64,000 nucleotides of DNA from an uncultured virus (IMG/VR IMGVR_UViG_3300018023_000193) (lineage: Duplodnaviria > Heunggongvirae > Uroviricota > Caudoviricetes). Where the stretch lies: IMG/VR virus record IMGVR_UViG_3300018023_000193, one strand, 5' to 3'. A model generated the notes under the pieces. The model searched no databases. It was not told the DNA's origin and was given only the letters and a program-made list of their open reading frames with translations. A program made the translations under genes and the position numbers. Positions 1 through 64,000 of this stretch are shown in pieces (position 1 is the first letter of the stretch; every line of letters starts with the position of its first letter).

Positions 1-1
1 A

Positions 2-169
2 TCCAACTTAAGCCTTATAGGATGCCGTTTAATAGACATTAAGACCCACCAAGGGCGCGTGAAAATCGCTGCGCCGATAGTTGATTTTTGTGTAACAAAA
101 CCCCCCATTAAAGGGGGTTTTGACGCAGTTTATTTGACTTTGGCGACCACTTTGTTTAGCATAAATTGA
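2..169 (+). mobile_element. Probable 3' end of an IS200/IS605-family TnpB gene and right-end/omega-RNA hairpin (truncated by window edge)
   Basis: Open frame 2 (SNLSLIG...GRVKIAAPIVDF..KPPIKGGFD); AGGGC...GCCGATAGT followed by hairpin CAAAACCCCC/GGGGGTTTTG (96-122) ending in TTGAC, resembling IS605-type right ends. Confidence 0.45.
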
Positions 170-266
170 TCACAGCCCCTGGGGTTTTGTGCTGGAGACC
201 GTCATTACTGCTCATAATAAATATATTTGAAAACAAACCCCAAATATTATCAGGAGATAATTTTTA

Positions 267-3200
267 ATGGATACACCTATTGAAGTGAAAAATAATGTAG
301 GCACACATGCTAAACCAAATGATCCCAAACGTTTTGAAATCCAAAATGCAACTATAATTGCCCTTAAAACTTTTAAAGGAAATGAAGTTCGTATATCATT
401 TTTTGACGGAGCTAAATTAGAGGTTATAGGTGATAAATTTGCAAAATATCATGTCACATTTTTAGATGCTATTACTAATTCAATAATTTATCAAGTTGAT
501 TTAGATAAGAATACACCAAATGTATATTGGTGCCAATCAACAATTAAATATTTTATAAATTGGAAAATTTTATTAACAGAAGATGATATACCAGTTATTG
601 ATTATTATTTTAATCCCAATAAACAAAAAGTTTTTATTCAATTTTGTAGTAATGCATTAGGAGATACATTGGCATGGATTCCTTATGTAGAGGAATTTCG
701 TAAAAAACATCAATGTGATGTTAACGTAGCAACTTTTCATAATGAAATTTTTGAAAAAGTTTATCCTAATTTGAAATTTTATACTCCTGGATCTAATATT
801 TCCGGGTGTTATGCATTATATATGATTGGAGTATTTGATAATGATTATAGTAAAAATAAAAATAATTGGAGAACTATTCCTCTTCAACAAGTAGCTTCAG
901 ATTATCTTGGTTTAGATTACAAAGAAATTAAACCTAAAATTTGTCGGCCGACAAATCCTAGACCCATTCCAGAAAAATATGTTGCTATTGCCGAATTTTC
1001 AACATTTGATTGTAAGGAATGGTTACATACAGGCGGATGGCAAAAGATTGTTAATTATTTAACAGATCAAGGATATAAAGTTGTATCTGTATCTAAAGAA
1101 CCATCTAAATTGCAAAACATAATTAAATTCAATAACCGAGATCTTTTAGAAACAATCCATAATATTCAACATGCTGATTTTTTTATTGGAATATCTTCTG
1201 GTTGTTCTTGGTTAGCTTGGGGTCTTGATGTTCCAACAATTATTATTTCAGGTCCAACTGCTCCTTTTGTAGAAATGAAAGATTGTTATCGAGTTATTAA
1301 TTTAAATGTATGTAATAGTTGTATGAGCGATAAAGATGCATCTTTTGATCGTGGTAATAGAAGATTATGTCCTCGTAATAAAAATTTAGAATGTTCTACT
1401 GCAATTACGCCAGAAATGGTTATTTCAGCATTTGAGCGTGCTGTATCTGATAAAAAATTAAATATTACTCCAGTAAATAAAATTGGAAAAGAAAAAATAT
1501 TATTTATTACACCTCATATGTCAACTGGTGGATTACCTCAATATCTATATGGTTGTGTAAAAGATTTAAGATATTCTGGTTGTGATGTTGTGGTTGTAGA
1601 ATGGCAAGATATTGCTCCTATATTTGATGTCCAAAAACGAAAAATAAAGAAGATTTGCCAATTTTATTCATTGGATGGAGATCGCCATAAACAATTACAA
1701 AATATTATCCAAGATTTTGAACCTAATATAATTCATATTGAAGAATTTCCTGAATATTTTATGCCAGATGAAACTATTCGTATGATTTATAATTCTCAAC
1801 GGCAATATAAAATATTAGAAACATCTCATGGAGCATGTGTTGTCCCTCCTCAACAAAAAAGATATTTACCAGATCGTTTTGTATTTGTTAGTCCGTGGCA
1901 TGTTAAAATGTATGAACATTTAGGAGTACCTATAAGTATTGCTGAATATAAAACGGAACCACATATACGTCCTCCACGTGAAGCTGCTTTAGGTAAATTG
2001 GGTTTAGATCCTGGAAGATATCATGTTTTAAATGTTGGCCTTTTTACACCAGGTAAAAATCAAGGAGAACTTTTTGAAATTGCTCGGCAACTTCCAGACA
2101 TTCAATTTCATTTTGTAGGTAATCAGGCTCCTAATTTTAAAGATTATTGGGAACCATTAATGAAAAATAAACCAGAAAATTGTGTCATTTGGGGAGAACG
2201 TCATGATACAGAAAATTTTTATGCGGCATGTGATTTGTTTTATTTTTCTTCTAAATTTGAATTATTTCCCATTGTAATTAAAGAAGCATTATCTTGGAAT
2301 ATGCCAATTATGATGAGAAATTTAGAAACATATTGTGGTTCTTATGTCGCTGGAGAAAATATTACTTTTATTGAAAATAATATTGGTAATATGGTTGAAA
2401 AAATTCGTTATATGTTTCCATCTTTAGGTGATTCTTTATTAACCAGTTATTATTCTACTCCAGAACCAAAACCAAATAAATTAGTTGATATTCAACCCAT
2501 TAATTTACCTTCAGTTGCCGTGGTGATTCCTAATTATAATTATGGGAAAACTCTTGAAAGAGCAATTTTAAGTGCTCAAGCACAAACAATAAAACCAAAA
2601 GCTATCATTGTTGTAGATGGTGGATCAACTGATAATTCAAAAGAAATTGTTAATCGTTTAGGTGTAACTTGGGTTGAAAATCCAGATGTAAATCAAGGAC
2701 CCGCTAAAAATAGAGGTATTGCAGCCGCTCCACCTGAATGTGAATTTATAGTACCACTTGATTCTGATGATTGGATTGAGCCGGATTATATTGCACAATG
2801 TTTAGGAAAAATGAAAGATGATGTAGCTGTAGTTACACCTGGATTAGTATTTAATGATGGTACTTTAGCATATGGTGATGCTCCATTTACCGTAGAACGT
2901 TTATTAAATAGAAATAGACTATTTAGTTGTTCGATGTTACGGCGATTGGTTGTAGAACAATTAGGTGGTTATTGTGAGGCGGCTTCTTTTAATTGTGTTA
3001 ATGGAACTTATGAAGATTGGGATTTATGGTTAAGGGTTGTTGAAGCTGGATGGAAAATTGAATCTGTTAATTTACCTTTATTCCATTTTACAAGCCGCGG
3101 TCCTTTAGATCGTGATACAAGATATTCTTTAGAACAAGAAGCTACTTGGATTGCACGTATTAAATTACGTCATGAACAAAGAATGAAAGATTTTAATGAT

Positions 3201-4544
3201 AAAATTAATGTTATAGTTTTTTCTAAAGATAGACCAGCACAATTAGATGCTTTATTAGAAAGTATCAAACAAAATTCTAAAGGAATTCAAAATTTATCTG
3301 TTATTTGTAAATATTCAAATGAAGAATTTTTTAAAGGTTATTATCTTGTTGCCACATCTCATCCGAAAGCAAATTTTATTAATCAATCAGAAACGAAATC
3401 ATTAAAACCTTTATTATTACAGGCTTTAGATCCTTCTAAACCATATACGATGATGTTAGTTGATGATGATATTTTTTACCGGCAAATGCCATTTATTCCA
3501 GAATTAGAAAATAATTCTACATATTCTGTTAGATTGGGTAAAAATTGTACATATTGTTATGCACAAAATAAGGCACAAAATGAAGGTGAATTAGATTTTA
3601 ATTATTCATTATCTCTTGATGGGAATATTTATAGAACAGAAGATATACTTCCTAGAATTCAATCTATTGAATTTAATACTCCAAATCAACTTGAAGATAA
3701 ATTATCACAAACACCACCAATAAAATTGCTTTATGCAAATCATAGTTGTTTAGTTGGAATTCCAAACAATATAGTTCAACATGAATATGAGAATCGTTCA
3801 GAAAATGGAGATGTTGAAAAATTAAATAAATTTTTCCTTTCTGGATGGAGGATTAATATTAATGCTATGGATTTTACTTCTGTCCGTGGTGTTCATCAAC
3901 CCATTTTATATAAATTCCAACCAGCGGAGACAATGGATAAATCTTATATTAAACAATTATTACATTCTTATAAAAATCCAATAGTTGTAGAATTAGGAGC
4001 ATATAATGGATCAGATACAAAATGGATTTATGATGCTTGTGTTTGCACACCAAAATATTTTGCTGTTGAACCAGATCCTAGGCATATTTTTCAATTAATT
4101 TGTAATGTTCCTCAAGCTAGAATTATACAAACTGCTATAGCAGATTATACTGGTGAAATTGATTTTAATCTTTCAAATAGTGATGATGGGATAAATGACC
4201 ATTCAAGTTCTATTCTTAAACCTAAAGAACATTTGAAAATGCATCCACAAGTAAAATTTGATAAAACAATCAAAGTTCCTTGTATGACTTTAGATGATTT
4301 AGTTAAAAAAGAAAATATTGACCATATTAATCTTTTATTTGTAGATATCCAAGGAGCAGAAAAAAATCTAATCGAAGGTGGAAAAGAAATTTTGAAAAAG
4401 ACAGATTGGATTTTTATCGAATCTTATGAAAATGAAATGTATGAAGGACAAATACTTAGATCTGAATTATTAAAAATGCTTCCTGATTTTGAAAAGGTGG
4501 GAGAATTTACCGATTCTAATATATTGCTACAACGGAAACGATAA
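267..4544 (+). CDS. Multidomain fusion: Aah/TibC-like O-heptosyltransferase + GT4 + GT2 + GT-like domain + FkbM methyltransferase
   Basis: SNALGDTLAWIPYVEEFRKKHQC, FFIGISSGCSWLAW and CNSC..C..C (TibC-like); NVGLFTPGKNQ/ELFPIVIKEAL (GT4); VVIPNYNYG..VDGGSTD..LDSDD (GT2); VELGAYNG..VDIQGAE (FkbM). Confidence 0.85.
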   Translation: MDTPIEVKNNVGTHAKPNDPKRFEIQNATIIALKTFKGNEVRISFFDGAKLEVIGDKFAKYHVTFLDAITNSIIYQVDLDKNTPNVYWCQSTIKYFINWKILLTEDDIPVIDYYFNPNKQKVFIQFCSNALGDTLAWIPYVEEFRKKHQCDVNVATFHNEIFEKVYPNLKFYTPGSNISGCYALYMIGVFDNDYSKNKNNWRTIPLQQVASDYLGLDYKEIKPKICRPTNPRPIPEKYVAIAEFSTFDCKEWLHTGGWQKIVNYLTDQGYKVVSVSKEPSKLQNIIKFNNRDLLETIHNIQHADFFIGISSGCSWLAWGLDVPTIIISGPTAPFVEMKDCYRVINLNVCNSCMSDKDASFDRGNRRLCPRNKNLECSTAITPEMVISAFERAVSDKKLNITPVNKIGKEKILFITPHMSTGGLPQYLYGCVKDLRYSGCDVVVVEWQDIAPIFDVQKRKIKKICQFYSLDGDRHKQLQNIIQDFEPNIIHIEEFPEYFMPDETIRMIYNSQRQYKILETSHGACVVPPQQKRYLPDRFVFVSPWHVKMYEHLGVPISIAEYKTEPHIRPPREAALGKLGLDPGRYHVLNVGLFTPGKNQGELFEIARQLPDIQFHFVGNQAPNFKDYWEPLMKNKPENCVIWGERHDTENFYAACDLFYFSSKFELFPIVIKEALSWNMPIMMRNLETYCGSYVAGENITFIENNIGNMVEKIRYMFPSLGDSLLTSYYSTPEPKPNKLVDIQPINLPSVAVVIPNYNYGKTLERAILSAQAQTIKPKAIIVVDGGSTDNSKEIVNRLGVTWVENPDVNQGPAKNRGIAAAPPECEFIVPLDSDDWIEPDYIAQCLGKMKDDVAVVTPGLVFNDGTLAYGDAPFTVERLLNRNRLFSCSMLRRLVVEQLGGYCEAASFNCVNGTYEDWDLWLRVVEAGWKIESVNLPLFHFTSRGPLDRDTRYSLEQEATWIARIKLRHEQRMKDFNDKINVIVFSKDRPAQLDALLESIKQNSKGIQNLSVICKYSNEEFFKGYYLVATSHPKANFINQSETKSLKPLLLQALDPSKPYTMMLVDDDIFYRQMPFIPELENNSTYSVRLGKNCTYCYAQNKAQNEGELDFNYSLSLDGNIYRTEDILPRIQSIEFNTPNQLEDKLSQTPPIKLLYANHSCLVGIPNNIVQHEYENRSENGDVEKLNKFFLSGWRININAMDFTSVRGVHQPILYKFQPAETMDKSYIKQLLHSYKNPIVVELGAYNGSDTKWIYDACVCTPKYFAVEPDPRHIFQLICNVPQARIIQTAIADYTGEIDFNLSNSDDGINDHSSSILKPKEHLKMHPQVKFDKTIKVPCMTLDDLVKKENIDHINLLFVDIQGAEKNLIEGGKEILKKTDWIFIESYENEMYEGQILRSELLKMLPDFEKVGEFTDSNILLQRKR

Positions 4545-4554
4545 ATAGGAGTAT

Positions 4555-5301
4555 ATGCTAGGTAACCCAGTTTTCAATTTTCATACTATCGAAAAAATTA
4601 CTAATGCATTTGGATATATTTTTGACGATATTTCTATCCAAAGAATAGATCCTAAAACAAAAGCAGTTAAAACCATTAAAGTACCTCTAAATCAAGCAGC
4701 TAAAGAAAAATGGGGTATTCGTATGGAACAAGATCCAAATGCCGGAAATGAACCTTTACAAAAGCATGTAGAAATTGTTTTGCCTAGAATGGCATTTGAA
4801 TTAACACAAGCACCTCATTTTGATGGAAAAAGAAAATTAAGTTCAATTTATTATCGGGTGGCTTCTTCAGGAAATGGACCTTCAGCATTAGTACAATTAA
4901 ATCCAGTACCAATGTTATTTGATTTTTCATTATATATGCAAGCACGTACTTTAAGCGATTCTTATGCTATTTTAGAACAAATTTTACCATTTTTTAAACC
5001 AGATTATGTAGTATCTATTGATGATATTCCAGAAATGTGTATTAAAAGAGATATTATAATAACTTTGATAAATTCTTCTCATAATGATTCTTATGAAGGA
5101 AATTTTCAAGATAAACGTATTATTGAATGGCAATTTGATTTCCAAGCACAAGGACATATATATCCTCCAATTCGTCAAAAACCTGTTATTACAGATGCTA
5201 CTGTAAATTTAACAGATACAGGAGCTAGTGTAATTGTTACAGCAAATCCAGATACTGGGAATTTGGAAGATCCTTATAATATAGATATTACGGAAGAATA
5301 A
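4555..5301 (+). CDS. gp15: Tail sheath stabilizer/tail terminator (T4 gp15-like)
   Basis: AFGYIFDDI, IKVPL, LPRMAFE, EQILPFFKP motifs; synteny before terminase. Confidence 0.85.
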   Translation: MLGNPVFNFHTIEKITNAFGYIFDDISIQRIDPKTKAVKTIKVPLNQAAKEKWGIRMEQDPNAGNEPLQKHVEIVLPRMAFELTQAPHFDGKRKLSSIYYRVASSGNGPSALVQLNPVPMLFDFSLYMQARTLSDSYAILEQILPFFKPDYVVSIDDIPEMCIKRDIIITLINSSHNDSYEGNFQDKRIIEWQFDFQAQGHIYPPIRQKPVITDATVNLTDTGASVIVTANPDTGNLEDPYNIDITEE

Positions 5302-5309
5302 ATATTTTT

Positions 5310-5840
5310 ATGGCAAATAGAGGACGGCCACCTAAACAGCCCATTGCAACCAAAATTACACAGGCATTAAATATGGCACAAGATGAAATAGATGATTTAA
5401 TGCCATTTGAAGAACAAGAGAAAATTGTACCTGCAATATCTTCACCAGAAGTTGTTGTAGAACCAGCACCAAGACTTACAAAAGAAGCTTCAGATGATTA
5501 TGATTTTGCACGAAGTAATTTACATTCATTATTATTAAAAGGAAATGAAGTTTTAGATGGTATAATGGATGTTGCAAAAGATAATGAACATCCTAGAGCT
5601 TTTGAAGTTGCTGGTGTTCTTTTAAAAGTTTTACTTGAAGGAACTAATGAATTAATGACACTTCAAAAAGATATTCGGAAAGTTCAACAAAATACTACGA
5701 ATATGCCTGAAATACTTTCAGAAAAACCAGGAGATAATACATTCATTTTTGAAGGAACAACAATGGATGCATTGGAATTATTAGAACAGGCTAGAAAGAA
5801 TAAAGCCGAAAAACTTAAAAGTAAAGAAATAGGAAATTAA
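5310..5840 (+). CDS. gp16: Terminase small subunit
   Basis: DDYDFARSNL...EHPRAFEVAG...FEGTT motif; position. Confidence 0.85.
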   Translation: MANRGRPPKQPIATKITQALNMAQDEIDDLMPFEEQEKIVPAISSPEVVVEPAPRLTKEASDDYDFARSNLHSLLLKGNEVLDGIMDVAKDNEHPRAFEVAGVLLKVLLEGTNELMTLQKDIRKVQQNTTNMPEILSEKPGDNTFIFEGTTMDALELLEQARKNKAEKLKSKEIGN

Positions 5841-5842
5841 AT

Positions 5843-7363
5843 ATGAATCCAAATACGGCAGCATTTCCAACAAATATAGCAACAGATACAACTTTACCAA
5901 TTGCAAATGATGATGCCTTTTCAAATTTATCTATTGCTTTAACAAGTTCTTCTGGTACGGCAGCATTTTCAACACCATCAGCATTTATTAATTTACCTTG
6001 TTATATTTCTTTAGATAATGAAATTCTTTTAGCTACAGCAACTTCAGGAACAGGTGGTTTTGTTGTTTCTCGTGGACAACTTGGAACTACACCTGCAACT
6101 CATGCACAAAATACAATTGGTTATGGATATCTTTTTAGTCATTTAGCAAATCAATGGTCGGCCGAAATTAAAGCTATTGAAACTTCTTTAGGAATTAATT
6201 TATCTAATGTAATAGGTACATCAGGTACAGCCGGTGGTGATTTATCTGGTAATTATCCAAATCCTACAGTCGTAACTGTAGGTGGAGCTTCCGCAGGTGA
6301 TATTGCAACTGCGGCTTCAGAAGCTCATGTACAAAATACAGATACAGGAACCGATTCAGATACATTTCAAATTGGTATAAATGGCCCATTACTTAATGAT
6401 GTTGGGGTAGGTTTAGAAGTTAAAGATAAAACAAATTCAACATATCTTGATTTCCGAGTTAAAAATCTTGTTGTATGGGGTAATTTATCTAGTGGTACTT
6501 CAGGTGCTTTGGTTGCTGGTGGTGATTTATCTGGTAATTATCCAAACCCAATTTTAGGTTCTGTAGGAACTGCGGGAACTTTTGGAGATAATGGTCATGT
6601 GGCTGTAATTACTGTAGATTCAAAGGGTAGAATAATTGCAGCTTCAAGTGCTGAGATTACAGGTTCTGCTCCTGGTGGAAGTGCTGGTGGAGATTTAACA
6701 GGTGATTATCCAAATCCAACATTAATATTAGTTGGCTCAGCAGGTACATATGGAGATACAACACATATCCCAGTATTTGTATCTGATAGTAATGGGCGTG
6801 TAGTTTCTGTAACAAATACTTTAGTAACATTTGGTACAGCAGGTGGAGATTTAACAGGAAATTATCCAAGTCCTTCAGTAGCTACAGTTGGTGGTCAAAC
6901 TGCGGTTAATATTGCTTCTGCAACTTCAGCCGGAAATCAAGCAACAAATATTAATACTCCATCTACTTTAGTTCGGAGAGATACTAATGGAGATTTTGCG
7001 GCTAGAAATATAACAGCAAGAATTGTGGCTGGTGGAACCTCTGGAACTTATTCACTTGGAGTAGGAGCAGGAACAAGTGGATCAGCAACTATAACTGGTA
7101 AAGATGCTGCGGGATTAATTTCTATTACAACAGGATCTTCACCAAATACAGCTTCTCCAATTATTACAGTAATTTTTGGTATTAATTTACCAGCCGCTCC
7201 TTCTGCAATCATTTTAGAACCTGGAAATGCTGCGGCGGCCGCTTTAACAACTGCTACTCCATTTGTAACTTCTTTAAGTTCTTCTGGATGGGTATTAGAA
7301 TCAAATTCTGTGGCTCTGGCTGCATTAACTACCTACAATTGGTATTATGTAGTTATAGGATAA
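5843..7363 (+). CDS. Gly/Thr/Ser-rich repeat protein, probable virion fibre or decoration protein
   Basis: Four AGGDL(S/T)G(N/D)YP(N/S)P repeats, VDSKGR/SDSNGR repeats, many GTSG motifs; lies in late operon between gp16 and gp17. Confidence 0.65.
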   Translation: MNPNTAAFPTNIATDTTLPIANDDAFSNLSIALTSSSGTAAFSTPSAFINLPCYISLDNEILLATATSGTGGFVVSRGQLGTTPATHAQNTIGYGYLFSHLANQWSAEIKAIETSLGINLSNVIGTSGTAGGDLSGNYPNPTVVTVGGASAGDIATAASEAHVQNTDTGTDSDTFQIGINGPLLNDVGVGLEVKDKTNSTYLDFRVKNLVVWGNLSSGTSGALVAGGDLSGNYPNPILGSVGTAGTFGDNGHVAVITVDSKGRIIAASSAEITGSAPGGSAGGDLTGDYPNPTLILVGSAGTYGDTTHIPVFVSDSNGRVVSVTNTLVTFGTAGGDLTGNYPSPSVATVGGQTAVNIASATSAGNQATNINTPSTLVRRDTNGDFAARNITARIVAGGTSGTYSLGVGAGTSGSATITGKDAAGLISITTGSSPNTASPIITVIFGINLPAAPSAIILEPGNAAAAALTTATPFVTSLSSSGWVLESNSVALAALTTYNWYYVVIG

Positions 7364-9099
7364 TGAGTACATATTTAGGTAATCCATCTCTTAAAGATAC
7401 GAATGTTCATGTTAAATGGACACCTCAATTATTTGAAAAATTACAAAAGTGTGCCGAAGATCCTGTTTTTTTTATTACAAATTATATTCAAGTTGTTACA
7501 ATTGATGAAGGTGTTACAGATTTTAAATTATGGGATTTCCAGGCCCAATTAGTTAAAACAGTCCATGAAGAACGGTTTGTAATTACCGTTATGCCTCGGC
7601 AATCAGGCAAATCAACTACATTGGTTGCATATTTTTTACATTACGTATTATTTAATAAATATAAAAAAATTGGAATTCTTGCAAATAAGCGAGAAACGGC
7701 CATTGAATTATTAGGAAAAATTCAATTAGCATTTGAATTATTACCTATGTGGCTTCAACAAGGTGTTAAAGTTTGGAATAAAACTCGTATTGAATTAGAA
7801 AATGGATGTATTATTGCAGCTTATGCCACTACGGGCGCATCTGTACGTGGACAAACTTTTAATGTTATCTTTTTGGATGAGTTTGCTCATATTGATAATA
7901 AATTAGCTGATAAATTCTGGACTTCAACTTATCCTGTAATTTCTCAAGGAACAACTTCTAAAATTATTATTGTTTCAACACCTAATGGAGTAAATCTTTT
8001 TCATGATTTATGGGTTAAAGCAAACTTTCCTCATGACCATCCTTTGTGGAATCATTTTCATGCTCTTGAAGTTCATTATACTGAAGTTCCAGGACATGAA
8101 AATCCAGAATGGGCAGAACAAACAATATCAATTATTGGTCAAGAAAGATTTGACCAAGAATTTGGATGCGAATTTATTGGATCTGGTGCTACTTTAATTT
8201 CAGGACGTTTCTTAAAATTAATAGAAACTTTTCCTCCAAAACATTCACAACATTTCTTTGATGTTTGGAAAGACCCTTCATCAACTATAGATGAACCTCA
8301 TATTTATGTAATTTGTGTAGATACAGCCCGTGGAAAACAATTAGATAATTCAGCATTTACAGTCATTGATGTAACAGATTCTCCATATGAAGTAGTAGCT
8401 AAATATTGGTCTAATACAATTCCACCAGTATTATTAGCTGATGAAATTGTTCCTGTAGCTAAAAGATATAATAATGCTTATATTCTTTTAGAAATGGATG
8501 GACCAGGATATCAAGTAGCAGATGATTTACATCATATTCATGAGTATGAAAATATTTTAATGGTAGCTACAAAAGGAAGATCTGGCCAAATTTTAGCAAC
8601 AGGATTTGGAAATGTAGGTAAAAATATTCAACGCGGTGTTAAAATGAGTACACCAGTACGTAGAACTGGATGCGCCAATTTAAAAACTCTTATTGAAAAT
8701 AAAAAATTAATTTTTTATGATGCAGATATTAAAGATGAATTGATTTCATTTGTTTTAAAAAATGACAAATACCAAGCTGATGAAGGTAAAAAAGATGATT
8801 TGGTAATGACACTTGTAGTATTTTCTTGGTTAACAACTCAAAAACATTTTAGAGATTTGGTAGAAGCTAAACTTCGTGAGAGTTTACAAGAAGATTATGC
8901 ACCAAATTTTGAACACGATTTAACACCTTATGGGTGGGTTGATACTGGAATTGAAGAAGAAGAAGAAATTTTAACTAAAGAATGTGTTTGGAAAAGTGCT
9001 CAAAGTGAAATTTGGGATGAATTTTGTAAAAGAGAACAAAGGAAAGCATCTATTGATATGGATAGACTTAAAAGATTACAGGAAGTTGGATGGGCTTAA
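7363..9099 (+). CDS. gp17: Terminase large subunit (start refined to ATG 7363)
   Basis: YLGNP N-terminus, MPRQSGKST Walker A, IFLDEFAH Walker B, DDLVM nuclease motif. Confidence 0.95.
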   Translation: MSTYLGNPSLKDTNVHVKWTPQLFEKLQKCAEDPVFFITNYIQVVTIDEGVTDFKLWDFQAQLVKTVHEERFVITVMPRQSGKSTTLVAYFLHYVLFNKYKKIGILANKRETAIELLGKIQLAFELLPMWLQQGVKVWNKTRIELENGCIIAAYATTGASVRGQTFNVIFLDEFAHIDNKLADKFWTSTYPVISQGTTSKIIIVSTPNGVNLFHDLWVKANFPHDHPLWNHFHALEVHYTEVPGHENPEWAEQTISIIGQERFDQEFGCEFIGSGATLISGRFLKLIETFPPKHSQHFFDVWKDPSSTIDEPHIYVICVDTARGKQLDNSAFTVIDVTDSPYEVVAKYWSNTIPPVLLADEIVPVAKRYNNAYILLEMDGPGYQVADDLHHIHEYENILMVATKGRSGQILATGFGNVGKNIQRGVKMSTPVRRTGCANLKTLIENKKLIFYDADIKDELISFVLKNDKYQADEGKKDDLVMTLVVFSWLTTQKHFRDLVEAKLRESLQEDYAPNFEHDLTPYGWVDTGIEEEEEILTKECVWKSAQSEIWDEFCKREQRKASIDMDRLKRLQEVGWA

Positions 9100-9111
9100 A
9101 GTCTTGGAAAT

Positions 9112-9119
9112 AATAAATA
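9112..9119 (+). promoter_or_regulatory. Late promoter variant for gp18
   Basis: AATAAATA; same variant at 216-223 before the glycosyltransferase. Confidence 0.6.
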
Positions 9120-9180
9120 TTTAATGAATTAGAATTAAAACATAATTGGCAAAAGATTATAAGAATTAAGGAGATACAAG

Positions 9181-11448
9181 ATGGCATTTAATTTATTAAG
9201 TCCAGGTGTTCAATTTAGTGAAATTGATGATGATACAACGGTTGTAGGAACCGCTGAAACTGGTGGTGTTTTGGCTGGTCCTTTTACATGGGGTCCTGCA
9301 AATTTAAAAACGCTTGTAGATAGTGAAATTACTTTAAAAAACACTTTTGGTGAACCTGATAACGATACTTCTGCTACATGGTTTACAGCATCAAGTTTCT
9401 TACAATATGGAAATAATTTAAGTGTTGTAAGAGTAATTTCCGCAGATGCAAGAAATGCTGCGGTTATTAATGATGGTGTAACATATGTAGAACCTACTGT
9501 CCCAGGTGCAGGATATGTTCATGTGCCTACATTACAATTTTCTGGTTCTTCAGGAGCAGCAGCTACAGTAGTTGTTGCTAATGGAGAAATCGTAGATGTA
9601 ATAGTTACAAGTTCTGGAGAAGGATTAAGTATTGATTCGCCTCCATCGATTACAGTTATTCCAACAGGTGGAGATATTATTACTGAAGAAGCAGTTTTAA
9701 CTCCAGTTGTTGGTTTAAGAATTCAAAATTCAAACGACTATACAACCAATTTTGCTGCTGGTCAACAAACAGATAGTGGTGAATTTGCTGCCCGATATCC
9801 GGGTGATTTAGGAAATGGTATACAATGTTGGATTTGTGATAGTGCAGAACAATTTGCATTATGGCAATATAAAGGCTTATTCTCTAATCCTCCAGGGACT
9901 TCTGCATATACTGCGGCCTTAGGTGGATCAAATGATGAACTTCATTTAGTATTTGTTGATACTTTAGGAACAATTACAGGAACCCCTGGTGATGTAATTG
10001 AATCTTATGCATTTGTTTCTAAAGCTTCAGATGCTCAAGATTCTCAAGGGAATAGTATCTATTATCCAAATGTTCTTTTCAGTAAATCAAGTTGGGTTTA
10101 TTGGTTAGATTTTCCGACAACAATTCCATTAAATAATTGGGGATCTAAAGCTAAGAATACGGTTTTTGATACTCTTTATGTAGCTGGAACGGCTGCTACT
10201 TCAACATTAGAAGCTGGTGTTACTGGAATTTTATATACAGCTAGAAATGTTGGAAGTGCTGGAAATAATATTACAATTCAATATACAAATCTTGGTACAA
10301 ATGGAACAAGTGCTAGTGTATCTGTAGTTGGTACAGCTATTAATGTTACATTAGGTAATTCAACTTCAGGAACTGCTGGTATTACTACTGCAAACCAAGT
10401 TGTAAGTGCAATTAATAATGTTCCTGCCGCGGCAGCATTAGTTATCCCAATTGTCACAAGTAGTGGAACTGGTGCAGTTTATGCAATAGGTCATACACCA
10501 TTAACTAGTGGATCAAATGCAATTCAATATGTTACTCTTCTTGAAGGTGGAAATGATGGAAATAATACTGTAACTGATGGAGAATTAATGTTAGGTTATG
10601 ATTTATTTAATGTGGATGATTTTTCATTTGGTTTAATTTTGACTGCAAATTATGATGCAACTGTAGTTGGATATTTGATTACAGAAATTGCAGAAGAAAG
10701 ACAAGATTGTGTAGTTTGTTTTTCACCTCCTCAAGATGCAGTTGTTTATAATGCAGGAAATGAAGCAACAGATATTGTTGCTTATGCAAATACTGTACCA
10801 TATTCATCTTATGCATTTATGGATGGTAATTGGTCACAGAAATATGATAAATATAATGATGTTTATCGGTGGGTTCCAGGAAATGGAGATACAGCCGGAT
10901 TATGTGTTTATACTGACCAAGTACGTGATCCATGGTTTTCTCCTGCTGGATTAAATCGTGGTAATTTAAAGGGTGTGGTTTCTCTTGCATGGAATCCAAA
11001 ACAAGCATATCGTGATGTTTTATATCAAGCAAGTATAAATCCCATAGTTTCATTTGCAGGTCAAGGACCGGTTCTTTTTGGTGATAAAACATTTGTTTCT
11101 AAACCGGGAGCTTTTGATCGTATTAATGTTCGGCGTTTATTCATTTATATTGAACAAGCAATATCACAAGCGGCAAAATATACATTATTCGAATTGAATG
11201 ATGATACTACTCGGACACAATTCCGTGGATTAATTGATCCATTTTTACGTGATATTGAAGGTAGACGTGGTTTATATAATTATCTAATTGTTTGTGATGC
11301 AACAAATAATACACCACAAATGATTGATGCACACCAATTCGAAGCTGATATTTATTTACAACCAGCTAAATCTATTAATTATATTCAATTAAATTTCATT
11401 GCTACTCCTACTGGAGTAGATTTCACTGAGATTGTTGGTCAATTCTAA
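9181..11448 (+). CDS. gp18: Tail sheath protein with inserted Gly/Thr-rich domains
   Basis: LSPGV N-terminus, FLQYGN, PWFSPAG.NRG, FDRINVRRLF, FELND. Confidence 0.95.
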   Translation: MAFNLLSPGVQFSEIDDDTTVVGTAETGGVLAGPFTWGPANLKTLVDSEITLKNTFGEPDNDTSATWFTASSFLQYGNNLSVVRVISADARNAAVINDGVTYVEPTVPGAGYVHVPTLQFSGSSGAAATVVVANGEIVDVIVTSSGEGLSIDSPPSITVIPTGGDIITEEAVLTPVVGLRIQNSNDYTTNFAAGQQTDSGEFAARYPGDLGNGIQCWICDSAEQFALWQYKGLFSNPPGTSAYTAALGGSNDELHLVFVDTLGTITGTPGDVIESYAFVSKASDAQDSQGNSIYYPNVLFSKSSWVYWLDFPTTIPLNNWGSKAKNTVFDTLYVAGTAATSTLEAGVTGILYTARNVGSAGNNITIQYTNLGTNGTSASVSVVGTAINVTLGNSTSGTAGITTANQVVSAINNVPAAAALVIPIVTSSGTGAVYAIGHTPLTSGSNAIQYVTLLEGGNDGNNTVTDGELMLGYDLFNVDDFSFGLILTANYDATVVGYLITEIAEERQDCVVCFSPPQDAVVYNAGNEATDIVAYANTVPYSSYAFMDGNWSQKYDKYNDVYRWVPGNGDTAGLCVYTDQVRDPWFSPAGLNRGNLKGVVSLAWNPKQAYRDVLYQASINPIVSFAGQGPVLFGDKTFVSKPGAFDRINVRRLFIYIEQAISQAAKYTLFELNDDTTRTQFRGLIDPFLRDIEGRRGLYNYLIVCDATNNTPQMIDAHQFEADIYLQPAKSINYIQLNFIATPTGVDFTEIVGQF

Positions 11449-11472
11449 GAAAGGTTTTAAGGAGATACTATT

Positions 11473-12057
11473 ATGGCAAGAAGTATTACAGGGTTTCGAG
11501 CAGCCTTAACCGGATCTGGTACCAGACCCAATCTATTCCAAATCGTTTTACAATTTCCTAGTTTAGTTACTGGAGTGGGGGCTGCAAGTGGATTAGTTAC
11601 ACTTTTAGCCCAAACAAGTTCGTTACCAGCGGATAAATTAGGTGAAATTGAAGTACCATATATGGGTCGTAAAACTTACTATCCTGGTGATCGTGAATTT
11701 GATCCTTGGACAGTAACAATTATGAATGATGAAAACTTCTTAATCAGAGATGCATTTGAACTTTGGTTAAGTGCATTAAATGCCCATGTTGCTAACATTC
11801 GTAGTAATGCAGCGGCTACTCCTGCGGCTTATTGTGTGGATGCTTATGTTCAACAATATTCAAAGTTAGATGTTCCTACTATTAAACAATATAAAATGAA
11901 TGGAGCATTTCCAACTGAAGTAGGTGCAATGGAACTTGATTGGGGAACAAACAACACAATTGAAAAGTTCCAATGTACATTTCGGTACCAATGGTGGGAT
12001 GCTGTATCTGTTAATGGTCCTACAACTGATGGAGATGCTGGTCCTTTGAACGGATAA
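11473..12057 (+). CDS. gp19: Tail tube protein
   Basis: RPNLF, VPYMGR, GDREFDPWTVTIMND, FPTEVG, IEKFQCTF. Confidence 0.92.
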   Translation: MARSITGFRAALTGSGTRPNLFQIVLQFPSLVTGVGAASGLVTLLAQTSSLPADKLGEIEVPYMGRKTYYPGDREFDPWTVTIMNDENFLIRDAFELWLSALNAHVANIRSNAAATPAAYCVDAYVQQYSKLDVPTIKQYKMNGAFPTEVGAMELDWGTNNTIEKFQCTFRYQWWDAVSVNGPTTDGDAGPLNG

Positions 12058-12079
12058 TTAATCCGAATAAATAGATAAA

Positions 12080-12101
12080 GAGGGGAGATTAATCTCCCCT
12101 C
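12080..12101 (+). terminator. Stem-loop after gp19
   Basis: GAGGGGAGATTAATCTCCCCTC perfect inverted repeat. Confidence 0.6.
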
Positions 12102-12114
12102 AAAATAGGATATC

Positions 12115-12207
12115 ATGGCTAAACATCAACACCATTCTGAAGAAACAAAATTAAAAATGAAAGCCCCTCATAAAAAATATTTAGAAAGTGTGAATCATAA
12201 TGGCTAA
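12115..12207 (+). pseudogene. 30-aa mini-ORF with NUMOD3-like motif (homing endonuclease relic)
   Basis: AGGA RBS then MAKHQHHSEETKLKMKAPHKKY... Confidence 0.5.
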
Positions 12208-13789
12208 AAATTATTTAATGGAGGCATTTCGGTTATTGGGATTTCAGATAGGAACTCAAAATCCTATCCAAAAATACAAATCATTTGCTATCCCAGCTAA
12301 TGTAGATGGTGCCTCACAAATTGCCTCTGGTGGAATTTATGGAACTTATGTAGATTTAGAAGGTACAGCTAAAAACGAAGCTGAATTAATTACTCGGTAT
12401 AGAGACATGGCCATGCAACCAGAGTGTGACCAAGCAATAGAAGATATTATTACTGATGCAGTTGTCCAAGAAGATAATCGTCCTGCATTATCAATTAATT
12501 TAGAACAATTAGAACAACCTGAAAGTGTCAAAAAGCAAATACATGATGCTTTTGATGAAATTCTTAAACTTTTGAATTTCAATGAAGATGGTATGGAAAT
12601 TTTTAGACGGTGGTATGTTGATGGACGTTTATTTTATCATATATTAGTTGATCCAGATACACCACAAGAAGGTATTAAGGAACTAAGATATTTAGATCCT
12701 AGAAGAGTTCGTAAAATCCGTGAAATTAAAAAGAAATTAGGTGAAGGTGGAGTTGAAATTGTAGATTCTATTTTAGAATATTACCTTTATAATGAACGTG
12801 GAATTGTTAATGTTGAAGCAACAACGGCAATTGGAGTTAAAATTGCTCCTGATGCCATTTGTTATGTTCATTCTGGTTTAATTGATAGTACACGGAATAT
12901 GGTTGTAAGTTATTTGCATAAAGCAATTAAACCACTCAATCAATTACGTGCAATGGAAGATGCTCATGTTATTTATCGGTTAAGTCGTGCGGCTGAACGT
13001 AGAGTATTTTATATTGATGTTGGTAATATGCCAACTAACCGAGCAGAAGCTTATATTAAAGTTATTATGAATGACTTCCGTAATAAATTAGTATATGATT
13101 CTGATACAGGAAATGTTAGAGATGACCATAAATTCTTATCGATGCAAGAGGATTTTTTCTTACCAAGACGTGAAGGTGGACGAGGAACTGAAGTAACAAC
13201 TTTACCTGCTGGAACTAATCTTGGACAAATTGAAGATATTATGTATTTCCAGGAACGGTTATATCAAGCTTTACATGTTCCTAAATCACGTTTAAAATCT
13301 GATGGTGGTTTTGGTGTTGGTCGTGAAGCTGAAATTTCAAGAGATGAAGTTAAATTTTCAAGATTTATTGTAAAACTTCGTAAAAGATTCGATCATTTAA
13401 TTAAAGAACTTTTGAAAATTCAATTAGAATTATGTGGAGTTATTACTAAAGATGAATGGGGAGATTTTAGAGATAATATAACTATTGCTTATCAAAAAGA
13501 TTCGGTCTTTACTGAAGCTAAAGAACAAGAAATTTGGACAAAAAGACTTCAATTATTAACTATGATTGACCCAGAATCTCCTGTTGATAGATATTTTTCA
13601 AGAGAATGGATATTCAAGAATGTATTAATGTTAGATGAAGATCAAATTGAAATTATGAAAGACCAAATTAAAAATGAAAAACCTGAAGTTGATGACGAAA
13701 AAGAAAGAATCGCTTCTTTAGAATCTGGTGTATTTGAACAGGAACCTCCACCAGCACCTAAAAAATCAAAATCGGAGAAAAATAAATAA
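12200..13789 (+). CDS. gp20: Portal vertex protein
   Basis: FRRWYVDGR, YLHKAIKPLNQLR, RRVFYIDVGNMP, EDFFLPRREGGRGTEVTTLP. Confidence 0.97.
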   Translation: MAKNYLMEAFRLLGFQIGTQNPIQKYKSFAIPANVDGASQIASGGIYGTYVDLEGTAKNEAELITRYRDMAMQPECDQAIEDIITDAVVQEDNRPALSINLEQLEQPESVKKQIHDAFDEILKLLNFNEDGMEIFRRWYVDGRLFYHILVDPDTPQEGIKELRYLDPRRVRKIREIKKKLGEGGVEIVDSILEYYLYNERGIVNVEATTAIGVKIAPDAICYVHSGLIDSTRNMVVSYLHKAIKPLNQLRAMEDAHVIYRLSRAAERRVFYIDVGNMPTNRAEAYIKVIMNDFRNKLVYDSDTGNVRDDHKFLSMQEDFFLPRREGGRGTEVTTLPAGTNLGQIEDIMYFQERLYQALHVPKSRLKSDGGFGVGREAEISRDEVKFSRFIVKLRKRFDHLIKELLKIQLELCGVITKDEWGDFRDNITIAYQKDSVFTEAKEQEIWTKRLQLLTMIDPESPVDRYFSREWIFKNVLMLDEDQIEIMKDQIKNEKPEVDDEKERIASLESGVFEQEPPPAPKKSKSEKNK

Positions 13790-13970
13790 TGAAAACAAAA
13801 ATTTATGGGGCATTTGGGCAATTACATGCCAAAAGAAATTATACACAAGAAGAATTGGATAAAACAATTCATGGGTTAGAAGCTGAAGTTGATATAATGG
13901 AAATTATACCCGAAATTTTAAAAGAAGTGAAAATACTAAAGATTAATTGGAATTTAGAATAGGAGAATAT

Positions 13971-14621
13971 ATGACACCAAAATCCGTTAAAAATATAGTT
14001 CTCTCTTGCGAGAATCAGGCACCGTATTCTCTAATCAGTAATGTAGATGAAATTCTTACTGAAAAAGTAACGAAAGCCTACAATAAGAAAAAGAGAGAAT
14101 TAAATTCGAAAGTTTTAACAGAAGGAAAGAAATTATTATTGGAACCTGAAAAAGATAAAGATCCATATGAATCTTATGAACCTAAGGTCCGTGAAGCTAT
14201 TGATTATACTGTGGAAAGTGTATTAGAAAATAATCTCGAATTAGAAAATACTATCCAAATGGCTGCTAAACAATATGGAATTAAAGAAGAATCTTTAAGA
14301 GAATATTTTAACACCTTTCTTGGAGAAACAACAAGAACTGAAATTAGGGTAGATAGTACTAAATCAAATGACCAAGATTCACAAAGTGGAAAAGGTTTAC
14401 GGGATGATGAAGATACTAATAAACGCGTTCGTTATGAATCAGTTTTAGTACTTAAAGATGGACATAGAATGGTTTTAAATGAATCTATAATTAAAAAAAT
14501 AGATACAGTAATGGAAAATTTAACAGAAGATAATTTAAAATATTTTGTAGACCTTTTAACAGGTGATAAAACACATTTCCTTAAAGCTGTAGACTTTTGC
14601 CAAAGAATGGTAAATGACTAA
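13971..14621 (+). CDS. Hypothetical protein in head module (possible prohead core component)
   Basis: ORF with AGGAG RBS between gp20 and gp21. Confidence 0.5.
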   Translation: MTPKSVKNIVLSCENQAPYSLISNVDEILTEKVTKAYNKKKRELNSKVLTEGKKLLLEPEKDKDPYESYEPKVREAIDYTVESVLENNLELENTIQMAAKQYGIKEESLREYFNTFLGETTRTEIRVDSTKSNDQDSQSGKGLRDDEDTNKRVRYESVLVLKDGHRMVLNESIIKKIDTVMENLTEDNLKYFVDLLTGDKTHFLKAVDFCQRMVND

Positions 14622-14640
14622 ATATTAATTGGAGATCTAT

Positions 14641-14919
14641 ATGGTTAAAACAGATATAATTACAGCTATTGAAAATAAAGATTATTTAAGATCTACTGAA
14701 TTATTAGAACGGTCATTGTATCAAAAGGCTGGAGTTATTTTAGAAGAGAAAAAGAAACAAGTAGTTGCTAAAACTTGGAAAGCAATTGATACTCTTCCAG
14801 GTTCAGATGAAAAAGCAAAATTAAATGCATCTCGGCGCAAGGCTTTTAAAGATAAAATGAAGCACCTAAAACATGGTGAAAATAAAGAGCAACACGAGGA
14901 TGCGAAGGCGGGTAAGTAA
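14641..14919 (+). CDS. Prohead core protein (gp67/gp68-like)
   Basis: Small charged protein (DIITAIENKD...LEEKKKQVVAK); synteny. Confidence 0.5.
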   Translation: MVKTDIITAIENKDYLRSTELLERSLYQKAGVILEEKKKQVVAKTWKAIDTLPGSDEKAKLNASRRKAFKDKMKHLKHGENKEQHEDAKAGK

Positions 14920-15158
14920 TGTATCCTTATACTCACGTGGTAAATTTAACGGTTACTACTGCCGGTACTTCCGGATTAGCTAGTGGTGGATCAGCCGGTG
15001 CATATAGTGCATTTATGGCTGGTACAAGTGGAGTTATAGTTATTCAAACCATTTATGGGGAAACTGCGGGACTTACTGTTGAACCTGGATTCATTTATCC
15101 TATTGAGATCCTGTATCTATTATCTTCCAGTGCCGGTACGATTGTAGGATTAAAATAA
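14919..15158 (+). CDS. Small Gly/Ser/Thr-rich hypothetical virion protein
   Basis: 79-aa ORF with TAGTSG/MAGTSG motifs, coupled to neighbouring genes. Confidence 0.5.
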   Translation: MYPYTHVVNLTVTTAGTSGLASGGSAGAYSAFMAGTSGVIVIQTIYGETAGLTVEPGFIYPIEILYLLSSSAGTIVGLK

Positions 15159-15159
15159 T

Positions 15160-15852
15160 ATGTCTAAAATCATTTTAAATGGTGTTGAAATGGACATGCT
15201 AATTGAGGCATGTGATGAATTTCAATTCATAAAAGAAGATCTTAATGGTAAGACCTACCGTATGATTGAAGGTGTATTTTTACAACAAGAAATAGTTAAT
15301 AAAAATAAACGTAAATATCCAAAATCGATTATGGAACCAGAAGTAATCCGTTATGTAAATGAAATGGTTCTTAAAAATAGAGCAGTTGGAGAATTAGGAC
15401 ATCCTGATGGTCCTACAGTAAATCCTGAAAGAGTTTCACATAAAATTATTTCACTTATAAAAGATGGTGATAATTATATTGGAAAAGCAAGAATTTCTAA
15501 TTCACCATTTGGAAAAATTGTTCAAAATTTTTTGGAAGAAGAAATCCTTTTTGGAGTATCTTCAAGAGCAGTTGGAACACTTCGGCGTACAAATGGTATT
15601 GATATGGTTCAAGGTGATTTCCATTTAGCAACTGCGGCAGATATTGTTATGGATCCATCTGCACCTGATGCATTTGTTAGAGGTGTAATGGAAAATAAAG
15701 AATACATTTTTGCTGATGGATTAATTCAAGAAGCAAATTTAGATAAATGGAAAAAAGCTATTAAATTAGCTTCAGAAAATTCTTTACATGAAGTTAGTTT
15801 ACAAGTTTATAAAGAATTCTTAACGGAAATAGATGACCGTTTTAAGATATAG
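15160..15852 (+). CDS. gp21: Prohead core protease
   Basis: IEGVFLQ, NKNKRKYP, GELGHP, GVSSRAVG, DIVMDPSAPDAFV. Confidence 0.95.
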   Translation: MSKIILNGVEMDMLIEACDEFQFIKEDLNGKTYRMIEGVFLQQEIVNKNKRKYPKSIMEPEVIRYVNEMVLKNRAVGELGHPDGPTVNPERVSHKIISLIKDGDNYIGKARISNSPFGKIVQNFLEEEILFGVSSRAVGTLRRTNGIDMVQGDFHLATAADIVMDPSAPDAFVRGVMENKEYIFADGLIQEANLDKWKKAIKLASENSLHEVSLQVYKEFLTEIDDRFKI

Positions 15853-15857
15853 ATTTT

Positions 15858-15865
15858 TATAAATA
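15858..15865 (+). promoter_or_regulatory. T4-type late promoter for gp22
   Basis: TATAAATA. Confidence 0.75.
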
Positions 15866-15918
15866 TGGATAAGAGATATTTATCCATTAATTTTGATTAA
15901 TAGTCGAGGAGACATAGA

Positions 15919-17352
15919 ATGAAATCCTTTAACGAAAAATTGGACGCGATCCTCAGCAAAAAAAAGACCGTATTGACAGAATCAGAAGAACGTTATGGTA
16001 CCAATAGTCCTACACAAGTAAAACCTGAAAAAGGTGAAGATGTAACTAAAGGTGTTATTGATGGTCACGGTAAAATTGATGCTACAGGACCAATTCCTAC
16101 AGGTGCCGTTGATACATTAAAAACTACTCCAGGTGTTTCACCTACTGAAGGTCCTACAGGACATCTTCCTACAAATGCAGATTTGCCCCGTAAACAATTG
16201 GGTGGAGTAGATAAAGATAATAAAGATCCTGGTTCTCGGGAACTTCCTCCTACTCCAAAAGTTTATGGTCTTCATGAGGAAGAAGATGATGAAAAAGAGA
16301 AGGAAAAGAAAGATCTTCCTCCATTTTTGAAGAAAAAGAAAGAAAAAGAAGTTAAAGAAGAAAAAGAAGAAGAAAAAGAAACTTCTAATGCCAATAAACG
16401 TGCTGGTTATACCGATAAAGCTAAAGGATCTGGAGAAAAAGCTGATCGGTTAAAGGAAGAAAATGATAATGAAGAAGGTGAAAAAACTCACGAAAAAGAT
16501 CCTGGTATTAAAGAAGAAGAAGACGAAAAAGAAAGTAAAGCAGAAAAAGAAAAAGAAGAAAAGAAAAAGAAATTAAAAGAAGAGAAAAAAGAAGAAGAGG
16601 AAGATGAAAAAGCTGATAAGAAAGCTGTAAAAGAAGCAACTTCTGCTCTTTTTGCTGGAGATCCTATTTCTGAAGTATTAAAAGAAAAAACATCTACTAT
16701 TTTTGAAGCTACTCTTTCTAATAGAATTAAGGAATATCGTAAAACATTAAAAGAACGTAATACGAGAAAACTTAATGAACGTGTTGAAGAAATCCGCCAA
16801 GAATTGGCAGAAGTAGTAAATGGTTCTCTTGACTTAGTAGTAGAAAGTTGGGTCAAAGAAAATGAAGTACCTTTGGAAAGTGCAATTAAATCTGAATTAG
16901 TAGAATCTTTTATTGGTGAATTAAAACAACTTTTCGAAGAACATTATATTGAATTACCAGAAGAAAAAGTTGATGTTGTTTCTGAAATGGCAAATCGTAT
17001 AAGTAAATTAGAACAAAAATTAAATGAACAAATCGAAACTAATATTTCTTTACAAAAAGAAGTTAAAAAACATGAACGTTCTGAAATTTTTGATCGGGTA
17101 GCAAAAGGTTTGGCAACTACACAAGTGGAAAAATTGAGAACTTTGGCTGAAAGTGTTGAATTCACTACACCGAAGAAATTTGAAACTGCGTTAGCAACTT
17201 TAAGAGACAATGTAGTTAGTTCAAAAGAATCACCTAAGCCAAAAACCTTAGCAGAACAGACATTACTGGATAATGCCACTGATACAAAAACTACTACTTT
17301 AACAATGGTAGAATCAGTTAAAGCAGCATTACACCAAATGGCTAAAAATTAA
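15919..17352 (+). CDS. gp22: Prohead scaffolding protein
   Basis: Long E/K-rich region, TIFEA, LFEEHYIELPEEKVDVV, EKLRTLAESVEF. Confidence 0.88.
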   Translation: MKSFNEKLDAILSKKKTVLTESEERYGTNSPTQVKPEKGEDVTKGVIDGHGKIDATGPIPTGAVDTLKTTPGVSPTEGPTGHLPTNADLPRKQLGGVDKDNKDPGSRELPPTPKVYGLHEEEDDEKEKEKKDLPPFLKKKKEKEVKEEKEEEKETSNANKRAGYTDKAKGSGEKADRLKEENDNEEGEKTHEKDPGIKEEEDEKESKAEKEKEEKKKKLKEEKKEEEEDEKADKKAVKEATSALFAGDPISEVLKEKTSTIFEATLSNRIKEYRKTLKERNTRKLNERVEEIRQELAEVVNGSLDLVVESWVKENEVPLESAIKSELVESFIGELKQLFEEHYIELPEEKVDVVSEMANRISKLEQKLNEQIETNISLQKEVKKHERSEIFDRVAKGLATTQVEKLRTLAESVEFTTPKKFETALATLRDNVVSSKESPKPKTLAEQTLLDNATDTKTTTLTMVESVKAALHQMAKN

Positions 17353-17357
17353 TGGAT

Positions 17358-17365
17358 TATAAATA
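17358..17365 (+). promoter_or_regulatory. T4-type late promoter for gp23
   Basis: TATAAATA. Confidence 0.78.
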
Positions 17366-17407
17366 TTCCATAATAGTGTATTAAAGAATTAAGGAGAATT
17401 AATTAAC

Positions 17408-18766
17408 ATGAGAGACGATATGACCACTGATAAATTGGTTACAAAGTGGGAAACGATTCTTGATGATCCAAGTTATGGCAAACTTGTTAATCGCCACAAA
17501 CGGCGTGTAATTGCTACATTAATGGAAAATCAAAGTGAAGATTTTGAAAAACAAAGCCAAACTTTAAAAGAATCCGCACCTACATTAAGTACAGGAGCCG
17601 GAATTGCTAATTTCGATCCTATTTTGATTTCATTGGTAAGACGTGCTATGCCTAACTTGATTGCATACGATGTTTGTGGTGTGCAACCTATGGTTGGACC
17701 TACCGGTTTAATTTTTGCCATGAAGTCACGTTATACTAGCAAACAAGGAACAGAAGCATTATTCAATGAAGCCCAAACACAATTTTCTGGTCAAGATCCT
17801 AATGGACCTTCTGGACAAGATTGGTTAGGACAAACTGGATCGAATAGTTTTCCTGGTGCTTCATCTCAATCTGGAACAGATCCTGTATCAACTGGATTCC
17901 CACCAGTATCAAGTGTATCTGGTTATACAATCGGTCGTCCTATGACCACACCACAAGCTGAAGCTTTAGGTGATGGAGTTGGATCTGATTTTAATCAGAT
18001 GGCTTTCAGTATTGATAAAATTACTGTGGAAGCTAAAACCCGTGCATTAAAAGCTGAATATTCAGTTGAAGTTGCACAAGACTTAAAAGCTATCCATGGT
18101 TTAGATGCTGAAACAGAATTGGCTAATATCCTTTCGGCTGAAATCTTAACTGAAATTAACCGTGAAGTTATTAGAACAATTTACTATGTATCTGTAACTG
18201 GTGCAGCACAAACAACTGTTCCTGGAACATTCGATCTTGACATTGATGCCAATGGTCGTTGGTCAGTTGAAAAATTTAAGGGTCTTATCTTCCAAGTTGA
18301 ACGTGAAGCTAATGCTATTGCCAAGGCGACGCGTCGTGGAAGAGGTAATGTTATAATCTGTTCTTCAGACGTTGCTAGTGCGTTAGTAATGGCTGGAAAA
18401 TTAGATTATACACCTGCATTACAAAGTGATTTAACAGTAGATGATACTGGAAATACTTTCACTGGTGTATTAAATGGACGTTATCGTGTATATATCGATC
18501 CTTATTTTGGTAATAGTGGAACAAATGAAGAATTCGTATTAGTAGGTTATAAGGGTGCAAATGCTTATGATGCAGGTCTTTTCTATTGTCCATATGTACC
18601 TCTACAATTGTTTAGAGCACAAGATCCTCATACCTTCCAACCGAAGATTGCCTTTAAGACTCGGTATGCTTTGGCGCCAAATCCATTCTGGTCAGACGCG
18701 AATGCTACCCTCCAGGGTAATTCAAGTGCATATTACCGTATGATTAAAGTGGTCAATCTTCTATAA
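17408..18766 (+). CDS. gp23: Major capsid protein
   Basis: LVRRAMPNLIAYDVCGVQPM, RALKAEYS, QDLKAIHGLDAE, EINREV, FYCPYVPL. Confidence 0.98.
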   Translation: MRDDMTTDKLVTKWETILDDPSYGKLVNRHKRRVIATLMENQSEDFEKQSQTLKESAPTLSTGAGIANFDPILISLVRRAMPNLIAYDVCGVQPMVGPTGLIFAMKSRYTSKQGTEALFNEAQTQFSGQDPNGPSGQDWLGQTGSNSFPGASSQSGTDPVSTGFPPVSSVSGYTIGRPMTTPQAEALGDGVGSDFNQMAFSIDKITVEAKTRALKAEYSVEVAQDLKAIHGLDAETELANILSAEILTEINREVIRTIYYVSVTGAAQTTVPGTFDLDIDANGRWSVEKFKGLIFQVEREANAIAKATRRGRGNVIICSSDVASALVMAGKLDYTPALQSDLTVDDTGNTFTGVLNGRYRVYIDPYFGNSGTNEEFVLVGYKGANAYDAGLFYCPYVPLQLFRAQDPHTFQPKIAFKTRYALAPNPFWSDANATLQGNSSAYYRMIKVVNLL

Positions 18767-18792
18767 TCAATTGCCACTGGTTTTAAAATTCC

Positions 18793-18835
18793 GGGGAATT
18801 AGGGACCTTAAAATCCTTAATTCCCCATTTTTTTG
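18793..18835 (+). terminator. Rho-independent terminator after gp23
   Basis: GGGGAATTAGGG...CCTTAATTCCCC followed by a T run. Confidence 0.8.
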
Positions 18836-18837
18836 TC

Positions 18838-18866
18838 TTGACAAATCCTTTAAAATATGATATAAT
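18838..18866 (+). promoter_or_regulatory. Sigma70-type promoter overlapping a late-type AATAAATA
   Basis: TTGACA-N17-TATAAT. Confidence 0.75.
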
Positions 18867-18879
18867 AAATAATAGTGTT

Positions 18880-19476
18880 ATGATAACTAAAACAGATCAA
18901 TCTCAATTATATGGTGCATTAAATCGACAACCAAAAAATGTCAATCCATTATATCCCAATAAATTTATTTTTTTCTTAACTAAATTACCAGAATTATCTT
19001 TATCTAGTAATAGTTGTAATATTCCATCAATGAATGGAAGTAATTGGAAACAAGTAACAAGTGTAAATCCTATTCCAAGAAGTGGATTAAATATTGAATT
19101 TGAAGAATTAGAAGTAACATTTATTGTTGATGCAGATATGAATAATTGGAGCGAATTAGCAAATTGGATGTTATTGATGTATATGGTAAAAACCAGTGCT
19201 GATTATGAAACTGTGAAATTAGAACAATTACAACCACATGAAGAAGGTGGTTTAACTTCAGATGCTCAATTGATACTTTTAACTAACCAATCAGTTCCTA
19301 ATATTGTTTTTTATTTTCGTGATGCTTTTCCAATTTATTTAAGTGGATTTCATTTAACAAATGATGTAAATGAACCTATAGCTATTGAAGCTACTGTAAG
19401 ATTTGCTTATAGTTATTATGATTTTGAAAGTGTAACTCCAACTCAACCTGATACAACAGACGATTCTACAACATAA
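18880..19476 (+). CDS. gp3: Tail completion/tube terminator protein
   Basis: NPLYPNKF, CNIP, LEVTFIVDADMNNWSE, SDAQLILL, FRDAFP; follows gp23. Confidence 0.8.
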   Translation: MITKTDQSQLYGALNRQPKNVNPLYPNKFIFFLTKLPELSLSSNSCNIPSMNGSNWKQVTSVNPIPRSGLNIEFEELEVTFIVDADMNNWSELANWMLLMYMVKTSADYETVKLEQLQPHEEGGLTSDAQLILLTNQSVPNIVFYFRDAFPIYLSGFHLTNDVNEPIAIEATVRFAYSYYDFESVTPTQPDTTDDSTT

Positions 19477-19477
19477 A

Positions 19478-19906
19478 ATGACTTTATCTGAATTACAAGC
19501 GGAAATTTTACAAGATCTCCGAATTGAACATGACGAATTAAATTATGAGGCGGTCCGTACTCCTAAAATACATCATAAATATAATAAAATGCTTATGTTA
19601 GAACGTTTAGCATTAAAAAAACTTGAAAGAGATTGGGATAAATTATATTTAGAACGATGGGAATATTTTAGGAAAAAAGCTCCAGATGAAGTCTATATCA
19701 AAAAACCTTTATTAAAAAGAATTGCTGATACCGATGTTAAATTATATCTTGCAGCGGATGAAGATCTTCAAAAATTAAGAACCCAAATAGAATCTAAAGA
19801 AGAATTAATTGACCTTTTAAAACGCACAATGGATCAAATTGGTCAAAGAACTTGGCTTATGAAAAATGTTACAGATTATTTAAAGTATTTAGGAAATGAA
19901 AAATGA
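19478..19906 (+). CDS. uvsY: Recombination mediator
   Basis: PKIHHKY, RWEYF, YLAADED, IGQRTW..KN motifs; precedes uvsW. Confidence 0.85.
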   Translation: MTLSELQAEILQDLRIEHDELNYEAVRTPKIHHKYNKMLMLERLALKKLERDWDKLYLERWEYFRKKAPDEVYIKKPLLKRIADTDVKLYLAADEDLQKLRTQIESKEELIDLLKRTMDQIGQRTWLMKNVTDYLKYLGNEK

Positions 19907-20328
19907 GTTATTCATTAAAATATAATAAAAAACTTTCCAATTCTCCCTGTCTTCCTCTAATGATGGAAGGATGGAATGAATTAATTAAAATTAAATATGT
20001 AGATCCTTTAATAATTTTAAATGAAGATACAATTGGAGATCATGAAGTCATTTGGATGGAATATAAAAATAAACCAGTAGCTTTAATAACATTTACGTGC
20101 CACCCAGATGAAAAATATGCTTGGATTCGAATGACTTTTGTCGAAAAATCGCACCGACACCAATATTTATATGAAAAGATGTATGCTAAATTGAAAAAAA
20201 TAATAATTAAACAAGGTCTTCCAAGAATTTCTGGTGGTATATATTCACAAAATAAACCTATGCAAGAGGCCGCGAAAAAGGTAGGTCGCATAATTGAATA
20301 TTCAGTTTGGACGGAGTTTTTAAAATGA
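19903..20328 (+). CDS. GNAT-family acetyltransferase
   Basis: FVEKSHRHQYLY motif A-like; N.PMQ..AKKVG. Confidence 0.6.
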   Translation: MSYSLKYNKKLSNSPCLPLMMEGWNELIKIKYVDPLIILNEDTIGDHEVIWMEYKNKPVALITFTCHPDEKYAWIRMTFVEKSHRHQYLYEKMYAKLKKIIIKQGLPRISGGIYSQNKPMQEAAKKVGRIIEYSVWTEFLK

Positions 20329-20438
20329 AACTTACGGAAGAAAATGCACAAAAATTTTGTAATATGGATTCAGAAACGCTTCATGCATTCACCATCTCCG
20401 AATCACATTCGCGGCCACAATGACAAGTGGTTTCTTAA

Positions 20439-22001
20439 ATGACATTAAATGATAATACACTCTATATCCGAAAGAAAGACGAAATTTTCCTAGAAGTTTT
20501 AGCTTCAGATAGTATAGTAAATTCTTTATCCGATTTCTTTTGTTTCTTTGTTCCTGGTTACAAGTTTATGAAGAAATATAAAATGAAACTTTGGGACGGA
20601 CAAATACGACTCTATAATAAGCATACAGGAGAAATTTATCTTGGTCTTTTACAACATATTAAAGAATATGCTAGGTTACATGAATATGTAATAGAATATG
20701 AAAATGGACAAGATTTAGATGTAGAAGAAGAATTTTCTGTTAAAGAAGCTTTAGCATTTGCAAAATCTTTAAATATCCATGTAAAACGAGAAGATAAAAA
20801 TGAAAAAGATATTTTTATTCCTATTGAACCACACGATTTTCAATTAGATGCTTTTCGTCATTCTGTCCAATCTTCAAGATCTATTTTATTATGCCCTACA
20901 GCATCAGGTAAATCTTTAATCATTTATCTTTTAATTCGATATTATCAACAATTTATAAAAGGAAAAATTCTTATTATAGTACCTACTGTAAATTTGGTTT
21001 CTCAAATGTTTACAGATTTTGGGGAATATTCTTATGCTGATAAATGGGATGTTAGAGATGAAACTCATATGATTTATCAAGGAAAAGAAAAAGGAACCAA
21101 AAAACAAATTGTTATATCAACTTGGGAATCCATTTATAAATTACCTGAAGAATATTTTGAACAATTTGAAGTGATAATTGGTGATGAAGCTCATTTATTT
21201 AAAGCTGCTTCTCTTATAAAAATTATGAACAAATCCATGAATGCGAAATATCGTTTTGGTACAACTGGAACATTAGATGGAACTAAAACACATAAATTAG
21301 TTTTAGAAGGTTTGTTTGGACGAGTATATAAAGTTACTACAACTAAACTTTTAATAGAGAGAGAAATTCTATCCAATATATTAGTTAATTGTTTAATGCT
21401 TTACTATCCAGAAGAAATTTGTGAAAAAATGAAAGGTGCCAAATATCAACAAGAAATTACATTTTTGGTTGAAAATGAGGCGCGGAATAAATTTATCCGA
21501 AATCTTGCAATATCATTAAAAGGAAATACTCTTGTCCTTTTTAATTTAGTTGATCGTCATGGGAAAATTCTTTATGAATCTATTAAAAATAATGTTATTG
21601 ATGGAAGAAAAGTATTTTTTATTTCTGGTAAAGTAGATGCGGAAATTAGAGAAAAATTTAGACAAATTACTGAAAAAGAAAGAGATGCTATTATCGTAGC
21701 TTCTTATGGTACATTTTCTTTAGGTGTGAATATTAGGAATTTACATAATTTGATTATTGCTTCACCTATTAAAAGTTGTATTCGTTTACTTCAATCTATT
21801 GGAAGAGGTTTAAGAAAAGCATCTTCCAAAGATATATTAAATTTTTATGATATTTCTGATATTCTCCAATATAAAAGTCATAAAAACCATACCATGAAAC
21901 ATTTTGTAATTAGGATGAATATCTATAATAATGAAAAATTTGATTATAAGTTATATAAAGTTAGATTGAAAAGACCCACCCATGGATTGCAATCCAAATA
22001 G
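20439..22001 (+). CDS. uvsW: SF2 DNA helicase
   Basis: PTASGKS, DEAH, GTTGT, QSIGRGLR. Confidence 0.95.
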   Translation: MTLNDNTLYIRKKDEIFLEVLASDSIVNSLSDFFCFFVPGYKFMKKYKMKLWDGQIRLYNKHTGEIYLGLLQHIKEYARLHEYVIEYENGQDLDVEEEFSVKEALAFAKSLNIHVKREDKNEKDIFIPIEPHDFQLDAFRHSVQSSRSILLCPTASGKSLIIYLLIRYYQQFIKGKILIIVPTVNLVSQMFTDFGEYSYADKWDVRDETHMIYQGKEKGTKKQIVISTWESIYKLPEEYFEQFEVIIGDEAHLFKAASLIKIMNKSMNAKYRFGTTGTLDGTKTHKLVLEGLFGRVYKVTTTKLLIEREILSNILVNCLMLYYPEEICEKMKGAKYQQEITFLVENEARNKFIRNLAISLKGNTLVLFNLVDRHGKILYESIKNNVIDGRKVFFISGKVDAEIREKFRQITEKERDAIIVASYGTFSLGVNIRNLHNLIIASPIKSCIRLLQSIGRGLRKASSKDILNFYDISDILQYKSHKNHTMKHFVIRMNIYNNEKFDYKLYKVRLKRPTHGLQSK

Positions 22002-22152
22002 TTATGATAATTGCGGATCCAATAATAAAAGTTAAGAATGCTGCTACAATAATATATACCAATCTAAATGCTAAAATTGCTACCATTATGATAAATTTTC
22101 CTATAGCTAATAATGCTAAGATAGCCAATATCATTATAAATAATGTTGTCAT
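21961..22152 (-). CDS. Small hydrophobic membrane protein, antisense to uvsW 3' end
   Basis: 63 aa, almost wholly hydrophobic; own minus-strand promoter at 22256-22284. Confidence 0.6.
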   Translation of the reverse strand: MTTLFIMILAILALLAIGKFIIMVAILAFRLVYIIVAAFLTFIIGSAIIITIWIAIHGWVFSI

Positions 22153-22255
22153 AATATCCACTCTTTTGGCCTTAATGGTCCTCTTCTCCACATAATATCA
22201 TCATGTCTATTAATGGCCACTAATACCATGGCCCCTCTTTTTAAACGACATGTAT

Positions 22256-22284
22256 ATTATAGCAAGTTTTTTTGTGGAAGTCAA
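22256..22284 (-). promoter_or_regulatory. Sigma70-type promoter (minus strand)
   Basis: TTGACT-N17-TATAAT on the reverse strand. Confidence 0.7.
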
Positions 22285-22342
22285 GTGTTTTTTGAAAATA
22301 ATTTGGATCTTGTTGGTATTAAAAGAAATATAGACCAAAGGC

Positions 22343-22371
22343 TTGACAATTATAGTAAAATTTGCTATAAT
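22343..22371 (+). promoter_or_regulatory. Sigma70-type early promoter for gp55
   Basis: TTGACA-N17-TATAAT with TG extended -10. Confidence 0.8.
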
Positions 22372-22422
22372 GAAAGAACGTTAATGAAATAGAAAAAAAT
22401 CTTCAGGAATAGGTTACTTAAT

Positions 22423-23061
22423 TTGAAAAAACCCATCAAGGTTTGGCCAAAGGTTGTTTGGCCAGTAGACAATAAAACTTTCTTAAAAGCTTTCCAAGAA
22501 TATCTCCCTAAGGTAAAACCTTTACGGAAAAAATATAAACAGAAATGTAAGGTCCTTTTAAAAAAAGGAATACCTAAGAGTAAATTACCTAAATTTGAAA
22601 GACCTCAAACTCCTGAATATAATTATATTGGAGAATGTTTAGTGCTTATAGCACAACATCTCACACGTAAGGGATTTTTTAGTACTACGCCATATAGAGA
22701 AGAAATGATTGGAGATGCATTAGAAAATGCGGTCCTTTGTTTAGAAAATTTTAATCCTAGAAAATATAAAAATCCTTTTTCATATTTTACTCAAATTATG
22801 ACGTATGCTTTTTATCGAAGAATTTCTAAAGAGGAAAAGCATAAGTATATTAAACAAATGAGTATTCGTAGTATGGTAGATTTTTTTGCTACTCAAAAAG
22901 GTGATAATGGGGAATATGCTAATACTTTTATCAAATTTATGCGAGAATTGCAAAATGATACCATTGAAAAATTTGAAGCAAATAAAAATAAGAAAAAGAA
23001 ACCTATTAAAAAACAACCCAAAAAAATTATTGGTATAGAGAAATTTATGGTATGCAGATAA
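22423..23061 (+). CDS. gp55: Late-transcription sigma factor
   Basis: YIGEC..IA, YREEMIGDA.EN, NPFSYFTQI..YAFYRRISKE. Confidence 0.9.
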   Translation: MKKPIKVWPKVVWPVDNKTFLKAFQEYLPKVKPLRKKYKQKCKVLLKKGIPKSKLPKFERPQTPEYNYIGECLVLIAQHLTRKGFFSTTPYREEMIGDALENAVLCLENFNPRKYKNPFSYFTQIMTYAFYRRISKEEKHKYIKQMSIRSMVDFFATQKGDNGEYANTFIKFMRELQNDTIEKFEANKNKKKKPIKKQPKKIIGIEKFMVCR

Positions 23062-23702
23062 CAGATTTACTTAAAAACAGATTTGTATTTGATGTTGGTT
23101 GTAATGTTGGGAGAAAAGCAGAACAATATATGGCCGCGGGGGCTCAAGTTATAGGATTTGAACCGCAAGAAGATTTAGCAAAATTTACTGAAAAGCGATT
23201 AGGAATTACAGTTGAAAATGTAGCTTTATCTAATTCAGTAGGTACAGCGCCTATTTGGAGAGCAACTGAAAACCAAATTACTTCAATGTCACAAGAATTC
23301 ATAGGACATACTGGCCATAGATTTCAAGGACACTCTTGGAATAAAGAACCAGAATATGTTAAAACCGATACATTAGATAATATGATTGCCAAATATGGTA
23401 AACCGTTTTATATCAAGATTGATGTAGAAGGATATGAATTATCGGTTTTACAAGGGCTTACCAAACAGATTGATATCATTTCTATAGAATTTATGGCAGA
23501 ATTGATGAAAAATACATTTGCTTGTTTGGATTATGTAGGATATAAAGACAGAGAATATAATGTTGTAATTGGAGAAGGACCAAATTTTCATTTTAAAGAT
23601 TGGGTAGATTATGGTAAAATTAGTTGGATGTTAAATACTTTTAATTGTAAAAATTTTGATTGGGGAGATGTATATATCAAGAAAAATGAAAAATCCCATT
23701 AA
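23052..23702 (+). CDS. FkbM-family methyltransferase
   Basis: FDVGCNVG, GFEPQ, IKIDVEGYE. Confidence 0.85.
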   Translation: MQITDLLKNRFVFDVGCNVGRKAEQYMAAGAQVIGFEPQEDLAKFTEKRLGITVENVALSNSVGTAPIWRATENQITSMSQEFIGHTGHRFQGHSWNKEPEYVKTDTLDNMIAKYGKPFYIKIDVEGYELSVLQGLTKQIDIISIEFMAELMKNTFACLDYVGYKDREYNVVIGEGPNFHFKDWVDYGKISWMLNTFNCKNFDWGDVYIKKNEKSH

Positions 23703-24756
23703 AGTAATTATTGCCGATCAACATTTTGGTGCTCGTTCTGATAGCCCCATTTTCTTAGATTATTTCCAAAAATTTTATGATGACATTTTTTTCCCATTTA
23801 TTGATAAAAATAAAATTACTGAAATAATTGATTTGGGAGATACATTTGATCGTAGAAAATTTGTTAATTTTTTATCTTTTCAAAGATCTAGGGAAATGTA
23901 TTTTGATCGATTATTGGAACGAAAGATTAAACTTTATAGTATGTTAGGAAATCATACTACTTATTTTAAAAATACATCTAAAGTAAATGCTGTTAAAGAA
24001 TTGTGTGGAATGTATCCTAATATTGAAATTTTTGATACAGCTACAGAAGTGACATTTGATAAAACAAAAATATTATTTGTCCCATGGATTAATGAAGAAA
24101 ATTATGAACATTCAATGAAAATGATTAAAACTACAACTGCTAAAATCCTTATGGGACATTTAGAAATTAAAGGATTTTTGGTAAATCGTAGTTTAAGATT
24201 GGCAGAAGGATTGGAAGCCAAAATTTTTAAAAAATTTAAAGGTGTTTGGTCCGGTCATTTACATCATAAATCTCAAGAAGGAAATATATCATATTTGGGG
24301 TCACCTTATGAAATTAAATTTGATGATATGAATGATCCACGAGGATTTCATACATGGAAATCAGGTACTATGAAATTAGAATTCCATGAAAATCCTTATA
24401 GAATGTTTTATAAGATATATTATGATGATAAAGAAAAAACTTTAGATTTTTTATTGAAAAAGATTAATGATAAGTACCAAGGTGCTTATATAAAAGTGAT
24501 AGTTCAAAATAGGATAAATCCACTCTTTTTTGATAAATTTATTGAAAAGTTATTTAATATGAATCCAGCAGATGTAAAAATTGATGATGATTTACAATTA
24601 TCTGAGGAAGATGCAAATATGAAAGTAGATTTGACTGAAGATACTTTAACAATTTTGAATAAATATGTTGATAATTTGGAAATAGATTCAAATAAAGACA
24701 AAATTAAAGAAGAAATTAAAATCCTTTATACTGAAGCTCAGGGAATGGATAGATAA
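23686..24756 (+). CDS. gp47: Recombination endonuclease subunit (Mre11-like)
   Basis: DQHFG, LGDTFDRR, GNH, GHLE, SGHLH. Confidence 0.92.
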   Translation: MKNPIKVIIADQHFGARSDSPIFLDYFQKFYDDIFFPFIDKNKITEIIDLGDTFDRRKFVNFLSFQRSREMYFDRLLERKIKLYSMLGNHTTYFKNTSKVNAVKELCGMYPNIEIFDTATEVTFDKTKILFVPWINEENYEHSMKMIKTTTAKILMGHLEIKGFLVNRSLRLAEGLEAKIFKKFKGVWSGHLHHKSQEGNISYLGSPYEIKFDDMNDPRGFHTWKSGTMKLEFHENPYRMFYKIYYDDKEKTLDFLLKKINDKYQGAYIKVIVQNRINPLFFDKFIEKLFNMNPADVKIDDDLQLSEEDANMKVDLTEDTLTILNKYVDNLEIDSNKDKIKEEIKILYTEAQGMDR

Positions 24757-25112
24757 TGACAGTTCCAACTTTTACAGCAACAATTTATGTAGGTCTTCGT
24801 AGAGGATATACTAATGAAGTAATGCCATTTGAATCAGTTGAGAAATTTATCCAAGAATGGGTGGATAGAATCAGTATTTGTGTTACTGTTACGAGGACTC
24901 AATTTGTATATAAGAAAGGTAATGAACCTGGGTTGATTGTTGGGTTCATTAATTATCCAAGATTCCCTTCAGAGGAACAAGATATTAGAATGAAGGCACT
25001 TATGTTGGCGGGTGAATTGTTGCATTTTTGTAAACAGATGCGCATGAGTGTAGTTTTCCCAGATAAGACCATCATGTTATCTAATACTGAAGAAATTGAA
25101 AAATATTCTTAA
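24756..25112 (+). CDS. Hypothetical protein
   Basis: 118-aa coupled ORF (EPGLIVGFINYPRFP). Confidence 0.6.
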   Translation: MTVPTFTATIYVGLRRGYTNEVMPFESVEKFIQEWVDRISICVTVTRTQFVYKKGNEPGLIVGFINYPRFPSEEQDIRMKALMLAGELLHFCKQMRMSVVFPDKTIMLSNTEEIEKYS

Positions 25113-25127
25113 ATTATAGGATCAAAT

Positions 25128-25427
25128 ATGAAGATATGTTCTATTTGTAATAAAAAAAGACGATCTGATAAATTTAGGAAATGGTCTCGTATAACTATAG
25201 AGGAATATAATATTTTATTAAAAAAACAAAAAGGAAAATGTGCTATATGTAAAATTGATAAGGATCCAATAGGAAGAAAATTTGCTGTAGATCACCAACA
25301 TAAATCTGGAAAAATTAGGGGATTATTATGTAGTAATTGTAATAGGGGAATAGGGTTATTACAAGATGATCCAAAAATAATTTTACAAGCTTTTAAATAT
25401 GTGGAGAAAAATTATGGTAAATTTTAA
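25128..25427 (+). CDS. Endonuclease VII-like protein, possibly internally deleted
   Basis: ITIEEY, Q.GKCAIC, AVDH.H, IRGLLCSNCNRGIG..QDD. Confidence 0.8.
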   Translation: MKICSICNKKRRSDKFRKWSRITIEEYNILLKKQKGKCAICKIDKDPIGRKFAVDHQHKSGKIRGLLCSNCNRGIGLLQDDPKIILQAFKYVEKNYGKF

Positions 25428-27126
25428 AAAAGTAAGATGGAAAAACCTATTAAATACAGGAGATAATTTTACTGAAATAAATTTACGTGGAGCTCCTACG
25501 ACATTAATTTATGGTGTTAATGGAACAGGGAAATCAACTGTATTAGATGCTTTAATTTTTGGTTTATTTGGAGTAGCTTTTCGAAATGTTAATATTCCAG
25601 ATTTAATTAATGATACAAATGAAGAGGAAATGATTGTTGAAATTGAATTTTCAATTGGTCGAACTAATTATAAAATTCGTAGAGGTTTAAAACCAAGAAT
25701 ATTTGAAATTTATATTAATCAAGTAATGGTAGATCAAGAATCTAAATCTCGGGATTATCAAAAATATTTAGAACAATCTATTCTTAAATTAAATCGTAAA
25801 AGTTTTACGCAAGTGGTTGTATTGGGATCGGCTTCATTTGTACCATTTATGCAATTATCAGTTGCCGATCGGCGTTATTTAATTGAAGATTTATTAGATA
25901 TTCAAATTTTTTCAGCTATGAATATTGTTCTTAAACAACGCATAGCAGAAATGAAAGAAGAATATATCCTTTTATGTAATTCGATTGAATTACAAAATGA
26001 AAAGATAACATTGGTAAAAAGTTATCTCAAAAAATTACAATCAGATAATATTAATGCGATTACTGAAAAAAAGAATTTGATATCTGAAAATTTAAAACAA
26101 AGAAAAGAAGTTGACGAAAAAATCCAATATATTCAACAAGCTATAACTGAATTGATTATGACAACTTCTGAACAAATAAATCTTCAGGAACGTATAAGAA
26201 AATTGGAAATAACTGAAGATAAACTTAGAACTAATAAAAATAAAACTGAAAAAGAACAAGAATTTTATAAAAAGACTGATAAATGCCCAACATGTAAGCA
26301 AACTATTGATGATATTTTTCGAAATAGTATGTTGAATGAAAAAGGTGATTTAATTAAAGAAATTGAATCTGCTTTAATTAAATTGGAGGGAGAATTATCA
26401 GAATCTGAATCTAGGTTAAATGGAATTAAAAAGATCCTTTTAGAAATTGAAGAAAATTCTAAAGAGGTAAATAAGTTACAAAGTTCAATTCGTGCAATTG
26501 ATAACTTTATTGAAAAGGTACAAGAAGATATTAATGAATTACAGGAAAAAAGTGGAGATACTAAAGAACAAGAAGATAAATTGAAAGATTTATACAAAGA
26601 ATTATCCAAATTGATGGAACAAAGAGATGAATTAACATCCAAAAAACATTATTTGGATATAATTTCTGTAATGTTGAAAGATACTGGTATTAAAACTAAA
26701 ATTATTAGGCAATATCTTCCAATTATTAATAAATATGTCAATCGATATTTGGCAGCTATGGACTTCTTTGCTAATTTTACAATTGATGAGAATTTTAAAG
26801 AATTGATTCATATTCGTGGAAATAAAGAAAGAACATATTATCAATTATCAGAAGGACAAAAACTTCGTATTGATTTGGCAATTTTATTTACATGGCGAGA
26901 AATTGCTAGATTAAAAAATTCCGCAAATACGAATTTATTGATAATGGATGAAATTTTTGAAAAGAGTTTGGATGCATCAGGTGTGGATGATCTTTTAAAG
27001 ATTATTCAGTTATTAAGTAAGGATGTAAATATTTTTGTTATTAGTCCTCAAGGTGATTTATTGATTGATAAGTTTAATAATACATTGAAATTTATTGAAG
27101 AAAAGGGATTTAGCATTTTGGAGTAA
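25414..27126 (+). CDS. gp46: Recombination ATPase subunit (Rad50-like)
   Basis: GVNGTGKST, CPTC zinc hook, LSEGQ signature, LIMDE. Confidence 0.95.
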   Translation: MVNFKKVRWKNLLNTGDNFTEINLRGAPTTLIYGVNGTGKSTVLDALIFGLFGVAFRNVNIPDLINDTNEEEMIVEIEFSIGRTNYKIRRGLKPRIFEIYINQVMVDQESKSRDYQKYLEQSILKLNRKSFTQVVVLGSASFVPFMQLSVADRRYLIEDLLDIQIFSAMNIVLKQRIAEMKEEYILLCNSIELQNEKITLVKSYLKKLQSDNINAITEKKNLISENLKQRKEVDEKIQYIQQAITELIMTTSEQINLQERIRKLEITEDKLRTNKNKTEKEQEFYKKTDKCPTCKQTIDDIFRNSMLNEKGDLIKEIESALIKLEGELSESESRLNGIKKILLEIEENSKEVNKLQSSIRAIDNFIEKVQEDINELQEKSGDTKEQEDKLKDLYKELSKLMEQRDELTSKKHYLDIISVMLKDTGIKTKIIRQYLPIINKYVNRYLAAMDFFANFTIDENFKELIHIRGNKERTYYQLSEGQKLRIDLAILFTWREIARLKNSANTNLLIMDEIFEKSLDASGVDDLLKIIQLLSKDVNIFVISPQGDLLIDKFNNTLKFIEEKGFSILE

Positions 27127-27128
27127 TT

Positions 27129-28844
27129 ATGATGGAAAAACATTATTGGGATAGAAATGATTATATTCTTGAAGATCAATCTATCAATGTAACATTTAAA
27201 GAATTGTTACTAATGGATAATGAAGAATTCGAAACGTGGGTTGATAAGATGCGCGCCCGTGTGCTTGAGGTATGGGATGAATATGGAGTTCCACCATTAG
27301 CTGGATCCAATGAATTTGAAATGGAAGAAGAATTCCGTAAGATGAGTGGAACTCCTGGAATCACTCTTTCACGATATAAACCTAAATCAGGATCTACAAA
27401 ACCTTATGTTGATGAATTAGATGGAAAAGAAAATGTGATTATTAATGATGGATGTATGGGATCATGTGTGAATCAATTTTTTCCAACCATGATGCGTGCT
27501 AAAATAAATTATCAAACTAAAGTGACTGAAAAGGGATTTAATGGGTATGCAGTTTATGATTTATTCAAAGATAATAGATTCCGAAATAGGATGCAAAAAG
27601 GATGCCGTAGACATTTTCGTAAAGATTCATTTTACAAATATTCCATTTCAATTTTAGCTAATAGTGATATGGGTTTAGTTCCAGCGGCTACTGGTAAAGA
27701 ATGGGTTCAATTATTCAAAAGAGATTTTGTAAAATTTGGTGAATATGGATTTTGGTTGAGTCGTGTTGAACCTTCCAAAGAAGGTGAAACAGGTAGTGGT
27801 TATACTCAAGTTGATGCTTCAAAATTTTTATGGCTTTCTAAAGCTGATATTATTGAATTATTTACATTAGGAATTATAGGTCCAGAACACCTAACTAATT
27901 TATTAGGAGAACTTCCTCCAGCTTTCATTAAACCTTTTGGTTCAAATAAAAAGATAAAAATATATCTAGATCCATATTTTCAAGCAATGGAACAGGATTT
28001 AAAAGAAGAAGAACAATACCATATCCGTTTCTTTAAGAATTCAACTCGAATTTTTCCACTTGGATTTACAGCATTTAAAATTGGTTATATTCAAGTAGCA
28101 GTAAATTTTCCACCAATGGTTGCCAAATATCTTTATGAAAAATATACAGACCATATTAAAGATCAACCAGTAATTAACATTTATGACCCATCTGCGGGTT
28201 GGGGTGGCCGAATTGCGGGTGCAATGACTGTATTAGATGATAGACATATTCATTATATTGGAACAGATCCAAATACAGATAATTTTATTGATGAACTTGG
28301 AAAAACTCGTTACGAGTATTTGGCAGGATTTATTAATAATTCATTGAAACATTGGGGTTATGAACCACATACATTTGAAGTATTTCAATTAGGGTCTGAA
28401 GTAATTGGAAAAGATAAGAAATTCAAAAAATATAAAGGAAAATTAGACCTTGTTTTTACATCACCTCCATATTTTTCAAAGGAACAATATAGTGAAGATG
28501 AAACACAATCATGTATTAAATTCCCTCAATATGATGCATGGCGAGAAGGATTTTTACGTCCAACTTTAGAAACTGCGGTTTCTTATCTTAAGAAAAATCG
28601 ATATTTACTTTGGAATGTAGCAGATGTTTTTTATGGAAAAGAATGTATGCCAATTGAACAAGACAGTTCTGAGATTTTGAAATCACTTGGAATGAAATTT
28701 GTTGGTGTTGAAAAAATGGTATTAATGAATATGCCGGGTGCGAATCGCATTGGAGAAGATGGAACCCCTCTTTGTAAGAATTATATCAAAGTATTAGGAC
28801 GATTCCGGAAATATGAGCCGGTTTATGTGTGGAAGAAAGAATAA
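27129..28844 (+). CDS. Putative amino (N4C/N6A) DNA methyltransferase with long N-terminal region
   Basis: YDPSAGWGGR SAM-binding motif and FTSPPYF catalytic motif. Confidence 0.75.
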   Translation: MMEKHYWDRNDYILEDQSINVTFKELLLMDNEEFETWVDKMRARVLEVWDEYGVPPLAGSNEFEMEEEFRKMSGTPGITLSRYKPKSGSTKPYVDELDGKENVIINDGCMGSCVNQFFPTMMRAKINYQTKVTEKGFNGYAVYDLFKDNRFRNRMQKGCRRHFRKDSFYKYSISILANSDMGLVPAATGKEWVQLFKRDFVKFGEYGFWLSRVEPSKEGETGSGYTQVDASKFLWLSKADIIELFTLGIIGPEHLTNLLGELPPAFIKPFGSNKKIKIYLDPYFQAMEQDLKEEEQYHIRFFKNSTRIFPLGFTAFKIGYIQVAVNFPPMVAKYLYEKYTDHIKDQPVINIYDPSAGWGGRIAGAMTVLDDRHIHYIGTDPNTDNFIDELGKTRYEYLAGFINNSLKHWGYEPHTFEVFQLGSEVIGKDKKFKKYKGKLDLVFTSPPYFSKEQYSEDETQSCIKFPQYDAWREGFLRPTLETAVSYLKKNRYLLWNVADVFYGKECMPIEQDSSEILKSLGMKFVGVEKMVLMNMPGANRIGEDGTPLCKNYIKVLGRFRKYEPVYVWKKE

Positions 28845-29061
28845 TGTGGAAATTAAAGTTAACCTAGATGAATTTAATAAACTATTAGATAGTATAATTG
28901 ATTTAATTGAAAATTATGGGAAACATGAAGATCCAAATTCAATTTGTGTAATTCACTTGGACGAAATGCGAAGACGGCAACAAATTGTTATTGATGCGGT
29001 CAAGACATTCCGTCCAAGTTATATCCAGAAAACTAGCTTTTCTGGTGTTTCCTCTGAATAG
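28844..29061 (+). CDS. Small hypothetical protein (start uncertain)
   Basis: Open frame following the methyltransferase. Confidence 0.35.
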
Positions 29062-29245
29062 CATCAATGAGGACAAAAACTGTAAATACAGTTAAAACGA
29101 GTATGACTGTCATACTATTATAGTTGCACGTTTAATGCAAATCTCAAGTTATTGATTCTAAAGATAAGGAAATTTTCGTATGTTGAGAAACTACGCAAAT
29201 TTGGGAAAGGATAGTAGAGAAATACAACACTCATAAGGAAGAAAC

Positions 29246-30262
29246 ATGTTATATGCAAATAGTTTTGATGATGTTTTATTAGTTCCACAAAGAACATTTG
29301 GAGGTAGTCGTGATCAAGTTTCATTGGCTACTTCGGTTGCTGGTATTCCATTAAAATTTCCCATTTTATCTGCTAATATGTCTTCGATTACAGAAACCGA
29401 TATGGCAATAGAAATGTATAAATTTGGTGGAGTTGGAGTATTACATAGAATGTGTTCTCCTAAAGAACAATTATATTTACTTCCAAAATATGAAAAACCA
29501 CCTGTATTTGTTTCGGTTGAAGGGAAATATAAAGAAGCATTAGAAAGAATTAGATTGTGTGAAAAGTATCATCCCTATGGATATTGTATTGATGTGGCTC
29601 ATGCTGATTCTCCTGAAGTTGAAAATACAATTTTAGAAATTTATAGTAAAATTATTCCAACACCTAGATTGATTATAGGTAATTATGCAACTCCTAAAGG
29701 TATTGATAATCTTTTAAAAAGGTTGGGAGGTAATTTTCCATTATATGATTTATCATTTAAAGTGGGGATTGGAAGTGGTAGTCAATGTACTACAAGAATT
29801 GTTACAGGATCTGGTCTTCCTACTTTAGAAAGTATTTTTAGAATTCGGAAATTTTTTCCTAAAATTAATTTAATTGCTGATGGAGGAATAAAGAATTCTG
29901 GTGATATTGTAAAAGCATTAGCCGCTGGAGCCAATTCAGTTATGTTAGGCCATTTGATTGCTGGGACAAAAGAAACTCCAGGTAATGTGATTAAAGATGA
30001 TGGAAAATTATTCAAAATATATCGCGGTTCAGCATCGTTTGGACAAAAATTTGAAGTTCAAAAACAAGGATATATTGAAGGTGAAGAAACATTAGTTCCA
30101 TATAAAGGACATGTATCTACAATTCTTACTCAATTAATGGAAGGTGTTCGTTCTGGTTTTTCATATAATGGTGCACGTAATATTGTAGAATTATGGAAGA
30201 ATGCTGAATTTGTTCAAATTAGTGCCGCGGGTTATCATGAAAGTACTGCTCATGGCGCTTGA
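29246..30262 (+). CDS. IMP dehydrogenase/GMP reductase family protein (no CBS domains)
   Basis: [23 protein letters not shown] (catalytic Cys), [17 protein letters not shown]. Confidence 0.9.
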
Positions 30263-30287
30263 CAAATTACATAAATCATGTTATAAT
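30259..30287 (+). promoter_or_regulatory. Sigma70-type promoter
   Basis: TTGACA-N17-TATAAT. Confidence 0.8.
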
Positions 30288-30294
30288 TAAATTT

Positions 30295-30360
30295 ATGAAT
30301 GAATATAGTAGAATTTGTCCAAAATGTAAGAAGAAGTTGGTATATTCATCTAAAACATGA
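30295..30360 (+). pseudogene. Truncated zinc-ribbon ORF
   Basis: MNEYSRICPKCKKKLVYSSKT* ends where the GC-rich DNA begins. Confidence 0.45.
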
Positions 30361-30382
30361 CTACAGCGGGAGGTAGGGCCGA

Positions 30383-30847
30383 ATGACAAAGTACGTTGCC
30401 GGTTTTCTTTTCAGTTCTGACGGCTCCAAGGTAGCCTTGATCCACAAGAACCACGGGCCTGCTTCGGTGGTAGGGCACTGGAATGCCATCGGCGGTAAGC
30501 GCACATCCGGAGAGCCTGGGTTGCCAGATGAAAGCGCCAGCGCGGCCATGTGGCGCGAGTTCAATGAAGAGGCTGGAGTTGCCGTGGGTTGGACGCTATT
30601 TCTCAGACTTTTTGGGAAGGATTGGTCTGTTGAGTTCTTTCATGCCTTTGACACAACAAAACTGGAGGCTTGCCGCACGCTGGAGTCCGAAGAGGTGCGC
30701 ATATTCCCAGTTTCGGACCTCCCCAACGTGGTTCCAAACCTTCGATGGATCATCCCGATGGCGAGAGGCCACCAAGACGATCACGTTTGGCTGTACGAGG
30801 TGGAAGAGAAAGAGACTTTTGCGCCATGCGGGAATGATCCAAAATAA
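30383..30847 (+). CDS. NUDIX hydrolase (GC-rich insert)
   Basis: WNAIGGK...ESASAAMWREFNEEAGV Nudix box; GGAGG RBS. Confidence 0.88.
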   Translation: MTKYVAGFLFSSDGSKVALIHKNHGPASVVGHWNAIGGKRTSGEPGLPDESASAAMWREFNEEAGVAVGWTLFLRLFGKDWSVEFFHAFDTTKLEACRTLESEEVRIFPVSDLPNVVPNLRWIIPMARGHQDDHVWLYEVEEKETFAPCGNDPK

Positions 30848-30871
30848 AATTTTGAAGTCTTTGGAGATTAA

Positions 30872-33073
30872 ATGATAAACATTCAATCCAAAAAGATGTT
30901 GGCAAAATTATTAGCTAAAGAAGATTTAACAGTAGTACATGCGGGTATTTGTACTGCGTCCTTCGATCCAAAAAGAAGAATATTAACTCTTCCAATTTGG
31001 AAAGATATATCAAATGATATATATGATCTTTTTATCCTTCATGAAGTATCACATGCATTATTTTCTACACAAGGAGGAAATATATTTACTGAAGCATGTA
31101 TGTATGTTAATCCTATTCATCCTCGGGCTGCAAAAAGACTTATCAATATTGTAGAAGATTGCCGTATTGAAAAACTTATAAAGATCAAATATCCTGGTGG
31201 CCGAAAAGCATTTTTAAATGGATATAAAGAATTAGTAGATAGAGATTTTTTTGCTACGAAATCTCGTAATATAAATGAATTCAATATTATAGACCGTATT
31301 AATGTTTATTTTAAAACGAGAGATTCTTCAATTATTTTTTCTCCAATTGAACATGAATTTGTTGATCGTATTGAAAAAGCATTAATATTTAATGATGTTA
31401 TAGATATTTGTTTTGACTTATATAAGTATGCTAAAGAGGAACAAAAGAAAAAAAGAGAATCACAAAAGGAAGAAAATCAAGAAGAGAAACAAAAAGAACA
31501 GAATGTATCTCAAAAAGAAGATTCTGATGTAATTGATCCCGATTCAGATATTGATGAATCTGATAATGAGGAAGATACTGTAGAACCAGAAAAGGAAGAA
31601 AATGAAATTAAAAAAGATACTTCCAAAGAAACCAAAGAAACCAATGAAGACAAAAAATCCAAAGAAACCACTAAAACCGAAAAGGACAATGAATCGGAAT
31701 TAGATATTCCTATAGAATCGGAAACTGATAAAACTTGGGAAAAATCTCAAGAAAATTTAATTGATTCTATGGCTAAAAATGTTAAATATTTAGGTATACC
31801 TATTCCAAAATTAGATCAAATTATTATTCCTTATTGGGTAGTTCATTCTGAAATTAGATTATTTTATGATCAAAAACCAAATATGGTTTCTCTTCATACT
31901 AATGAATTTGAAAAATTTAAAGAAGAAAATAAACCAGTGGTTGCATGGTTACAAAAAGAATTTGAAATACATAAAGCGGCCGATGCATACCGTAGAACCC
32001 AAATTTCAAATATGGGAATTATCGATCTTCATAAATTAAATAGGTATAAATTTGAAGATGATATTATGTTGAAAGTGGCCACTATACCAGAAGGTAAGAA
32101 TCATATTTTACAAATTTTTGTTGATTGGAGTGGTTCCATGGAACCACATATGTTGGGAGCTATTCATCAATTATTGAATTTGGTTTTATTTGCTAAAAAA
32201 GAACAAATTCCATTTGATGTTTATACTTTTGGATCATATGCAACACATAGTAAGCAAAATATTTTTTCTTTGGGAATAGAAGCAAACGCGGATGAATTTA
32301 TACATCATAAAGATGATTTTGCTTTTTTTGCAGGATTTAAGTTACGTCAAATTTTATCAAGTAATATGTCCGCCACAGATTTTAATGATGCTTGTATTAA
32401 TTTATTAATGATGGCTTCTAGTAATCAACTTTCTTTACCACCCACAGATTTAATGGGAGGTACTCCTTTAAATGAAACCATTGTAACTGCGATAGAGATG
32501 GTTAAACCATTTTGTAAGAAATATCAAAAAGTAAATACAATTTTTATTACAGATGGTGAAGCAACAACAGATCATTATTATGTAGGTAATGAAGAAGGAC
32601 ATGTATTACCTATTGATTGTAATAAAAATGATATATTTTTGAAAGATCCAATAACTCATATAGATTATCCAATTTCGGTATCATCTATGGAAAATACTTC
32701 ACAATTTTTACAAATTTTCCGTAATCGTACAGGAGTTAATGCTATTGGATTTTTTATTTCGGGAGATTCTGAAGAATTAAAAAATCATGCGTTTGAAATT
32801 TTATGTCCTAAAAGATGGATAGATGAAGATAGCCAAAATAAATTAAGAGGTGAATTTAATAAAAATGGTTTTATTTTGGCTGATGATATGGGATATAATG
32901 AATTTTATATTATTCCTGGAGGAAAAGAATTGAAAATTCATTTACCATCAAGTCCGTTTGCGCCAGCAATGCCAATGAGTAATCGTCAAATGGTAACAGC
33001 AATGACTGATCATGGATTGAAACAGAGGAAACAACGCGTAGTTCTCACTCGGTTTATACGGATGATTTCTTAA
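30872..33073 (+). CDS. CobT-like protein: HExxH peptidase-like N-terminus, acidic linker, vWA domain
   Basis: LAKLLAKEDL, LHEVSHAL, DWSGSM MIDAS, GGTPL, ITDGE. Confidence 0.82.
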   Translation: MINIQSKKMLAKLLAKEDLTVVHAGICTASFDPKRRILTLPIWKDISNDIYDLFILHEVSHALFSTQGGNIFTEACMYVNPIHPRAAKRLINIVEDCRIEKLIKIKYPGGRKAFLNGYKELVDRDFFATKSRNINEFNIIDRINVYFKTRDSSIIFSPIEHEFVDRIEKALIFNDVIDICFDLYKYAKEEQKKKRESQKEENQEEKQKEQNVSQKEDSDVIDPDSDIDESDNEEDTVEPEKEENEIKKDTSKETKETNEDKKSKETTKTEKDNESELDIPIESETDKTWEKSQENLIDSMAKNVKYLGIPIPKLDQIIIPYWVVHSEIRLFYDQKPNMVSLHTNEFEKFKEENKPVVAWLQKEFEIHKAADAYRRTQISNMGIIDLHKLNRYKFEDDIMLKVATIPEGKNHILQIFVDWSGSMEPHMLGAIHQLLNLVLFAKKEQIPFDVYTFGSYATHSKQNIFSLGIEANADEFIHHKDDFAFFAGFKLRQILSSNMSATDFNDACINLLMMASSNQLSLPPTDLMGGTPLNETIVTAIEMVKPFCKKYQKVNTIFITDGEATTDHYYVGNEEGHVLPIDCNKNDIFLKDPITHIDYPISVSSMENTSQFLQIFRNRTGVNAIGFFISGDSEELKNHAFEILCPKRWIDEDSQNKLRGEFNKNGFILADDMGYNEFYIIPGGKELKIHLPSSPFAPAMPMSNRQMVTAMTDHGLKQRKQRVVLTRFIRMIS

Positions 33074-33119
33074 TTTTATAATGTCCGCGTTTTTTAACAA
33101 GATTCATTAAATAGGGTAC

Positions 33120-33148
33120 TTGACAATTCATTGAAAATATAGTATAAT
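33120..33148 (+). promoter_or_regulatory. Sigma70-type promoter
   Basis: TTGACA-N17-TATAAT. Confidence 0.8.
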
Positions 33149-33166
33149 TAAAGATAGGGGTTAGAA

Positions 33167-33493
33167 ATGTCCAAGAAAAAAGTGGATAATAATTCACCAA
33201 AAAGTTTAACAACAAGCCAAAGATTATTTTTAGATCAACTAATTGCAAAATTTGGAAAGAATGCAAATCTTGTAAAACGTTCTGATTTATTAAAAGCTAC
33301 AAAAGAGATTAATGGTTTAAAATTTGCACCATCATGGATTAGTAAGAATTTAAAGGTTCGTATTCCAGATAAACGGGCCCGATATGATTTGACTGTTCTT
33401 TTAAAATTGCCAGTTGTGGCATTTAAAGATGTAGTAATTAAAACGAAACCATTGAAAGTTCCAAAGGAGCCAGTTGAACCTGAAGTATGGTAA
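33167..33493 (+). CDS. Basic protein resembling the N-terminal domain of phage CobS-like ATPases
   Basis: LTTSQRLFLDQLIAKFG...KFAPSWISKN. Confidence 0.5.
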   Translation: MSKKKVDNNSPKSLTTSQRLFLDQLIAKFGKNANLVKRSDLLKATKEINGLKFAPSWISKNLKVRIPDKRARYDLTVLLKLPVVAFKDVVIKTKPLKVPKEPVEPEVW

Positions 33494-33555
33494 GATGAAA
33501 ATGATGTAAAAGCGAAACCTTTTGGAATAGAATAAAAAATTGGATAATATACATT

Positions 33556-34485
33556 ATGAAGAAGAAAATTGAAAATTCAAATAATTTTATTCCTGAAAAA
33601 GACCCAACCTTTGTTCCTTTTGGTTGTTATAATGATGTAAAAACTATTATTGATAGTGGTATTTTTCTACCATTTTATATTACAGGTCCCACAAGATCTG
33701 GGAAGACATTAATTCCTTTACAGATTTGTGCAGAAAATAAGAAAAATTTGTATCGAGTAAATATTACGATTGAAACGGATGAAAGTGATTTATTAGGAAG
33801 TTATAAGTTAATTAATGGAGATACAATTTGGGAAGATGGACCAGCAGTTAAAGCAGCCGAAGATCCTAGTGGTGCACTTCTTTTATTAGATGAAATTGAT
33901 TTAGGTTCTTCCAAATTTTTATGTATGCAACCTCTTTTAGAAGGTAGTGGAATTTATATTAAAAAAATTAATCGTTGGGTGCATCCTTGTAAGGGTTTCA
34001 ATATTGTAGCTACAGCTAATACAAAAGGTCGAGGTAGTGAAGATGGTAAATATATTGGAACAAATGTAATGAATGAAGCATTATTGGAAAGATTTCCTTT
34101 AATGTATGAACAAGGATATCCAAATTCAAAAATAACTGCCAAAATTCTTAAAAAGAATTTATCAATATATGGTATTGAATCTCCTGATTTTATTGATTGT
34201 TTGTGTCAATGGGCAGAAAATATACGGCAAACATATAATCAAGGTGGTGTAGATGAAACAATTAGTACTGGTCGTTTAGTATATATTGTGAAAGCTTATG
34301 CCATTTTTAAACGTAATAGAATTAAGGCTATTCGAGATAGTATTGCTAGATTTGATTTAAATACTCAAACTAGTTTCCTTGATGTTTATACCAAAATAGA
34401 TCCAAATGCACAAGATGGACCTGATGATATAGGAAATGAAGATAATTCACACCCTATTGCTCCGCCAATTAAGAAAACTTGGTAA
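33556..34485 (+). CDS. CobS/MoxR-like AAA+ ATPase
   Basis: IPEKDPTFVPFG, GPTRSGKT, LLLDEID, ATANTKGRG, NEALLERF. Confidence 0.9.
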   Translation: MKKKIENSNNFIPEKDPTFVPFGCYNDVKTIIDSGIFLPFYITGPTRSGKTLIPLQICAENKKNLYRVNITIETDESDLLGSYKLINGDTIWEDGPAVKAAEDPSGALLLLDEIDLGSSKFLCMQPLLEGSGIYIKKINRWVHPCKGFNIVATANTKGRGSEDGKYIGTNVMNEALLERFPLMYEQGYPNSKITAKILKKNLSIYGIESPDFIDCLCQWAENIRQTYNQGGVDETISTGRLVYIVKAYAIFKRNRIKAIRDSIARFDLNTQTSFLDVYTKIDPNAQDGPDDIGNEDNSHPIAPPIKKTW

Positions 34486-34514
34486 TTGACAACCAAATAG
34501 AAATATGTTATAAT
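34486..34514 (+). promoter_or_regulatory. Sigma70-type promoter
   Basis: TTGACA-N17-TATAAT. Confidence 0.8.
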
Positions 34515-34559
34515 GAATAATGATAAAAAGAAAATTTAGTATTTTGGGATATATTTAAA

Positions 34560-35003
34560 ATGAATGAAGAATTATGGAAAAAAGAACCGCCTCCAATAGT
34601 AAATAATAAACCTGCTATTTGGGATCTTGTATTAAGTGATTTATCAAGACAAAAATTTCCTCCAGGATCAATACAAGAAAAAACACAATTAAAATTGATG
34701 GATGATATTAAATTAAGGGACCGTACAGGATATCATAAGTATGGTACAAGACTTCAACCATTCAATGGGCGTGATGCATTAAAAGATGCTTATGAAGAAC
34801 ATTTGGATAGTTTAGTATATATGCGCCAAGCTTTATTTGAAGCAATGGATACCGTAATAGTTACTAAAGATTCTGAAGCATATAAATTAGTTTTAATGCA
34901 ACATTATAAATCGGTATTGGAAAATACATTAAGATTGAAATTTATAATTGAAATGAAAAAGGAATTAGCTAATGTCTCTATTATTAACACCAATAACAAC
35001 TGA
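34560..35003 (+). CDS. Hypothetical protein, possibly MazG-like all-helical nucleotide pyrophosphatase
   Basis: R..G..KYGT.L...DAYEEHLD.LVY motif. Confidence 0.5.
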   Translation: MNEELWKKEPPPIVNNKPAIWDLVLSDLSRQKFPPGSIQEKTQLKLMDDIKLRDRTGYHKYGTRLQPFNGRDALKDAYEEHLDSLVYMRQALFEAMDTVIVTKDSEAYKLVLMQHYKSVLENTLRLKFIIEMKKELANVSIINTNNN

Positions 35004-35670
35004 TATTTTAAAGAATTTTGCAACTATTAATCAAACATTATTGTTTCCAAAAGGAAATAATTTGGTAACACGTTCTGTAAAGAAACATACTTTTGCAGAA
35101 GTAGAAATAACAGAAAAATTTCCTAAAAGATTTACAATTTATGATTTAACTCAATTTTTATCAGTAACAACACAATTTGAAAAACCAACATTGATTTTTG
35201 ATGAAGCTGATGAATATGTTAAAATTAGTGATGAATCTGGTGGTTTATCGGTTAAATATCATTATGGAGATGAAGCTTTAGCATATATTCCAGATCCTAA
35301 GAAAAAAATAGCTTTACCTAGTACTGAAGTTACCTTAAAATTAACAGAAGCTCAATTTCGATCAATTACAAATATGGCTAGAACTTTAGGAACGCCTGAA
35401 TTGGCTCTTGAAAGTGATGGTAAAAAGTTAAGTCTAACTACATTAGATAGTAAAAATAGCAGTACAAATACAACCAGTCTTGAAATTGGTAAAGCACCTG
35501 CTAAAATTCCTCCATTTAAATTTGTTTGGAAAATTGATTATTTAACATTAATTCCAGGCACTTATGATGTTGCAGTATGTAAAGATGGTATTAGCCGCTT
35601 TAAACATGAGACTTTACCACTTACATATCATATTGTATTAGAAGCAAATGCTAGTCAATATGGTAATTAA
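34972..35670 (+). CDS. gp45: Sliding clamp
   Basis: ILKNFATINQ, F.IYDLTQFLS, IPGTYDV. Confidence 0.92.
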   Translation: MSLLLTPITTDILKNFATINQTLLFPKGNNLVTRSVKKHTFAEVEITEKFPKRFTIYDLTQFLSVTTQFEKPTLIFDEADEYVKISDESGGLSVKYHYGDEALAYIPDPKKKIALPSTEVTLKLTEAQFRSITNMARTLGTPELALESDGKKLSLTTLDSKNSSTNTTSLEIGKAPAKIPPFKFVWKIDYLTLIPGTYDVAVCKDGISRFKHETLPLTYHIVLEANASQYGN

Positions 35671-35675
35671 AATGT

Positions 35676-35751
35676 GGAGTTATCTTCTAAATGGATAGGA
35701 AGGTGGCCCTTCACGCCACAAATCCGAGTTCAATCCTCGGTAACTCTACCA
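35676..35751 (+). tRNA. tRNA-Glu(UUC)
   Basis: Cloverleaf; anticodon arm GTGGC-CC TTC AC-GCCAC; encoded CCA. Confidence 0.88.
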
Positions 35752-35792
35752 AAATATTATGGATAATAAATCAAATAATGTGAAAAGGAAAA

Positions 35793-36062
35793 ATGGAAAT
35801 TATGGCACAAATGAAAATTAATATTAAAACTAAAGAAGTTAAAAAAGAATCTAGACGTTTAGGATCTATTACATATGGAACAGTATTTTCTGGATATATT
35901 GATGGTTTGGGTAATGGAATTTTTCTTTTAGCTGGTGAAGGTGTTTTTAAATTAGATAAATCACTTCATCCTTTTAATTCTATATATGTAGGTCCTGAAT
36001 GGGATATTATAGTTAAAGGATACAAGGAATTAAAATCAACCTTGACTATTGAAAATGGCTAA
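35793..36062 (+). CDS. Hypothetical protein
   Basis: ORF with RBS. Confidence 0.5.
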   Translation: MEIMAQMKINIKTKEVKKESRRLGSITYGTVFSGYIDGLGNGIFLLAGEGVFKLDKSLHPFNSIYVGPEWDIIVKGYKELKSTLTIENG

Positions 36063-36336
36063 ATCTACTAAAAGAAAAAATACAACTTTACATTGCCAAT
36101 TTTGTGGTCAGAAACGTAAAATGGCTCAATTTTTGGCAATTGATACCAGTGAACCAGAAAATAAAGAAAAACGTAAAACATATCCCTTTAGTGTAAAGAA
36201 GTTCCTTGATTTAATTCAATCAGATCAAGTAGTTAAATTACCAAAATATTATGCAGGAGTTTGTAGTGCATGTTTACAACCTACATATTATCAAGGACAA
36301 AATCAAGGAACTAAATTGAAAGTGGTGGTTACATAA
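36049..36336 (+). CDS. Small zinc-finger protein (CQFC...CSAC)
   Basis: Two CxxC pairs; contains the 65-nt segment also found in the DNA ligase. Confidence 0.6.
   Translation: MKMAKSTKRKNTTLHCQFCGQKRKMAQFLAIDTSEPENKEKRKTYPFSVKKFLDLIQSDQVVKLPKYYAGVCSACLQPTYYQGQNQGTKLKVVVT
36224..36288 (+). repeat. 65-nt exact repeat, copy 1
   Basis: ATCAAGTAGTTAAATTACCAAAATATTATGCAGGAGTTTGTAGTGCATGTTTACAACCTACATAT, identical to 49391-49455. Confidence 0.95.
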
Positions 36337-36526
36337 TGGAAAAATGTAAAATTTGTGGAGAGAGTGACCAATTATTTCCTGATCGCGCGGGTTATTTTAT
36401 GATGCTGTAATTCTTGAGGGTGAAATGAAAGGAGCACCATTACTTTGTAGATGGTGTAGAGATCCTAAATATCCTACAATAATTAAATTGAAAAAAGAAA
36501 AGGAAAAAGTATTACATGATTCGTAA
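36336..36526 (+). pseudogene. Frameshifted small zinc-finger gene
   Basis: MEKCKICGE in one frame, LLCRWCRDP in another. Confidence 0.4.
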
Positions 36527-37460
36527 AGAAATTATTTGGGCAGAGAAATATCGTCCACGTACGGTAAAAGATACAGTCCTTCCAGAAAACCTCAGAATAA
36601 TATTCCAATCTTATGTAGATCAAAATATTATTCCTAATATAACTTTACATGGTGTTCCAGGAATTGGAAAAACAACTATTGCTCGTGCGCTATGTGATGA
36701 GTTGGATGCGGATAGTTTAATTATCAATTGTTCTGAAAATGGTAATATTGATACATTGAGAACAGATATTCGTGGTTTTTCATCAACAGTATCTATGACT
36801 GGTGGACGTAAAGTAGTTATTTTGGATGAAGCTGATGGGCTTACCAAGTTAACTCAAGAAGCATTACGGAATTTCATGGAAGAATTTTCTGGAAATTGTA
36901 GTTTTATTTTAACTATCAATTTTAAGAATCAAGTAATTGATGCTTTATTTTCTCGCTGTCCTATTGTTGATTTTAAACCAACAAAAGAAGAAAAAGTTTC
37001 TATGGCCAAACAAATGCATCAACGGATTGCCGAAATCTTAAAGATAGAAAAGATCCCATTTGAAAATGCAGTTTTAATGCAATTGATTTCGAAATTCTTT
37101 CCTGATTTTCGTATGACAATTGGTGTAATTCAAAGATATGCAATTACAGGAAAGATTGATTCAGGTATTTTAAGCCAGTTGGCCGATGTTCCGATTAAGG
37201 AACTTTTAGCAGCAATGAAAGATAAAGATTTTGGTAAAGTGAGAAAGTGGGTAGCTAATAACGCAGATAATGAACCCACGCGCATATATCGGCAGTTGTT
37301 TGATGTGATGTATGTTCATTTTAAGCCAGAATTCATTCCACAATTTGTTTTGATTTTGGGTGATTTTCTGGATCAAGCATCACGTAGTTTGGATCAAGAA
37401 ATTTGTTTGCTTGCGTTTTTAACAACTGTAATGGCAGATGAAGGATTTGAAGTTATATGA
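36516..37460 (+). CDS. gp44: Clamp loader ATPase subunit
   Basis: WAEKYRP, GVPGIGKTT, VVILDEAD, SRC. Confidence 0.95.
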   Translation: MIRKEIIWAEKYRPRTVKDTVLPENLRIIFQSYVDQNIIPNITLHGVPGIGKTTIARALCDELDADSLIINCSENGNIDTLRTDIRGFSSTVSMTGGRKVVILDEADGLTKLTQEALRNFMEEFSGNCSFILTINFKNQVIDALFSRCPIVDFKPTKEEKVSMAKQMHQRIAEILKIEKIPFENAVLMQLISKFFPDFRMTIGVIQRYAITGKIDSGILSQLADVPIKELLAAMKDKDFGKVRKWVANNADNEPTRIYRQLFDVMYVHFKPEFIPQFVLILGDFLDQASRSLDQEICLLAFLTTVMADEGFEVI

Positions 37461-38341
37461 AAATTAAAACTTGTATCCTTGTAGATCCTATGGGCACCTC
37501 TATGCATACAGCAGAAGAGGAAGTAGAAACTCATAAAAAAGTATTTGCTGCTTTAATTTTTCCATGTGAATTGGATGCATATCGGGCGCATTCCGTGGGT
37601 GGTATTCAAGAAGGTACAGATTTAGTTATTTACGATTTTGGTGGAATGCTGCCAGGAACCTCATTGATGGAAGATAATTCACGGTATTTGATTAAATGGG
37701 CTGAAAATAATCCTAATTCTTTGATACTTGTGGTTTCAGATTATACTTATCGTGTATATGTAAAATATGAAATAGATGAATTGTTTGAAAAGGGGGGTAT
37801 AGAATTACATAATATAATTTTGGAAGACCATAACAAAGATCATTCATTTCCGCAATGGTGGTTAGATGACCATGGTATTGTTATTAGTGGTGATAATCTC
37901 GATAAAGCATTTGATGCTTCAATAGATTCACCGACAGAAGATTTGGTAGAGGAAAAATATGTACCAAAGAAAACTGTTAAGAAAAAGAAAATTGCAAAGA
38001 AAAAGAAAGAGCCAAAAGAAATCAAAAATGATCCGGATCCAGTTGTCAAAAAGCCAAGAGTTCCAGTGGCTACAATTTCTGTCCCAGTTCAAAGAGATTG
38101 GTATCCCGGACAAACTAAAGGGACAATGAGATTTAAATTGGCAGATTGTATGGTAGATGTAATTGAAAATGAAAATACACCAAAAGAAAAACAAGTAGCA
38201 CATTTCGGTGGAACCTTTTTTGGGTTTTATGAAATTTCTTTTCCCGATGGGAATGGTGATTTATGGTCTTATTCAATTCATCCAGAAGATTTTTATGCAG
38301 CATTTAAAACAATGCATGAACAATTATTGAAAGAAGGATAA
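37457..38341 (+). CDS. Hypothetical protein with receiver-like N-terminal domain
   Basis: CILVD..., DLVIYD, ILVVS beta-strand pattern; Lys-rich linker. Confidence 0.45.
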   Translation: MKIKTCILVDPMGTSMHTAEEEVETHKKVFAALIFPCELDAYRAHSVGGIQEGTDLVIYDFGGMLPGTSLMEDNSRYLIKWAENNPNSLILVVSDYTYRVYVKYEIDELFEKGGIELHNIILEDHNKDHSFPQWWLDDHGIVISGDNLDKAFDASIDSPTEDLVEEKYVPKKTVKKKKIAKKKKEPKEIKNDPDPVVKKPRVPVATISVPVQRDWYPGQTKGTMRFKLADCMVDVIENENTPKEKQVAHFGGTFFGFYEISFPDGNGDLWSYSIHPEDFYAAFKTMHEQLLKEG

Positions 38342-38431
38342 TAATATGACAGAAAAGAAAGTAGTAAAAATGAAAAGACAATCGGGAGATATCCTATCAG
38401 ATGCGGATGGTACTTGGGAATATATTCTGTA

Positions 38432-38851
38432 ATGGCAGATTTTTTTAGGTTTTTAGATTCAATTAATAAAACGAAAAAAAATTTACTTGAGGATTCTGAA
38501 TCAGATCCTCAAATAACTGAAAAAGAATATAAGCGGTATGCGTATGTGATAAATCGTATATTTGCTCGTTTTCCTGATTCACTTTATTATGCCCAAGAAA
38601 TGAATAAAAGATCGAGTTTAGATGGTGCTCCTCAATATCTTTTTTATCTGTATGGTGTTTCTGCGCGTCCTCGTTTTGCAAAAGGAACAAAAGATGAAAA
38701 ACCTGAAAATTTAGATTTAGTTAAAGAATATTATTCCTATTCTACTAAAAAAGCTAGAGAAGCATTGAAAATCCTTACTGAAAAGGATCTTGAATATATT
38801 AAATCTCGAATGTATCAGGGTGGTATAAATAAAAAGAAAAATGTTTTATAA
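38432..38851 (+). CDS. gp62: Clamp loader small subunit
   Basis: FLDSINKTK, YAQEMN, LVKEYYSYS.KKAREAL.IL. Confidence 0.9.
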   Translation: MADFFRFLDSINKTKKNLLEDSESDPQITEKEYKRYAYVINRIFARFPDSLYYAQEMNKRSSLDGAPQYLFYLYGVSARPRFAKGTKDEKPENLDLVKEYYSYSTKKAREALKILTEKDLEYIKSRMYQGGINKKKNVL

Positions 38852-38968
38852 AGATATTTCAGGTCCATCTAAAGACTATTGATCATATAAATAATAATGA
38901 AAATTATGAGCCTGGTAATGTTGGGTGGGCCACAAGATCTGAACAACAAAGAAATAAAAGGAAAAATT

Positions 38969-39373
38969 ATGTTATTTGATGATATTGGAATTGAAGTCAC
39001 TTTATCCTCACCGGATGATTTTTTAAAAACTAAGGAAACTTTAACTCGTATTGGAATAGCTTCACGTAAAGAACCAAAATTATATCAATCGGCACATATA
39101 TTACATAAACAAGGTCACTATAAAATTCTCCATTTTAAAGAACTTTTTGCATTAGATGGAAAACAAACGAATTTTTCAGAAGAAGATAAAGGGCGCCGTA
39201 ATACAATTGCAAATCTTTTGGCAGAATGGGGATTAGTAAAATTGGTGGATCCAGAAAAATCTAAATCACCTATTACACCAATTAATTTAATTAAAATTTT
39301 ATCTTTCAAAGAAAAGGAAGGATGGACTTTAGTTCCAAAATATAATATTGGAAAACCGAAAAGAGTGATATAA
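38969..39373 (+). CDS. regA: Translational repressor
   Basis: DDFLKTKETLTRIGIAS, LYQSAHILHKQG, HFKELFALDG, RRNTIA.LL.EWGL. Confidence 0.95.
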   Translation: MLFDDIGIEVTLSSPDDFLKTKETLTRIGIASRKEPKLYQSAHILHKQGHYKILHFKELFALDGKQTNFSEEDKGRRNTIANLLAEWGLVKLVDPEKSKSPITPINLIKILSFKEKEGWTLVPKYNIGKPKRVI

Positions 39374-39621
39374 TGTTTGATAATCAAAAAATTTCTGAAT
39401 TAAAGGAACAAGTAAAGAATAATCCTGATAATGTAGTAAGCCCCAAAGTAAATGAAATGATGCAGGATATAGTTGAAAAAAGATCTAAAACTCTTTCTAC
39501 ATCTCAATTACTCCGTCAGCGGGCTCAAGAATCATTAAATAATCAAATAGATCCTAATATTGTAGAAATGTCAGACCGGCGTTATTCTAAAATTTCTACT
39601 GGGTGGAAAAAGCAAAAATAA
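39373..39621 (+). CDS. Hypothetical protein
   Basis: ORF coupled to regA. Confidence 0.5.
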   Translation: MFDNQKISELKEQVKNNPDNVVSPKVNEMMQDIVEKRSKTLSTSQLLRQRAQESLNNQIDPNIVEMSDRRYSKISTGWKKQK

Positions 39622-39624
39622 ATC

Positions 39625-39653
39625 TTGACAAAAATATTGAGGTATGATATAAT
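39625..39653 (+). promoter_or_regulatory. Sigma70-type promoter
   Basis: TTGACA-N17-TATAAT, 8 nt before ATG. Confidence 0.8.
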
Positions 39654-39661
39654 TTTGTATT

Positions 39662-40306
39662 ATGTTGAATAAAAAGAAAGCTAAAGATTATTTTGATTAT
39701 TCGGTTTTGCATAGTTTTTTAGAATCTAAAGTTGGACAACTTTGGGATAAAGTATATTCTGAAATTTGCCATTTTGCTGATGATAAAACTGAAATAGGAC
39801 AGGAAATTCGTCATCGTATTTTATGGATGGTAGAAAAAAATGTTTATATATTAAATGGTGAAGCATATACTCAACATTCACATTTTCCTAAAATTTATCC
39901 TATTGAAGATCTTTATGTAGATCCAAATACTGGTTTTCTTTGTAAAGGAAAATATAAGAGTAGATCTTGGAAACAACCTCATACAAATGAATTAGAAATT
40001 GATTATATTCAAAGTAAATTTTTACCAATAAATTTGGGTTTTGGTGATGTATATGACTTTAAACAAATCAAAGGTTGTTGGTTTGTTTATTGGATAACAA
40101 AAAATGAAACTACTTATCCAATATATCATAATGGTGTTAAGGTTGATGATGGTATCTATATACAGGAGAATTACCATCAACGCCAATTATCCAAAGAAGA
40201 AATAAAGAAAAATGTAACACCAAATCTACAAAAAGGAACCAATAGTAAATTGTATGCTCGGATAAGAACTTACCTCCCAGCATCAGAGTGGAAATTAAAT
40301 GGCTAG
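39662..40306 (+). CDS. Hypothetical protein
   Basis: FLESKVGQLWDKVYSEIC...LYVDPNTG, reminiscent of an uncharacterised bacterial family. Confidence 0.6.
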   Translation: MLNKKKAKDYFDYSVLHSFLESKVGQLWDKVYSEICHFADDKTEIGQEIRHRILWMVEKNVYILNGEAYTQHSHFPKIYPIEDLYVDPNTGFLCKGKYKSRSWKQPHTNELEIDYIQSKFLPINLGFGDVYDFKQIKGCWFVYWITKNETTYPIYHNGVKVDDGIYIQENYHQRQLSKEEIKKNVTPNLQKGTNSKLYARIRTYLPASEWKLNG

Positions 40307-40511
40307 ACAGATTAACGAAACGTTGGAATTAGAAAGAGAGAATGAGTTATATTCGGATACTCTTTACTTATTGAAAACAGAACTTGGAAAGATCCGGAGA
40401 GAATATACTTTGGAAAGTAATACACAATTGTCCTTGATTGATATAGGCCGCTTGGATGATGATTTGGAATCGCTTGTTCAAGCTATCGAAACCACACTTC
40501 TTGGCCTATAA
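40299..40511 (+). CDS. Hypothetical protein
   Basis: Coupled 70-aa ORF. Confidence 0.45.
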   Translation: MARQINETLELERENELYSDTLYLLKTELGKIRREYTLESNTQLSLIDIGRLDDDLESLVQAIETTLLGL

Positions 40512-40649
40512 AACACATTTTTATGATTTCCAATCGCTCTATCTTGTTGATTTAGAATGAGATAAAATTCATGGATTTTTGTTTTACTTGAATCTGCGTA
40601 ATACCGCACCTTTTCTTAACCTTTAAAGAAACCATCAAATAAATATTTG

Positions 40650-41270
40650 CTATCCACATTGTTTTGTGTAATGTTGTCCTAATTTGGCTATTTGTATTTT
40701 CCTTTTGGTTTCTTGTGAGCGTTTTAATCCTGTTTGAGATTTAGACCTGTTAAATATATGTTCTTTGGAAAGTTTCCGATTAGTTAAAGATTTAGATATT
40801 TTATTTTTAGTTTTTTGTGATGGATGTTTATTTAATTTTATTTGTGACATTTTGTATATAGTTTCTTTAGAATGTTTTGGTAAATTAATTTTACCTTTAC
40901 GCCAAGAAATTTTTCCTTTATTTTTCATACCTATTTTATTTTTAGTTTCTTTAGAATGTTTTCCATGTCCATCTCCACCAGGAGTCATATTATATCCATT
41001 AATATTTGTATCAAAATAAAATATACAAATGATTTCTAAATTCTTGGCTTCGTCTAAAGTTGGAATATTATATATTAGGATTTTATAAGTCCATTGATCC
41101 TCATTTGGATATTTTCTAATAGCAGTATCTAATTTGTGTCCATGTTTAAAATTTTTGGAATGTGAAATTTCTTGTTTCCATCTTTCTTTCATAGTTTGAC
41201 AAGTATATCCAATATAAGATTTTCCTGATGGACTGGTGTGTTTATATATTAAATAAATAGGTTTAGACAT
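40650..41270 (-). CDS. GIY-YIG homing endonuclease with NUMOD3 repeats
   Basis: IYLIYKHT..GKSYIGYT, GYNMTPGG, repeated HSKETK; minus-strand TATAAATA at 41343-41350. Confidence 0.85.
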   Translation of the reverse strand: MSKPIYLIYKHTSPSGKSYIGYTCQTMKERWKQEISHSKNFKHGHKLDTAIRKYPNEDQWTYKILIYNIPTLDEAKNLEIICIFYFDTNINGYNMTPGGDGHGKHSKETKNKIGMKNKGKISWRKGKINLPKHSKETIYKMSQIKLNKHPSQKTKNKISKSLTNRKLSKEHIFNRSKSQTGLKRSQETKRKIQIAKLGQHYTKQCG

Positions 41271-41355
41271 TTGCGTTAGTTACCTCTAATGCTTTGTTCA
41301 GGGGCCAATGCGGTCTTAAACACCACTTGGTCCCGATAATAATATTTATATTCAC

Positions 41356-41384
41356 TTGACATTTCATTTATTTTATGTTATGAT
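41356..41384 (+). promoter_or_regulatory. Sigma70-type promoter
   Basis: TTGACA-N17-TATGAT. Confidence 0.65.
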
Positions 41385-41412
41385 AGATGTATCATAAAAT
41401 AAAGGATAAATT

Positions 41413-42402
41413 ATGAGTAATTTCATTGTTGAAGTGGTTAGAATTGAAAAAATTGAAAAACACCCCAACGCAGACCTACTCGGAATTTGTAAAGTATTTG
41501 ATGGATATCAATGTGTTGTTCGTTTAGAAGATTGGAAGAAAGGAGATTTGGCTGCTTATCTTCCACCCGATTCAGTTGTTCCAAATACTGAACAATTTAA
41601 ATTTTTGGAAGGGCATTTAAAAATCAGGGCTAGGAGATTCCGCGGGGAAGAATCTTATGGTATGCTCATACCTGCGCCTGAAGGATCGGTAGTTGGTGAT
41701 GATGTTGCTGATATTCTTGGAATTAAACATTATGACCCAGAATTATCCGCAGAAATTAATTCGGCTCAAGGAGAATTTCAAGATCCTCCACCAATTGATG
41801 GTGTAATTTATGATATTGAACCATGGCAAAAATATCGGAATGAATTTGTGGAAGGTGAAGAAGTTGTAATTACAGAAAAAATCCATGGTGCAAATTCACG
41901 GTATACTTTCCAAAATGGAAAAATGTATTGTGGATCGCACTATCAATGGAAAAAAATACCAGAACAGGGAAAGAATCTTTATTGGAATGTATTAGAATAT
42001 TGTCCTTGGGTAGAAGCATTTTGCCGTCTTAATCCGGATGTAATTTTATATGGAGAAATTTTTGGTGCAGTACAGAAGGGATTTAATTATGGTGTTACTC
42101 AGGAATGTCCTTATAAGTTTAGAGCGTTTGATGTATTCGCCGCAGGTCAATTTTTGGATTATGACGATGCCCTCGGTGGTGCCAAATCTGATTTTTTGGT
42201 ACCAGTGTTATATCGCGGGCCATATTCTATAGAAGTGATGCAAAAATATGTAAATGGATTATCTACAATAGAAGGCGCGAAACATATCCGCGAGGGGTGT
42301 GTAGTTAAATGTATTAAAGAAAGATATTCTGAAAGGTTACATGGAAGATTAATATTAAAATATGTATCTATAGATTATTTGGAGGACAAAAGGAAGAAAT
42401 AG
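41413..42402 (+). CDS. RNA ligase (DRB0094/Rnl2-like family)
   Basis: IEKHPNAD N-domain, TEKIHGAN motif I, YGEIFG, FDV, REGCVVK, LKYVS..YL. Confidence 0.88.
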   Translation: MSNFIVEVVRIEKIEKHPNADLLGICKVFDGYQCVVRLEDWKKGDLAAYLPPDSVVPNTEQFKFLEGHLKIRARRFRGEESYGMLIPAPEGSVVGDDVADILGIKHYDPELSAEINSAQGEFQDPPPIDGVIYDIEPWQKYRNEFVEGEEVVITEKIHGANSRYTFQNGKMYCGSHYQWKKIPEQGKNLYWNVLEYCPWVEAFCRLNPDVILYGEIFGAVQKGFNYGVTQECPYKFRAFDVFAAGQFLDYDDALGGAKSDFLVPVLYRGPYSIEVMQKYVNGLSTIEGAKHIREGCVVKCIKERYSERLHGRLILKYVSIDYLEDKRKK

Positions 42403-42417
42403 CATGTTTTTTCTTTA

Positions 42418-42768
42418 ATGTTTCACATGAAAAACCAAACAAAAAAGGCGGCACAAAAAATTGAGGCGAAACATCACCAATGGACTTTTGAAATTCAAGG
42501 TAAATATAATCCATCTGGTATTTCTAATTTTTTTGGTAAATTAAAAGATGAAGGTGGGAGAGTTATTGTAACTATTCGAGAAAATGAAGATTATAATCAA
42601 ATATCTCGATTACTTATGACTTCAAAATATTTAACTTCTATTCGAGATATGAGAGGTTTAGCTCGTTGGGCATGGGATCGTGGTTTAGTTCAAATGAATA
42701 AAGAAGAAAAAGAAAAATGGAATAAAAAGAAAATAGTTCCATTAGATATTAAGGAAGTTTTAATATGA
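42418..42768 (+). CDS. Hypothetical protein
   Basis: ORF. Confidence 0.5.
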   Translation: MFHMKNQTKKAAQKIEAKHHQWTFEIQGKYNPSGISNFFGKLKDEGGRVIVTIRENEDYNQISRLLMTSKYLTSIRDMRGLARWAWDRGLVQMNKEEKEKWNKKKIVPLDIKEVLI

Positions 42769-42890
42769 GAAATTGTGGTATAGTATTTGAAGAAGGTTTA
42801 GAATATTATGTGTATGAAGTAGGACCAATTTAGATGAAAAACGGTACGATACATATGTCAATGAAATTCCCTATTTTATAAGAAAATATT

Positions 42891-43145
42891 ATGATAAATC
42901 AAAAGCGTGAAATATGTAAAGCATGTGCAACAGGTCTTGATAAATACCCGCATAATAATGATCCTAAAACTTGTATTATGGGAAGAAAAGATTATATAAG
43001 GAATCTTCCACCCGAGAAACAAATTAAACAATTGGTAATTTATGAACAATTATCACCAGAAATGGGTGAATATATTAATAAATTAGCCAAAGAAAGAAAA
43101 AGAACACCTTTAGAAATTTTAGAAGAAGAAGGTATGGAGGTTTGA
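42891..43145 (+). CDS. Hypothetical protein
   Basis: ORF with CxxC. Confidence 0.45.
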   Translation: MINQKREICKACATGLDKYPHNNDPKTCIMGRKDYIRNLPPEKQIKQLVIYEQLSPEMGEYINKLAKERKRTPLEILEEEGMEV

Positions 43146-43146
43146 A

Positions 43147-43434
43147 ATGAAGGTACAAAAGAAAGCAAAGGATTTGAGGGTTGGTGATAGAATTATTGGT
43201 TTAACTAAAAGTTGGTTAGTTAAAGACATACAAACAAGCCATTTAACTGGAGTTATATTTCCATTACTTACTTTAGTAGATGATAATGGAGATGAAATGA
43301 AAATTGAATCAGGTTCAACTGATAGACTTCAGGATCATATTTATGATGTTGAAATTCCTGATAATGATCAATCAAAATTACCATTTAAAACAGTAAAGAA
43401 ACCTATTAAAAAAGTTGCTAAGAAAAAGAAATAA
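43147..43434 (+). CDS. Hypothetical protein
   Basis: GGAGG RBS; AKDLRVGDRI. Confidence 0.55.
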   Translation: MKVQKKAKDLRVGDRIIGLTKSWLVKDIQTSHLTGVIFPLLTLVDDNGDEMKIESGSTDRLQDHIYDVEIPDNDQSKLPFKTVKKPIKKVAKKKK

Positions 43435-43453
43435 TTTAATGGGTTAATAAATT

Positions 43454-43726
43454 ATGATACAAATAGAACAAACAATAGAAAAATGGGAACCAAAATATAG
43501 TGGTCCTAATTGTTCTGGTATTTGTATATGTGGATGTTCTTGGAGAGAACACCATTTGTGTATGGTAATGAATTTAGAATATTATGAGGTTACTCATGAA
43601 AGTTATATTCCTTGTGAATGTTGCGCTTTTGGATTTAATGAAGTAGGTGGAATGAAGTACAATGAGGCCACTGGCGAATGGGAAGATCATTGTCACGGAT
43701 ATATAGATGCTGGTATTAATTTATAG
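43454..43726 (+). CDS. Cys/His-rich hypothetical protein
   Basis: CICGCSWREHH...CECC...HCH. Confidence 0.55.
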   Translation: MIQIEQTIEKWEPKYSGPNCSGICICGCSWREHHLCMVMNLEYYEVTHESYIPCECCAFGFNEVGGMKYNEATGEWEDHCHGYIDAGINL

Positions 43727-43821
43727 AGGGATGGCAGAGTCCGGTTTATTGCGGCGGTCTTGAAAACCGTAGGTGGGCTTAATAAGTTCATCCGTAGGTT
43801 CGAATCCTATTCCCTCTGCCA
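43725..43821 (+). tRNA. tRNA-Ser(UGA)
   Basis: Anticodon arm GCGGT-CT TGA AA-ACCGT; long variable arm; CCA. Confidence 0.9.
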
Positions 43822-43849
43822 AAAATTATAAAAATATATGAAACATTTT

Positions 43850-43926
43850 GCCCGTATAACTCAGTTGGATAGAGTAACTGGCTTCTAACCAGTATGTCGG
43901 GCGTTCGAATCGCTCTACGGGTACCA
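43850..43926 (+). tRNA. tRNA-Arg(UCU)
   Basis: ACTGG-CT TCT AA-CCAGT; CCA. Confidence 0.92.
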
Positions 43927-43927
43927 A

Positions 43928-44006
43928 GTTTTGATGTTCCATACGGACGAGGCTGAGGCTGGTAGCCAACCCAGGTGGGAAGCGAGCGGTAATGGAATAT
44001 CAAAAT
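43928..44006 (+). ncRNA. Candidate structured RNA after tRNA-Arg
   Basis: 14-bp closing stem (43929-43942/43992-44005) enclosing GC-rich short hairpins. Confidence 0.55.
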
Positions 44007-44013
44007 AAAATGC

Positions 44014-44046
44014 TTGACAATTTTTTAAAATATGCTATACTATAAT
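44014..44046 (+). promoter_or_regulatory. Sigma70-type promoter
   Basis: TTGACA...TGCTATACTATAAT. Confidence 0.65.
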
Positions 44047-44067
44047 AAAAGAAATACAAAAAGTTTT

Positions 44068-44144
44068 GGCTTGTTAGCTTAAATGGAAAAAGCTCCAGCC
44101 TTTTAAGCTGAGAGATTTGGGATCGTACCCCAAACAAGCCACCA
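44068..44144 (+). tRNA. tRNA-Lys(UUU)
   Basis: CAGC-CT TTT AA-GCTG; atypical T-loop ATCGTAC; CCA. Confidence 0.85.
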
Positions 44145-44203
44145 AATTCAATTACAGTTTGGACTGTAAATTGATGTTGTTTAAATATAAAAAGGAAAAT
44201 TAT

Positions 44204-44629
44204 ATGATTAAGTTTGAGACACAAAAATTGGGGAAGGTTGTAATTAAATTCCGGCATTTTCTTCCAGAAGTTAGGATCGCAGATACAAATGTAAATTCAT
44301 TGGTTTCTTTAGCTGATAAATTGCAATTTTTACGAGGGGAAACTCATTGTACTTTACAGTTAAATGTTGGATATATGGAAGAACATCCTACACTTCCAGA
44401 AGTAGAATTTTTTGGAAAAGCATTTACGCATCCAGTTGATAATTATAAAAAAGAAACGGGACGTGTTCTTTCTTTAACTAGGGCACTTGAGGAAGCAGTA
44501 TCAACCCACACTATTATAACAGAATCAGCCCGTGAAGTAATGTCTGGTTATTATTCTCGTGGTAAAAGTTTTTTGATTGAACCATTAGATGAACAAGCGG
44601 TTGCTAACTTGATAAATAAAAATGGTTGA
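44204..44629 (+). CDS. Hypothetical protein
   Basis: AAGGA RBS; HPVDNYKKETGRVLSL.RAL phage-type motif. Confidence 0.6.
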   Translation: MIKFETQKLGKVVIKFRHFLPEVRIADTNVNSLVSLADKLQFLRGETHCTLQLNVGYMEEHPTLPEVEFFGKAFTHPVDNYKKETGRVLSLTRALEEAVSTHTIITESAREVMSGYYSRGKSFLIEPLDEQAVANLINKNG

Positions 44630-45059
44630 AATAAAAGAAAGTTTAGTTTATAATTTATGGACGGTACATAAACTTGGGTATCCGATTATAATTACTGTAA
44701 ATAATTGGTTAAATAAAAATGATAATGCTGTAATGGGGAAAGGGGTTGCTCTTAAAGCTAAAAATACTTTCCCCAATTTATCAAAAATGTTAGGCCAATT
44801 TATTCAAAATTATGGTAATAGAACCCATTACTGGAAAGAATTTAATATATTTACATTTCCAACTAAAGATAAATGGTGGGAAAAATCAATTTTATCATTA
44901 ATTATTAAAAGTGGAGAAGAACTTTTAAATTTAGTAAATGAAATGAGAATTAATGAAATTTATTTACCTAAAGTCGGTTGTGGAAATGGTGGTTTAAAGT
45001 GGGAAGATGTAAAACCACATTTAAAATTTTTGGATGATAGATTTATAGTTATTATTTAA
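44622..45059 (+). CDS. Macrodomain protein (DarG-like ADP-ribosyl hydrolase)
   Basis: TVN..MGKGVAL, FPTK..W, LPKVGCGNGGLKWEDVK. Confidence 0.85.
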   Translation: MVEIKESLVYNLWTVHKLGYPIIITVNNWLNKNDNAVMGKGVALKAKNTFPNLSKMLGQFIQNYGNRTHYWKEFNIFTFPTKDKWWEKSILSLIIKSGEELLNLVNEMRINEIYLPKVGCGNGGLKWEDVKPHLKFLDDRFIVII

Positions 45060-45068
45060 AACGGTTGA

Positions 45069-45143
45069 TGCGGGTGAAGTGAACAGGTGTCACGATGGTC
45101 TCATAAGCCATAGAGTGGGGATCGATACCCCCACCCGCTACCA
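45069..45143 (+). tRNA. tRNA-Met(CAU), possibly initiator-like
   Basis: ATGGT-CT CAT AA-GCCAT; U1:U72 mismatch; CCA. Confidence 0.85.
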
Positions 45144-45202
45144 AAATATAAATACTAACATGAGATAAGTGTCTGTATCTCCAGAAAGGAGTAAGATATC
45201 TT

Positions 45203-45385
45203 ATGCTTCTTCATTTAATTTTTGTGTCTTGTATAGTTCTTGCCTTTGTTGGTCTTGCGTGGTATTTATTGGGTACTTTGACGATGGACCAAAGAATTCG
45301 AGTAGTTATTAATTTTATTTTGGTTATTGGGTTATTAATTTGGTTATTCGCGTGGTTATTACCCAAATTGATTTTGTTGATTTAA
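45203..45385 (+). CDS. Small two-TM membrane protein
   Basis: AAGGAG RBS; TATAAATA at 45147-45154; hydrophobic; hairpin at 45390-45409. Confidence 0.65.
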   Translation: MLLHLIFVSCIVLAFVGLAWYLLGTLTMDQRIRVVINFILVIGLLIWLFAWLLPKLILLI

Positions 45386-45408
45386 ATATAGGGGAATTAA
45401 AATTCCCC

Positions 45409-45437
45409 TTGACATTCTAAATAAATTGTGTTACAAT
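45409..45437 (+). promoter_or_regulatory. Sigma70-type promoter
   Basis: TTGACA-N17-TACAAT. Confidence 0.7.
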
Positions 45438-45456
45438 GAATTGAGGTTGAAAATTT

Positions 45457-45798
45457 ATGTGTTCAGGTTGCTCAAGTATCGGAAGAAACGATCAAAAATG
45501 TAGTGAATGCCAGGATGCTATCCGGCGTGCTACTAAAACCAAGAAAAAGGTTGGTAGTGTTCATAGATGTTTTGATTATCCGAAGTGTAAGAATATGGCA
45601 TCTGGTAAGAATTTGTTTTGCTCAAAGTGTTGGGATAGAATCCCCAAACAACATAAGGCAACAATTAGAGAAGGTACTGAAAAGGGTACTCATACTTTGC
45701 GGGTTGTTCCAAGCCGTGAATGGACGGCTACAGCATATGGTTATTTGGATAGCGCGGCCCGCGTGGTAGTGGCGCCAGTTGATCCGGATGTAGTTTAG
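45457..45798 (+). CDS. Cys-rich zinc-finger hypothetical protein
   Basis: Multiple CxxC; GAGG RBS. Confidence 0.55.
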   Translation: MCSGCSSIGRNDQKCSECQDAIRRATKTKKKVGSVHRCFDYPKCKNMASGKNLFCSKCWDRIPKQHKATIREGTEKGTHTLRVVPSREWTATAYGYLDSAARVVVAPVDPDVV

Positions 45799-45872
45799 TG
45801 GATGGGCCGGCTGGTTGAGGCACTTGCTCTACAAGCAAGTTTAGTAGGGTTCGATTCCCTAATCCACTACCA
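45797..45872 (+). tRNA. tRNA-Val(UAC)
   Basis: CTTGC-TC TAC AA-GCAAG; CCA. Confidence 0.85.
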
Positions 45873-45884
45873 ATTTTAAAAGAA

Positions 45885-45991
45885 ATGGCATTTAAAAATC
45901 CAGAAGATAGAAAACGATGGTTTAGAGTGATGTTCTTTGTGCTAATTGCCACAGAAAACAGTGGTATGAAGAAAGAAAATTGGGCTTGTAG
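45885..45991 (+). pseudogene. Collapsed HNH endonuclease relic
   Basis: MAFKNPEDRKRW joined out of frame to SDVLCANCHRKQW. Confidence 0.6.
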
Positions 45992-46056
45992 TTTTAATGG
46001 GAAAATATGACCTTTGCAAGGTTGAGTTCCGAGTTCGAGTCTCGGCGGGTCCACCA
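45982..46056 (+). tRNA. tRNA-Ala(UGC)
   Basis: TGACC-TT TGC AA-GGTTG; G3:U70; CCA. Confidence 0.9.
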
Positions 46057-46059
46057 AAT

Positions 46060-46137
46060 TCACTAGATGCCGAGGTGGTCGAGGCGCTAGGTCTGCAAAA
46101 CTGGTCTTAGAGGGTTCAAGTCCCTCCTGGTGGTCCA
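46060..46137 (+). tRNA. tRNA-Cys(GCA)
   Basis: Loop CT GCA AA; U73 discriminator; imperfect stems; CCA. Confidence 0.75.
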
Positions 46138-46145
46138 AATTAGAA

Positions 46146-46538
46146 ATGAGGATAATTATGAAAACGGTTAAACAATTAAAAGAATTAGTAAAAGAATTAA
46201 AAGAAAATAATAAAGAGTTGTTAAGAGAAAATTTTGATTTAGATGAAGCCTATCGTGACTTAGAATATTCTTTGGACGAAGCTAATGAAATGGTTGAAAA
46301 CTTAGAAGAAGAAAATGATGAGTTATTTGAACAAGTTGAATCCTTAGAAGAAGTTGAAAAGGATTTAATGGATAGAGTTAAGGAAACTGATTTAGCAGTA
46401 GACAATTTGATTGAGGATATTAATTTTCTTTATGATCGTAATTCGGAATTACTTAAAGAATTAAATTCTTTAACTTGTGAGGCTTGCCGTCCAAGAACAG
46501 AAGTGGAAAGTTTAAATAAAGTAGATAAAGCAGAATAA
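46146..46538 (+). CDS. Acidic coiled-coil hypothetical protein
   Basis: E/L heptad pattern; GAGG RBS (likely ATG 46158). Confidence 0.6.
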   Translation: MRIIMKTVKQLKELVKELKENNKELLRENFDLDEAYRDLEYSLDEANEMVENLEEENDELFEQVESLEEVEKDLMDRVKETDLAVDNLIEDINFLYDRNSELLKELNSLTCEACRPRTEVESLNKVDKAE

Positions 46539-46542
46539 TTTT

Positions 46543-46634
46543 GTAAGGTTGGCAGAGTTCGGTTGAATGCGAAGGGCTGTAGCTCCTTTGTCTCTTCGGA
46601 GGCCTCAGTGGTTCAAATCCATTACCTTACACCA
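46543..46634 (+). tRNA. tRNA-Tyr(GUA)
   Basis: AAGGG-CT GTA GC-TCCTT; variable arm; CCA. Confidence 0.85.
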
Positions 46635-46710
46635 GGGACGGAAGTGTTGCCGGTAAGCACGATGGTCTGTGGAACCATTAGATAGAGTTCAACTCTCTGA
46701 CGTCCCTCCA
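46635..46710 (+). tRNA. tRNA-His(GUG)
   Basis: ATGGT-CT GTG GA-ACCAT; CCA; abuts tRNA-Tyr. Confidence 0.82.
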
Positions 46711-46793
46711 AAGATTAAAGGAAATATCATGAAAATAAAAGATTTTGTTGAAAGATTAATAAGATATGATCAAGAACAAGATTATGGAAGAGA

Positions 46794-47051
46794 ATGGTTA
46801 TAAGTATGCAACATACATTATTAAATACACTTAAATTTGTAAAACAAATGAATCAATTATCTGATAAGGAAAAAGATCATTTATTAGTATCACACGGAAT
46901 TAATAAACGGGCAGCCACTATAAAAGAAGAGGGTGGTATTGCTATTGAAATGGCTCTTTTTGAAGCAATGGATGAAAATGAATTAACTGTAAAATTAACA
47001 GAAATAGAAATTAAAAATGCTAGTAAAGAAGATCCAAGAAAAAGAGATTAA
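46794..47051 (+). CDS. Hypothetical protein
   Basis: ORF. Confidence 0.45.
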   Translation: MVISMQHTLLNTLKFVKQMNQLSDKEKDHLLVSHGINKRAATIKEEGGIAIEMALFEAMDENELTVKLTEIEIKNASKEDPRKRD

Positions 47052-47072
47052 AATTTAAATTAAGAAAATTGG

Positions 47073-47855
47073 ATGACGAAATTAATAGTTCTTTCGTTGA
47101 TGTTTTCAACATTAATATTCGGACAGTTATCGAATGCCGATAAATTATATGTGAATAAAGTATTATGGCCAGCTACAACATTATTATATGCTCAAACAGC
47201 ACAAGGTACAATGGAAATGAAATGTACCGCTACAGCTATTGATGAAGATAAAACTACATATACATTTGTTACAGCCGCTCATTGTGGTTGTATAGATGAT
47301 TCGGAAAAAAAGACAGTTACACCAGAAAAAACATTTTTCTTTATATCTCCAGATATTCCTGGGGATAAAGTTTATTTAAAAGCAATTCCTAAAGGTTGCG
47401 GATATAGGACTAAAGGTGATGATTTTTTCTTATTAACAGTTGATAAAACTTTTAGTTTTCCTATTATTCCATTAGGTGAAGATCCTAATTTATTAGATGA
47501 AGTAATTAATGTTGGTGGTCCATTAGGAATTGGTAAACAAGTGTTTTTAGGGTCTGTTTCTAGTACAAGTGTTGATCGTCCTATTGTTGATGATGCCATT
47601 CAATGGACTGGAACTATATTATTACAAGAATTTGGTATAAATGGTGGATCAAGTGGTTCATCGGTTATTTGTTTGAATCAACATGCTATTTGTGCTTTTA
47701 TAGTTGGTACTGTAGCACAAACAAGTATGATTGCTATGCCAGTATCGCGTTTAATTAAATTTCGAAAATTATTAAAAGATGGAAAATATAAATGGTATCA
47801 ATCGGATCCAGATGCTCCATTACCTGCGGCTACACAGGGTGAAAAAGACCATTAG
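47073..47855 (+). CDS. Secreted trypsin-like serine protease
   Basis: N-terminal signal peptide; TAAHC, GDDF, GGSSGS triad motifs. Confidence 0.82.
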   Translation: MTKLIVLSLMFSTLIFGQLSNADKLYVNKVLWPATTLLYAQTAQGTMEMKCTATAIDEDKTTYTFVTAAHCGCIDDSEKKTVTPEKTFFFISPDIPGDKVYLKAIPKGCGYRTKGDDFFLLTVDKTFSFPIIPLGEDPNLLDEVINVGGPLGIGKQVFLGSVSSTSVDRPIVDDAIQWTGTILLQEFGINGGSSGSSVICLNQHAICAFIVGTVAQTSMIAMPVSRLIKFRKLLKDGKYKWYQSDPDAPLPAATQGEKDH

Positions 47856-47862
47856 GATTTTT

Positions 47863-48087
47863 ATGCCATATTACGATTACGTGTGTAGTGAATGCGGAAA
47901 GACTTTTGAAATCTTCCAAAAGATGGATGAAGAAGCCAGAGTTTTGACCCACGGTGATTTAGCAGAAAATTATGAATTGACAGAAAGTAGATGCCGCGGC
48001 CACTTGGAACGGAAAGTTTCTACTTCCGCATTGAAATTTGTGGGCCCTGGATTTTATGTGAATGATTATCCGAAAAAGAAAGTTTAG
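47863..48087 (+). CDS. FmdB-family zinc-ribbon protein
   Basis: MPYYDYVCSECGKTFE...FVGPGFYVNDY. Confidence 0.8.
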   Translation: MPYYDYVCSECGKTFEIFQKMDEEARVLTHGDLAENYELTESRCRGHLERKVSTSALKFVGPGFYVNDYPKKKV

Positions 48088-48162
48088 GGACCGTAGCTCA
48101 ATGGTTAGAGTTCTTGCCTGTCGAGCAAGATGTTGACGGTTCGAATCCGTTCGGTCCCGCCA
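48087..48162 (+). tRNA. tRNA-Asp(GUC)
   Basis: CTTGC-CT GTC GA-GCAAG; CCA. Confidence 0.92.
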
Positions 48163-48234
48163 TAATTTCGGATCTTTAAATACAAAAGGTAAGGGAAGGA
48201 GATTTATTTTTAAAATAAAAGGAAAAAGTTATTA

Positions 48235-48311
48235 GCCACGGTAGCTTAATCCGGGAAAGCGGTTGACCTGTAATCAACAGAGAGGGAGTTCGATTCTCCC
48301 CCGCGGCTCCA
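48235..48311 (+). tRNA. tRNA-Thr(UGU)
   Basis: GTTGA-CC TGT AA-TCAAC; CCA. Confidence 0.88.
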
Positions 48312-48314
48312 GTT

Positions 48315-48417
48315 TGGTATGGGTACGCCTAGCATACCACAAGAAGATGGTCCTTGAGCAAGATCATCTCGCCTCCTTACAGGGTTCTTTCGCGTGAGCA
48401 AAGAATCCACTAGGCGT
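48315..48417 (+). ncRNA. Candidate pseudoknotted RNA after tRNA-Thr
   Basis: P1 48315-21/48333-39; pseudoknot 48325-32/48410-17; two internal hairpins. Confidence 0.6.
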
Positions 48418-48430
48418 CTTTAAAAATCAC

Positions 48431-48459
48431 TTGACAAGCGGCCTTACATACGCTATAAT
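48431..48459 (+). promoter_or_regulatory. Sigma70-type promoter
   Basis: TTGACA-N17-TATAAT. Confidence 0.8.
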
Positions 48460-48476
48460 TGTAATTGAGGTTGAAT

Positions 48477-48662
48477 ATGTCAGACTATAAATATGAAATT
48501 CAAATGGAAGCAGAACGTCTTGCTGAAGAACGTTTTGGTGTAGATTTTTACGATTTGCCTGAAAATGAACAGTATAATGTTTTCCTTGATGCTGAGGTTA
48601 ATTGGTCGGAAAAAAAGGCCGCTCAAGCGGAAGCTGCATATGACCGTTCACAAGGATTTTAA
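48477..48662 (+). CDS. Small acidic hypothetical protein
   Basis: GAGG RBS, MSDYKYEIQ... Confidence 0.55.
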   Translation: MSDYKYEIQMEAERLAEERFGVDFYDLPENEQYNVFLDAEVNWSEKKAAQAEAAYDRSQGF

Positions 48663-48663
48663 A

Positions 48664-49848
48664 ATGAAAACATTTCCAACATTATATCATAAAAGTAAAA
48701 CGGGAGCTTTAGTTCAATGGGATATTTGGACAGAAGGTGATACTATTATTACCCGCCATGGACAAATTGGTGGTAAATTACAACTTTCACCCAAAAAAGC
48801 TACTCCAAAAAATTTTGGTAAAGCAAATGCCACAACTGCGGAAGAACAAGCAATTTTGGAAGCTCAAGCAATGTGGACTTTTAAACGGGAACGAAAATAT
48901 TCTGAAACTAAAGAAGGTGCTAAAGAAGAAATCTTTTTACCTATGTTGGCACACGATTTTCATAAAAAGAAAGGCCGCGGAATCGTTTATCCATGTGACC
49001 TCCAACCAAAATTGGATGGTGTTCGTGCAATGGCATATTGGGAAGATGGCCGTGTAGTATTAGGGACTCGCGGTGGTAAAGAATGGACGGCTCCTAAACA
49101 TATTATTGAAGAACTTGAAAAAGTAATGCCACAAGAAATGGTTCTGGATGGTGAATTATATGTTCATGGAGTTGATTTTGAATCTCTTACTTCATGGGCA
49201 AAGAAATATCATGAAGGTGAAACAGAACAATTAGAATATCATGTATTTGATATGCCAATTAATGAATTGGGGAAACGTGATATTTGGAAGAATCGCTTGA
49301 AAAATCTTGAAGCATTTTTTCATAAATTAAACCCTACTAGTCCAAAATATGAAAGTGCATATTTGGTTTTAGTACCAACTTATATTGTAAATCAAGTAGT
49401 TAAATTACCAAAATATTATGCAGGAGTTTGTAGTGCATGTTTACAACCTACATATGAATATGATGAAATTTTTGATTTTGAAAAAACATTTGTGGAACAA
49501 GGATATGAAGGATGTATTGTCCGTAATTGGGATGGTGAATATTTATTTGGCCACCGATCAAGTGATATTCAAAAAGTAAAATCTTTCCAAGATGCAGAAT
49601 ATAAGGTAGTTGATTTCGAACATGGTGTTGGTAAAATGGCTAATTCAGCCATTTGGATTTGTGAAACAAAAGATCATAAGAGATTTAAAGCTACACCTAA
49701 AGCATCGGCGGCAAAACGTGAAGAATATTACCGAGATGGAAAGAAATATATTGGTAAGTTGGTGAAAGTAGCATTTCAAAATTTAACAGCAGATGGTATT
49801 CCAAGGTTTCCAAGGGCACTTGGATTTCGGGATAAGAAGGATATGTAA
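48664..49848 (+). CDS. ATP-dependent DNA ligase with a 21-aa foreign insertion
   Basis: QPKLDGVR motif I, LDGELY, YHVFD, GYEGCIVR, KVK, GIPRFP. Confidence 0.92.
   Translation: MKTFPTLYHKSKTGALVQWDIWTEGDTIITRHGQIGGKLQLSPKKATPKNFGKANATTAEEQAILEAQAMWTFKRERKYSETKEGAKEEIFLPMLAHDFHKKKGRGIVYPCDLQPKLDGVRAMAYWEDGRVVLGTRGGKEWTAPKHIIEELEKVMPQEMVLDGELYVHGVDFESLTSWAKKYHEGETEQLEYHVFDMPINELGKRDIWKNRLKNLEAFFHKLNPTSPKYESAYLVLVPTYIVNQVVKLPKYYAGVCSACLQPTYEYDEIFDFEKTFVEQGYEGCIVRNWDGEYLFGHRSSDIQKVKSFQDAEYKVVDFEHGVGKMANSAIWICETKDHKRFKATPKASAAKREEYYRDGKKYIGKLVKVAFQNLTADGIPRFPRALGFRDKKDM
49391..49455 (+). repeat. 65-nt exact repeat, copy 2 (inside ligase)
   Basis: Identical to 36224-36288. Confidence 0.95.
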
Positions 49849-49956
49849 TGTTATTTCATGTATATTATTGGTGGAAATTATGAGTGAAGAAAAGGTTGCA
49901 ATGTATAATGATGGAACGATAGAACCGAGTGTATTATTTAAACATGGAGTAGTAGT

Positions 49957-50352
49957 ATGTGGATAGGAAAAACGAAATTCCCTGATGTTATAAAACGAAC
50001 ATTCAAACAACCCGCTTTCTTAAAAGATTATGATTCTTATGAAAAATATGATATAAAATGGGATCAGGATGTGTTAACAATACATAATGAAACTGAAAAT
50101 CGATCGGAAGATGTTTTTATTAGTGATGTATTTTATAAATTAAAAACCAAATCAAAATGGGAATATAGTTATTCTTATAAAAGAGTAAGTGGATCTACTA
50201 AATTTCCTTGTATTGGTGGTCCTTTAAATGGAAAGAAAGCAATTTTTAATACTGAGAAATATATACCATATAATTGTAGTTCTCGGTATGGAAGGTGTGA
50301 AACAAGACCACCAAAAGGTATATTAATCCATGAAAGTTTTTTGAAATTTTGA
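49957..50352 (+). CDS. Hypothetical protein
   Basis: ORF; CIGGPLNG motif. Confidence 0.5.
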   Translation: MWIGKTKFPDVIKRTFKQPAFLKDYDSYEKYDIKWDQDVLTIHNETENRSEDVFISDVFYKLKTKSKWEYSYSYKRVSGSTKFPCIGGPLNGKKAIFNTEKYIPYNCSSRYGRCETRPPKGILIHESFLKF

Positions 50353-50364
50353 TAAATATTAAAT

Positions 50365-50727
50365 ATGAAATCTTATAAAGAAATTTTTAAACAAGCAACG
50401 CAAACCATTTTATTAAATATGCATGGTTATGTAGGTCCTGTTAAAGGGGCTGATGAACATTGGTCTTACCGATTTGATGAAGGGCAAGAAATATTACTTG
50501 ATCTTCCAGCAAATGAATGGCATTTTGTCCTTGATGGTGTAGTTATCCAAGTAGGCCGTATGGATGATATGTCTCTTGAAAATTTTTTGAAAGATACACC
50601 AATAACTGAAGATAGAGATAAAACAGAACGAGAAGAAAAAAATAAGGAATTTCGTCGGTCAAAAATAGAAGAACCTTATAATGCTAATGTAAATACTATG
50701 GGTACTTCACCAAGTTCTATGGGTTAA
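50365..50727 (+). CDS. Hypothetical protein (late-promoter-like GATAAATA upstream)
   Basis: ORF. Confidence 0.55.
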   Translation: MKSYKEIFKQATQTILLNMHGYVGPVKGADEHWSYRFDEGQEILLDLPANEWHFVLDGVVIQVGRMDDMSLENFLKDTPITEDRDKTEREEKNKEFRRSKIEEPYNANVNTMGTSPSSMG

Positions 50728-50728
50728 T

Positions 50729-50802
50729 ACCTGGTTCGTCTAATGGTAGGACAGTGGCCTTTGGAGCCATTAATTGGGGTTCGAGTCCCTGACCGGGTGC
50801 CA
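50729..50802 (+). tRNA. tRNA-Gln(UUG)
   Basis: GTGGC-CT TTG GA-GCCAT; CCA. Confidence 0.9.
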
Positions 50803-50823
50803 AATTTTGAATTGAGGAATAGT

Positions 50824-51015
50824 ATGGATCAAGAACGAATTAAATTATTTTTATTTTTTCTATTGAGAGATTATCTAACAATAGGAGAAATATATGAAAT
50901 ACTAAAAAATGTAGAAATACGTAAGGATAGTGGGTTAAGATTTGTTTGTACCGAAAATGCCGAAGATATTATGATTTTGGCAGAAAAGTTACAATATCAA
51001 TTGCGTATTCGATAA
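50824..51015 (+). CDS. Hypothetical protein
   Basis: GAGG RBS. Confidence 0.5.
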   Translation: MDQERIKLFLFFLLRDYLTIGEIYEILKNVEIRKDSGLRFVCTENAEDIMILAEKLQYQLRIR

Positions 51016-51063
51016 GCGAGGAATCCTGTGGCTTCAAGACCATGAGACCATTATAGATTCGGG

Positions 51064-51087
51064 ATTCGCGATTCGCGAATCGCGAAT
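51064..51087. repeat. Perfect 24-bp palindrome
   Basis: ATTCGCGATTCGCGAATCGCGAAT is its own reverse complement. Confidence 0.9.
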
Positions 51088-51107
51088 GGGCGCCTCGGAT
51101 GAGCGTG

Positions 51108-51182
51108 GCGAGGTTGGTATAATGGTTGTGCGCTAGCCTTCCAAGCTAGTTTATGCGAGTTCGATCCTCGCACCTCGCTCCA
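51108..51182 (+). tRNA. tRNA-Gly(UCC)
   Basis: CTAGC-CT TCC AA-GCTAG; CCA. Confidence 0.9.
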
Positions 51183-51437
51183 AAGGATAATATTATGAAT
51201 GTGTATATTTTGCGGCGTAATGATGGATGGATTAAGCCATTTTATTGTGGTCGTGATACGTGGATAAAAAATAAGTAAAGCTAAATTATACAAACGTCCT
51301 GATTATGTTACACAAGCTATTATTTATATTTAAAAAGACCACCAATGTTATATTGAAAATTATAAATTTTACTTGCTCAAATATGAATTGGTTTTAGATT
51401 CTGAAAGTAATTACATTCCCGGGTAGCTAAAGGATCT

Positions 51438-51512
51438 TCTGGTCTAGCTTAATGGTAAAGCGAAATGCTGTTAACATTTAGGATCTTGGTTCGAATCCAA
51501 GGGCCAGAGCCA
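51438..51512 (+). tRNA. tRNA-Asn(GUU)
   Basis: AAATG-CT GTT AA-CATTT; CCA. Confidence 0.9.
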
Positions 51513-51613
51513 AATTTCTTACTTGACAACCAGAATTATTTGTGATATATTTAGATTATGTTATTTTGAAGAATTACATCCACATGTGGAACCAATCATT
51601 TAAAAGGTAATAT

Positions 51614-51976
51614 ATGTTTAGAATATGGAAACAAACCGAGGAGAAAATAACTGGTGAAGTCGATTTGAATTTACCAGAAAATTGGCAAAAATATCATGCG
51701 GATAAAGTGGCTTTATTAAGACCGGATTTACGTAATGAATGTGTTCAATTTTTAAAAGTTCATTTAAAACGGGAATCAATAGATAAAATTCGTCAAGCGA
51801 TTGATAATGACCCACAAGAATGGTGGACAGAATATCATTTTGGTTATGGGATGTATATTAGAAATTTTTTGAGGGATAATGGTTTTGGTGAAAAAGATTT
51901 TAATATTGATAATTTGGATGATTATTGGGTTGGATTAGTAGAAGAAGCAGTTAAATTACCAAGTTTATATTTATAG
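51614..51976 (+). CDS. Hypothetical protein
   Basis: HFGYGMYIRNFLR motif; promoter TTGACA at 51523. Confidence 0.6.
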   Translation: MFRIWKQTEEKITGEVDLNLPENWQKYHADKVALLRPDLRNECVQFLKVHLKRESIDKIRQAIDNDPQEWWTEYHFGYGMYIRNFLRDNGFGEKDFNIDNLDDYWVGLVEEAVKLPSLYL

Positions 51977-51992
51977 AAAAGAGAGAAAAAAA

Positions 51993-52220
51993 ATGTCACA
52001 TAATTTACTAAAAACGATTGTTGTTGTTGAAGGAAAGGATTCTTTTGATCTGGATACTAAGGAATCTGATGTAAAACAAAAGGAGTATGTTGAAGATGTC
52101 CTTAGTAATTTTAATGAAGGACAAGAAATTTTAGTTGGAGTTTATGAATTGGTTAGAACTTATAAATTATCTGCTAATCCTTCAGCAGTTTTGGTTACTA
52201 CACCAAAGAAAGGGAAATAA
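51993..52220 (+). CDS. Hypothetical protein (paralog 1)
   Basis: GVYELV motif shared with next ORF. Confidence 0.55.
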   Translation: MSHNLLKTIVVVEGKDSFDLDTKESDVKQKEYVEDVLSNFNEGQEILVGVYELVRTYKLSANPSAVLVTTPKKGK

Positions 52221-52221
52221 A

Positions 52222-52413
52222 ACGGAAAATACGTTAATATATAGTGATATTGATGAAAATATAGTATCTTCAAATGAAAAAGATTTACAAGATACTGAAT
52301 TTCTAAATGAACAATTACGCAATAATAGTGGTGATGGAGAAGTGATTTTTGGTATTTATAAATTGGTAAAAGAAGTTAAAATAATTTCTAAACCAGTTTT
52401 GGAAGTATTATAG
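52222..52413 (+). CDS. Hypothetical protein (paralog 2; apparent ACG start or pseudogene)
   Basis: GIYKLV motif; ACG 1 nt after upstream stop. Confidence 0.4.
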   Translation, partial: TENTLIYSDIDENIVSSNEKDLQDTEFLNEQLRNNSGDGEVIFGIYKLVKEVKIISKPVLEVL

Positions 52414-52425
52414 AAAAGTAAAATT

Positions 52426-52502
52426 GGCCCGGTGGCGAAATTGGCAGACGCGGTAGCCTTAGGAGCTATTTTTTGTGGGTTCGAATCCCTCTCGGGCTAC
52501 CA
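52426..52502 (+). tRNA. tRNA-Leu(UAG) lacking long variable arm
   Basis: GTAGC-CT TAG GA-GCTAT; Leu-type D arm; CCA. Confidence 0.8.
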
Positions 52503-52527
52503 AATTTTTGAAGGGAGGGGAAATTTT

Positions 52528-52788
52528 ATGGAAGTAAAAGAATATTTTAAAAAAGAAAAAGAAGTAGCAAGAAAAATAGAAGATAATACAAGAAAATTTA
52601 ATGATATTGCTTATATGTTGAAAGATATTTCTGATAAATTAGAATCAATAAGCTGTAGTAATTGGAAAGATATACTTGATAATTTGAAAAAATATGGTAT
52701 AGATTGTTCTATATTAGTGGTTTTGGCAGATGAAAGAAAAGAACTTTTAGAACAAAGATCTTATTTGGAAAATCTTAAAAATGAATAA
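52528..52788 (+). CDS. Hypothetical protein
   Basis: GGAGG RBS. Confidence 0.5.
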   Translation: MEVKEYFKKEKEVARKIEDNTRKFNDIAYMLKDISDKLESISCSNWKDILDNLKKYGIDCSILVVLADERKELLEQRSYLENLKNE

Positions 52789-52929
52789 AACTAAACGTTT
52801 TATTATTTATGAATCTAAAAAGAAATTGGTTTCTACTGATACTTATGAGGAAGCTTGTGATTTTATTGAAAGACTTCTTCCAGTAGAAAGAATCTCAAAT
52901 TGTTCTATTAAAGATACGGAATTTAAACC

Positions 52930-53802
52930 ATGAGTTATGCATTAATCCAATGTGATAGCGATGATGAATCACCATTAGCATTTCATATATTGAATTATGT
53001 ATTGATGCTCCGAAATGCTGAATTGTGTGGAATTAAAGCGGCCGTTGATTGGCGCCGAGGATCTACAATTGGTTTATATAAAGATTCAAATGCTCCTATA
53101 TTATTAGGACCAAATGTTTGGGATTGGTTTTTTGAACAACCGTTAGTAGAATTAGATGAAGTCTTAGATAATCCACATGATATTTGGCCGCAAGTATATC
53201 CATACCCTATTGGTATGGGTGAATATATGCGAAAGTTGAATGATCTTTTAACATTAGGTCGTATTGATGTTTATAATGTATCTGAAATGGAATTATTAAG
53301 GGAAATTGTACCACGACTTGTAAAATGGAGTCCAAGTGTACAACAGTATGCAAATATACTTTTTAAAAGGTATAATTTAATTCCAGAAGAAACAATAGCG
53401 GTTTCTCACAGAGGAACAAATAAATTTAATGATTTACGAATTAATCCTGGTTTGAAATTGGTTTCAATTGAAGATTATTTTGGTATTTTAGAGAATTTAT
53501 TAATAGAACATCCAACATATAAAATTTGGTTTCAACCAGAAGAACAGATAATTGCTGAAAAAATGCAGAAACAATTTCCGCAAATAATAATTATGGATGA
53601 ATTTTATAGAGTACCACCTCATGCACCGATTGATATGCATATTATATCCGATTGTGTTAATCCACAATCCGGATATGAAAAGGCACTAAAGGTAATAACA
53701 ATGATGGTTATGTTTTCTATGGCCAGTATTTTGGTTAAGAATGCTGGTAATTTATCGGATTTAGCTGCTATTTTCTCAAAAGGAAAAATTATAAAAGTAT
53801 GA
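52930..53802 (+). CDS. Putative glycosyltransferase (NodZ/fucosyltransferase-like GT-B)
   Basis: NVWDWFFEQP and IAVSHRGTNK (HxRxTD-like), C-terminal GNLS. Confidence 0.55.
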   Translation: MSYALIQCDSDDESPLAFHILNYVLMLRNAELCGIKAAVDWRRGSTIGLYKDSNAPILLGPNVWDWFFEQPLVELDEVLDNPHDIWPQVYPYPIGMGEYMRKLNDLLTLGRIDVYNVSEMELLREIVPRLVKWSPSVQQYANILFKRYNLIPEETIAVSHRGTNKFNDLRINPGLKLVSIEDYFGILENLLIEHPTYKIWFQPEEQIIAEKMQKQFPQIIIMDEFYRVPPHAPIDMHIISDCVNPQSGYEKALKVITMMVMFSMASILVKNAGNLSDLAAIFSKGKIIKV

Positions 53803-54083
53803 AAGATATTTTTGAACGTGAAATTAAAATTGGAGATTATATCGCTGCTCCCACTTCTAGTAAATATAAAGGAACACATTTAAGAGTTGGAAGAGTTGTC
53901 AACATTACAGAAAATGGTAATATTTCTATTCGGGCTCGTATAGAAGATAAATGGGATTATAGAATTGGAAGAGCAAAAACTTGGAAAGTAAAAACAGTAA
54001 CTCTTTTTGTGGCACCATTTATGATTTTGTCTAAAGATAATATCCCTAATGATATTTTATTAGAATTAGAAAGCGATAAATAA
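53799..54083 (+). CDS. Hypothetical phage protein
   Basis: MKDIFEREIKIGDYI N-terminus. Confidence 0.6.
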   Translation: MKDIFEREIKIGDYIAAPTSSKYKGTHLRVGRVVNITENGNISIRARIEDKWDYRIGRAKTWKVKTVTLFVAPFMILSKDNIPNDILLELESDK

Positions 54084-54101
54084 TTGTATAACGCCACTAA
54101 T

Positions 54102-54177
54102 AGGGGTGTCGTTTAATGGGAAGGATGGCAGTCTCCAAAACTGTAAGACGGGAGTTCGAGTCTCCCCACCCCTGCCA
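54102..54177 (+). tRNA. tRNA-Trp(CCA)
   Basis: GCAGT-CT CCA AA-ACTGT; CCA. Confidence 0.92.
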
Positions 54178-54188
54178 AAAGGAATAAA

Positions 54189-54653
54189 ATGGCCACAGTA
54201 ATAGAAGCACCACACGAATTTGGAATAGCTAATAATAGATTTAGTATTTTTCTGGCTGGATCTATTGCTAATGGGACTGCTATCGATTGGCAAGATAAAT
54301 TAGCCAAAGAATTAGATCGTTTCGATTATATTGTGGTTCTTAATCCTCGCCGGAAGAATTGGAATCCTAATCTTGGCGGATCTCAATTACGTAAACAAAT
54401 TACTTGGGAACAAGAGGCAATTAAATTAGCGACTATTGTAGTTTTCTATTTTGATCCATCTAAACAAAGTCCAATTTCACTTTTAGAATTAGGACAGTGT
54501 TTAGGTAGTCATAAAGAAGTGATAGTATATTGTCCTCCATCATATTTTCGATTTGATAATATTGATGTAACTTGCCAAAGATACGGTATTAAACCACATG
54601 CCGATTATCAACATTTCTTAACAGATATTGTTAATGAAATATCGAGGTTATAA
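54189..54653 (+). CDS. Nucleoside 2-deoxyribosyltransferase-like protein
   Basis: IFLAGSI, DWQ, LNPRR, QITWE, SPISLLELG. Confidence 0.85.
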   Translation: MATVIEAPHEFGIANNRFSIFLAGSIANGTAIDWQDKLAKELDRFDYIVVLNPRRKNWNPNLGGSQLRKQITWEQEAIKLATIVVFYFDPSKQSPISLLELGQCLGSHKEVIVYCPPSYFRFDNIDVTCQRYGIKPHADYQHFLTDIVNEISRL

Positions 54654-54976
54654 TGATAGAAAATCTTACATTTAAAGATTTCCAATCTAAAGTTATTGAA
54701 GCTTTATGCCCAGTTATTGTATATTTTACAGCTACTTGGGATACTATAGGAATTCAAACACGTAATTATTTAGAAACGGTGAATGAATCCAATTTACATA
54801 TTGTTAAAGTTTATTCAGTTGATTATGATACTGAAAGAGAATTGGTTGAAAAATTCTCTGTTAGGAATTTGCCAGATATCTATGCTTTTAAAAATGGAAG
54901 ATTGGTGGGTGCGGCAATTCATTGCACTAATGATAATGAATTATCTCTCCTATTTGGAGGAAATTTTTCATGTTAG
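54653..54976 (+). CDS. Thioredoxin-fold protein lacking CxxC
   Basis: PVIVYFTATW, VDYD...FSVRNLP..FKNG; WDTIG replaces WCxxC. Confidence 0.75.
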   Translation: MIENLTFKDFQSKVIEALCPVIVYFTATWDTIGIQTRNYLETVNESNLHIVKVYSVDYDTERELVEKFSVRNLPDIYAFKNGRLVGAAIHCTNDNELSLLFGGNFSC

Positions 54977-55755
54977 TAGAAAAAAGGCTTTTAATATATT
55001 CTAAAATTCTAATGTATTGTGCCATAGCAGGTGCATTTTTTACTCTCCCATTTATTATCAATTCTCAGTTGACTTCCTTACAAAATAATGCTACAATACA
55101 AATGAATGTATTAAGAACAGATACAATTGCATTGGTAAATAAACGTGCTGATAGTTTTCAGGAATTGACTACGCAATTATTTGATAAAACGGATAAGAGA
55201 GTTGGGAATATCCAGGACGCTTTATTAGGACCTAAACAGAGTTTTAAAACCGATGTATTCGCCCGTGTGGATAAATTTACGGAAACGGTAGATATTTTAT
55301 CAGCAAATGTTAATACGCAATTAGGTACTTTTAATGCAAATTTGAATGAACAGGAAACGGAATTAAATAAAAATATAGATCAAGTGACAACAGTATATGC
55401 TGCTCTTCCGGCACAAGTTGGGGAAAGATTTAATCAACAAACAGATTGTACTACAAATGGTTTATGTTGGCAAAACATGACAACAGATGTATTAGCTAAT
55501 TTCCGTTATACAGGGCGTGATATTAGTGATATGACAAAAACTTTTAATGCAGGTTTTCCAAGTTTGATGAAAGATGCTGGAAGTATTACAAATAATGTAG
55601 ATGCGATTACAGGGAATTTTAGAAGATTGACTAATCCTAAATGGTATGACCGGCTTATCGGTTATGGGTTAAATGCGGCAGTAATTTATCGAAATTTAAA
55701 TCCAGTAACAAGTATTGCTTTAACAGGAGCATCATTTCTTTCATCCCGACCATAA
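54970..55755 (+). CDS. Membrane-anchored coiled-coil hypothetical protein
   Basis: N-terminal TM helix then long amphipathic helices. Confidence 0.6.
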   Translation: MLVEKRLLIYSKILMYCAIAGAFFTLPFIINSQLTSLQNNATIQMNVLRTDTIALVNKRADSFQELTTQLFDKTDKRVGNIQDALLGPKQSFKTDVFARVDKFTETVDILSANVNTQLGTFNANLNEQETELNKNIDQVTTVYAALPAQVGERFNQQTDCTTNGLCWQNMTTDVLANFRYTGRDISDMTKTFNAGFPSLMKDAGSITNNVDAITGNFRRLTNPKWYDRLIGYGLNAAVIYRNLNPVTSIALTGASFLSSRP

Positions 55756-55773
55756 TATTTTGAGGATAATTGA

Positions 55774-56127
55774 ATGACAGAATTAGATTATGGAATCCGA
55801 AATAAAAAAGGATTTCCTATGTTAGAAACTACTCAGTGGATCCGAGTTAATAAACAATGCCATTCGCTTGTTGATGAAAATAACAAAGTATTGGCTATAG
55901 TCTTCACTAGTTATGATGATGAAGATGGAGATGAAAATTTTATTTGGGAAGTAGAAGTAAATGATGAAGAATTTGGATCATATATTAGTCTATATTCTGC
56001 TAAATTAGCAGTTCAAGAAGCTATTGCAGATTGTGATGCTAGAATGGAAGCTTCCCGTAAAAAAGCTAAAGTTAAAAAAGATAAAAAGGAAGTTGAAAAA
56101 AAGGTGAATGCTAGAAAATGTAAATAA
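55774..56127 (+). CDS. Hypothetical protein
   Basis: GAGG RBS. Confidence 0.5.
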   Translation: MTELDYGIRNKKGFPMLETTQWIRVNKQCHSLVDENNKVLAIVFTSYDDEDGDENFIWEVEVNDEEFGSYISLYSAKLAVQEAIADCDARMEASRKKAKVKKDKKEVEKKVNARKCK

Positions 56128-56632
56128 TATTTTGAAATTTTATAGATTATCCAAAGAAGTTCAAATACCTACATATGCCACTGATGGGGCGGCCGCTTTT
56201 GATTTGCGGGTATTTTTAGATGGATCTTCAATTGAATGTTATAGAGATAATAATGAAGTTGCATTTCAATATGTACCACTTATAAATCCTGAATTGATTT
56301 TATGGCCAAACTGGCGTTATAAAATTCCTACTGGTTTAATTCTTGATATACCTGAAGGATATAGAGTTGATGTAAATCTGCGTGGTGGGACTGCTTTTAA
56401 AACGGGATTAATCCTTTGTAATTCAACTGGGATCATTGATTGGGATTATGTAAATGAACTTTTTATTTGTGTAATGAATACTACAGAAAATTCTATTACC
56501 ATTCAAAATGGAGAACGTATAGCACAAGCGAAATTAGAACGTAAAATCCATAGTGTTTTGGAAGAACTTTACCAACCACCTGGTAAGAAAACTCAAAGAA
56601 CAGGTGGATTTAATTCAACTGGAATATTTTAA
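56108..56632 (+). CDS. dut: Trimeric dUTPase
   Basis: AAFDL, IPTGL, GIIDWDY, GERIAQ, RTGGFNSTG. Confidence 0.9.
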   Translation: MLENVNNILKFYRLSKEVQIPTYATDGAAAFDLRVFLDGSSIECYRDNNEVAFQYVPLINPELILWPNWRYKIPTGLILDIPEGYRVDVNLRGGTAFKTGLILCNSTGIIDWDYVNELFICVMNTTENSITIQNGERIAQAKLERKIHSVLEELYQPPGKKTQRTGGFNSTGIF

Positions 56633-56764
56633 TGATCCATCTTGTATATGTTAATTCTAATTTTCAAGAAGTTCCTGAAGGTATAATGCATTTCTTTGGA
56701 ATTTCTCCAGAATCTATTATGGAAGAGATTGATAAGGAAATTGTTGCTAAAGTTTTAGAACAGG

Positions 56765-57211
56765 TTAAGTAAGAAACAAAGTTCTTTCCTCTTGTCTGCG
56801 GTAAGTTAGTCCAGTACTCACTTTACCTTGAGAATATACCCAACGCAATAATTGATCCGCAGCACCTTGGTAATTTTTCTGATTTAGAAGTTTCAATAAA
56901 GTAGATGTTTCAAAAGATGCTATACCCATATTATAAGTAAAACTGGCTAAAGCATCATATTGGTTCTGTGTGAGTGGAACAATAATACTCGCAGCGAATG
57001 CGGCCTCAATAGCCGCAATTTTAACCATCATTAGTTCCACAGCTTCCGCTTGAGTGATGGTCACTCCGGGTACATTATATTTGGCAAGTAATTCTGGTGT
57101 ATTAAGATTTGTGCCATATCCAATAGATAATCCACCTGCATCGGGATAAGCATGATCGACAAATCCTTCAGAATGTTCGATTCGGTTTAATCCATTTTGT
57201 GATACGTTCAT
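56765..57211 (-). CDS. GH24 lysozyme (endolysin)
   Basis: EG...AYPD..SIGYG, LTQNQYDALASFTYNMG, STLLKLLN, GL..RRQEE; TATAAATA at 57217-57224 (minus). Confidence 0.9.
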   Translation of the reverse strand: MNVSQNGLNRIEHSEGFVDHAYPDAGGLSIGYGTNLNTPELLAKYNVPGVTITQAEAVELMMVKIAAIEAAFAASIIVPLTQNQYDALASFTYNMGIASFETSTLLKLLNQKNYQGAADQLLRWVYSQGKVSTGLTYRRQEERTLFLT

Positions 57212-57224
57212 GTTAATATTTATA

Positions 57225-57254
57225 TTGACAAACAATAGCAAATTATGATATAAT
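57225..57254 (+). promoter_or_regulatory. Sigma70-type promoter, divergent from the lysozyme late promoter
   Basis: TTGACA-N18-TATAAT. Confidence 0.65.
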
Positions 57255-57268
57255 ATGTAAATAGAGCT

Positions 57269-57862
57269 ATGTATCTAATTTATAAACATACTTGTAAAAT
57301 TTCCAAGAAAGCATATATTGGATATACTTATAAACCAATGATGGTCCGTTGGAAAGAAGAAATTAAACACTCTAAAAATGAAAACCATAAATTGAAAATA
57401 GATTACGCTATAAGAAAATATACAAAAGAAAATCAATGGATTCACCAAATTTTAATTGATAATATTCCTACTTTAAAAGAAGCCTTAAATTTGGAAATAC
57501 TTTGTATATTTTATTTTGATACCTATAAACACGGTTATAATTATACTGTTGGTGGAGGTGGTCATGGAAAAAATTCCAAAAAGACAAATATAAAAATATC
57601 AAAATCTCTTTCTGGAAAAAAGAAATCAGAAGAACATAAGATACATTTATCGGAATCTAAAATTGGTAAGCCAAATAATCAATTAGGACTTAAGCGTTCC
57701 AAAAGATTTCTAAAACAAAATTCTGAATTACATTCCAAAAATTGGAAAATAGTTTATCCGGATTTTAAAATGCGAATTGTTAATAATTTATATAAATTTT
57801 GTAAGATTCATAAACTCAATTATGATTGTATGTATAAAGTTTCGGAAGGAAAACACAAATAA
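57269..57862 (+). CDS. GIY-YIG homing endonuclease, paralog of 40650-41270
   Basis: YLIYKHT...YIGYT, NLEILCIFYFDT, GYNYTVGG, NUMOD3 motif. Confidence 0.85.
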   Translation: MYLIYKHTCKISKKAYIGYTYKPMMVRWKEEIKHSKNENHKLKIDYAIRKYTKENQWIHQILIDNIPTLKEALNLEILCIFYFDTYKHGYNYTVGGGGHGKNSKKTNIKISKSLSGKKKSEEHKIHLSESKIGKPNNQLGLKRSKRFLKQNSELHSKNWKIVYPDFKMRIVNNLYKFCKIHKLNYDCMYKVSEGKHK

Positions 57863-57894
57863 CATAAAGGATATAAATGTTTTAGGAATTCATT

Positions 57895-60558
57895 ATGAAA
57901 TTTTACACCAATGTATGTTGTTATGGTTCAAATGTACTATTAAAGGAATTTGATAACGGGAAAAGAAAACGGTACCGGATAAAATATCACCCGACCTTAT
58001 ATGTCCCAGGAAAATCTAATTCAGAATGGCATACATTAGTCGGAGATCCGGTTGAACCCATACATTTCAATGAAATCAAAGAAGCGCGGGAATTTATCAA
58101 AGATCATGCCGAAAATGATCAGTATCCCATCTATGGGAATTCACAATTTCAATATAGTTTTATTGCTGAAGAATATCCAGAACATGACCTTGAATATTCA
58201 TTGAATGCTCTTTGTATTGTTTCTCTCGATTTAGAGCATGAGAACGAACAAGGATTTACACAGGATGATGCGAAGATAGCGCGTGAACGAATCAATGTTC
58301 TGACTGTTAAAGAATTCAATGTTGATATCTTCCATGTTTTCACATTCGTAGATGGAAAGAAATATAATAAGAAGAATCATTTTGTTCCAAAATCAAAGAA
58401 CATTAAGCATTATGAATTTGAAAGTGAAAAAGAAATGCTTTTGGGGTTCCTTGAATTCTGGAATAAATTAGACCCTGATATTATCACAGGATGGAATTCA
58501 AGATTCTTTGATATCCCATATTTGTATAATCGTTTAATGAATTTGTTTGATGAAAAGACCGCAAAGAAATTATCAACATGGGGAATTGTCCAAGCGGTTT
58601 CAGTAGATTTCAATCATAGAGAATGGCAATGTTATGAGATTTATGGGATATCTCAAATCGATTATTATCAGATCTATGTTAAAAATATCAAAGATCCAAG
58701 AGAAAATTATAAATTGGATTATATTGCCAAAACAGAATTGAAAGGTGAAGGAAAAGTTGATTGGCGAGAAAAATATGAAACTATGAAAGAATTTTATGAA
58801 AAAGATTTTCAATGGTTTACTGAATATAATATCCAAGATGTGAATTTGATTGAACAATTGGAAAAGAAAGTAAATCTGATTGCGTTAACTGTTGATGTAG
58901 CTTATTTGGCTAAAGTGAATTTTATGGATGTTCTCGCGCAAGTAAGAACATGGGATGTATTGATCTTTAATTGGCTTCATCAAGAGAAGATTGTAATCCC
59001 ACAAAAAGAATATCAAGAGAAAAAGGATCAATATGTAGGTGCATATGTTAAACCACCTAATCCGGGAGTTTATGAAAGTGTAGTATCGTTTGACGTAGCT
59101 TCACTGTATCCTAATATTATTCGCGTACTGAATATTGGTCCTGAAGTTAAATTAACCGACCTGAAAATGAATTTAAATTCTGATGATGTGTTGGCGGAAA
59201 ATGATAAATGGGAAGAGGCTTTTGGTAGAGCGACAAGTAATAATTGTACTAGTGCTTCTAATGGAGTTTTCTATAGTAAGGAGAAACAAAGTTTCTATAG
59301 TCGCATGGTTGAAACTATTTTTACTAAACGGAAGAAATATCAAGCGGATCTGAAAGCAGCTAAAAAAGAATTAGAAAGATGTACCGATCCAAAGAGAAAA
59401 ATAGAATTAGAGAATTTGGTTTCCAAATTAGATGTAAAACAAAAAGCAACTAAAATTTTGCTCAATTCACTTTACGGTGCTTATGGAAATCCTTATTTTC
59501 GTTGGTATGATTTGGACAATGCTGAAGCGGTCACAATGACTGGGCAATTCATCATCCAATATATTGCGCGTGAATTGAATCGGTATTTTAATGACCTATA
59601 TAAGACTGAAAATTTAGATTTTGTGATTTATTCAGATACAGATTCAGTTTATGTAAGTTTGGATAAATTGATTCAGCATGTGTTTAAAGGAAAGAAACCA
59701 GATATTGAGACATTGATTAGTTTCTTGGATAAAGTTTGTAAGACTAAATTAGAACCATTGATTGATCAATTGTTTTCTCAAATTACAAATGACCTTATCA
59801 ATGGGATGAAACTTGAAAAGCCGATCTTAAGTATGAAACGGGAAGTATTAGCAGACCGCGGCATTTGGGCATCCAAGAAGCACTACGCTTTACAAGTATG
59901 GAATTCAGAAGGTGATAATTATTTTGAATGTAATGCTTGCCATAATGAGTTTTCTGGTCCTTCTGAAAAAGCACCACCTTGTAATGATTGTAAAAGTAAA
60001 AATACTAAACGAGTTTCTAAATTGAAAATTATGGGATTTGATCTTGTTAAATCAAGTACCCCACAATATTGCCGAGATGCAATGAGAAAAGCTGTCCAAA
60101 TTATGATGACAGGAACACAATTTGAAATGGCAGATTTCATAGAAACATTTCGACAAAAGTTTATGAAATTACCAGTTGAAGATATTGCCCGCCCTCGAGG
60201 AGTGAATAATTTAAAAAAATGGGAAGATGAAGCAGACACTTATAAAAAAGGAACAGATATTGGAGTTAAAGCCGTTTTAATTTATAATAAATGTTTAGAG
60301 GATAAAAAGTTGCAGAAAAAATATCCTCCAATTACATCATCTGAAAGAATCAAGTATGTATATTTGAAACAACCTAATCCAATTGATGATCAAGTAATTG
60401 CTTTTAATGGTAAATTACCACCAGAATTTGGATTGCATAAGTATGTTGATTATGAAAAAATGTATGAAAAGACTTTTATAAATCCAATTGAGAAAATTTT
60501 AGACCCAATTGGGTGGAGTACAGAAAAAATAGAAGATATGGATAAATTTTTCGTATGA
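57895..60558 (+). CDS. gp43: Family B DNA polymerase with zinc-ribbon insertion
   Basis: DLE exo I, GWNSRFFDIPY, YNIQD, SFDVASLYP, KILLNSLYG, YSDTDS. Confidence 0.97.
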   Translation: MKFYTNVCCYGSNVLLKEFDNGKRKRYRIKYHPTLYVPGKSNSEWHTLVGDPVEPIHFNEIKEAREFIKDHAENDQYPIYGNSQFQYSFIAEEYPEHDLEYSLNALCIVSLDLEHENEQGFTQDDAKIARERINVLTVKEFNVDIFHVFTFVDGKKYNKKNHFVPKSKNIKHYEFESEKEMLLGFLEFWNKLDPDIITGWNSRFFDIPYLYNRLMNLFDEKTAKKLSTWGIVQAVSVDFNHREWQCYEIYGISQIDYYQIYVKNIKDPRENYKLDYIAKTELKGEGKVDWREKYETMKEFYEKDFQWFTEYNIQDVNLIEQLEKKVNLIALTVDVAYLAKVNFMDVLAQVRTWDVLIFNWLHQEKIVIPQKEYQEKKDQYVGAYVKPPNPGVYESVVSFDVASLYPNIIRVLNIGPEVKLTDLKMNLNSDDVLAENDKWEEAFGRATSNNCTSASNGVFYSKEKQSFYSRMVETIFTKRKKYQADLKAAKKELERCTDPKRKIELENLVSKLDVKQKATKILLNSLYGAYGNPYFRWYDLDNAEAVTMTGQFIIQYIARELNRYFNDLYKTENLDFVIYSDTDSVYVSLDKLIQHVFKGKKPDIETLISFLDKVCKTKLEPLIDQLFSQITNDLINGMKLEKPILSMKREVLADRGIWASKKHYALQVWNSEGDNYFECNACHNEFSGPSEKAPPCNDCKSKNTKRVSKLKIMGFDLVKSSTPQYCRDAMRKAVQIMMTGTQFEMADFIETFRQKFMKLPVEDIARPRGVNNLKKWEDEADTYKKGTDIGVKAVLIYNKCLEDKKLQKKYPPITSSERIKYVYLKQPNPIDDQVIAFNGKLPPEFGLHKYVDYEKMYEKTFINPIEKILDPIGWSTEKIEDMDKFFV

Positions 60559-61031
60559 ATACAGAAGAAATGATAGAAGAAAATAATGAATATCCGAAAT
60601 ATAAAACATTAGAAGGTGATAATAAATCTCATACAGTAATGGGTACTATGACTAGAGGACTTTCATTGGTTAGAGAATTTGAAACTGGAGCAACCAGAGA
60701 TTTAGATATATCAAAGATTGATTATGAAGCTTGTTTATCTCCAATTGTATTAGAAGCATTTGGAGAATATATGTTAAGTTGTAGTGTACAAGCGGATGGA
60801 TCCAAAAGACCTGGAGATAATTGGCAGTTAGGTATAACTTTTAATTCATATATTAAATCTTTGTTACGACATGTTTGGGATTTATGGAAATTACATAGAG
60901 GATATCCTACAATTGATAAAAAAACTGGTAAACCAGTAAATAAAGAAACTGCATTATGTGCTATTATATTTAATGCACAAGGATATTTGCATGAGTTATT
61001 GAAGGAAAAATTAAAAAATGGCGTATGTTGA
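60555..61031 (+). CDS. dATP/dGTP diphosphohydrolase-like protein (DUF5664-type)
   Basis: FETGATRD..KIDY, DNWQLG, SLLRH, LCAIIFNA. Confidence 0.72.
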   Translation: MNTEEMIEENNEYPKYKTLEGDNKSHTVMGTMTRGLSLVREFETGATRDLDISKIDYEACLSPIVLEAFGEYMLSCSVQADGSKRPGDNWQLGITFNSYIKSLLRHVWDLWKLHRGYPTIDKKTGKPVNKETALCAIIFNAQGYLHELLKEKLKNGVC

Positions 61032-61548
61032 ATATTCCTGCAGAAAATTTGGATATTTAATTGTTAAAGAATTTTGTTATTATAAACCATATAATGATAA
61101 AGTTTGTTCTTGGTGGAAATGTTTTTGTAATGGTTGTCAGAAAGAAATAATTTTACCACTGGTTTTGTTTAGAAGAAAGAGAAAAACTATTTCTTGTGGA
61201 TGTAAAAATATTGAAAATTATAGAAAAGCACATTTAAAACATGGATATTTTTCAAGATATAACCATAGAGAAATACCAACACAAAGAAATAATATAACAT
61301 ATGGTTCATATATTAATATGTTGAAAAGATGCTATGAACCAAATGCCAAAGGTTATAAAAATTATGGTGGAAGAGGTATTTCTGTTTGTAGTAGATGGAG
61401 AAAATCTTTTGAAAATTTTATTAAAGATGTTGGTAAAAGACCTGGACCTGAATATTCAATTGATCGTATAGATAATGATGGTAATTATAAACCAGGAAAT
61501 GTTAAATGGTCTACAAGAAGTGAACAAAATAAGAATCGTAGGAAGTAA
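61018..61548 (+). CDS. HNH homing endonuclease
   Basis: SCGC, YGGRGISVC.RW..FENF..D.G.RP, SIDRIDNDGNY.PGN.KW. Confidence 0.88.
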   Translation: MAYVEYSCRKFGYLIVKEFCYYKPYNDKVCSWWKCFCNGCQKEIILPLVLFRRKRKTISCGCKNIENYRKAHLKHGYFSRYNHREIPTQRNNITYGSYINMLKRCYEPNAKGYKNYGGRGISVCSRWRKSFENFIKDVGKRPGPEYSIDRIDNDGNYKPGNVKWSTRSEQNKNRRK

Positions 61549-62250
61549 ATGGAACAAATTAAAGAATTAACTGGTCAAGAAATTTATGATCGTGAAGTGT
61601 CGGATAGTAAAGCAAGTAATCGCCAAGGTAATTATGAAAAAGGATCTTGGATAGGTACTTATAGAGGACATAAAATTTTCCCAATTAATCCAGATCCTAA
61701 TGAAATTGATATTCAAGATATTGCCCATGCATTGGGAAATAACTGCCGATATACTGGTCATGTGAATCAATTTTATTCCGTGGCACAACATTGTGTAATA
61801 GTAAGCGAATTAGTTCAACCAGAAAATGCTTTAGCTGGATTGCTCCATGATGCTTCAGAAGCATATTTAAGTGATATTGCCCGACCTGTTAAATATAGTA
61901 AAGCACTTGAAGGTTATCGTGAAGTCGAAGCTAAATTAGAACGAGTAATCAATGAGAAATTTGGGTTACCATATCCAATGGTACAAGATGTTAAATGGGC
62001 AGATGATATGGCCTTGATGGCTGAAGGATATTATCTATTTAAACCTATTCCAGATTGGGTAACGGAAAGATTGTCACAAGAGGGATTAGATAAACCTATG
62101 ATTCCAAGATTTTTTTGTTGGCCTCCTGTAACTGCCAAAGCGATGTATATTAAACGGTTTTTAGAATTAAATGGTGTGAAACTATCAATAGCCACTGATG
62201 AAGATTTCTTACAAATGGAGAGAATGAATGGCGCGTCCAAAGAAAATTAA
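61549..62250 (+). CDS. HD-domain 5'-deoxynucleotidase-like protein (YfbR/YfdR-like)
   Basis: DIAHAL...R..GH..FYSVAQH, LLHDASEAYLSDI, VKWAD. Confidence 0.88.
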   Translation: MEQIKELTGQEIYDREVSDSKASNRQGNYEKGSWIGTYRGHKIFPINPDPNEIDIQDIAHALGNNCRYTGHVNQFYSVAQHCVIVSELVQPENALAGLLHDASEAYLSDIARPVKYSKALEGYREVEAKLERVINEKFGLPYPMVQDVKWADDMALMAEGYYLFKPIPDWVTERLSQEGLDKPMIPRFFCWPPVTAKAMYIKRFLELNGVKLSIATDEDFLQMERMNGASKEN

Positions 62251-63472
62251 AGCAGCAAACAAAATTCAACGGGTAAAGAAACCAAGAGCACCTAAACCTG
62301 TAAGAGAAAAGAAGGTACGGGAAAAGAAAGTAAAGCAAACGGCCAATATCGCCTTTTTTGAAAAGATAGCCAAAGCAACAGGAAATGACCTTGCTCAAGC
62401 GGCTTCAAATGGAATTATATCAGGCGATGTAACGGGTTGGATTGATACGGGTGTATATCTATTGAACGCTCAATGGAGTGGTTCATTATTTGGTGGAGCA
62501 CCTAACAACAAGATTGTTGTTTTCGCAGGACCATCTGCTACAGGTAAGACCTATTTCATTTTAGCATTGGTTAAACATTTCTTGGATACGCACCCGGGAT
62601 CGGGGATCATGTTCTTTGAAACTGAAGGTGCGATTACAAAAGATATGATGGTGTCAAGAGGAATTGATGTATCTCGTGTATATGTGATTCCTATCGAAAC
62701 GGTTCAAGAATTCCGGACTCAATCACTTAAGATGTTGCGCGTAGTGAAAGAAACAAAACCTTCAGAGCGGCAAGAATTGATGTTTGTATGCGACTCTTTG
62801 GGAAATCTTTCTACACAGAAAGAAATGGAAGATGCTGAATCGGGTAGTGAGAAACAAGATATGACCAGAACCCGGTTGATTAAATCAGCATTCAGAACTA
62901 TTACATTGAAAATGGGTTTATTAAATATTCCATTCTTTATTACGAATCATGTATATAAGACTCAAGATCTATTTTCTCACACAGTCCAATCGGGTGGCAG
63001 TGGGCCACAATATGCCAATTCGCTTTCAGTATTCTTGAGTAAGAGTAAAGATAAAGAAGGAACTGAAGTAGTTGGAGTTATTTTACACTGTAAGTTAGAA
63101 AAGGGCCGCTTGACGAAAGAGAATACATTGATTGATGTATCTCTGGATTATGCGGGCGGATTAGATAAGTATTATGGATTACTGGAACTTGGATTGAAGT
63201 ATGAACTATTCAAGAGAGTAAAAGAGAAGAAAGAGAAAACAGCAACAGAAGGATTTGCGAAACTGAAAGAAGGTAAAGAGAAAGCAAAGAAGGGTGGTAA
63301 AATTAGAATTGGTGATAAGGTAGCAACTGAAAAACAGATCGAAGCAAACCCAGAGGTATATTTTACCGATGAAGTGCTGAAGGCGCTTGATGTATTTGCC
63401 GGTAAAGAATTCAATTATGGTATGACGGTTGAAATGCCGGAGGAAGTAGCGAGTGAGGTTGAGGAAGATTAA
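62228..63472 (+). CDS. uvsX: RecA-like recombinase
   Basis: IDTG, GPSATGKT, DSLGNL, DMTR, TNHVY, SGG.G..Y. Confidence 0.93.
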   Translation: MARPKKIKAANKIQRVKKPRAPKPVREKKVREKKVKQTANIAFFEKIAKATGNDLAQAASNGIISGDVTGWIDTGVYLLNAQWSGSLFGGAPNNKIVVFAGPSATGKTYFILALVKHFLDTHPGSGIMFFETEGAITKDMMVSRGIDVSRVYVIPIETVQEFRTQSLKMLRVVKETKPSERQELMFVCDSLGNLSTQKEMEDAESGSEKQDMTRTRLIKSAFRTITLKMGLLNIPFFITNHVYKTQDLFSHTVQSGGSGPQYANSLSVFLSKSKDKEGTEVVGVILHCKLEKGRLTKENTLIDVSLDYAGGLDKYYGLLELGLKYELFKRVKEKKEKTATEGFAKLKEGKEKAKKGGKIRIGDKVATEKQIEANPEVYFTDEVLKALDVFAGKEFNYGMTVEMPEEVASEVEED

Positions 63473-63547
63473 GAATTGTTTGACTTTTTGAATTGAAATG
63501 AAAGGTGGTTTAAGTATATAATGGATTGATGTGACGAAAAATATTTT

Positions 63548-64000
63548 ATGACTATAGATGATTTTGTTAATGGATTATTTGATTTAAAATATGATAAACA
63601 TCCTGGAGTAGCAACAAAGAAATATTTAATAAAATGTGATGCTGACTTTATAGAACAACCAAAAGGTAGTCAAAATTTTCCAGATTTTGATCCTGTTGAA
63701 AATATTTTTAAAGAAGGAAAATGCTGTTTTCGGATAGAAGAAAAATCAAATAAAAAACATGGGATCCATGTAAAACCAATGTATAACGGTCATTTTGTAA
63801 AAAAAGAAGATGACGCATTATATACTTATATAACTCCAGATTTTTCTGTTGCTTTTTTGGGAGAACATATTAGTAAAATTGATGATTATATTATTTGGTT
63901 GGAATATATAAAGAAATCTAAAAAACTTGTTAATGAATTTATTCCAAAATTTGGAGGTTTATTAGTACCTTATTTTCGAGCGACAGTGACACATAAAAAG
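63548..64000 (+). CDS. PD-(D/E)xK restriction-endonuclease-like protein (runs off the window)
   Basis: 151 open codons; EQPKGSQNFPDF...IEEKS...PMYNG. Confidence 0.55.
   Translation, partial: MTIDDFVNGLFDLKYDKHPGVATKKYLIKCDADFIEQPKGSQNFPDFDPVENIFKEGKCCFRIEEKSNKKHGIHVKPMYNGHFVKKEDDALYTYITPDFSVAFLGEHISKIDDYIIWLEYIKKSKKLVNEFIPKFGGLLVPYFRATVTHKK

Follow-up and report, generated by a model that had tools for sequence, protein, structure and literature searches.

A predicted pseudoknotted RNA in the 3' trailer of tRNA-Thr in an uncultured phage from peat soil

In aptamers of the preQ1-II/III and SAM-II type, a 3' tail pairs back to the loop of a hairpin, and the resulting pseudoknot encloses an embedded hairpin. 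Theta ribozymes, found in gut Caudoviricetes, are minimal HDV-like ribozymes associated with tRNAs (Kienbeck et al. 2024, PMC10879173); in the passages of that report drawn on here their fold is a nested double pseudoknot, the catalytic cytosine, first in J4/2, is treated as essential, and 4.5% of the theta-associated tRNAs encode CCA (PMC10879173). A second system is the tRNA region of phage T4, which yields a pair of small RNAs (RNAC and RNAD) given without an assigned role in the part of the account cited (PMC3014915).

Here we describe a predicted RNA of about 100 bases, with three hairpins and a knot, that lies directly 3' of a threonine tRNA gene in an uncultured peat-soil phage. The DNA analysed, referred to as the window, is a stretch of 64,000 nucleotides with 32% GC, taken from a 74-kb contig of an uncultured phage (CheckV completeness 41), most of which it covers. 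It carries 16 tRNA genes, 15 of them in a loose cluster from 43.7 to 54.2 kb, all on the + strand. The tRNA-Thr (UGU), with an encoded CCA end, occupies 48235-48311 (+; ARAGORN; RF00005, 57 bits), and the pseudoknotted element at 48315-48417 (+) forms its 3' trailer, starting 3 nt downstream of the CCA after the linker GTT (48312-48314, +). From the 3' end of the element 13 nt lead to a sigma70-type promoter (TTGACA-17-TATAAT, 12/12; 48431-48459, +), which lies outside the RNA and marks the end of the tRNA unit; a small ORF and then an ATP-dependent DNA ligase (Pfam) follow downstream. The initial annotation had described a GC-rich, non-coding element filling the space between the CCA and the next promoter, a description that agrees with these distances and with a GC content of 50.5%, similar to that of the neighbouring tRNAs, against 31.8% for the window.

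Other structured stretches accompany the tRNA genes of the window. Directly 3' of tRNA-Arg, a 79-nt GC-rich branched long hairpin (43927-44005, +; fold z -2.9) ends 8 nt before a promoter-like site at 44014 and makes a second structured tRNA trailer, of another shape. A tRNA-shaped sequence with the T arm GAGGGTTCAAGTCCCTC and a CCA end is located 3' of tRNA-Ala (46057-46142, +); it is called neither by ARAGORN nor at the Rfam gathering score, and its would-be anticodon loop region looks overlong. Just 5' of tRNA-Gly there is a GC-rich structured stretch with short repeats of the GATTCGCG type (51016-51107, +; -35.1 kcal/mol, z -2.0). Related GGGGAATTA...TAATTCCCC hairpins without a U-tract stand directly 5' of strong promoter-like sites at about 18790-18830 and at 45392-45408 (+), and may be the usual end-of-unit signal of this phage. 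Elsewhere, a NUDIX-domain ORF at 30383-30847 (+; Pfam E 2.6e-5), with a local GC content of up to 65% in a phage of 32% GC, looks like a recently acquired foreign gene.

The four helices proposed in the initial annotation are all present as described when read from the sequence, on the + strand. P1 joins TGGTATG (48315-48321) to CATACCA (48333-48339) by seven Watson-Crick pairs. Its loop begins with GGT (L1, 48322-48324), and the last eight bases of that loop, ACGCCTAG (48325-48332), are the 5' strand of the pseudoknot (PK); they directly adjoin the P1 3' strand, with 0 nt between, and make eight Watson-Crick pairs with the PK 3' strand CTAGGCGT (48410-48417), a duplex of -12.2 kcal/mol. Hairpin H2 (48345-48369) has eight pairs, including one G.T, between AGATGGTC (48345-48352) and GATCATCT (48362-48369), closed by the loop CTTGAGCAA; hairpin H3 (48382-48408) has nine pairs, also including one G.T, between GGGTTCTTT (48382-48390) and AAAGAATCC (48400-48408), beyond which come a bulged C and the cap GC-GUGA-GC (GC-GTGA-GC in the DNA). 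A single A (48409) separates H3 from the PK 3' strand.

Three distinct versions of the element were found, from two lineages, and are called here window type, type a and type b. The window type is identical in four other contigs, including two IMG/VR contigs and one metagenome contig. Its sequence is present in 20 DNA runs, and the four run assemblies that were compared proved identical, without any variant; no RNA run with the stretch was found among 23 listed runs. Relatives were collected via the ligase, and they fell into two groups by ligase identity. Where this is 45-62%, the slot is empty or simple: in two cases (L007 and L013) the promoter comes 10 nt past the CCA of tRNA-Thr with nothing in the slot, and in another (L008) the slot holds a plain GC hairpin, then a T-rich run. 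At 74-86% ligase identity (L136, L137 and L139), type a occupies the same site as the window element, in the order tRNA-Thr, GAAAA as the linker, TTGGAACG-GGACACCTGG-CGTTCCAA, a branched hairpin, an H3-like hairpin, A and CCAGGT. In this sister lineage an ORF for an HNH endonuclease (L137 300-740; Pfam E 4.6e-5) lies between tRNA-Asp and tRNA-Thr, as against an AT-rich spacer of 72 nt between the same two genes in the window.

Type b lies about 150 nt beyond type a in the same lineage, and was also found in L135 and L194. It is a short paralogue without H2 and H3, consisting of TTGGAATG-GGGCACCTGG-CATTCCAA, one 5-bp hairpin and CCAGGTG, and it starts 1 nt (the linker A) after a 66-nt anticodon-less tRNA look-alike. 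Acceptor stem, T arm and CCA are all present in this look-alike (L139 654-719; found also in L135, L136, L137 and L194), but the anticodon arm is replaced by a GGGG-GAAA-CCCC hairpin; it is called neither by ARAGORN nor by RF00005. Element and promoter were duplicated together in this lineage. Sites matching the window promoter lie in L139 at 587-615, which is the look-alike's own promoter, and at 793-821, and types a and b each end 11 nt before a TTGACT -35 hexamer. In all three types, the position is fixed, with a start 1-5 nt after a CCA end and a stop 11-13 nt before the -35 TTGAC. Since type b is again placed 3' of a tRNA-shaped RNA, the knot appears to be tied to tRNA-shaped transcripts and not to a particular downstream gene.

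The three types have in common a P1 of 7-8 bp, a loop that starts with GG and an 8-position pairing between loop and 3' end adjoining P1. The pseudoknot strands are ACGCCTAG/CTAGGCGT in the window type (all Watson-Crick), ACACCTGG/CCAGGTAT in type a (one C.A mismatch) and GCACCTGG/CCAGGTGT in type b (one G.T). Double-sided changes that keep the pair number seven (two in P1, two in the pseudoknot and three in H3), all of them Watson-Crick, and the single-sided changes gave two G.U pairs and the one C.A mismatch. Both sides are altered with pairing kept at positions 4 and 6 of P1 and at positions 3 and 7 of the pseudoknot; between type a and the near-identical type b, P1 shows a C-G to T-A swap. 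A structure-guided alignment of H3 between the window and type a gave the three double changes of that helix, its base GG.TT/AATCC being kept in type a; there, AA stands between the aligned 9-pair H3 and the knot, and if the first A is paired as well, as it can be, H3 gains a tenth pair and one A remains. The G.U pairs favour the + strand by 3 to 1. H2 is variable and could not be aligned with that of type a. As to the loops, TGAGCAA occurs in the window in both the H2 loop (48355) and the H3 loop (48395), which bears out the remark of the initial annotation that TGAGC is contained in the two internal loops; the word is not conserved, as type a carries GCAGTAAAG twice instead and type b has neither, and the loops are thus not part of a conserved core. 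With H2 and the loop words set aside for this reason, the core would consist of P1, the GG and the pseudoknot (together with the base of H3), the inserts being variable. The annotation had proposed covariation among homologues as a check, and the few homologues found do covary, the pseudoknot included; with only three distinct sequences from two lineages the statistics are thin, and the covariation is suggestive of a conserved fold rather than statistical proof of it. On this comparative evidence we take the pseudoknotted RNA in the tRNA 3' trailer to be real.

We then considered how far the fold stands out from chance. The nested fold is unremarkable, with a z of -2.35 on the + strand (a level reached by 4 of 200 shuffles) and of -2.38 on the - strand; being nearly equal, these values make folding energy by itself weak evidence and do not allow a choice of strand. 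The pseudoknot layout is less common; it was scanned for as a hairpin of 7-8 bp with a loop of 9-12 nt, the 3' part of which pairs within 160 nt downstream. Over both strands of the window (128 kb) two matches reached a score of at least 22, the element with 23 and another at 38487 with 22, which sits inside an ORF and was regarded as background. Behind the 16 tRNAs of the window the scan gave 23 for tRNA-Thr and one AT-rich match at 15 for tRNA-Val, and it detected no such fold 3' of the 45 tRNAs in near-complete genomes of relatives (13 in G003 and 32 in G004). The PK duplexes of the three types range from -9.2 to -13.0 kcal/mol, and in each type the nested fold plus its PK duplex comes out lower than the nested MFE by 7.4-9.2 kcal/mol, the penalty for knot formation being left out. 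In the nested MFE of the window, CGCCU (48370-48374) pairs alternatively with the PK 3' strand; this pairing is absent from types a and b.

Comparison with known RNA families agrees with the initial claim that the RNA is an unrecognised one, since no Rfam family matched the element at E<=10. At gathering score, Rfam 15 (4227 models) returned tRNAs only, and at E<=10 the stretches of 117-561 nt around the three types gave chance-level matches only, namely mir-924 (E 2.3), sraL (0.56), 6A (6.3) and Plastid-ycf2 (0.053; on the antisense strand of a tRNA). Within 48312-48417 no tRNA is called, ARAGORN and RF00005 both stopping at 48308/48311. The misfit to HDV/theta, pistol and hammerhead ribozymes noted at the outset was upheld as well. 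No match at E<=10 was obtained with the pistol, hatchet, twister and hammerhead models, and an HDV-like descriptor of our own (P1 5' - P2 5' - P3 hairpin - P1 3' - (P4) - J4/2 - P2 3') had 0 solutions in all three types; among shuffles of each, 18-32 of 200 (9-16%) had at least one. As 0 nt lie between the PK 5' strand and the P1 3' strand, there is no room for P3/L3, and the cytosine at the start of J4/2 was not found, the junction reading A in the window, AA in type a and CCTCCA in type b. Two further candidates were discarded. A T-box-like UGGN/NCCA reading of the base of P1 fails at the N, which does not agree with the discriminator of the tRNA upstream (window, U; type a, C); a type III antitoxin mimic was dropped for want of tandem repeats.

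Searches for further homologues added no fourth version. Megablast with 3 kb against phage records gave no match, and blastn with 281 nt just 30-nt AT-rich chance matches. A single-sequence covariance model (R1) returned identical copies only (5 viral records, at least 118 loop-word-pattern loci, 79 metagenome loci), with one copy in the 74-kb record and none in the relatives' records G003-G006; a match at 14 bits (L081) was spurious. The DNA of the element as a query found nothing in G001-G005. The flanking 260-aa protein led to the same two contigs only, and the small downstream protein family to no new informative locus. Among viral contigs, a core pattern gave two self matches and a GC-rich sequence without a tRNA (L215), and a tRNA-anchored pattern gave two self matches and a locus with 5/7 P1 pairs (L223); L215 and L223 were both rejected. 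In prokaryote genomes the tRNA-anchored pattern matched 69 loci, 28 of them with 7/7 P1 pairs, and just two of these 28 (L273 and L286) have the 6-nt downstream complement; their loops are self-complementary, and we read both as plain long hairpins behind tRNAs. The top layout score of 26 belongs to an element-like layout at G004:C1:4865-4983 (+), equivalent to about 1500-1620 of L219, with P1 GTGGACGG/CCGTCCAC, L1 GGC, an 8-bp pseudoknot GAATGCCA/TGGCATTC and two inner hairpins. It was taken as background and not as a homologue: it runs antisense within a 1007-aa ORF, no tRNA is near, and the genome, of 50% GC, has 18 matches of at least 22, another one also at 26. For this candidate, P0002 showed no homologue in the five other records. 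The TGG..G-GG features that this fold has in common with the element are odd. A literature search found no paper linking a pseudoknot to phage tRNA trailers.

As to function, the explanation that we favour, and hold tentatively, is that the element is a cis-acting end-piece, folded at the tail of the tRNA transcription unit and freed by a cut at the CCA end. It would be transcribed from the + strand as the tail of a tRNA-Asp/tRNA-Thr unit; the last 8 bases of the loop of P1 (7-8 bp) would pair with the far 3' end and give an H-type pseudoknot stacked directly on P1, and the long connecting loop would accommodate one or two variable hairpins. Such a compact and presumably nuclease-resistant structure would bound the tRNA unit just before the next promoter, and cleavage by an endonuclease within the linker of 1-5 nt would free the CCA end of the tRNA and release a knot of about 105 nt as a discrete RNA. 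A location 1-5 nt behind a tRNA-shaped RNA and just before a promoter, in a slot that in relatives is empty or holds a simple terminator-like hairpin, constrains the possible function. Moreover, on our reading 5 of the 17 strong promoter-like sites on the + strand of the window have a strong hairpin just 5' of them, which suggests that this slot usually holds an end-of-unit structure; together with the constraints of position it argues for a role in cis. Against it stands the lack of a U-tract after the last helix: the window continues with CUUUAAAAA, and in types a and b AAAUAUUUUU begins 3-4 nt further on. Intrinsic terminators, defined as a GC-rich hairpin with at least 5 T among 8 bases beginning 0-2 nt after it, were found neither on the + strand of 48312-48430 nor in L139 300-1000. 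A plain hairpin would suffice as a 3' end, and the conserved knot is left unexplained by an end-piece role; furthermore, a stable fold 1-5 nt past the CCA would hinder exonucleolytic trimming of the tRNA unless an endonuclease or self-cleavage acts first.

Next after the end-piece comes a possible but rather unlikely explanation, in which the tRNA precursor would give rise to a trans-acting stable small RNA, like T4 RNAC/RNAD, serving as decoy or binding partner for a protein or RNA of the host or the phage. The position of the element fits RNAs of that kind, its gene lying in a phage tRNA cluster as do those of the two small RNAs of T4 in the account cited (PMC3014915), and structured stretches are also present beside other tRNAs of the window (43927-44005 and 51016-51107). 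Each orthologue has its own doubled loop word, a candidate for paired binding sites; but the words differ between orthologues and type b has none, and TTGCTCA, the complement of TGAGCAA, occurs 6 times on the + strand of the 64 kb against about 4 by chance on a rough estimate.

Catalysis seems doubtful. The element would then be a self-cleaving ribozyme of a new class, with a fold different from theta, whose cut, at its own 5' end or close to it, would remove the tRNA 3' trailer. It occupies the place of theta ribozymes directly behind phage tRNAs, as described in the portion of that report used here (PMC10879173); its core is compact and pseudoknotted, with peripheral hairpins that vary and can be deleted (type b, without H2 and H3), and the GG in L1 is invariant. 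A knot so near the CCA needs an endonucleolytic cut for the tRNA to mature, and this keeps the idea alive. Nevertheless, few unpaired bases are conserved (the GG and the base preceding the PK 3' strand), the linker after the CCA ranges over 1-5 nt, none of the ribozyme models gave a match at E<=10 and the sequence admits no HDV-like fold; in addition the CCA is encoded here, against 4.5% of theta-associated tRNAs in the figures quoted from that source (PMC10879173). It is improbable, in our estimate, that a new class of pseudoknots, self-cleaving or directing processing, has in this element its first recognised member; such knots would be placed 1-5 nt behind phage tRNA or tRNA-like genes and would make their 3' ends without host endonucleases.

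We regard with similar doubt the idea that the element is a small mobile or selfish DNA insert (MITE-like) or a promoter-upstream element at the DNA level, the hairpins being a by-product. Among relatives it is present or absent at one site, it looks as if about 106 nt had been inserted into a spacer of about 10 nt, the outer strands ACGCCTAG...CTAGGCGT can be read as 8-bp inverted ends, and the joint duplication of element and promoter in the type a/b lineage makes a link to the promoter possible. The edges show no target-site duplication, however; there is a single copy in the 74-kb record and none in G003-G006 (R1) or G001-G005 (element DNA), and the pattern scans of the viral and prokaryote collections gave the same phage and background only. 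The matched double changes and the G.T pairs point instead to selection on an RNA fold. Very improbable is a ligand- or factor-sensing, riboswitch-like pseudoknot controlling read-through from the tRNA unit into the ligase operon: the topology is that of preQ1-II/III and SAM-II type aptamers and the alternative pairing of CGCCU with the PK 3' strand is the predicted nested MFE in the window, but types a and b lack that pairing, no riboswitch model matched at E<=10, the element stands upstream of the promoter and not in a 5' UTR, and neither a terminator nor a ribosome-binding site overlaps the PK 3' strand.

If the element were self-cleaving or directed processing, it would represent a second, independent RNA solution for finishing viral tRNAs, in this case in a phage of soil or peat whose tRNAs have their CCA ends encoded; if it merely closes the unit, it would be an unusual pseudoknot in the slot of a terminator or insulator. 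Either way the construct is short (60-114 nt) and can be tested at the bench.

Turning again to the described systems, the element is like an intrinsic terminator in its slot, from unit end to next promoter, where L008 has its plain GC hairpin and T-rich run; it differs in having no U-tract directly after the last helix, and in that the last helix to form would be the pseudoknot. With preQ1-II/III aptamers it shares the topology class, a further hairpin being embedded in a long loop, whereas no model of these matched and the element is neither in a 5' UTR nor provided with an expression platform. The wcaG RNA (RF01761; Weinberg et al. 2010, PMC2864571) is likewise a small pseudoknot-containing viral RNA. 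RF01761 did not match the window element or types a and b at E<=10 (gathering score 42 bits), and as a positive control it scored 74-93 bits in four of five cyanophage records, with no match in P-SSM2. The GUUUC-hairpin-UGGYG units of the wcaG consensus have no sequence in common with the TGG.A.G-GG core, and we read a wcaG unit as a compact knot of about 35 nt, against 60-114 nt with inserted hairpins in the present family; judged by this single model test, the element and RF01761 are not the same family. To T4 RNAC and RNAD, small non-coding RNAs among phage tRNA genes in the text cited (PMC3014915), the likeness is one of context alone. Theta ribozymes offer a pseudoknotted RNA directly 3' of a phage tRNA gene on the same strand, for which the quoted passages propose a link to removal of the tRNA 3' trailer (PMC10879173); the element differs from them in the absent P3/L3 hairpin, the encoded CCA and the linker of 1-5 nt. 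What this locus appears to hold is a structurally different, uncatalogued fold in the niche of T4 RNAC/RNAD and the theta ribozymes.
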